A stretch of DNA of 63,051 bases, the filler included, from Octopus bimaculoides (taxonomy: Eukaryota), in NCBI RefSeq assembly GCF_001194135.2. It is 5 parts of 5 records of this genome, joined end to end, with 100 filler letters (N's around TTAATTAATTAA, not from the genome) between each part and the next. Parts side by side here need not be neighbours in the genome. Positions count along the whole stretch, not along the records: positions 1 to 19,751 come from NC_068982.1; 4 more parts are not named here. One strand, written 5' to 3'. Position numbers and translations under genes: made by a program. How positions within the stretch are numbered: position 1 is the stretch's first letter; each line of letters begins with the position of its first letter. Below are positions 1 to 63,051 of this stretch, in pieces. Under the pieces are notes generated by a model, which was not told where the DNA came from, ran no database searches, and was given only the letters and a program-made list of their open reading frames with translations.

Positions 1-88
1 TGTGTGTGTGTATGTGTGTGGAGTGAGAGAGAGAGAGAGGAGTAAGAGAGAGAGTGGTAGATGGGTAGAAAAATAGATTAATAGTTAA

Positions 89-148
<60 letters not shown>

Positions 149-150
149 TC

Positions 151-545
151 GAGAACAATTCTGCCAATCCATTGCTGTATGGGGAACTTGTCTCTCGAAA
201 GAGAAGACAGGAATGCCTCCACCTTTGTTTCTAATTATCTGCATGAGAAACATGAAGTTATATGTTGTTAGTTGCTCCCGCTGGAGAACGAAGCTAGGTA
301 AATGTTTAAAAAGGCGACAGGAGAGATGGAGGCTTACTAATACAAAAGAAAGCAAACTCGACCGAAAAAGAACGCTGCACTAGATCAAGATTTGTAGGTA
401 GGACCTTCAAATATAGGTCACTGTTGCCAGAACTGTCACTCACATGTTGGTCTATACAGCGACAACAGATGCTGTTCTACCAATAAGACCAATGCGAGAC
501 TCCTCAGGCACACGTCCATTGTATTGCGATGTCTACGAAGGTAAT
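151..545 (+). mobile_element. RTE-clade LINE, decayed 3' fragment of ORF2
   Basis: Frameshifted translation gives LLYGELVSRKRRQ...ICMRNMK...SRWRTKLG and CCQNCHSHVGLYS.NRCCS, matching the RTE ORF2 C-terminus (LLYGEL..G.R..GRP / C.SRIGL.SH.R.C). Flanked by (GT)n. Confidence 0.7.
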
Positions 546-627
546 TTATATTTGTATGTATGTATGCATGTGTGTACATATGTACGTAGTATATATGTGC
601 GTGCGTGTGTACGTATGTGCGTGAGTG

Positions 628-662
<35 letters not shown>

Positions 663-664
663 CG

Positions 665-740
665 ATTTCGGGTTCAGTTTCACTGCGTGGAACCTTAGGC
701 GTGTGTTTTCTATAAGACCAATGCTTTGTAAGAGGAATTA
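665..740 (+). mobile_element. SINE family B fragment (tRNA-derived head)
   Basis: GGGTTCAGTTTCACTGCGTGGAACCTTAGGC resembles the head of the full copy at 45255-45653. Confidence 0.5.
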
Positions 741-799
741 TTAGACGGTAATTGTGTGTAAGATGTGTGTGTGTGTGTGTATGTATGTGTGTGTGTGTG

Positions 800-837
<38 letters not shown>

Positions 838-1517
838 TGTACGTGTTGTGTACATTCAAGTCGATCATTCTGGAAAAATCTATGACATATATAAATTGAT
901 CAAAGAGATGCAAGCTATGTGTAGCTGAACGATTTCACATTTCTTTTAGATACAAGAATTCCTTCCAGATCCAAATTTTTTAGCAAATACAAGCACACGG
1001 AGAGATCTCTTTTGACGAACTGGAAGAGGCCATCCTCTCCAGAGCGAGCAAGTTGTCTTACAGACTTTGGCCTTCTCCTCGTTGATTCTACACCTACTAG
1101 ATTAATCATGATTTAGACGGATAAAAGGAGGAGAGCTCTTGATTTTTTTCCTTTCTTTTTTTTTTCTGTTTTTTAACTTTTGNNNNNNNNNNNNNNNNNN
1201 NNNNNNNNNNNNNNNNNNNNNNNNNNNNNNNNNNNNNNNNNNNNNNNNNNNNNNNNNNNNNNNNNNNNNNNNNNNNNNNNNNNNNNNNNNNNNNNNNNNN
1301 NNNNNNNNNNNNNNNNNNNNNNNNNNNNNNNNNNNNNNNNNNNNNNNNNNNNNNNNNNNNNNNNNNNNNNNNNNNNNNNNNNNNNNNNNNNNNNNNNNNN
1401 NNNNNNNNNNNNNNNNNNNNNNNNNNNNNNNNNNNNNNNNNNNNNNNNNNNNAAATGAATGAAGCGTTAATTGTCTATTCTTATTGAACAAATGAAATAT
1501 TAAATATCCATTCTTAT

Positions 1518-1560
1518 TGAACTAATATACTTTCTTGCATTTATGCAATCTTCAGGTTCA
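1518..1560 (-). ncRNA. Minimal type I hammerhead ribozyme in the PLE 3' terminal region
   Basis: Minus strand reads UGAAC-CUGAAGA-UUGCA(UAAA)UGCAA-GAAA-GUAUAU-UA-GUUCA: intact core, 5-bp stem I, 5-bp stem II and a palindromic stem III, on the same strand as the PLE ORF. Confidence 0.8.
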
Positions 1561-1799
1561 TGTGGTGATGGTGACAGTTCATTGGTTTCAATTGTGGTTA
1601 ACTGATTAAATTTTGTCCTTTATATACATTCCTGTGGATAGAAGTAGTAGTTGCTTGGCTACTTTTAGAAATGATGCCATACTATTTTTCAGTGTTTATT
1701 TTTAGAAATGATGACAGCAGTACTTTTCAGAGATTTTTCTTTTTTAAATATGGGCATAAGACTTTTAAACCTTAAATAAGATTATTTTTTTATCATTGT

Positions 1800-2375
1800 T
1801 TATTAAGTTTGGATTTGAATTTATTAATAAAGTCATTTTCTCTGTTTTCTCTCGATTTCATCCAGATTGTATAGTTTATGAAATGGAAATATTATAAATA
1901 TTTTCCGGCCACATGTTGCTAGGTGATTACTCAGCGGTATTTGGCAGACTTCTGGATTTTTAATTCGTTGTCAGTGCACACGTGAGCGTTCTGATAGTGC
2001 ATTGCTTGTCTGGCCAACATACAGTTCTTCACAATTCGAACATTTGATGCAATAGATTAAATTTCTGATTTTGCAGTTCATATTTGCGTTTGTGAATATT
2101 TACTCCGTTTTTGTGTTCATAGATGGGCTGGTATGAATTAATTGGCATGTACCGCATCGGCTATCATTGCATTTAGATACAGTGAATGGTTGGTCTTTGT
2201 TGCTAAGGTCAAACCTTGCCGTTGTTAATAACTTTTTCAAGCTTTTAAGCTGTCTTTTACTGAGACTTATAGTTTGGTCTGTAATGATATCTCTTAATTC
2301 CTTACTTTGAGCAGTGATTGGCAGGTTTGCTTTAGCGATATTGAAGATGTTCTGGTGGCATGGATTGTGCATCAC
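1800..2375 (-). pseudogene. PLE GIY-YIG endonuclease domain, disrupted
   Basis: IFTNANMNCKIRNLIYCIKCSNCEELYVGQTSNALSERSRVH*QRIKNPEVCQIPLSNHL, read by hand from the minus strand. Confidence 0.88.
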
Positions 2376-4123
2376 TATAAATGGAATGATTTGTTCTTGT
2401 TTTTCTCTTTTTGTGTCGTCCTCAGTTGTGTGGGTATTTTCATAGCCCGCTGAATACCAATTTCTATAAGTAGTGACGGGTATTTTTGTTCGAGCTGAAA
2501 TTCTTTCAGTTCCATCAGGGGCTGATACCTGATCTTCAAATCTTCCAAAATGGTACAGATTCTTCTAGCTAAGCAGTGTGGGATGTTACGTTTTGTATGT
2601 GGTGGATGGCACAATTTAAAATTCAGGTATTGATGTGTATCTGTGTGTTTATAATATATATCTGTGATAATGGTGGTGTTCTTTTTAATTACAATTATAT
2701 CTAGGAATGGTAATTTGGTACTGCTCATCTCCTTTGTAAATTGGATGGATGGGTGTAGGTTGTTCAGGAGGATATTGAACTCTTCCACAGTGTTTTGAGA
2801 TTTTGTCCAGATTATGAAGCAATTAATTGTCAAGGTATCTCTTCCATGCCTTTTCAATATATTTCCTAAATTCAGTGTTGTATCTCTCCTCTATTTCCTG
2901 GTAGAGTTTTTGTTCTAAGTATCCCATCACCGAGTTCGCGTAAACGGANNNNNNNNNNNNNNNNNNNNNNNNNNNNNNNNNNNNNNNNNNNNNNNNNNNN
3001 NNNNNNNNGTTTTGTATGTGGTGGATGGCACAATTTAAAATTCAGGTATTGATGTGTATCTGTGTGTTTATAATATATATCTGTGATAATGGTGGTGTTC
3101 TTTTTAATTACAATTATATCTAGGAATGGTAATTTGGTACTGCTCATCTCCTTTGTAAATTGGATGGATGGGTGTAGGTTGTTCAGGAGGATATTGAACT
3201 CTTCCACAGTGTTTTGAGATTTTGTCCAGATTATGAAGCAATTAATTGTCAAGGTATCTCTTCCATGCCTTTTCAATATATTTCCTAAATTCAGTGTTGT
3301 ATCTCTCCTCTATTTCCTGGTAGAGTTTTTGTTCTAAGTATCCCATCACCGAGTTCGCGTAAACGGAAGCAAACCTCGTTCCCATGGCCGTGCCTTTAAT
3401 TTGGATATAGTTCTTTCCATTGAAGAAGATAGTGTTGTTTTCCACAATAAGTCTGACTGAGTCTAATAGAAATGTCACTGTGAATCTGTTGGGAATTGCT
3501 TCTCTATGTTTATCTACCCAGTATTTAATCGTCTTTATTCCTAAATCATGTGGGATATTGGTGTAAAGGCTTACTACATCAAAGCTCGGAAGGATTGAGT
3601 TTGTTTCAGTTGTTTTGGGAAGGTGGGACAGGAAATCGATGTCATCCCGAATGAAGCTGGGTATGTAGGTACATAGTGGCTTCAAAATAATGTCGCTGAA
3701 ATTGCTTAGACGATGTGTAGGGAATTCTGGGCCAGCTATAATTGGTCTAAGTTTTAAGTCTTTTGAGTATAGTAATTGTATGTATTCACTTCCTTGTTCT
3801 TTTACTGCCTGTTGAATATCTTCTGATTTATGAATTTTTGGTAAGCCGTAAAAGTTGCTGGGTTTTGGCTCTAAATTGGTGATGCATTCTCTTTCACTGT
3901 CAGTGAGTGAGTTGTGTTTTGAAGCCAGGTAGTCGATCTTCTTCATGATGTGGTAGTCTTTATTAGAGGGTATTTCACAATAGAAGGTTATATCCTTCAG
4001 TTGGTCCGCAACCAAATCCTTATAGTATCCCACATCTATAATAACAATTGCACCCCCTTTATCTGCTTGTTTAATTATTATTGTTTCATCGCTTCGTATG
4101 CGTTTAAGTGCAGATATTTCTCA
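2375..4123 (-). pseudogene. PLE reverse transcriptase, disrupted
   Basis: ORFs 3242..4033 and 2375..2857 carry the PLE RT motifs. The catalytic YLDD appears as YLDN plus a 4-bp insertion. The 359-bp internal duplication across the N-gap is an assembly overlap. Confidence 0.92.
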
Positions 4124-4264
4124 TTTGTTAATGTTAGGCCTAACCTTAGTATTATGTTTTAAGAGAAAGTTTGAGAGGCTATCAATATATCGGTCAAGGT
4201 AGATATTTCTGCCTTTTGGTGGTGTGAAATTTGATTTATTCTTTACTAAGAATTCTTCGGTCTC

Positions 4265-4300
4265 ATTATTATTATCATTATTATTATTATTATTATTATT

Positions 4301-4387
<87 letters not shown>
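4265..4387 (-). repeat. (AAC)n(AAT)n microsatellite read in frame as poly-Asn within the PLE ORF
   Basis: 37 Asn + Asp + 3 Asn between RLVEFF and KSNFTPP in ORF 4121..4417. Confidence 0.9.
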
Positions 4388-5490
4388 GCTATTAGTGAAG
4401 AATTCCACAAGTCGCAACCTACGACAGAATTTTGGGATATCTTCCTTTAGTTCATGGTGGTAGAGTGTTGGTGTAGGTGTAAAGTTCAGGCCTTTTAACA
4501 GGATTTAGATTTCGTCATTGTCAAGATCTCTTTTGGAAAGATTAATTATTTTAGGATCTATACGACTAGTTGTTTTGGGTATGTTTCCTCTTCGAATTTT
4601 TCTTTCTCTGGTGTTTGTTGTACTGACATTAAAAAATGGATTTTTTTCTATTTGTGATTTCTATTTTTGTTGGTGTTAACTTGAAATTTGTGTTTTGGTT
4701 GTGTTATTTTACCTGGCTTTATGTTTTGTGTCTTACTTTTGGAATTATACATCTTATTTTTCAATTAGTATTGATTTTAATTATCTGAGAGAATGATCTA
4801 GGTTTGTTTCCAGTTCTAGATCAGTTTTTTCCCTGATCAAAGGAATATTTATCTTGTCTATGTTTTTTTTTTGTTTATATCGTGTACATTAGGGTGTTTG
4901 CGTATAAAAAGGTAAATGTTCTAACCATAGTTCCTCTTTAACTCATGGTGGAATGAGCGTCCATGTTGCCCCATGTTCTGGCTTTTGTTGCATTGATCAG
5001 ATTGTTCTCTTTTACTGTTATTTCTCTGGGTTCTATAGTCTTATCCGTAATTGGTAGCGTATTTATCGAGGAATAGTTGTTTCTGCTGCTATAATTTTCT
5101 TGATTTGCTCTTTTCTTTTGAGATATCTCTGGTCCATAGTTCTCGCATTTTCACCGCTAGATTGCCAGTTGCTAGTTTTGATATTTCATCTTCGATTAGG
5201 CTATCGATTGCTTCGTATTTGGCTTTGTAACGGGATTGTTTACACAGGATAATAGAGATGTCGGTTCTGAATTTTGTAAGGGTAAGGTCCCATGTATGTA
5301 TGTATGTATGTATGTATGTATGTATGTATGTATGTATGTATGTATGTATGCATGTATGTATGTATACATACATAAATCATTTAAATACTGTTTAGCATAA
5401 AACATTTAAATACTGTTTAGATTAAATGATATTTATCCTTCACTGGATGCAGTACTTCTTTTGTTAATCCTACAAATAACGAAACAGTAA

Positions 5491-5548
<58 letters not shown>

Positions 5549-5674
5549 ATATAGTATATTTGCCACCTAAATGTGCTAAATGTGGTGGACCCATAGGGGA
5601 CGCTGCTACTGTTGTTTATAGCCCCAGGAAGACAACTCCTCCAGTGGGTTAACGACACACTGTCTGTGTCCAAT

Positions 5675-6000
5675 TAGCCGGACTCAGTGGTTAGAGCGTC
5701 GGGTTCACAATCATGAGGTAGTGAGTTCGATTCCTGGATCGAGCTGTGTGTTGTATTCTTGAGCAAGACGCTTTATTTCACGTTGTTCCAATTCACTCAT
5801 CCGTAGAAATGAGCTGCGATGTCACTGGTGCCAAGCTGTATTGGCGTTTGCCTTTCCCTTGAATAACATCCGTGAACTGGAGATGGAAGGCTGGTATGCA
5901 TGGGCGACTGCTGGTTTTCCACACACAGCCTTTCCCGGACTTGTGCCTTGTGGGGGAGGACTTTCTAGGTGCAATCCAATATTCATTCATGACTGAAGGG
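5675..6000 (+). mobile_element. SINE family C (tRNA head + CORE-like segment), tail variant 1
   Basis: A box (GGACTCAGTGG), B box (GAGTTCGATTCC) and TTCTTGAGCAAGACGCTTTATTTCACGTTG core shared with 22125 and 31025. Confidence 0.8.
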
Positions 6001-6473
6001 GATATCCTTGTATATGCAGTTAACAGTTTTTTCCACTCGCTAATCTGTATAACTCATACATGTGAGTGTATTCATCCTTTACAATTGAATAAATAGACAC
6101 ACTTGAATGTTTACTGGCTGATGTCTGTCGATTTTATATCCCCGTTTTTTTTTTATTTGCCCTATAAATCATGGGTAAATCACTCTTTTACCCCTGCCCA
6201 GATATAAATATAATACTCAATTGCGAGATTGCCATGCAATAACTAACACTTGACTATGAATAATCGGGTACCCTACCAGCAGTATATTGGATAGGTACTA
6301 TCCCTTAGTTGGTTTTTCAACCTCTAACTCATGCAGAAATATGTATATGTATATATATATATATATATATAAAGGTATATATACATATATATAAAGGTGT
6401 GGTATTCAAGGCCTTGCATACCACACCTGCTTTCTGGTGGTTATTTTTTTTATACACACACATATTCGTTGAG

Positions 6474-6596
6474 TTAGTCACTTGCTGCTCTGAGTTTTGC
6501 GTGTGGTTCCACAGTGTCTTTAGGCAAGTTGAAGCACGTAATTTGCCTGAAGACACTGTGCATAAACGGGTGAAACTCAGAGTAGTAAGAGATTGG
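6474..6596 (+). ncRNA. Candidate structured RNA hairpin (pre-miRNA-like)
   Basis: Ungapped 57-position stem (41 Watson-Crick, 10 G-U, 6 mismatches) with a 9-nt loop. Mature sequence not recognised. Confidence 0.45.
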
Positions 6597-6633
6597 ACCC
6601 AGACCCAAATAAACAGTGTGTGTGTGTCTGTAA

Positions 6634-6666
<33 letters not shown>

Positions 6667-6674
6667 CACACACA

Positions 6675-6722
<48 letters not shown>

Positions 6723-6724
6723 CC

Positions 6725-6758
<34 letters not shown>

Positions 6759-7372
6759 NNNNNNNNNNNNNNNNNNNNNNNNNNNNNNNNNNNNNNNNNN
6801 NNNNNNNNNNNNNNNNNNNNNNNNNNNNNNNNNNNNNNNNNNNNNNNNNNNNNNNNNNNNNNNNNNNNNNNNNNNNNNNNNNNNNNNNNNNNNNNNNNNN
6901 NNNNNNNNNNNNNNNNNNNNNNNNNNNNNNNNNNNNNNNNNNNNNNNNNNNNNNNNNNNNNNNNNNNNNNNNNNNNNNNNNNNNNNNNNNNNNNNNNNNN
7001 NNNNNNNNNNNNNNNNNNNNNNNNNNNNNNNNNNNNNNNNNNNNNNNNNNNNNNNNNNNNNNNNNNNNNNNNNNNNNNNNNNNNNNNNNNNNNNNNNNNN
7101 NNNNNNNNNNNNNNNNNNNNNNNNNNNNNNNNNNNNNNNNNNNNNNNNNNNNNNNNNNNNNNNNNNNNNNNNNNNNNNNNNNNNNNNNNNNNNNNNNNNN
7201 NNNNNNNNNNNNNNNNNNNNNNNNNNNNNNNNNNNNNNNNNNNNNNNNNNNNNNNNNNNNNNNNNNNNGAAAAGAAATAGCAGCCGGACACACGTGACCA
7301 AGGCTGTGTGAAGAGAAAGAGTAGCAGAGGGAAAAGGAGGGGAGGAAGTAGAATAAAAGTGAGCAACGAGAG

Positions 7373-7420
<48 letters not shown>

Positions 7421-7519
7421 TAGTAGTAACGGTGAGAGGCGAAGGACGAGTAACAAAAGATAGAGAGAGAGAGAGAAGTAGTGACAGGTAGAGGCGAAGA
7501 ACAGTAGAAGGAAGATGTT

Positions 7520-8050
7520 TTGTAAACAACTTGCAGATGCAAGTGCTGCCAGTTGGAACCTTCGCATACCGGATGTCAGCGAGTTCATGTGGTCATCAGG
7601 AGAAAATGCGCGCGCTGTTTCAGGGCCTACCTTTTGACGGCATCATTGCTACCGGTCTCCCTCGCTGAAATGAGGCTCCGCCTGCTAGATCAACTGATCA
7701 TCAGATTTAGCTCAATATTCTTCTAGCCATTGCTCATCGTCTCTTTTTAACTAAATCCAGTGGCTTGTCTCTTTCCACTGTAGTTTGGATACCACTCATG
7801 GCGGTATTTCCTTTACAATGAGTGAGGCCTAACGATAACAACAGTCGCCTCACACTGTGTCCAACGAATCTCCTACATACGACTTTGATTGGAAAACGGT
7901 CCGCTTTCCGGCCTGCGTCTTCGCATTCCTCGAGGAGGTTTACATAACGGTCAATCTTTCGAGCCAAAGCGGCGTCCATGTTATCTTCATGAGAAACCGT
8001 TAACTCGACTAGATTTACCACTTTCTTTCACACCATATGATATTCGCATA
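7520..8050 (-). mobile_element. HERO-type (R2 group, RLE) non-LTR retrotransposon, 3' fragment
   Basis: IIWCERK..VNLVELTVSHEDNMDAALARKIDRYVNLLEECEDAGRKADRFPIKVVCRRFVGHSV matches the HERO RLE pattern ELTVPWE.N...A..RK..KY..L...C...GW....P+EVGCRGF.G.S. Confidence 0.85.
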
Positions 8051-9593
8051 CATATCTACACAAAATATATGGGTGTATGTATAAAAGTGTATATATGTAT
8101 ATATGTGTATCTATATATATATATATATATATACATATACAAAAATATTCATATGTGTATATACATATATATANNNNNNNNNNNNNNNNNNNNNNNNNNN
8201 NNNNNNNNNNNNNNNNNNNNNNNNNNNNNNNNNNNNNNNNNNNNNNNNNNNNNNNNNNNNNNNNNNNNNNNNNNNNNNNNNNNNNNNNNNNNNNNNNNNN
8301 NNNNNNNNNNNNNNNNNNNNNNNNNNNNNNNNNNNNNNNNNNNNNNNNNNNNNNNNNNNNNNNNNNNNNNNNNNNNNNNNNNNNNNNNNNNNNNNNNNNN
8401 NNNNNNNNNNNNNNNNNNNNNNNNNNNNNNNNNNNNNNNNNNNNNNNNNNNNNNNNNNNNNNNNNNNNNNNNNNNNNNNNNNNNNNNNNNNNNNNNNNNN
8501 NNNNNNNNNNNNNNNNNNNNNNNNNNNNNNNNNNNNNNNNNNNNNNNNNNNNNNNNNNNNNNNNNNNNNNNNNNNNNNNNNNNNNNNNNNNNNNNNNNNN
8601 NNNNNNNNNNNNNNNNNNNNNNNNNNNNNNNNNNNNNNNNNNNNNNNNNNNNNNNNNNNNNNNNNNNNNNNNNNNNNNNNNNNNNNNNNNNNNNNNNNNN
8701 NNNNNNNNNNNNNNNNNNNNNNNNNNNNNNNNNNNNNNNNNNNNNNNNNNNNNNNNNNNNNNNNNNNNNNNNNNNNNNNNNNNNNNNNNNNNNNNNNNNN
8801 NNNNNNNNNNNNNNNNNNNNNNNNNNNNNNNNNNNNNNNNNNNNNNNNNNNNNNNNNNNNNNNNNNNNNNNNNNNNNNNNNNNNNNNNNNNNNNNNNNNN
8901 NNNNNNNNNNNNNNNNNNNNNNNNNNNNNNNNNNNNNNNNNNNNNNNNNNNNNNNNNNNNNNNNNNNNNNNNNNNNNNNNNNNNNNNNNNNNNNNNNNNN
9001 NNNNNNNNNNNNNNNNNNNNNNNNNNNGGGGGTATTTTAACGTGGTGAGGAGGATGTTTTGTTATTCTTCGTGTCGGAGTGTGGGGAAGGTATGAGCAGT
9101 TGGTTGCAGCACGTGCGCGGTCGCTAAGGGTTGGGAGTGTGGGATGGAATCAGAGGTGAGATGTAGGGACGGGTGGGCGTTTGGGTGGAGGTGCCTGTAG
9201 TGTTTATCATATCGAGGAGTATAATAAAGAAGTTATAACAAAACAGGATAGATAAAATACAATGAAAAACATAAAAAAAGACAGATATTAGATATAATAT
9301 AAACAATACAGAAAGAAAAATAAGGAAAATGTAATAAGTATAAAGAAGATAGGGATGGTAGATGAAAAAAGTGTAATTCGGGAAAGTAAAGAGGGGTGGA
9401 AGTAAGAGTGAGTGAGTGAGAGACAGAGAGAGAAAGTGTAGATAAGGAGAAACTGAAAGAGAAGAGAGAGACAGAGAGAGAAAGAGTAAATAAAGAGAAA
9501 CTAAAATAAGAGGAAGGGGAGTAGATAAAGAGAGACGGAAAGAGGGGAGAGTGGGAAGAAGTCGAAAAGAAACTGAAATAGTAGAGAGAGCGG

Positions 9594-9657
<64 letters not shown>

Positions 9658-9862
9658 NNNNNNNNNNNNNNNNNNNNNNNNNNNNNNNNNNNNNNNNNNN
9701 NNNNNNNNNNNNNNNNNNNNNNNNNNNNNNNNNNNNNNNNNNNNNNNNNNNNNNNNNNNNNNNNNNNNNNNNNNNNNNNNNNNNNNNNNNNNNNNNNNNN
9801 NNNNNNNNNNNNNNNNNNNNNNNNNNNNNNNNNNNNNNNNNNNNNNNNNNNNNNNNNNNNNN

Positions 9863-9904
<42 letters not shown>

Positions 9905-10389
9905 CAGACAGAAAAAGACAGAGAGAGGAGTCAGGCCAAACAAGCTGAGTTTGAGTGAGAAACTGAAACTAACTGAAATGAGAGAGAGAAGGGGTGGAGT
10001 GAAAATAGGAAGAAAAGAGGCGAGAAGAAAGAGAGACGAAGAAAGAGACGATAAGAGATAGAAAAACAGTGAAAGCGAGTCTGTAATATATGAGAGAACG
10101 ATGAAACAGCTCCGGGCTAAATAAAATGTAATTAAGCAGAATTTAAGAATGGGGTTGCTTGTAAAGGTTACAGAATAACATTTTAAATTGCGAAGTAAAC
10201 GGACATTTTGTTGGGAATCATGTGGAGATATTTTCCACCAAATATAAAATATGTTCCTTATTTATGACAATACGTCACTGCAGCCACATAAACTAACAAC
10301 ATAGTACGGTATAAAGATCATGACATTATTCGTGTTGTTATTGCGGCCCTTGTGGCTAATAAAGAAAGAATTGTTATCATCATCATCGA

Positions 10390-10830
10390 AAGCGGAGAGC
10401 TAGGAGAATTGCTCACACGCCTGACAAAAATGTTTAGCGGCTTTTCGTTCGTGTTTGTGTTCTGAGTTCATATTCTGCTGAAGTCGACTTTACCTTTCAT
10501 CCTTTTGGGGTGGATAAAATAAGTACCAGTCAAGTACTGGGGTCTATGTAATCCACTTACCCCTCCATTCAAAATCCTGGTGGCCCTGTGCCAAAATTTG
10601 AAACCATTATTATTATTATTAAAGACAGCAATTTAGCACGCTGGACGAAATGTTCAGCGGTATTTCGCCCGTCGCTACGTTCTGAGTTCAAATTCCGCCG
10701 AGGTCGACTTTGCCTTTCATCCTTTCGAAGTCGATAAAATAAGTGCTAGTTGAACACTGGGGTCGATGTAATCGACTCATCTCTACCTTTTCCAAGCTAC
10801 TCTTGTGGTAAAAATTTGAAATAATCATTA
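10390..10830 (+). mobile_element. Two tandem SINE family A copies
   Basis: GAGTTCAAATTCCGCCGAGGTCGACTTTGCCTTTCATCCTTTC...GTCGATAAAATAAGT body occurs twice, separated by an (ATT)n tail. Confidence 0.85.
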
Positions 10831-11073
10831 ATAGTCGGACGTCGAGAATTAAGTGTCTGTAACACGATACACCCTTTCGTTTCTACGAGATATCCCGTTT
10901 TCTAGCTTCTCGGTATATCTACGATCTATATTACTGCATGAAGATCAAAACTTTCTCTTATTTTTATCTCTAGACCAAGAGCTAATCAACCATTGTTAAA
11001 CACACCTATGACAGCTCAGGCAACTCAGGCAACTGACTTTTTCATTTATAAAGGAGATGCAAACATAACAATT

Positions 11074-11285
11074 GGCATGGCTGCGGGGTTAAGAAGATCG
11101 CTTTGCAACCGCCTACATCCGGGTTCAGTCTCATTGCGCGGTAACTTGGGCAAGTACCTTCCATTATAGCCCCGAACTGACCAATACCTTGTGACTGAAT
11201 TTGGTAGACAGAAACTTACCCGCTACGTGGGACTGAACCCTAACCGGCGTTGTCGCAAAGCAGGCTTTTTAACCACGGCCATTTC
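11074..11285. mobile_element. SINE family B head (+) followed by an inverted SINE B head (-)
   Basis: GGGTTCAGTCTCA at ~11121 and its reverse complement TGGGACTGAACCC at ~11228. Confidence 0.7.
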
Positions 11286-13199
11286 ATGATTAACCCTTCA
11301 TTTCTTTTCTGGAAAGCGATGAAATTGGTGCCAGTCATATACTGAGGTAATGTGAAATTGTTATTACGTCTTCCTGTTTATAAGGAAAAAATTGTCCTTA
11401 GAAACGAAACTCTTGAGAACATTTCCTTTTGAATTTCTCTCTATTGATAGACATCTCCATTCTCGTCACTTCCGTGTAAAGGTATCAGTAATGCGTGTTT
11501 ATTCCACCGAGCATCGAGCGAGAATAATATTCTAAAAGGATTATAGTGTAATCTCCTTCTCGGTGACAAATCAGTGAGATAAAATCGAATATCTTACTGA
11601 TTAAAAAAGAAAACACCAATAGAGGCTATTTTATCTCGCAAACGTAGGGAATTAAAAGAATATCAAACAAAATATAAATTCGGTAAATTTTTTTTCCACT
11701 CTCTCTTTCTAGAATTAGTTCGTACCAGAGAAACTAGAGATTGAGAAAAATTCTGATAATTTTAGGGTGGAAAAAAAAAAAGAAAAAGCAGAGAAAATGA
11801 ACGAGAGAAAGTGAAAAAGATGGGAACAAAAAGGGCGGCAGGAGAGATAGAGAGTAGAGTAAAGACAGATAAAGAGACATAGGTGATATACAACAGAGTG
11901 ATGTAGTAAAGTAGCGTTCAGATCTGATTGATAGTGGGAAGAAGCTTCCAGTACGGCGATGCAGTGATGGAGCTTGTATGTCAAGATTTGTACCATCGTA
12001 ACCAGGGTTGGGATGTAATACCAGCGTGACAGTCCTTAATTGACTAAGCATATTCACATCTCATAAAATCCATCTCGGCAATTTTACAACAGATCACAAC
12101 ACTAATTGAATAAAAGTGCTTAAAAGGATTTGATGTAGATAGAACCCAGAGCGGGGAAAGTCAACAAGCGAATGACTTCCTCAGTTTCTTTTATTTTTTC
12201 TCTTTTTCTCTCTGTCTTTCTCGTTTTCCTTCTTTCTTTTCATTTTATTTTATTTCATATTTGTTGTTGATGCTGTTTTTTGACGTTTATTTACTTTTTT
12301 TTTTAACCGAGACGTGATAGAACGTCCGGCATTATGGTAGTTCTGACGCGGCTCTGATCACAAACTCAATTCGTTCCTTTTATCTGCACAGAGCGAATAC
12401 CTTGGAAATTGTGTAAATTTCCCGATGCCAACCGGAACGAGAGGATCACATTGGAACAGAAAGGCGATGAATATAATATATCTATTAGATGAAGCGCTGG
12501 GAGATACATTAAGTTAAGCTCGCTGTATTATGCATGTGCAAATAAGAAATATTTGTCCGGAACTTCATCCTGTACGGACTGGTGCTGCCTGAAACATTAT
12601 TAAAGCTAATTAGCCTCCATTAATAAGTGTTAGTTTTGCTGGTGAATGGAAGAAGTAATGGGGGTGGTAGAAGTAAGAGTTGTTTTGTGTAGGCAATTTG
12701 AGCTTATGTGTATGTAAATCTGCATACATCTCTTTGTGTGTATGTGTGTGAGTATGTGTGTGTGTGAGTGTGCGATAGCATGGTTTTTGTTTGCTTTTTA
12801 TGTTTGCATAGCAGTATGTAAATATATATTAGAATAGGTGTTAGTCTATATGTCTGTGTGTGAGTCAAAGAGTGAGAGAAAGAGAGAGGGAATGAAAGAA
12901 GAGAATGGGCGCAAAGAGAGAGAGAGGGGGGGGGAGATTGTGTGTATGAGAGTGTGTGTCTGTGCGAATGTTTATGTGCATTTGTCAATGAAAGTAAAAA
13001 TAACCGGCATAATTTAAAGCATATGCGTGTTCATGCTTTTGTTGCGGGGTGGGTATATAGAACGATTATAGATATTTATTGGATCATTCAGCTCTTCCTA
13101 TTTAATTAACGGCTCCACCCAAGCTCTTTCTTATGTTACCTTTTAAGTATAATATACATACATATCTATCATTTCGTACATTACCGTCCGACCGTCACA

Positions 13200-14200
13200 T
13201 CTTGCCCTAGTTTTAGATTGACCAGTTGAAAGCGTCTAATTTTTCGTTTCTTGTGCAAAGGACACTCTATCGGTCAAGTGGTCCATTTGCTGCCGACGCC
13301 TTCCAAATGGAGGGCTCTGTGTGTCTGGTATGATGATGAAAAGTCTTACACTGAAACTGCGGTACTAGCAAGAGATTCCTGGACAATAAGCAGGTGAGGT
13401 GGCCATTTGTCAGGAACGTTTATCCTCAGTGCGCTTCTTTCAGACAGCTGCAGTCCTGGTTCAAATGAAGACCATGACTGAACGCCTGCTATTTGGAATG
13501 TCAGGGGCTCCCAGTTCACTGCTAGTCAGGCAATGAGGCTGGTGGAACTTCCTAGTTAACTTCTTGCAGAGGAATAGTGGTGGGAAACAGTGACGAACTT
13601 CTCGGGGAAATTTTAGTTGTCGCAGAGAATTCACTTGCTGGTCTGCTTTGAAGAATTTTCAGTATGAATACTATAGATAACTTCCAGATATTTATGCAAG
13701 TACTACCGGGAAAAAGTGCCGTCAGCCAAGTCTGAACGACGAAGCGTTTCTTCCTACAGTTGTTCAGAGTCTGAACATTGTTGGTGTTTGTAGGTATATC
13801 GAAAAGTTGTTGGCTTGTGCAGGGCTGATGTGGCTATCAATCGTGTCTATCATGATGATCACTGGCTGCCTTTCTTTAACCGTGAAAGCAGGTATTTTCC
13901 CTATTTCATGGTCATGATGAAAGATACTGTATGGTGGGCACGACAAAAAAAAAAAAAAATCAGACTTTGAACTGTCCCCACTTACCTCTTAGGCCAAGCT
14001 TTCATCGACTTTTTACAGTTCCACTAAGAAAAGAAAGTGGGAGTGAATAGGGAACGGCTGTCTCTAGTCAGTTTGCTGAGAGGTGGATTCGAGTGGAGAG
14101 CATAGCATGACTGAATGGGATAACTGTTAGCAAATGTCCATTTACCAGGGAATGTTGCGAGTGAGGATTCTTACGCTTGATAGCCAAGTTTATTTTGAAT
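13200..14200 (+). mobile_element. L1/Tx1-like LINE, decayed C-terminal (zf-RVT) region
   Basis: Frameshifted peptides CRQPSLNDE...VVQSLNIVGVCRYIEKLL..G...LSIVSI, FNRESRYF..MVMMKDTVWWARQK and LIDF.QFH..RK resemble Tx1 ORF2 C-termini. Confidence 0.55.
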
Positions 14201-14304
14201 CTGTGAGGCTTCTTAATTTACTTCTTCTTTCTATTAACCCCAATGCCTTGTCCCCTTGTAGCCAATGAAAGAAAATATGATTATCAATATTTTATTATCT
14301 GTAA

Positions 14305-14775
14305 GGCGGCGAGCTGGCAGAAACGTTAGCACGCCGGGCGAAATGCTTAGCGGTATTTCGTCAGTCTTTACGTTCTGAGTTCAAATTCCGCAGTGGTCGA
14401 TTTTGCCTTTCATCCTTTTGGGGGTCGATAAATTAAGTACCAGTTGCGTACTGGGGCCGATCTAATCGACTGGCTCCCTTTCCCAAAATTTTGGGCCTTG
14501 TGCTTAGAGTAGAAAAGAATATTTTATTGTCTTGAGCTGATAAGCTTGTTCGAGTGTCGAAATAAATACATTGAATTATTTGTTCGAGTTCTTTGCGTTC
14601 TGAGTTCAAATCTTGCCGAGGTCAACTTTGCTTTTCATCCACCCCTGTCCTCAGTATAGATAAAATAAAGTACCAGCCTACTACTGGTATCGATGATATC
14701 GTCTAACCCCACTTCCTACCTCCTGTCCCGCACTATAAATTTAGGCTGGCCTTGTGGCTTAATTAGAAACAATTA
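14305..14775 (+). mobile_element. SINE family A: well-preserved copy (14305-14522) plus a degenerate second copy
   Basis: GGCGGCGAGCTGGCAGAAACGTTAGCACGCCGGGCGAAATGCTTAGCGG head, B box GAGTTCAAATTCC and family body. Confidence 0.9.
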
Positions 14776-14829
14776 TAATTGTATCATCTTAGACAGGTAC
14801 CTTAGTGCAGAGGCACTTTCTCATTAGAT

Positions 14830-15020
14830 CAGAATCTACAAAGCAGTTTCGATTAGTATTGTGTTCTAATTTTCTAATTTTAGCGTCTATGTCTAGTATT
14901 ATATTCTCAGTGCTGACCAATATGCATCTTCTTAAAATCGCTTTGGCATACTTGTCTAATTTCATACACATCTTGATGTCTTTGCTGAAACTATGAACAA
15001 TTTTTGGTAGGGTTTCCACC
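14830..15020 (-). mobile_element. R4/Dong-clade LINE RT fragment
   Basis: IVHSFSKDIKMCMKLDKYAKAILRRCILVSTENIILDIDAKIRKLE matches the R4-type V..FS.DI.M.FGLDKCAK...+G.L..T..I.L.....I..LE. Confidence 0.7.
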
Positions 15021-15237
15021 ACCGCCACCGTCGCCGCCACCACCACCATCAAACAAAAATACGTCATTTAAGCGCACATACACGGGTTCAAACATAAACA
15101 TCTATAATCACAATTAGAAAAGCCGTCATCCTCTTCAGAATATAGTTAAAAACGTCAATTTAAATTACAGAAACATTATAAGTAAAAATAAAACACCATT
15201 CACCAATTACAGCAATAAATATTTTACTAGCAATAAA

Positions 15238-15685
15238 CGCGGCAAGCTGGCGGAATCGTTAGCAGGGCGGGAAAATGCTTAGCGACATTTCGTCCGTCTC
15301 TACGTTCTGAATTCAAGTTCCGCTAGGATCGTTTTGGCCTTTCAGCTTTACGGGGTTAATAAAAATAAGTACAAGTTGATCACTGATATCGATTTAATCG
15401 ATCTGGCCCCACTTCCACCCAATTACTACTTTGTGCCAAAATTTGAAGTCAATATTTTGCTAGCAAAATGGCGGCTAATTGGCAAAATCTTTAGCACGCC
15501 GGGCAAAATGCTTAGCGGTATTTCGTCCGTCTTTGCATTCTGAGTTCAAATCCACCGGGGTCAACTTTGCCCTTCATCCTTTCGGAATCGAGGAAATCAG
15601 TACCAAATGAGCAGTGGGGGTCGATGTTATCGGCATAGTCCCTTCCCAAAACTTGCTAGCTTCATGCCAAAATTTGAAAGCAATA
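15238..15685 (+). mobile_element. Two tandem SINE family A copies
   Basis: Family A head and body occur twice. Confidence 0.85.
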
Positions 15686-15769
15686 TTTGGCTAGCATCCT
15701 GCATTGTGTTCATTCATCAGTTATCAATTTGCCTTAAAATTTTGGGGAACGCCTTTGCTCCACCGCTGG

Positions 15770-16680
15770 CAATGGCTGTGTGGTTTAAGAAGTTCCCTTC
15801 GCAACCACGTGCTTTCGGATTCNNNNNNNNNNNNNNNNNNNNNNNNNNNNNNNNNNNNNNNNNNNNNNNNNNNNNNNNNNNNNNNNNNNNNNNNNNNNNN
15901 NNNNNNNNNNNNNNNNNNNNNNNNNNNNNNNNNNNNNNNNNNNNNNNNNNNNNNNNNNNNNNNNNNNNNNNNNNNNNNNNNNNNNNNNNNNNNNNNNNNN
16001 NNNNNNNNNNNNNNNNNNNNNNNNNNNNNNNNNNNNNNNNNNNNNNNNNNNNNNNNNNNNNNNNNNNNNNNNNNNNNNNNNNNNNNNNNNNNNNNNNNNN
16101 NNNNNNNNNNNNNNNNNNNNNNNNNNNNNNNNNNNNNNNNNNNNNNNNNNNNNNNNNNNNNNNNNNNNNNNNNNNNNNNNNNNNNNNNNNNNNNNNNNNN
16201 NNNNNNNNNNNNNNNNNNNNNNNNNNNNNATATATATATATATATATATATATAGTGAGTTCAAAAAAGAAAAACGACAAAAAAAACAACAACGCAATGA
16301 CGTGATACAGATATTGTGTTACTGGACGCTCGGGAAAGGAAAGAAAGAGAATTTGACGTTTCGAGCGGAGCACTTAGTCGGAAACATAGGAAAGTCCAAA
16401 GAAGGGAAGACGGAGGAAGAAAAAATCGCCAACGATATCCACACACGTAGACGTGTTTGTGTGTGTGTGTATGTGTGTGTGTGTGTACCCCAACCGCTAG
16501 ACAACCAGTTTTGTTTTATGTACATCCCCGAAACTTAACGGTTTGGCAACAAGAGACAATAGTTTAAGTGCTAGTCTTAAAATTTAAGAACAGGGATCGA
16601 TTTGTTCGGCTAAGCTTATAAAGCGATGCTCCCCAGTCCCATGGCCGCTGTCCCATGAGTGAAGCAAATAAAAGAATAAC
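15770..16680 (+). mobile_element. SINE family B head running into an N-gap; family B tail at ~16480-16680
   Basis: GGCTGTGTGGTTTAAG head; CCGCTAGACAACCAG...CATGGCCGCTGTCCCATGAGTGAAGC tail. Confidence 0.6.
16255..16445 (-). mobile_element. Probable PLE terminal-repeat relic with a degenerate hammerhead-like motif
   Basis: Minus strand CCGACTA-A-GTGC(TCC)GCTC-GAAAC-GTC-AAA followed by TTCCCGAGCGT, which is shared with the 28250 relic. Confidence 0.5.
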
Positions 16681-16769
16681 TTATATAACTGTGTGTATAC
16701 ATGTCCTAATCCATGTTAAGGAACCATGTGTATAATGAAAGTGTATATAATATAGGCTAAGTGTATACA

Positions 16770-16948
16770 ATGGCTTCAAATTTTGGTACAAGGTCAGCAA
16801 TTTCAGAGGAGTTAAGTCGATCCATCGACCCCAGAAAGGATAAAAGCCAAAGTCAATCTCGGCGGAATTTGAACTCAAAACATATAGATTGACAAAATAC
16901 ATTAAGCATTTTGCCCCACGTGCTGCCGATTCTGCGAGCTCACCTCTT
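16770..16948 (-). mobile_element. SINE family A, internally deleted
   Basis: Reverse complement of the family A head and body. Confidence 0.75.
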
Positions 16949-17039
16949 AAAAGTGTATATAATAAAGTATATAATAAAGCGAACCCTGCTGTACTCTTTC
17001 ACCACAACTTTCTCTCACTCTTACTTCTTGTTTCTGTTG

Positions 17040-17160
17040 TGCCTGTAATTCAAAGGGCCAGCCTTGTCACACTGTGTCACGCTGAATATCCCCGTGAACT
17101 ACGTTAAGGGTACACGCGTCTGTGGAGTGCTCAGCCACTTAATTTCGCGAGCAGGCTGTT
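17040..17160 (+). mobile_element. SINE family C tail fragment
   Basis: AAAGGGCCAGCCTTGTCACAC...AAGGGTACACGCGTCTGTGGAGTGCTCAGCCACTT, as in the copy at 31025-31295. Confidence 0.8.
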
Positions 17161-17399
17161 CCCGAAATCTTTCCAGGTAATTGCCGCTCACGTCCTCAAC
17201 AAATGCTTTATAAAAACCTAGGAGGTTTTTATAAGTACTCCAGTGAGTACTTTTACAGTGATCCCATGACAACGCTCCAAGTGCCGCCCGACGTTCACCA
17301 ACAGCCTACACTTCACTCGAGACCTGGGTTGGTGTGCCTCATATAATTACTGAGACCACAAATGCTAATAATAAATCATCGATCCTTCCACGGCCATTA

Positions 17400-17697
17400 T
17401 TGTCACCAGGTATAGATAGTCTCACCGTCACCCATTACTGTCTTCGTCACCACCACCACCGACATCCCCGATACCATCGCCACCACCATCGCTACTAGCA
17501 CTATCATAATCACAACCAATACCAAAGTAGTCACCATCACCACCACCACCACCACCACCATCACTACCATCACCACCCAAGTCACCACGGTCATTACCAC
17601 TATCACCATCATCACCATCAACACTAACACTCAACACTACACCGCCAAATCCACCACCACCACCACCACCACCACTACTACTTGTCAAAGGTAGTAA

Positions 17698-17762
<65 letters not shown>

Positions 17763-17871
17763 ATTGTTGTTATTGTTGTTGTTATTGTAGTTAATAATAG
17801 ACTGTTGATGTCGATACTGGTGGTGATGTTGATGTTGATGTGTATTAGCTCACAGTGTGTTGGTGATGCGT
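17400..17871. repeat. (CAC/CAT)n and (TAG/TTG)n low-complexity tract
   Basis: Direct inspection. Confidence 0.9.
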
Positions 17872-18580
17872 NNNNNNNNNNNNNNNNNNNNNNNNNNNNN
17901 NNNNNNNNNNNNNNNNNNNNNNNNNNNNNNNNNNNNNNNNNNNNNNNNNNNNNNNNNNNNNNNNNNNNNNNNNNNNNNNNNNNNNNNNNNNNNNNNNNNN
18001 NNNNNNNNNNNNNNNNNNNNNNNNNNNNNNNNNNNNNNNNNNNNNNNNNNNNNNNNNNNNNNNNNNNNNNNNNNNNNNNNNNNNNNNNNNNNNNNNNNNN
18101 NNNNNNNNNNNNNNNNNNNNNNNNNNNNNNNNNNNNNNNNNNNNNNNNNNNNNNNNNNNNNNNNNNNNNNNNNNNNNNNNNNNNNNNNNNNNNNNNNNNN
18201 NNNNNNNNNNNNNNNNNNNNNNNNNNNNNNNNNNNNNNNNNNNNNNNNNNNNNNNNNNNNNNNNNNNNNNNNNNNNNNNNNNNNNNNNNNNNNNNNNNNN
18301 NNNNNNNNNNNNNNNNNNNNNNNNNNNNNNNNNNNNNNNNNNNNNNNNNNNNNNNNNNNNNNNNNNNNNNNNNNNNNNNNNNNNNNNNNNNNNNNNNNNN
18401 NNNNNNNNNNNNNNNNNNNNNNNNNNNNNNNNNNNNNNNNNNNNNNNNNNNNNNNNNNNNNNNNNNNNNNNNNNNNNNNNNNNNNNNNNNNNNNNNNNNN
18501 NNNNNNNNNNNNNNNNNNNNNNNNNNNNNNNNNNNNNNNNNNNNNNNNNNNNNNNACACACATATATATGTGCGTGTGTG

Positions 18581-18616
<36 letters not shown>

Positions 18617-18662
18617 TGTGTGTGTGTGTGTGTATACAAACACACAATTTCTTTACATACAC

Positions 18663-18733
<71 letters not shown>

Positions 18734-18734
18734 C

Positions 18735-18766
<32 letters not shown>

Positions 18767-19349
18767 TGTGTGTGTATGTGTGTGTGTATGTATATATATA
18801 CACACACATATATTGTGTAAGTGTGTGTGTGCGTGTGAGTGTACATACATATATATCATATACATACATACATGTATGTATGCATGAAAGCTATAGAAGT
18901 ATATGTGAATATACGTAATATAGGTATATGTATATGTGTGTGTGAGTGAGTGTGAGTGAGTGTGTGTGTATGTGAGTGTGTGTGTGTGTGTGGTATGGAG
19001 AGAGAGAGACTATACACACTCACGTGTACGTATGCATACACACATAGAGTAACAGTAAATAACACTCAGTTACACACACACACACGCATACACACACACG
19101 ATACACACGCACACACAAATAAGCATACATAAACACGCGCACACGTTTTATGAGCCTGATTTGTAATTTTTATTTCTGTCTTATTTTTAAACACCGATGT
19201 AAATACAACGGTAGTGACGGCGGCGGCGGAATTGATATCGGTGGCTAATGGCGGTGGTTGTTGTCTTCCGAGTTGTCCACCTCCAGATCAGCCCTTGTGC
19301 GGCCTGAGAAATATCACCACAAGTCTTTCCTATCATTACAATCCCGTAT

Positions 19350-19560
19350 TTCTTTTTGGGGGAGGGGTCCAGTCCATTAGATCGACCCAAGTAACGTTTC
19401 TTATTTCTTTATTGCTCACAGGGGGCTAAACATAGAAGGGACAAACAAGGACAGACAAAGGGATTAAGTCGATTACATCGACCCCAGTGCGTAACTGAAA
19501 CTTAATTTATCGACCCCGAAAGGATGAAAGGCAAAGTCGACCTCGGCGGAATTCGAACTT
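19350..19560 (-). mobile_element. SINE family A variant with a CCTTTGTCTGTCCTTGTTTGTCCC tail
   Basis: Reverse complement of the family A body plus a tail motif also seen near 46400-46465. Confidence 0.75.
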
Positions 19561-19751
19561 TACCTTACGTTTCCTTTGTTTAATGAAACGGTACGGTTTA
19601 ATCGGAAAGTGATTTAGCTGCTATTTCCACCAGACCGTACGACGGTATTACCTTTTATATTTCACTTGTTTTTGTTATTGGGTTGCGGCCATGCTGGAAC
19701 ACTGCCTTGAAGGGCTTAGTCCAAAAAATCGACCCTAGTACTTATTTTTAA

Positions 19752-19851
19752 NNNNNNNNNNNNNNNNNNNNNNNNNNNNNNNNNNNNNNNNNNNNTTAAT
19801 TAATTAANNNNNNNNNNNNNNNNNNNNNNNNNNNNNNNNNNNNNNNNNNNN
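19752..19851. other. Artificial 100-bp scaffold join (N44-TTAATTAATTAA-N44)
   Basis: Identical construct at 48100-48199, 53139-53238 and 58044-58143; the 12-mer has stops in all six frames. Confidence 0.95.
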
Positions 19852-19882
<31 letters not shown>

Positions 19883-20159
19883 TTACATATATATAGACAT
19901 GCATGTGCATATCTATTAAGTATGGTGGCAGCTGAAGGAAATGTTCTCTGTGTGACCTGTGTGTTTTCCATACTCTGTTTATCATTTTGTCCACGTTTTT
20001 TGCAACGTCCTGTACATACATGTACGTATATACGCATATACTCATATATTATTTGCATTATATATATATACACTTAGACATATATACATACATAAATGTG
20101 AATGTATATGGAGATATAGATATAGATAATTAGATAAAGAGGGAGTGTGAACAACTGAT

Positions 20160-20203
<44 letters not shown>

Positions 20204-20689
20204 ATACACATACTCACACAGATTGCGCACGTTCATAGAGTACCAGGGATATAAATCTACAACATTGCAAATCCTTGTGTGTTGAATTAGGAAAAATCAC
20301 TTGGTAGACCCTCCATTATTATAGATTGGTTTGTATAAAAAGATAAACACAAACGCTGTTTGATGACATCAATATATACGTACATACGGGAAGATAATGG
20401 CTTTTCTATGCGAGTCTGACTTCTGCAACCGCAAAAATATTTGTTGTAGTCGTCGTCGCCGTCGTCGTTTTGTTGTTGCTGCCGTTTAGCTTCAGGTCAT
20501 CTCTTGAGTTTAAACAATGACAGAAAGAACAATATTTCTAGAGCAAAGAGGTGAACCGGTGTTTTCAATGTGTGTTACGGGACCCCCTTTTGTTTTTGTT
20601 TTTCTTTTTTTATAAGAAGGTGTTCCGTAGGCGCGTGAATGTGCTGAGAAACCCGCCGAATATAATAGCCGCGGTATCCAGCCACGCAC

Positions 20690-20731
<42 letters not shown>

Positions 20732-20927
20732 ATGTAAGTGACAGGTACACAGACAGACTATAGGAGAGACAGTCGGACATACAGTCAGGCAGACAGAAAG
20801 AGAGGCAGAAATATTCAAAGACAGACTGAAAGACAGACAGACTGACGGACAAACAGACAGATGTATACATGGATGGACGGACGAACGGACAAACAGACAG
20901 ACAGAGAGATAGATGGAAGGATGGATG

Positions 20928-20958
<31 letters not shown>

Positions 20959-20974
20959 AGAAAGGCAGACAGAC

Positions 20975-21018
<44 letters not shown>

Positions 21019-21183
21019 GTAGATGTAGATATAGATATAAAGACCCAGCAGATTGGACACCTCTCAAATCAAGTACTCAATACATAGTATGAATGTTGGA
21101 TTTTATGTTTCTTCTTTAAGAAGTCAGACAACCGTCGTTGCAACTTAGAGGCCACTTGAAAGCTTGAAAATAGGTTGAATCGG

Positions 21184-21227
<44 letters not shown>

Positions 21228-21883
21228 TTTGTGTACGACTCTGTGTGAGTATGTATGCATATATGCATGCATATATGTATGTATGCATATATGTATGTCT
21301 GCACTACGAATGCATGTATGTATGTATATTATGTATGAATGTACGTACATATGTATGTATGTACGCAATGTATGCATATAATGTATGCATGTATGTAATG
21401 TATGCATACATGTACGTACATATATATATATATGTATGCATGTATGTATGTATTTATATATGTATGCATGTATGTTATGTATGAATGTATGTAAATACAT
21501 ATGTATATAAGTAAGTACAAATGTATATATGTACGTATGTATGTACGTACATATATATGTACGTACATATATATATATGTACGTACATATATATATATGT
21601 ACGTACATATATATGTACGTACATATGTATGTTTATGTGTATGTATGTACGTAATATTTCCCACCTTACACTCGGTCAAATTATGAAACTCATAAATAAG
21701 ATTTTTTTCTCTCAAGTTATGAATCGCTGATTCACACAAAACGACTTTAGCACTGAGAAACCAGTTATTTCTATATTAAACATGTATTTTATTGTCTGGC
21801 TTGAAACACTTGCGTCGGGTTATTCTGCGTTTTTCTATACATAGGACAGGGCCTTGTATCTGTATCATCCTGTCTGCCAAGTC

Positions 21884-21963
<80 letters not shown>

Positions 21964-22124
21964 TATACGCATGTCTGTGTATAAGTATAGGCAATCTACA
22001 ATCTATAAATCTATACTTCATTAAACAATTTCTAAGTTTGTACTTAAATAAACAGTCTATATAAGTATATAAACAATATATAAGTCATTAAATATTACTA
22101 CTACATTACAATTCATATACTTAT

Positions 22125-22345
22125 GGGGGACGTGGTTTAGTGGTTAGGGTGTTGGACTCACGATCTTAAGATTGTGGTTTCGATCAGGAAATCCATGGTG
22201 TTCTTGAGTAAACATTTCATTTCACGTTGCTCCAGTCCACTCAGCTGTAGAAATGAGTTTCCCCTGGAGATGGGCGCCGCCAGGCTTTCTCTCCGAAGAC
22301 ACGCCGCATGGCTGCAGCGCCCTAACGACCCCCAAGGGGTTAAGG
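22125..22345 (+). mobile_element. SINE family C, tail variant 2
   Basis: GTGGTTTAGTGGTTAGGG A box, GTTTCGATC B box and TTCACGTTGCTCCAGTCCACTCAGCTGTAGAAATGAG core. Confidence 0.8.
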
Positions 22346-22384
22346 GACTTTTCAATTGTCAATATAATTTATATATTGTTCAAC

Positions 22385-22898
22385 TTTTTGTACAAGGTTA
22401 GCGGTTTTAAGGGGAGGGTGTTAGTCGATTACATCTACCCCATTTCTCAACTGGTACTTATTTCATCAGTTCCAGGATGCTTAATGGTAAATTGGGCCTC
22501 GAAAGAATTTGAACTCAGAATGTAAAGAGTGGGAAGAAATAACGCTGGGAAATTTGTCCCACGCCTTAATCTATAATCTTATATAAACAACCTCTTATGT
22601 CTCTACATTTACACGTAACATTGACACAGGGTCTGAAATTGGGGAAGAAAAGTTAATCGTTTATATTCACGCGGGTACACAGCTGGTACTTCATTTTATT
22701 GTCCATGAAATGATGAAAGGCAAAGGTAATCTCAACATGAATTGAACTCAGAACGTAAAGACGTGAAAGATTCACCGCAAGACATTCTTTTTTTTTTTTC
22801 GATGCTCCAAACTTTCTGGCCAGTAATGGTGCTTAATAATGATTTCAACAACATAGGCAAACACTATGAAATTTTGGGGAAGAGGTTAGTTGATTAAN
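22385..22898 (-). mobile_element. Three tandem SINE family A copies or fragments
   Basis: GAATTTGAACTCAGAA (reverse-complement B box) at ~22505 and ~22738; a third tail starts at ~22845 and runs into the gap. Confidence 0.75.
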
Positions 22899-23316
22899 NN
22901 NNNNNNNNNNNNNNNNNNNNNNNNNNNNNNNNNNNNNNNNNNNNNNNNNNNNNNNNNNNNNNNNNNNNNNNNNNNNNNNNNNNNNNNNNNNNNNNNNNNN
23001 NNNNNNNNNNNNNNNNNNNNNNNNNNNNNNNNNNNNNNNNNNNNNNNNNNNNNNNNNNNNNNNNNNNNNNNNNNNNNNNNNNNNNNNNNNNNNNNNNNNN
23101 NNNNNNNNNNNNNNNNNNNNNNNNNNNNNNNNNNNNNNNNNNNNNNNNNNNNNNNNNNNNNNNNNNNNNNNNNNNNNNNNNNNNNNNNNNNNNNNNNNNN
23201 NNNNNNNNNNNNNNNNNNNNNNNNNNNNNNNNNNNNNNNNNNNNNNNNNNNNNNNNNNNNNNNNNNNNNNNNNNNNNNNNNNNNNNNNNNNNNNNNNNNN
23301 NNNNNNNNNNNNNNNN

Positions 23317-23373
<57 letters not shown>

Positions 23374-24280
23374 ATATGTATATATTGTATACACACATGT
23401 AAATAAGCACATGTATGTGTGTATGTGTGTGCGTGGTGAGTGTGTGTGTGTGTATGTTTGTGTGTATAGCCGCGTGTATGCATGCATCTGAATTTATACC
23501 TGTACGCACGAAGCATGTATATTTGCAACTATGTATGTATATATACACATACATATACATACATAAGTAAATGAGCATATATATATATGTAAATGAGCAT
23601 GTATATATATATATGTATGCATATGTTTATATATACATATACATATACATACATACATACATATATATATNNNNNNNNNNNNNNNNNNNNNNNNNNNNNN
23701 NNNNNNNNNNNNNNNNNNNNNNNNNNNNNNNNNNNNNNNNNNNNNNNNNNNNNNNNNNNNNNNNNNNNNNNNNNNNNNNNNNNNNNNNNNNNNNNNNNNN
23801 NNNNNNNNNNNNNNTATATATATATATATATATGCATGCTTATGAGTATGTGTGTATATTTGTATAGATGAATAAAGTATAATGCTGTATAAGTAAGATA
23901 CATATGTGTGTATGTACATGTATTTATGTATATACATATATATATATAGATAGATAGATATAGATATGTATATGTATGAATATGTATGTACGTAATTCTA
24001 GGGGATACAGAGACCAGCGACTTAGCGAACTAATTACAGTTTTATAGCTTCTAACCTGACCTAGCTGCCTCTTAAGTTAAAGATGCTAACTCAATAACCG
24101 TTGAGAAAAGTCTTTGATTTGCAATCAACGAATTATTTCCATCTTATCAGTTATAAAGGAAGCGAAATCGCAGAATTCATTAATTCCATCCACATTTAAT
24201 AAAATAGCTTCAATGGAAATTTGCTAAGAAAGTCTTTCCTTTACTACCGACCAGCAAATCTCTTGCTGTGTATGTATGAG

Positions 24281-24318
<38 letters not shown>

Positions 24319-38389: not shown

Positions 38390-38979
38390 TGCTTAAGCAA
38401 ACGCAAAACACAAACACACGCACACACACGCACATAATATATAAATATAATTTGGCTATATTTGTCTTATTTACATACACACGCAGTTGATTATGTGTGT
38501 ATATGCTTTTAAGAGTATGTGAATACACGCACATTAATTTGCATGCCAATGCAAATTCAAATTCACGTACAAACAGACGCACGCATACAAACGGAGGCAA
38601 CCAACACCGAGGGGGCGGGGGAATGTTGAAACGTTGGTTATTGTTATTGTTATTTTGTTAATACTTATTTGAATGCAGTAACAACATTTTTCACAAAATT
38701 TAATTACTACTAAATGTGATAATGAATGTCGTTAATTAACAGGAAGAATATTTTCAACGATGGCAACATTTACAGTTTCAGGAAATCGATGAAGAATTTT
38801 AAGGAAATCAATGAACATTTATGAAATTCTGTTTAGACAATAATAATATTAATAATAATAATAATAATTATCATTATTATTATTACTATTATTTTTATTA
38901 TTATTATGAATGTTTATTTCAAATAAACGGTGAAATATATTCAATATTTAAAGTTAAAGTGTAGTATACTAATAGACGT

Positions 38980-39140
38980 TGGCGTGGTTCTATGGATGTG
39001 AAGCTTGTTTCCCAAACATGTGATCATGGGTTCAGTCCCACTTTGCGATGCCAAGAGTGAGCGTCTTCTCTTTTAGCCCTGACCTTACCTAAGCTTTGTT
39101 AGTGGATGTGGCAGGTGGAAACTGAAAGAAGCTCGTCATG
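38980..39140 (+). mobile_element. SINE family B 5' half, degenerate
   Basis: GGGTTCAGTCCCACT...GGAAACTGAAAGAAGC. Confidence 0.7.
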
Positions 39141-39789
39141 TATGTATACATACCTTGTGTGTGTTTGTGTGCGTGTGTGTGTGTGTCTGTCTGTGTGTAT
39201 ATATGTATGCGTACACAAACTCATGCATGTATGTATATATGTGTGTGTGTATACATATTTATACATATTAGAATTATATAGGTATAGATACATACATATA
39301 TGCATACATGCATACTTGCTTGCATACATACATACGTGCATACATACATACATACATGCATACATACATAAATATATATATACATATAAAATACATATTG
39401 AGCAGGCTACTAAGCCGACTGATGTAGGTCATGTTTGCTGAGCAGAGAACTAATATCAAGCAGATACTTTGAGCACAAAACTGAAACAGATCAAGATGTA
39501 CTGAGCAGAAGTCTGGTATAGATCAAATATAACGAAGAAATGACTGATATAGATTACATATATTGATGTGATAATTGATATAAGTCACACACACACCATA
39601 CACACAGACATAATGACCAGACGACTAGTATGGAACGCGAGTTTTGAACAGATTGTGTATATAAAGCTCTGATAGTTTCAAAAACCTCTTGTTTCTAATT
39701 AGTTAAATCATTAACGGGAAACCTTTCGTTCATTCAAAGTTTTCCTCTGTCGTGAAACACCAGGCACTACGAAAAAGGACTTCTTTCAA

Positions 39790-40090
39790 GCAACCGTCAT
39801 CTCTTTTTCTGTGGCTACTGGAAAGAAGGTTGAGATGGACTCTACACTCGCATGCTAAGTGTGACTTTGAATGTCACCTGGAGAGATCATCTCACCAATG
39901 AGCGATTGTATAGAGACGTTTGTCCAGCATCAAACATCATCAAAGAGCATAGAGTCAGATTCACAGGATATTCTTAAGAGAGCTAAAGACGAAATTGTCA
40001 GTGAAGTTCTTTCGTGGGAGCCTATACAAGGAAGAGCTAGCAGGGGACGTCAAGTCAAGACTTATATCAAGCAGATTGTAATGATATGAA
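39790..40090 (+). mobile_element. RTE/RTEX-type LINE ORF2 C-terminal fragment
   Basis: DGLYTRMLSVTLNVTWRDHLTNERLY...IIKEHRVRFTGYS*RAKDEIVSEVLSWEPIQGRASRGRQVKTYIKQI. Confidence 0.8.
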
Positions 40091-40099
40091 CTGAATAGT

Positions 40100-40585
40100 T
40101 AGTGAGAGCCACAGGACTCCGTGCAAGCAGTGCATCCTGATCGACTTCTTTCTAGTTTTCCTTCCATGTTCTTAAAAGTAATTTTCGCAACACCATTAGT
40201 TACCCTTCCAATATGCCCAATATGCCGCTGTTGCAGTTGGAACAGCATGTCAAATAACGATTTACTTCCATCAAACTCTTACAAAATTGATTTGTTGTTT
40301 GCGCTTTTCTGTCTAAGAAATTCTCAACGTTTTACTCCAGCACCACAGTTCAAAAGCTTCGATTCTTTTCCGAACAGTTTTATTAATTATCCAAGTTTCT
40401 GCTCCATAGGTGATAACTGGAAAAATCAAAGCTTTGATTAATCTCTCCTTCGTTTATTTTGAAATATTCCGCTACTTCCAAATCGCGTTTTATTTTGGTT
40501 ATCACAGATGTAGCCATTGCTTTTCTTCATATTTCCTTTGTGTAGTAATCGACCTTAGTAGAGATAGTAGCTACAAGAAAATTAA
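40100..40585 (-). mobile_element. RTE (BovB-like) LINE ORF2 fragment
   Basis: KALIFPVITYGAETWIINKTVRKRIEAFELWCW..TLRIS*TEKRTNKSIL, matching RTE-BovB-type motifs. Confidence 0.85.
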
Positions 40586-40710
40586 ATTATTTTACAATTT
40601 CTGATTCTATTACCCCATTATGTATGGTAACGTTGTCCGTGTTTTCATTCTGGGTATTCGGATATTATATGTCTCAGGGGAATTAAAACTCTTACACAGA
40701 CACAGACACA

Positions 40711-40785
<75 letters not shown>

Positions 40786-40859
40786 ACATATATTTATGTA
40801 TATATGTATATATTATGTACGTGAGTATGTGTATGTATCTACTTATATGCGTTGATCTT

Positions 40860-41065
40860 GGTGAAGTCGTGTGGCCTAGTGGTCAAAGATGTTGCCCTCA
40901 TGAGCAAAAGAACGTGATTTCGATTCCCAGACTCGGTGATGCATTGTGTTCTTGAGAAAAAAATCCTGCGGCGGACTGGCGACGCGTTCAGGGGTGGGGT
41001 GTTGATCTCAGTCACTTATACACCATGGAAATAAGGTAACAGGGCCCTCTGAGTCCTAGGGCTCT
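40860..41065 (+). mobile_element. SINE family C variant, internally deleted
   Basis: GTGGCCTAGTGG A box, TTTCGATTCCC B box and CCTGCGGCGGACTGGCG tail. Confidence 0.65.
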
Positions 41066-41489
41066 ATTGAATACTTACTTATAGACCTTGATTACGGATC
41101 CTTGTTTCTGGCAAAAATCTTTCTAGTCGAAAAGTGATTCTTGGTACTTAGAAAATCAAACCCATATAACTCATGCAGGGTACACTTGGCATGTTTCTCA
41201 TTAAATATTTATATTAAAATCTGATTTATTATCTGCATATATCCACAAGTCTTATGCATGTGCTGATGCCCTGCTTTTATACAGTAAACACCAGATGTAT
41301 AGAGTCACTTCCAGCTTTCATAAACAATTTTAATAAAGTATAAATGAGTATAAAATATTTAAGTATCGAATGTTAATTGCTTAATTTACACATTGGTCAG
41401 TGAGAGATTTTACGGAAGCCAAACGGAAATTTAGCGGAAACAACTGAAATTTCAATAAAACTCAAATACTATCAGTTTTCCTATGATGC

Positions 41490-42200
41490 TCTTGGATACA
41501 TCGTGTGTAACATCTGCTGATTGTGAATGTTTCAATATCGAACAGACGCAGCCAGGCGGCTCACTCGGAGTTGTTCAACTCCGGCTTGTGACCAGTTAGT
41601 ACAATCAGGACTCAAAACTTCTGATCTACAGCCATTTTGAAGCAACCTCTGTTCCCTCCAACGTACAACCCAATAGATTTCTGCTTATCAATGATGTTTC
41701 CTGGAGTCATTTGCTGGCTGTGAGTCTTTAAACATCGGACAGACGCAGCTAAGCGACTCACTCGGGGATCATCAACCCCCGGTTTCTTTCCAAGTAGCAC
41801 GATTCCTGGCAGCACTGTGGCTCAAACCTCCTAATCTACAGTCGTCTTAAAGCAACCTTTGTCTTCTCCAACAGCCAACCCAACGACCTTTTGCCCACTG
41901 GCCCCTGTGCTGCCCGTCATGTTACAAACTGTACAAAGGAACTGACCTAAAAAAAAGCCCTGCATCCCACCCTGTTTTCCAGCCTTTGCTTCAACATAGC
42001 TCCACCTGTTCAGCACATTTCTTCTTGATCTCACTGGCTTCCTCAAAGCGATTCTCCCGGACAACGGAGAGTTCTAACAGAAACCACATACTTGGGTGCG
42101 TTAGAGATCAGCGCCCAATCCATCCTTAGCGATATTGAAGCGACAGTTTCAGGAAACTGCTTCACCAAGTCGATATTCGTGAACAGGAGCAAGAAAATCG
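41490..42200 (-). mobile_element. Second HERO-type retrotransposon 3' fragment, with a duplicated 3' end
   Basis: DLVKQFPETVASISLRMDWALISNAPKYV / LLELSVVRENRFEEASEIKKKCAEQVELC*SKGWK..GCRAF.GQ; diverged duplication 41537-41684 vs 41734-41894. Confidence 0.8.
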
Positions 42201-42791
42201 CTGGTATGAATGACGTAAAATAAAACATTAAATACCTGATAGTTAATTAGTTATACTCACTCGCCATTGGGGAATTTTTACAGAAGCCAAACAAGAATTT
42301 CTCGGAAACAACTGAAATTTGATAAAACACAAATACTTCCAAGACATTGTATGTAAAACTTATGCACTTATACACATATCCAGCCTTTACAATTACCAAT
42401 TAAATACTATAGGGTACGTTAAATTCTCTGAAGGTTTATTAAAATCCCGTTATAAACGGAATGTATATTATAAAATACTTTTATTTCTTGATTCAAATAT
42501 TTTAAGAAGTTTTTTCAATAAAATTTTAAAGAAATTATAATTAATAATTTTACCCTCGTGATTTTTAATTATTCAGTATATTTTTCCTAATTAGATAATT
42601 AATGGCTTACTTTAATTTAGATTAAATTCATGTGGATAATTATGTATAATTATACAGTTATATATAGCCTACAAATAGTCCTTGTCAAATTTACTGTTTT
42701 GTTAATCGAAGTATATAAATATACTGCGCACATATACACATACACACACGTGTGTGTGTGTGTGTATGTATACATGCATGCATGTGTGAGA

Positions 42792-42834
<43 letters not shown>

Positions 42835-42977
42835 ACATACATAAATACGTATAATATTAGAGTAGCGGTTGCCCCATTGTCACTGTCGTTAAAAAAGAAC
42901 CACCATTGATTGATACGTGGAAATCTGTAACTAACGACGCCATTACTCACATGATATTAAGTACGCACACACACACA

Positions 42978-43145
42978 CGATGGGGTGCTGAAAAGCTCCT
43001 GGCTTTGGGTGAAAGAAAATACAAGAGGTTCAGTTAATTATGACTTTATTCGATATATCTCCTCAAGTTCCCACACATATTGCAGCAGTGCCTGATTTTT
43101 CTAAGCCCGGTAAAAGAACACAGGAGTTTGGGCCTACAACCGGAC
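42978..43145. mobile_element. Tc1/mariner-type terminal fragment
   Basis: Begins CGATGGGGTGCTGAAAAGCTCCTGGCTT, resembling mariner TIRs. Confidence 0.5.
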
Positions 43146-43221
43146 CTGTATCCACGGCTTTGTGAGTGGATTTAGTAGATGGAAACTGAAATAAGCCCGT
43201 CGTGTATATAAATATGTATAC

Positions 43222-43265
<44 letters not shown>

Positions 43266-44391
43266 ATATATATGTATATATGCACACATACAGATATCAA
43301 TCCTTCGGACATTAAAACTTTGCAGACAAGCATATATCTTTTAATAGACATATGTATACATTCATCCACATACACACACACACGTACGCGCACGCACGTA
43401 AAGAAACAAACTCATGCAAACACAAGCAGATGAACTGTCATCACACACACACACGCACATGCACACATATACTCAGTCTACACACGTGTGCACCAGCAAC
43501 ACACATGCACACACACACACAAACACACACAAACACACGCAAACTCACACACGCACATACACACACACACATGCAGACGAATTGAAATATTCATTTCATA
43601 TGTGTGTTTGTGTGTGTGTGATTGTGTGTGTATATGTATGTATGTATGTATGTGTGTGTGTATGTATGTATGTATGTATGTGTGTATGTGTGTATTCATT
43701 CTTCACGTAAGTGCTCCACCAATACCCACACACATACACACATACAAAGAAAAGTAAACACGCACACACAAAAGTTACACACTCACACACACACACACAC
43801 TCCTTTACGCACACACACCGACAACTGTATTGTTGAAGAACCAATCAATAAAGCTGTGGTGACGTTGAACAGATCGATATTACAGCCGCAATATTTAACG
43901 AGAGATAATCGATAAGTACTCACTTAATAAACACAATTAAAATGATTGGAAACGGGGGGAGGGAAGGGGGAAGAAAGAGAGGGTGTGGGTTGTCGGCGGA
44001 GGAGGGTGGGTGATAAATTGTAATTAACGGGTGGGGGGAGGAGAAAGGAAGAGGTGGTCGCGTGTGGAGGGGGGAGTGGATGATAAATTGTAATTAACCG
44101 ACTCATTTCTGTCTGTTCCGTGTATAAGGATGGGTAAGGGGCAGAGGTGGAGGAAGAGTGATTCTTACTCTTCCTTTCGCTCTCTCTCTCTCTGTCTCTC
44201 TCTCTGTCTCTCTCTGTCTCTCTCTCTCTCTTTCTCTTTTCTCTGTCTTTCTGTCTCTGATTCACTTTTTCTGACGACGTTTCAATTAATGTGTTATTGA
44301 TTCTCTCTCTCTCTCTCTCTCTCTCTTTCTCCACATCTCTCTCTTTTCCCTCTCTGCCTTCTCTCTTTCTTTCACGTTGTACTTCAACAAA

Positions 44392-44422
<31 letters not shown>

Positions 44423-44839
44423 ACGCATGTGTGCATCATGTCGATTCTCTTCACTCCGTCTGACACCTCCTACTCTCTCCTATTTTCTCTCTCTCTCCGG
44501 TCCATTTTGTTTCAATTAACGTGTGTCTATATGCCCGTGTGCATTTCTGTATACGTGTATGTATTTGTTTATATAAAAGTGTGCATGTATTGTATAACGC
44601 ATTTGTATGTGTGTACGTATGCGTTATCTTCCCTTCTTTTTCTGTCTGTTTCTGTTTCTCTTTCACTTTCACTTTCACACACTCCCTCTCCCTACCACTC
44701 TCTCTCCCCCTCTCTCTCCCGTCCTTCCTCTCTATTTCAGTCATCATGCGGGTGGTTTCTTGCATAAAACTATCTGCGGTTTTTTGCTCGTGTGTGAGCC
44801 TATATAGATTGTTTTCTTTTTATTTTCTTCTCCTGTTAG

Positions 44840-45050
44840 TATCTGTGTTTGTTCCCCCACTACCGCTTGACAACCGATGTTGGTATGTTTACGTCCCTGT
44901 AACTTAGCGGTCCGGCAAGAGGATCTTATAGAATAATTACTAGGCTTACAAAGAATAAGTTCTGGGGTCGATTTAAAACCCTTTAAGGTGGTGCTCCAGC
45001 ATGGCCGCGGTTAAATGACTGAAACAAGTAAAAGTCTAAAGGAATAAAAG
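44840..45050 (+). mobile_element. SINE family B tail
   Basis: CCGCTTGACAACCGATGTTGG...GGTGCTCCAGCATGGCCGCGG...GACTGAAACAAGTAAAAG. Confidence 0.85.
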
Positions 45051-45254
45051 AATAGACAAATAGCCACTAATACAATAGGCTGTGTGCATGTGTGCACCTA
45101 TGGACCCCTTTCATACCTACATTACTCTCTTGGGCCCTCATAGCCATTCCATGTTTTAAAAAATCCCATTATATTTTTATTATTAGATATTAGGAATTGT
45201 ATTTCAAAAATTGTTAAAATATTTTCTGTATTGAAGAAGCATAACCAATTTACT

Positions 45255-45653
45255 CTCTTTTATTTGTTTCAGTCATTTGGCTGCGACCATGCTGGAGCAC
45301 CACCTTTAGTCGAACAAATCGACCCCTGTACTTATTCATTGTAAGCCTAGTACTTATTCTATCGGTCTTTTGCCGAACCGCCAAGTTACGAGGACGTTGA
45401 CATACCAACATAATAGGTTGGCAAGCGAAGGTGGGTGGGACAAACAGGGACATACAAACATATACACACATATATGTATATACATATATACGACAGGCTT
45501 CTTTCAGTTTCCGTCTACCAAATCCACTCACAAGGCTTTGGTCGGCCCGAGGCTATAGCAGAAAACACTTGCCCAAGGTGTCACAAAGTGGGACTGAACC
45601 CAGAACCATGTGATCGGTAAGCAAGCTACTTACCACACAGCCACTCCTGCACC
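45255..45653 (-). mobile_element. SINE family B, full-length bipartite copy with an internal (TA/TG)n
   Basis: Minus strand GGTGCAGGAGTGGCTGTGTGGTAAGTAGCTTGC... through ...GACTGAAACAAATAAAAG; sits within a probable hAT MITE ending GTTGAAAACCACTG near 45730. Confidence 0.92.
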
Positions 45654-45889
45654 TACTGCACATAAATTTTAACAAATAAATCTTATATAGACCCCCTAAG
45701 GGTCATATGGACCCCAGTTGAAAACCACTGGGTAACGCATTTAGTTTAGACACCAATGAAGGGCACCGAACTAAATGCCTTTTTTGCTTTAAGTATTTTC
45801 ATTCTTCTCGTTAACATCGAAAAATTAAAACACCAGTCATGTACTGAGATCGATATCAACCATTATTATCTCGATCCTAGGATTGATAG

Positions 45890-46110
45890 GGGCTGGTTAC
45901 CAAGGTGTCCGGTTCCCAGGAGGAGCCGGTGTAAGTGTCTCGAGATCATAACCCTCCCTGAAAGGGATACCCCGCAAATCCGTCGTGGTCATTTACAGCT
46001 GAGTGAACCGAAACAACGTGAAATGAAATGTTTTGTTCGATCCGAAACTCGAAACCACGATTTTGCAATCGTGAGCGCAATATCCTGAACACTAGGCCAC
46101 GCACCTCCAC
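45890..46110 (-). mobile_element. SINE family C, degenerate
   Basis: Reverse complement of GTGCGTGGCCTAGTG head and TTTCACGTTGTTTCGGTTCACTCAGCTGTAAATGA core. Confidence 0.65.
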
Positions 46111-46179
46111 ACTAGAATCAGCAGGAAAGACTAATGCCTCTCTCTTTTCTGACTATATTAGCAATCATTAAATACTATT

Positions 46180-46910
46180 ATGAGCTGGCAGAATCGTTAG
46201 CACACCGGGCAAAATGCTTAGCATCATTTCGTTCGTCTTTACGTTCTGAGTTCGAATTCCGCAGAGGTCGACTTCGCCTTTCATCCTTCAGGAGTCGTTC
46301 ATACTTTAAGACTCGATGTAATCGACTAGTTCCCTACCCGCAAATTCAGGCTTTGTGCATTTAATAGAAAGGATTATTATTTCGGACAAAACCCTTTGTA
46401 ACCTTCGTCCTGTCTTTGTCCTTACATGTTTTTGATTTATATTAGCCCTTGTGGCCAATAAAACAGAATTAATTATTATTATATTTTATTACTCAAAGCT
46501 CTCGGTCTTACATGCTCTGGTTGATTCTGTGAGAGCAGACACCATCCTGTTGTCAGAGGTCTCACAGTGTCTCTTTCTCCAAATTATAATAACTGGGTAA
46601 CTTGCAAATTAACTATCGTGGACGATACGCAAAACCGATCATCGATGACAAAATAGTAGTTGTCCCCAATAGAGATGTTTTTTTAGAGCCTGCTCGGCAC
46701 TCATGTCAATTCCAATTTCTCTGACATATTTCTCGAACTTGGTTGGCGAGCTGGCTGAATCGTTAGCACGCCGGACCTAATGCTTAGCGGTGTTTCACTG
46801 GTCCGTACCGCCTGTGTTCAGATTCCGCCGAGGTCGACTATGCCTTTTGCCCTTTCAGGGTCGATAAATTAAGTACCAGTGAAACACTGAGCTCGATGTA
46901 AAAAAGATTA
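46180..46910 (+). mobile_element. Two SINE family A copies (46180-46380 and 46743-46910)
   Basis: GAGCTGGCAGAATCGTTAGCAC heads and family bodies. Confidence 0.85.
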
Positions 46911-47194
46911 TTGTTATTATTATTATTTTAAGGTGACAAAAGGGCACTCCAGGTAAAAATGCTTAGCGGCCTTTTGCCCGTCATACAAGGACTTCAAATA
47001 TTATTATATAGACGGCGGGAAAATAATGTACCTGTCATATTTTGAAGTTACCCCGAGCTAAAACAGACGGCCTTCTTGTTATGCTTCGAATATTCATTGT
47101 AGTTTTAACAGCTGTGTTAAAATTTGTTGAGGACAAATGACTTCTATTATAACTTGGTCACATCTGCGTCTTTTAATCTTCCGCATATAAAGTG

Positions 47195-47239
<45 letters not shown>

Positions 47240-47354
47240 GCGTGCTTGTGTGTGCGTGTGCGCGCGCAAAGTTTTTTTTGTGGGGGGAGTACGTCGTATA
47301 TCTATACGACGTATACATACATAAATGCATATATTTAAGTGTATGTGTGCCGGC

Positions 47355-47435
<81 letters not shown>

Positions 47436-47566
47436 ATATATATATACATATATTCAGATATATGCATATATTATTATTGGTAGTAGTATTATTATATACA
47501 TGTAAATATATTTACTTGTAAATGTATACACATATGAAAACTTAAGCATACACATTTGAAGATAGC

Positions 47567-47610
<44 letters not shown>

Positions 47611-48099
47611 GAGATAGATAGATTGATAGATAGAGAGAGAGAGAGAGAGATAGATAGACAGATAGATAGACGTAAGTAAGATGGGTACAGAAAGAAACAC
47701 TTACACAGAAACGAATATACACACACATGCACATGTTTATGCGGATGTATACGCACGGCATTATGGTGATTTCCTCGATTACTTCTGGGGTTAGTAGAAA
47801 GCTGCTTGGACACTAGCCTCCAGCTTGATCAACTCTGGTCCAGTTGCCTAGAGAAGGGTATATGCTATAAGACCCGAAACATCCAGCGATCCTGGGATAC
47901 AACGCTGACGATGTACCCAAATATCGCACCTATTAATACATATAAATGTGTGTTTATGTGTGTGTGTATGTATGTATGTATGTATGTATGTATGTATGTA
48001 TGTATGTATGTATGTATGTGAATATATATAAGTCTGTATTGAAGTATATATATATGTGTGTGTGCGTGTGTGTATGTGTATATATATATATACATATAT

Positions 48100-48199
48100 N
48101 NNNNNNNNNNNNNNNNNNNNNNNNNNNNNNNNNNNNNNNNNNNTTAATTAATTAANNNNNNNNNNNNNNNNNNNNNNNNNNNNNNNNNNNNNNNNNNNN
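48100..48199. other. Artificial 100-bp scaffold join
   Basis: N44-TTAATTAATTAA-N44. Confidence 0.95.
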
Positions 48200-48230
<31 letters not shown>

Positions 48231-49379
48231 TGTTCACATACATATATATACATACTTATACATACACACATATATATATACACACACACATACATGTGTG
48301 TGTACATGCACTCAGAGATACATGCTGTAAAAATGCAACAACCTCTGATCATAACATATTTTCTTGAATGCCAGTCTCAGCTGAGTGAATAATAACACAC
48401 TTCTATTTTTGCATCTAAGGTGTCTCTTTTAAATGCTACGAATTATCTCAGTTTGGTTTCTTTATCTGATGCCATTCCAAGAACAACTAACTACATCAAC
48501 ATTGCTCTTTAACCTATTTTCATAAGTTCAGTTCACCCCACTTCTTCAGCCAACATTACTTAAATTATGATCCCAACTTTCCAGTCTACTGTAAGCTTCC
48601 CACCATTTCCAACAAATCCACTAGCCTACCACAAACTTCTCCCACACTACTACTACTACCACAAGGGAAGCATTCTTAATAGTATGGTGGATAAGTTCAA
48701 GAACAGTGAAGGTAAGCAAACACATACAATAACCATGTTAACTAGTCATTTACATGCAACTGAAAAGCTTAAAAATCTTCACTTTATCTGGGTGTATTTT
48801 GAAAAGTAGAGGAGAACTAGCATGATTTTTCTTTTTTTTCTTTGCTTCCATGCAAAAGAATTTAAAATGTCTTCAATCCTATTCCTGCACCAGCGCAGAA
48901 TTTGGATTGCTCACTGGCTGACCCGACATCTTTCAGTCAACTCAAATGACAATATGAGCTATGACATGAAAGTAAATTAAAATATTAATTCCATCTAAGA
49001 AGTATATTCCCCCACCACACAGGATAAAAACATGTTCTTATGTACAGTATGTAATACAAAAGATATCAAGGAACCCACAGAAAACTTTGTTACCAAGTTG
49101 TGCAAAAATTACCATTTTTATATCAAATCAAGTAATTGATTTTGCAACAAAACTTCTGCCATGAAATCAAACAATGTTATCTTCCCTTACAAAACATTTC
49201 TTCTCAGTAGATAGTTACCATATTTTATCAGTGATTCTATTGGTCTGTGTGAGCTAATGTAATAATGAGGTTTTAATGATATCTTGGATGAAGGAACATT
49301 TTTCATGATGTTAAAGCAATCACAAATGGCATCAGCTGTATGACAGTGAATCTTATACCAAGGCAAGCGGGAGGGAACC

Positions 49380-50353
49380 AAAAGTCAAGTGATGTTAAAT
49401 GAGTAAGAGGGTGATTTGAGAGATCATTTTTTGGACTGTGGGTATGGTCTACAATGAAATTGTGGTTAGAATATCTGCCTTTCCCAGCATGTAAGCATGT
49501 AGCCAGTAATTGGGGTAGTAAGAGTCTCTGAATTACATAGCAAGTTCATGTAAGACGAAGTGTAGGAAGACTGGAAGAGGCTGACAGTTGATGTGATGCA
49601 CTACCAAGGAAGATTGTACCTCCTGATGATTGACTGTAAACTAATGTGAATTGTGAAATGTGGAGAAATCAAGATGAGGACTGCAGCTGATTTTGCAAGG
49701 GAGCTGTCCAAGATATTCCAGAAAAAGGGCCCAGTAGAAGAACTACTGAAGGACAACATCACTGCATTTTGTTCAGGGCTGCTGAAGGAAATGTCTGATA
49801 GGTGTAAAGTCAGATGCTTCTTCATAGCTGCATATAGACTAAATGGAGAGAAATTTGTGGAAAGACACATTATTACAATCGAGGGTGGGGTTGCTTGATT
49901 TCCCCTTCCTTCATTGTGACAATCATCTGGTACAACAGGTTATCTAGGGCAGGATAAGCTAAGTAGTAGGCCACAAAGAGTATAGTTCAGGTATGAATGG
50001 AGATGACCAAACACAGTATGGCAACATTTTGAGGAGGAATAAGAACCTGTATCTGCTCAGATTGAAGAAGAAATTTGGTTGAAACCTAATGCATAGTGCA
50101 TGACTCAATGGGAGAAGGAAGAAAGATAGAACTGAATTCCTGAAACAAATCTATTAGTTGGTGGAATTCCACTTCACATAATGGACATTTGAAGAGCCAT
50201 CAGCTACTCAGGTGATGAAGGAGACAAGGAGAGGGGTGAGGCCAGCACTACAACCTTGCAGAGGTCACAGAGGTAGTGATATCCACCTAAGTAGATGGAC
50301 AAATTTGAAATGGAGTGAGGGTGCTCTCAAGTGATCTTTAGATCAAGGTGGCC
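49380..50353 (+). mobile_element. Gypsy/Ty3 LTR retrotransposon integrase relic
   Basis: W.RLTVDVMHYQGRLYLLMIDC...KGPVEELLKDNITAFCS...FIAAYRLNGEKFVERH (D,D,E core), then a LQRSQR..YPPK pol end and a purine-rich tract before TGTGAC at 50354, a possible 3' LTR start. Confidence 0.8.
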
Positions 50354-62533: not shown

Positions 62534-63051
62534 TTGGGAAAGAAAAAGAGTCAAGACTAAATGCAAGGTATACATAATTGAGTCTTTAAATGATTGAAAT
62601 AACAAGTAATCAAAAATGCGACATATTTTGTGAAACAACCTAATATATACATACATACATACATACACCCATACATACACACATACATACATACATACAA
62701 ACATACACTCAACCATACATACACCCATGCATACACACATCCATACATGCATACATAAACACATACGTATGATTGGCCCGCACTCTCATCTGCACATAAA
62801 CTCAACTAGTGGAACGTTTCATTCTCGTGGATGATCTAGTTATACACTTCAACATGGTGGCTTTTGTTGCTATTGCATATGAAACAATAACAATATGGTA
62901 TGTGTGTCTCACCGTGACAGAGAAGACATGATGCAAAATAACCAAGTCGAACAAAAAAAATGCAGTGAAATGAACGAACATCTGTTAATATATATATACA
63001 AACACACACACACACACAGAGACACACAGTATATATGTATATGTATGTATA

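What the first reader, a model, noticed from the sequence alone, without database searches (positions are those of the whole stretch)
6474..6596. Ungapped 57-bp hairpin with strand-specific G-U bias: candidate cephalopod microRNA or structured RNA
Positions i and j pair along i+j=13070 from 6474/6596 to 6530/6540 with no bulges: 41 Watson-Crick pairs, 10 G-U pairs, 6 mismatches and a 9-nt loop (GAAGCACGT). All ten transition-type differences between the arms are G-U on the + strand and none is A-C. A neutrally decaying DNA inverted repeat should split these about evenly, so this points to selection on a + strand RNA. Caveat: three of the G-U pairs are in the outermost 6 bp, where my extension is biased. 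The apical 21 bp are fully paired, with possible arms ~6508-6529 and ~6542-6563. Coleoid cephalopods are known to have many lineage-specific miRNAs, and I do not recognise this sequence. It could also be an ADAR substrate or a MITE relic.
Basis: partly seen in the sequence, partly recalled or inferred. Interest (0 to 1): 0.75.

Follow-up and report, generated by a model that had tools for sequence, protein, structure and literature searches.

The report
Strand-biased long hairpin in octopus DNA
A real 123-base inverted repeat in repeat-rich, non-coding octopus DNA folds into a very stable RNA hairpin on one strand only; it may be a young microRNA-like gene, but its shape is not that of a standard microRNA precursor and I could obtain no expression or conservation evidence, so a decaying inverted duplication is almost as likely.

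Summary
Positions 6474-6596 pair without gaps along i+j=13070: 41 Watson-Crick pairs, 10 G-U pairs, 6 mismatches and a 9-nt loop. The + strand RNA folds at -73.3 kcal/mol (z -13.3) and the - strand at -43.8. All 10 transition-type differences between the arms are G-U on the + strand. Simulated neutral decay reaches this asymmetry in 4 of 3000 runs, and the two-sided p is 0.016 if the three outermost pairs are dropped. The window is octopod, repeat-rich and apparently non-coding. The hairpin is single-copy in the window, has no target-site duplication, matches no Rfam family, and has no relative in any collection I could reach. No cephalopod genome or small-RNA data could be searched by DNA, so conservation, copy number and expression remain untested. 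The geometry is not canonical for a microRNA precursor: a 57-bp stem, a 7-9 nt loop and no CNNC motif. Unrelated long palindromes occur in other octopus DNA, which lowers the prior. My verdict is a + strand hairpin RNA under structural constraint, possibly a young microRNA-like locus (about 0.45; bona fide miRNA about 0.2). A neutral inverted-duplication relic stands at about 0.4. Interest is modest.

The parts
6474..6596 (+). Whole imperfect inverted repeat, a 123-nt hairpin with a 57-position ungapped stem
   Evidence: 41 WC pairs, 10 GU pairs and 6 mismatches; + strand RNA MFE -73.3 kcal/mol, z -13.3
6474..6530 (+). 5' arm
   Evidence: it pairs with 6540-6596 along i+j=13070
6531..6539 (+). 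Apical loop GAAGCACGU; it is 7 nt if G6531:U6539 closes it
6540..6596 (+). 3' arm
6510..6560 (+). Apical module: a 21-22 bp helix with no mismatch and 2-3 G-U pairs, plus the loop. On its own the 61-nt stretch 6505-6565, which adds five flanking bases on each side, folds at -33.4 kcal/mol.
6501..6509 (+). 5' side of the single internal loop; its partner side is 6561-6569. It holds 5 of the 6 non-pairing mismatches.
   Evidence: clustering p about 0.005
6475..6503 (+). Basal module: about 29 bp of helix with 6568-6595, containing one A.A, one G.G and 6 G-U pairs (7 with the outermost pair 6474/6596). Read as an 11-12 bp lower stem, a roughly 17-22 bp duplex and then the internal loop, it is the part that best approximates pri-miRNA geometry (cut model B).
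   Evidence: the geometry reading is inference
6449..6468 (+). Upstream (CA)n-containing flank. In the context fold it pairs with the downstream (TG)n at about 6615-6634, across an asymmetric 15-nt bulge. This is probably chance microsatellite complementarity.
6608..6613 (+). AATAAA hexamer 12 nt downstream of the hairpin, followed by a GU-rich tract. It is a possible + strand polyadenylation signal but weak evidence in AT-rich DNA.

Best explanation
The feature is an old, imperfect inverted duplication in repeat-rich, non-coding octopus DNA.

Shown: the two arms differ at 16 of 57 positions. That corresponds to about 0.16-0.18 substitutions per site per arm if the repeat began perfect, so it is not a recent copy.

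Inferred origin: it arose in one step by local inverted duplication, for example by replication template switching.

Inferred mechanism: it is transcribed on the + strand as part of a Pol II transcript. A T4 run inside the 5' arm and a T8 run just upstream argue against Pol III. The RNA folds into a dsRNA hairpin of about 55 bp, and selection has preserved that fold. Transitions were tolerated only where they give G-U on the + strand, and non-pairing changes are confined to one internal loop.

In a mollusc, which shows no evidence of a dedicated endo-siRNA pathway, such a hairpin can be handled in two ways. One is the miRNA machinery (Drosha, Dicer, miRNA-type Argonaute), which would make it a young, lineage-restricted, non-canonical miRNA-like precursor. 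Small RNAs would come either from the basal module (about 6487-6508 with 6562-6585) or from the perfect apical duplex (about 6510-6531 with 6539-6562). The other is ADAR, which would edit it in any tissue where it is expressed.

My probabilities are about 0.45 for RNA-level constraint of some kind. Within that, about 0.2 is for a bona fide small-RNA-producing miRNA-like gene and about 0.25 for another constrained dsRNA element in an intron, UTR or lncRNA.
For: The hairpin is real and extreme. It is among the most stable 130-nt windows in 57 kb of octopus DNA outside microsatellites.

The strand asymmetry is 29.5 kcal/mol between the RNA strands. The G-U:A-C split is 10:0, or 11:0 if the loop-closing pair is counted. 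The binomial p is 0.002, or 0.016 without the outer three pairs, and neutral-decay simulation gives 4 of 3000. Local G+T skew does not explain it. The asymmetry is much smaller at the DNA level (-32.4 against -25.0), as expected if RNA is the relevant molecule.

Non-pairing mismatches cluster in one internal loop (p about 0.005) and none falls in the apical 21 bp (p about 0.05).

The region is not coding. No protein in 5.8 billion resembles any of the six frames. It is not a detectable repeat copy and has no target-site duplication.

Context from papers: octopus gained 90 novel miRNA families, and species-specific ones were deliberately left unannotated (PMC9699675). One-step inverted duplications do seed new miRNAs (PMC10710096). 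Molluscs, including O. bimaculoides, show no endo-siRNA pathway (PMC12479628). Hairpins in octopus introns and 3'UTRs are the main ADAR substrates (PMC9699675).
Against: There is no evidence of transcription, small RNAs, editing or conservation, because none of these could be tested.

The geometry is non-canonical for the Microprocessor: a 57-bp stem rather than about 35 bp, a 7-9 nt loop rather than 10 nt or more, no CNNC in 6555-6640, and no correctly placed UG or UGU (criteria from PMC10710096 and PMC6943042). There is no Rfam match. The one candidate seed 8-mer found in the held octopus table is listed there as a non-seed control.

The prior is low. In primates only about 18 of more than 6000 template-switch hairpins became miRNAs (PMC10710096). 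Two unrelated near-perfect long palindromes sit in just 17 kb of O. sinensis DNA, so such structures are common in octopus assemblies.

The asymmetry statistic rests on 7-10 sites and was the reason the locus was flagged in the first place.
Confidence: 0.45

Rival explanations
1. A neutral relic. The inverted repeat was created by template switching, a foldback element or a MITE-like element, is not functionally transcribed, and is simply decaying. The all-G-U pattern and the clustered mismatches are then chance plus one multi-nucleotide mutation event.
For: Long palindromes appear common in octopus DNA. Two unrelated near-perfect foldbacks, both abutting (TA)n tracts, lie in one 17-kb O. sinensis contig. 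The present hairpin also sits between (TA)n/(CA)n/(TG)n tracts. The surroundings are transposon fragments and microsatellites with no detectable host exon. Nothing shows expression. With roughly 10^5 such repeats per genome, a p of 0.002-0.016 will occur many times by chance. Base rates for hairpins becoming genes are about 0.3% (PMC10710096).
Against: A 10:0 split (7:0 conservatively) together with confinement of all pair-breaking changes to one loop is unlikely for any single neutral repeat. No second copy exists in the window or in 37 kb of other octopus DNA. There is no target-site duplication of 4 bp or more other than microsatellite ATAT/TATA.
Confidence: 0.4
2. The strand asymmetry comes from a strand-specific process rather than from selection. 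Three versions are possible. (a) A perfect dsRNA hairpin was hyper-edited by ADAR (A to I, read as G) and the edited RNA was copied back into the genome by a retroelement's reverse transcriptase. (b) The hairpin is the RNA-level structural element of a transposon family, for example the 3' stem of a LINE or SINE followed by a microsatellite tail. (c) A DNA hairpin forms preferentially on one replication template strand.
For: The wobble G's carry an ADAR-like 5' neighbour profile: U6, A2, C1, G1. The still-paired A's show U5, A7, C6, G6. Fisher's p is 0.045 for U upstream. About 10 of 34 stem adenosines would have been converted, which is a plausible hyper-editing fraction (own knowledge). An AATAAA and a (TG)n(TA)n tract follow the hairpin, as at a retroposed 3' end. 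Reverse-transcriptase elements and SINEs are abundant around it.
Against: No retrocopy boundaries or target-site duplication were found. No other family members were seen. The neighbour-preference test is marginal, and G upstream is not significantly depleted (p 0.64). The DNA-level energy asymmetry is small. Known LINE and SINE 3' stems are far shorter (own knowledge).
Confidence: 0.1
3. It belongs to an already known class: a catalogued octopus miRNA (MirGeneDB), a mirtron, or a fragment of a coding exon.
For: A GUUAGU at 6473 and a CAG at 6600-6602 loosely resemble splice sites at the hairpin ends. One + frame and two - frames are open across the hairpin.
Against: There is no Rfam hit at E <= 1. 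There are no sequence-string hits in 8 million papers or in the held supplements of the octopus miRNA and MirGeneDB papers. At about 130 nt it is much longer than typical mirtrons, has no polypyrimidine tract, and is flanked by microsatellite rather than exon. No protein homologue exists in any frame.
Confidence: 0.05

Closest known systems
De novo miRNA hairpins created by replication template switching (Monttinen et al. 2023, PMC10710096)
   Same: It is a stand-alone inverted duplication with a very short spacer that gives near-complete pairing of a whole hairpin in non-coding DNA. It would depend on a host transcript for expression.
   Different: The origin by template switching is inferred, because no ancestral sequence is available. 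The stem is 57 bp, whereas those authors stress a preference for about 35 bp with a loop of 10 nt or more. No expression has been shown.
Lineage-specific 'novel' octopus miRNA families (Zolotarov et al. 2022, PMC9699675; MirGeneDB)
   Same: It is from an octopod genome. It is an unrecognised hairpin with a fully paired duplex of about 22 bp. The authors state that species-restricted miRNAs younger than about 50 My were left out of the annotation.
   Different: Annotated families were required to have read support and to be present in two species, and neither could be tested here. The canonical geometry and the CNNC motif are absent. No sequence or seed match was found in the parts of the data that are held.
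MITE-derived palindromic miRNA precursors such as the human mir-548 family from Made1 elements (own knowledge)
   Same: It is a near-palindromic element whose two arms form the miRNA hairpin directly.
   Different: Made1 is multi-copy with TA target-site duplications. Here no second copy and no target-site duplication were found.
Drosophila hairpin RNA (hpRNA) endo-siRNA loci (own knowledge)
   Same: It is a long, nearly perfect intramolecular dsRNA hairpin that could yield more than one phased duplex.
   Different: hpRNAs are hundreds of bp long and need Dicer-2 and AGO2. Molluscs, including O. bimaculoides, show no evidence of an endo-siRNA pathway (PMC12479628).
ADAR substrate hairpins in octopus introns and 3'UTRs (PMC9699675)
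   Same: It offers 22 bp plus about 29 bp of dsRNA separated by one internal loop, which is ample for promiscuous A-to-I editing. The wobble G's sit mostly after U, the preferred ADAR context.
   Different: Editing is a property of RNA, and no RNA data were available. ADAR substrates in general are not expected to be under selection to keep pairing.

Membership tests
Canonical animal miRNA precursor (Microprocessor substrate / MirGeneDB criteria) | A hairpin with at least 16 paired positions between two arms of about 22 nt | tested here: met
   The apical duplex has 21-22 of 22 positions paired. The basal candidate duplex 6487-6503 has 16 of 17 paired. The criterion is from own knowledge of Fromm et al. 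2015.
Canonical animal miRNA precursor (Microprocessor substrate / MirGeneDB criteria) | A stem of about 35 bp flanked by single-stranded RNA, with an unstructured apical loop of 10 nt or more | tested here: not met
   The stem has 57 positions and the loop is 7-9 nt. The criterion is as stated in PMC10710096. A reading in which the internal loop acts as the apical junction gives about 29 bp and remains speculative.
Canonical animal miRNA precursor (Microprocessor substrate / MirGeneDB criteria) | Processing motifs: basal UG at -14, apical UGU/GUG, and CNNC 16-18 nt 3' of the Drosha cut | tested here: not met
   There is no CNNC anywhere in 6555-6640, no UGU or GUG in the apical loop, and no UG at -14 for either cut model. 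The motifs are listed in PMC6943042. They are helpful rather than obligatory, especially outside vertebrates.
Canonical animal miRNA precursor (Microprocessor substrate / MirGeneDB criteria) | Reads of 20-26 nt from both arms with 2-nt 3' offsets and homogeneous 5' ends | not testable with these tools
   No small-RNA-seq data are accessible.
Canonical animal miRNA precursor (Microprocessor substrate / MirGeneDB criteria) | Membership of a described family, or conservation in a second species | tested here: inconclusive
   There is no Rfam match at E <= 1 and no string match in papers or held supplements. MirGeneDB itself and cephalopod genomes are not searchable by DNA here. The two octopus loci I fetched are paralogous transposon copies, not orthologous to this locus.
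MITE / foldback transposon | Terminal inverted repeats | tested here: met
   This is trivially met, because the whole element is two inverted arms.
MITE / foldback transposon | A target-site duplication flanking the element | tested here: not met
   No direct repeat of 4 bp or more lies at any boundary pair except microsatellite ATAT/TATA, and there is no TA at the symmetric boundaries. An old duplication could have decayed.
MITE / foldback transposon | Multiple dispersed copies in the genome | tested here: inconclusive
   There is no other copy in the 19.7-kb window or in 37 kb of O. sinensis and O. vulgaris DNA. Genome-wide copy number is not testable here.
Mirtron | The hairpin ends coincide with functional 5' GU and 3' AG splice sites of a short intron between exons | tested here: not met
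   GUUAGU at 6473 and CAG at 6600-6602 exist. However, the flanks are microsatellite rather than exon, there is no polypyrimidine tract, and the length of about 130 nt is atypical.
hpRNA / endo-siRNA locus | A long hairpin processed by a dedicated siRNA Dicer and Argonaute | not tested
   The pathway shows no evidence of existing in molluscs according to PMC12479628. The processing itself is not testable here.
ADAR substrate | At least 20-30 bp of near-perfect intramolecular dsRNA in a transcript | tested here: met
   The structure requirement is met. Transcription and A-to-G mismatches in RNA-seq are not testable here.

The most novel reading that the evidence does not exclude
The hairpin is a genomic fossil of ADAR hyper-editing. 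A once-perfect dsRNA hairpin was edited at about 10 adenosines, mostly in the preferred U-A context. The edited RNA was reverse-transcribed and re-integrated, which froze the I (=G) opposite U. That would explain why every transition is G-U on one strand without invoking selection on structure.
Probability: 0.05. Interest if true: 0.75.

Novelty: new member of a known kind. Interest (0 to 1): 0.3.

Why it matters
If small-RNA data showed precise processing, this would be a species- or genus-restricted octopus miRNA caught at an early stage. It would have been born from an inverted duplication, would still be over-long, and would already show selection for RNA pairing. That bears on how coleoids gained so many new miRNA families, whose source is stated to be unknown in PMC9699675. 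The G-U against A-C asymmetry test is also a cheap, sequence-only screen for RNA-level constraint in the many inverted repeats of cephalopod genomes. If the locus is instead a neutral relic, it is ordinary. It would then mainly warn that with roughly 10^5 palindromes per genome, a 10:0 split will occur by chance.

Tried and rejected
1. Rfam, both strands, at E <= 1 gave nothing on the hairpin. The only hits were microsatellite pseudo-matches to mir-297, mir-466 and similar families nearby.

2. Literature searches for arm sequences in RNA and DNA spelling gave 0 papers. There were 0 hits in the held supplements of Zolotarov 2022 and MirGeneDB 2.1. The MirMachine paper has no held supplements. 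The miRNA FASTA of the octopus paper is not held. Look-ups of eleven candidate seed-site 8-mers found only GACACTGA, which is listed as a non-seed control; that file was cut when stored.

3. Scans of public DNA collections with arm patterns:
- Metagenomes gave one hit, L001. It is a 2.3-kb contig ending in G4T4 telomere repeats (a ciliate nanochromosome), has no hairpin, and is judged a chance match.
- Prokaryotic genomes gave one hit, L002. It is a 14-bp hairpin in what reads as coding sequence (by eye FeoB-like; not checked) of a Bacteroidales MAG, and is a chance match.
- Viral contigs gave none.

4. I tried to reach cephalopod assemblies through 'proteins' translated from all six frames of the hairpin. 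There were no candidates. This also argues against coding.

5. I tried to reach the orthologous locus through the neighbouring retroelement ORF. The best relatives, from O. sinensis and O. vulgaris, were fetched as L003 and L004. They share only the transposon (about 85-92% nt identity) and a SINE in the wrong orientation. They are not syntenic and contain no hairpin homologue.

6. Exact look-ups of three window ORFs found no contig.

7. Pfam on ten ORFs around the locus found no host-gene domain.

8. The target-site duplication search was negative. The search for weak similarity to the rest of the window and to the two O. sinensis foldbacks was negative.

9. Composition skew was rejected as the cause of the G-U bias.

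10. A CpG-decay explanation was rejected by reasoning, because deamination on either strand of a self-complementary CpG gives G-U and A.C equally.

Full report
OBSERVATION

The sequence at 6474-6596 is an ungapped imperfect inverted repeat.

As RNA, the + strand folds into one continuous hairpin at -73.3 kcal/mol. Shuffles average -30.8 +/- 3.2, so z is -13.3. The - strand reaches only -43.8 (z -6.5). RNAfold adds one more pair, G6531:U6539, so the apical helix is 22 bp with a 7-nt loop. The hairpin persists when 246 nt of context are folded. In that fold the upstream (CA)n and downstream (TG)n microsatellites also pair, which I take to be chance complementarity.

The six non-pairing positions are all purine-purine or pyrimidine-pyrimidine. 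There is no A.C, so every transition-type difference between the arms is G-U on the + strand. Five of the six mismatches lie in 6501-6509 and form a single internal loop. That loop divides the stem into a basal module of about 29 bp and a perfect apical module of 22 bp.

IS IT MORE THAN CHANCE?

The fold itself certainly is. For the asymmetry, a strand-symmetric mutation process should split transitions evenly. The two-sided p is 0.002 for 10:0.

I simulated 3000 neutral decays of a perfect repeat, each with 10 transitions and 6 transversions placed at random. Only 4 reached the observed 29.5 kcal/mol strand difference, and 18 reached -73.3 kcal/mol on either strand. The + strand G+T fraction of the flanks is about 0.54, so composition does not produce the effect. 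CpG decay cannot either, because it is symmetric in a palindrome. Clustering of 5 of the 6 mismatches within nine positions has p about 0.005 under random placement, although a single multi-nucleotide mutation could also produce it. At the DNA level the strand difference is small (-32.4 against -25.0).

CONTEXT

The piece is a gapped draft scaffold with seven N runs. It is full of microsatellites and transposon fragments.

- A reverse-transcriptase ORF at 3242-4033 (-) has its most identical relatives in Octopus sinensis (86%) and O. vulgaris (83%). More distant relatives occur throughout molluscs and cnidarians.
- A SINE-like element lies at about 5683-6001; by eye it looks tRNA-derived. It matches a copy in the fetched octopus loci (L003/L004; the BLAST output did not separate them) at 81%.
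- A second SINE-like family recurs at 10428-15580.
- Pfam finds no host-gene domain in ten ORFs.
- No protein resembles any of the six reading frames across the hairpin, so it is not coding.

The hairpin lies between (TA)n tracts. A T8 run lies just upstream and a T4 run lies within the 5' arm, which makes Pol III transcription unlikely. An AATAAA at 6608-6613 is followed by a GU-rich tract. That is a conceivable + strand polyadenylation signal but weak evidence in AT-rich DNA.

WHAT COULD NOT BE DONE

None of the DNA collections on hand contains cephalopod genomes or small-RNA data.

Pattern scans of metagenomes, prokaryotic genomes and viral contigs gave only two chance hits. One is a contig with G4T4 telomere repeats, apparently a ciliate nanochromosome. 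The other is a short hairpin in a Bacteroidales MAG, inside what reads by eye as a FeoB-like coding sequence.

I reached real octopus assemblies only through the neighbouring retroelement protein. The two loci obtained were O. sinensis VCDQ01011892.1 and O. vulgaris OX597815.1. They share just the transposon at about 85-92% identity and are not syntenic with the window.

Copy number, orthology, compensatory change, expression and MirGeneDB membership are therefore untested. Literature and supplement string searches were negative but incomplete.

BACKGROUND RATE

A sliding RNAfold over the window plus the two octopus loci (57 kb, both strands) ranks this hairpin near the top of the non-microsatellite windows. 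It also reveals two stronger, strand-symmetric structures in the O. sinensis contig. These are near-perfect foldback palindromes, one with arms of about 180 nt and the other about 95 nt. Both abut (TA)n tracts, and they are unrelated in sequence to each other and to this hairpin. Some of this may be assembly artefact.

Taken at face value, long palindromes are frequent in octopus DNA. Only 162 miRNA genes are annotated in O. bimaculoides (PMC9699675). In primates about 18 of more than 6000 template-switch hairpins became miRNAs (PMC10710096). The prior that any one such repeat is a gene is therefore well below 1%.

INTERPRETATION

I combined a prior of about 0.3-1% with a likelihood ratio of roughly 60-500 from the G-U-only pattern, and a further modest factor from the mismatch clustering. 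This gives about even odds that an RNA-level process shaped the repeat.

The simplest such process is selection to keep the + strand RNA paired. Molluscs show no endo-siRNA pathway (PMC12479628). The known fates of such a hairpin are therefore processing by the miRNA machinery, ADAR editing, or both. Hairpins in introns and 3'UTRs are the main octopus ADAR substrates (PMC9699675).

The hairpin is not a canonical pri-miRNA. The stem has 57 positions rather than about 35 bp, and the loop is 7-9 nt rather than 10 nt or more (PMC10710096). There is no CNNC anywhere in 6555-6640, and no well-placed UG or UGU.

Two cut models are conceivable, and both are inference.

- Model A takes the perfect apical duplex (about 6510-6531 with 6539-6562). 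This gives a very short pre-miRNA of about 53 nt, with an unstable rather than helical lower stem.
- Model B measures about 11-12 bp up from the basal junction. It gives a duplex at about 6487-6508 with 6562-6585, in which 16 of 17 positions are paired before the internal loop. The internal loop would play the part of the apical junction, and the apical 22-bp helix would be an elaborate terminal loop.

ALTERNATIVES

(i) Neutral relic, about 0.4. This is favoured by the base rate and by the total lack of functional evidence. The asymmetry and the mismatch clustering count against it.

(ii) A non-selective strand-specific process, about 0.1. The most interesting version is ADAR hyper-editing fixed through a retrocopy. 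The wobble G's follow U in 6 of 10 cases, against 5 of 24 for the still-paired A's (p 0.045). No retrocopy boundaries or family members were found.

(iii) A mirtron, an exon, or an already catalogued miRNA, about 0.05.

A MITE is weakened by the lack of a target-site duplication and of further copies, but it is not excluded.

AGE

The arms differ at 25-28% of positions. This corresponds to a Jukes-Cantor distance of 0.31-0.35, or about 0.16-0.18 per arm. If the repeat began perfect it is old, and it should be present in other Octopus species. The comparative test is therefore both feasible and decisive.

VERDICT

The hairpin is real and carries an intriguing strand signature. Its nature is unresolved. 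It is best described as an inverted-duplication hairpin that may be a young, non-canonical miRNA-like or ADAR-substrate RNA on the + strand. It is a new member of a known kind at most, and interest is modest until expression and orthologues are checked.

Noticed in passing
window 6395-6428: A 34-nt near-perfect palindrome (AGGTGTGGTAT-T-CAAGGCCTTG-C-ATACCACACCT, with one T.C mismatch) lies 45 nt upstream of the main hairpin. It is followed after 5 nt by CTGG and then T, which loosely resembles a Helitron 3' end (hairpin, CTRR, host T). This could be coincidence.
   Followed up: partly
window 2590-2889 and 3009-3308: Two 300-bp stretches are 100% identical and flank the 60-N gap at 2949-3008 inside the retroelement. 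This is almost certainly a gap-closure or assembly duplication, and it splits the reverse-transcriptase ORF artificially.
   Followed up: no
window 2100-4033 (-): These are ORFs of a reverse-transcriptase-bearing retroelement. Relatives carry PF00078, PF28514 and PF26215. They are widespread in bivalves, octopods and cnidarians at 45-63% identity, and the closest copies are in O. sinensis and O. vulgaris (83-86% aa, about 85-92% nt).
   Followed up: partly
window 5683-6001 (+): A SINE-like element, tRNA-derived by eye (box A/B-like GTGGTTAGAGC ... GAGTTCGATTCC), is 81% identical to a copy in the fetched octopus loci (L003/L004, 2608-2922; the BLAST output did not separate the two). ARAGORN calls no tRNA here.
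   Followed up: partly
window 10428-10776, 14284-14640, 15216-15580: A second dispersed repeat family has a conserved core GTTCTGAGTTCAAATTCCGCCGAGGTCGACTTTGCCTTTCATCC (6 copies at 63-100%). It is probably a cephalopod SINE.
   Followed up: no
window 7734-8021 (-): A 95-aa ORF (MVNLVELTVSHEDNMDAALARKIDRYVNLLEECEDAG...) recalls, from memory, the C-terminal module of tyrosine-recombinase/DIRS-type retroelements. It has no Pfam hit and no exact match on record.
   Followed up: partly
L003 3611-3970 and L003 10322-10511 (O. sinensis VCDQ01011892.1): Two near-perfect foldback palindromes have arms of about 180 nt and about 95 nt and loops of 5-10 nt. In 191-nt and 181-nt windows they fold at -168 and -115 kcal/mol. 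Both abut (TA)n tracts, and they are unrelated to each other and to the window hairpin. They are either a common class of octopus palindromes or long-read assembly artefacts.
   Followed up: partly
L001 (SXGS01679908.1) 314-348: A metagenome contig of 2290 bp ends in GGGGTTTT repeats, which marks a spirotrich-ciliate nanochromosome. It shares 30 of 33 bases with the hairpin's 5' arm and loop (CCACAGTGTCTTTAGGCAAaTTGAAaCgC), apparently inside an ORF (by eye). It contains no inverted repeat, and I judge the match to be chance.
   Followed up: partly
window 4268-4385; 17445-17690; 17697-17760: Long trinucleotide arrays are present: (ATT)n/(GTT)n, (CAC)n-like and (GTA)n. They create long spurious ORFs and, like the (TG)n tracts, strongly strand-asymmetric RNA folds (for example 18751: -69 against -30 kcal/mol). 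This shows that G-U-driven strand asymmetry also arises trivially in GT-rich repeats.
   Followed up: no
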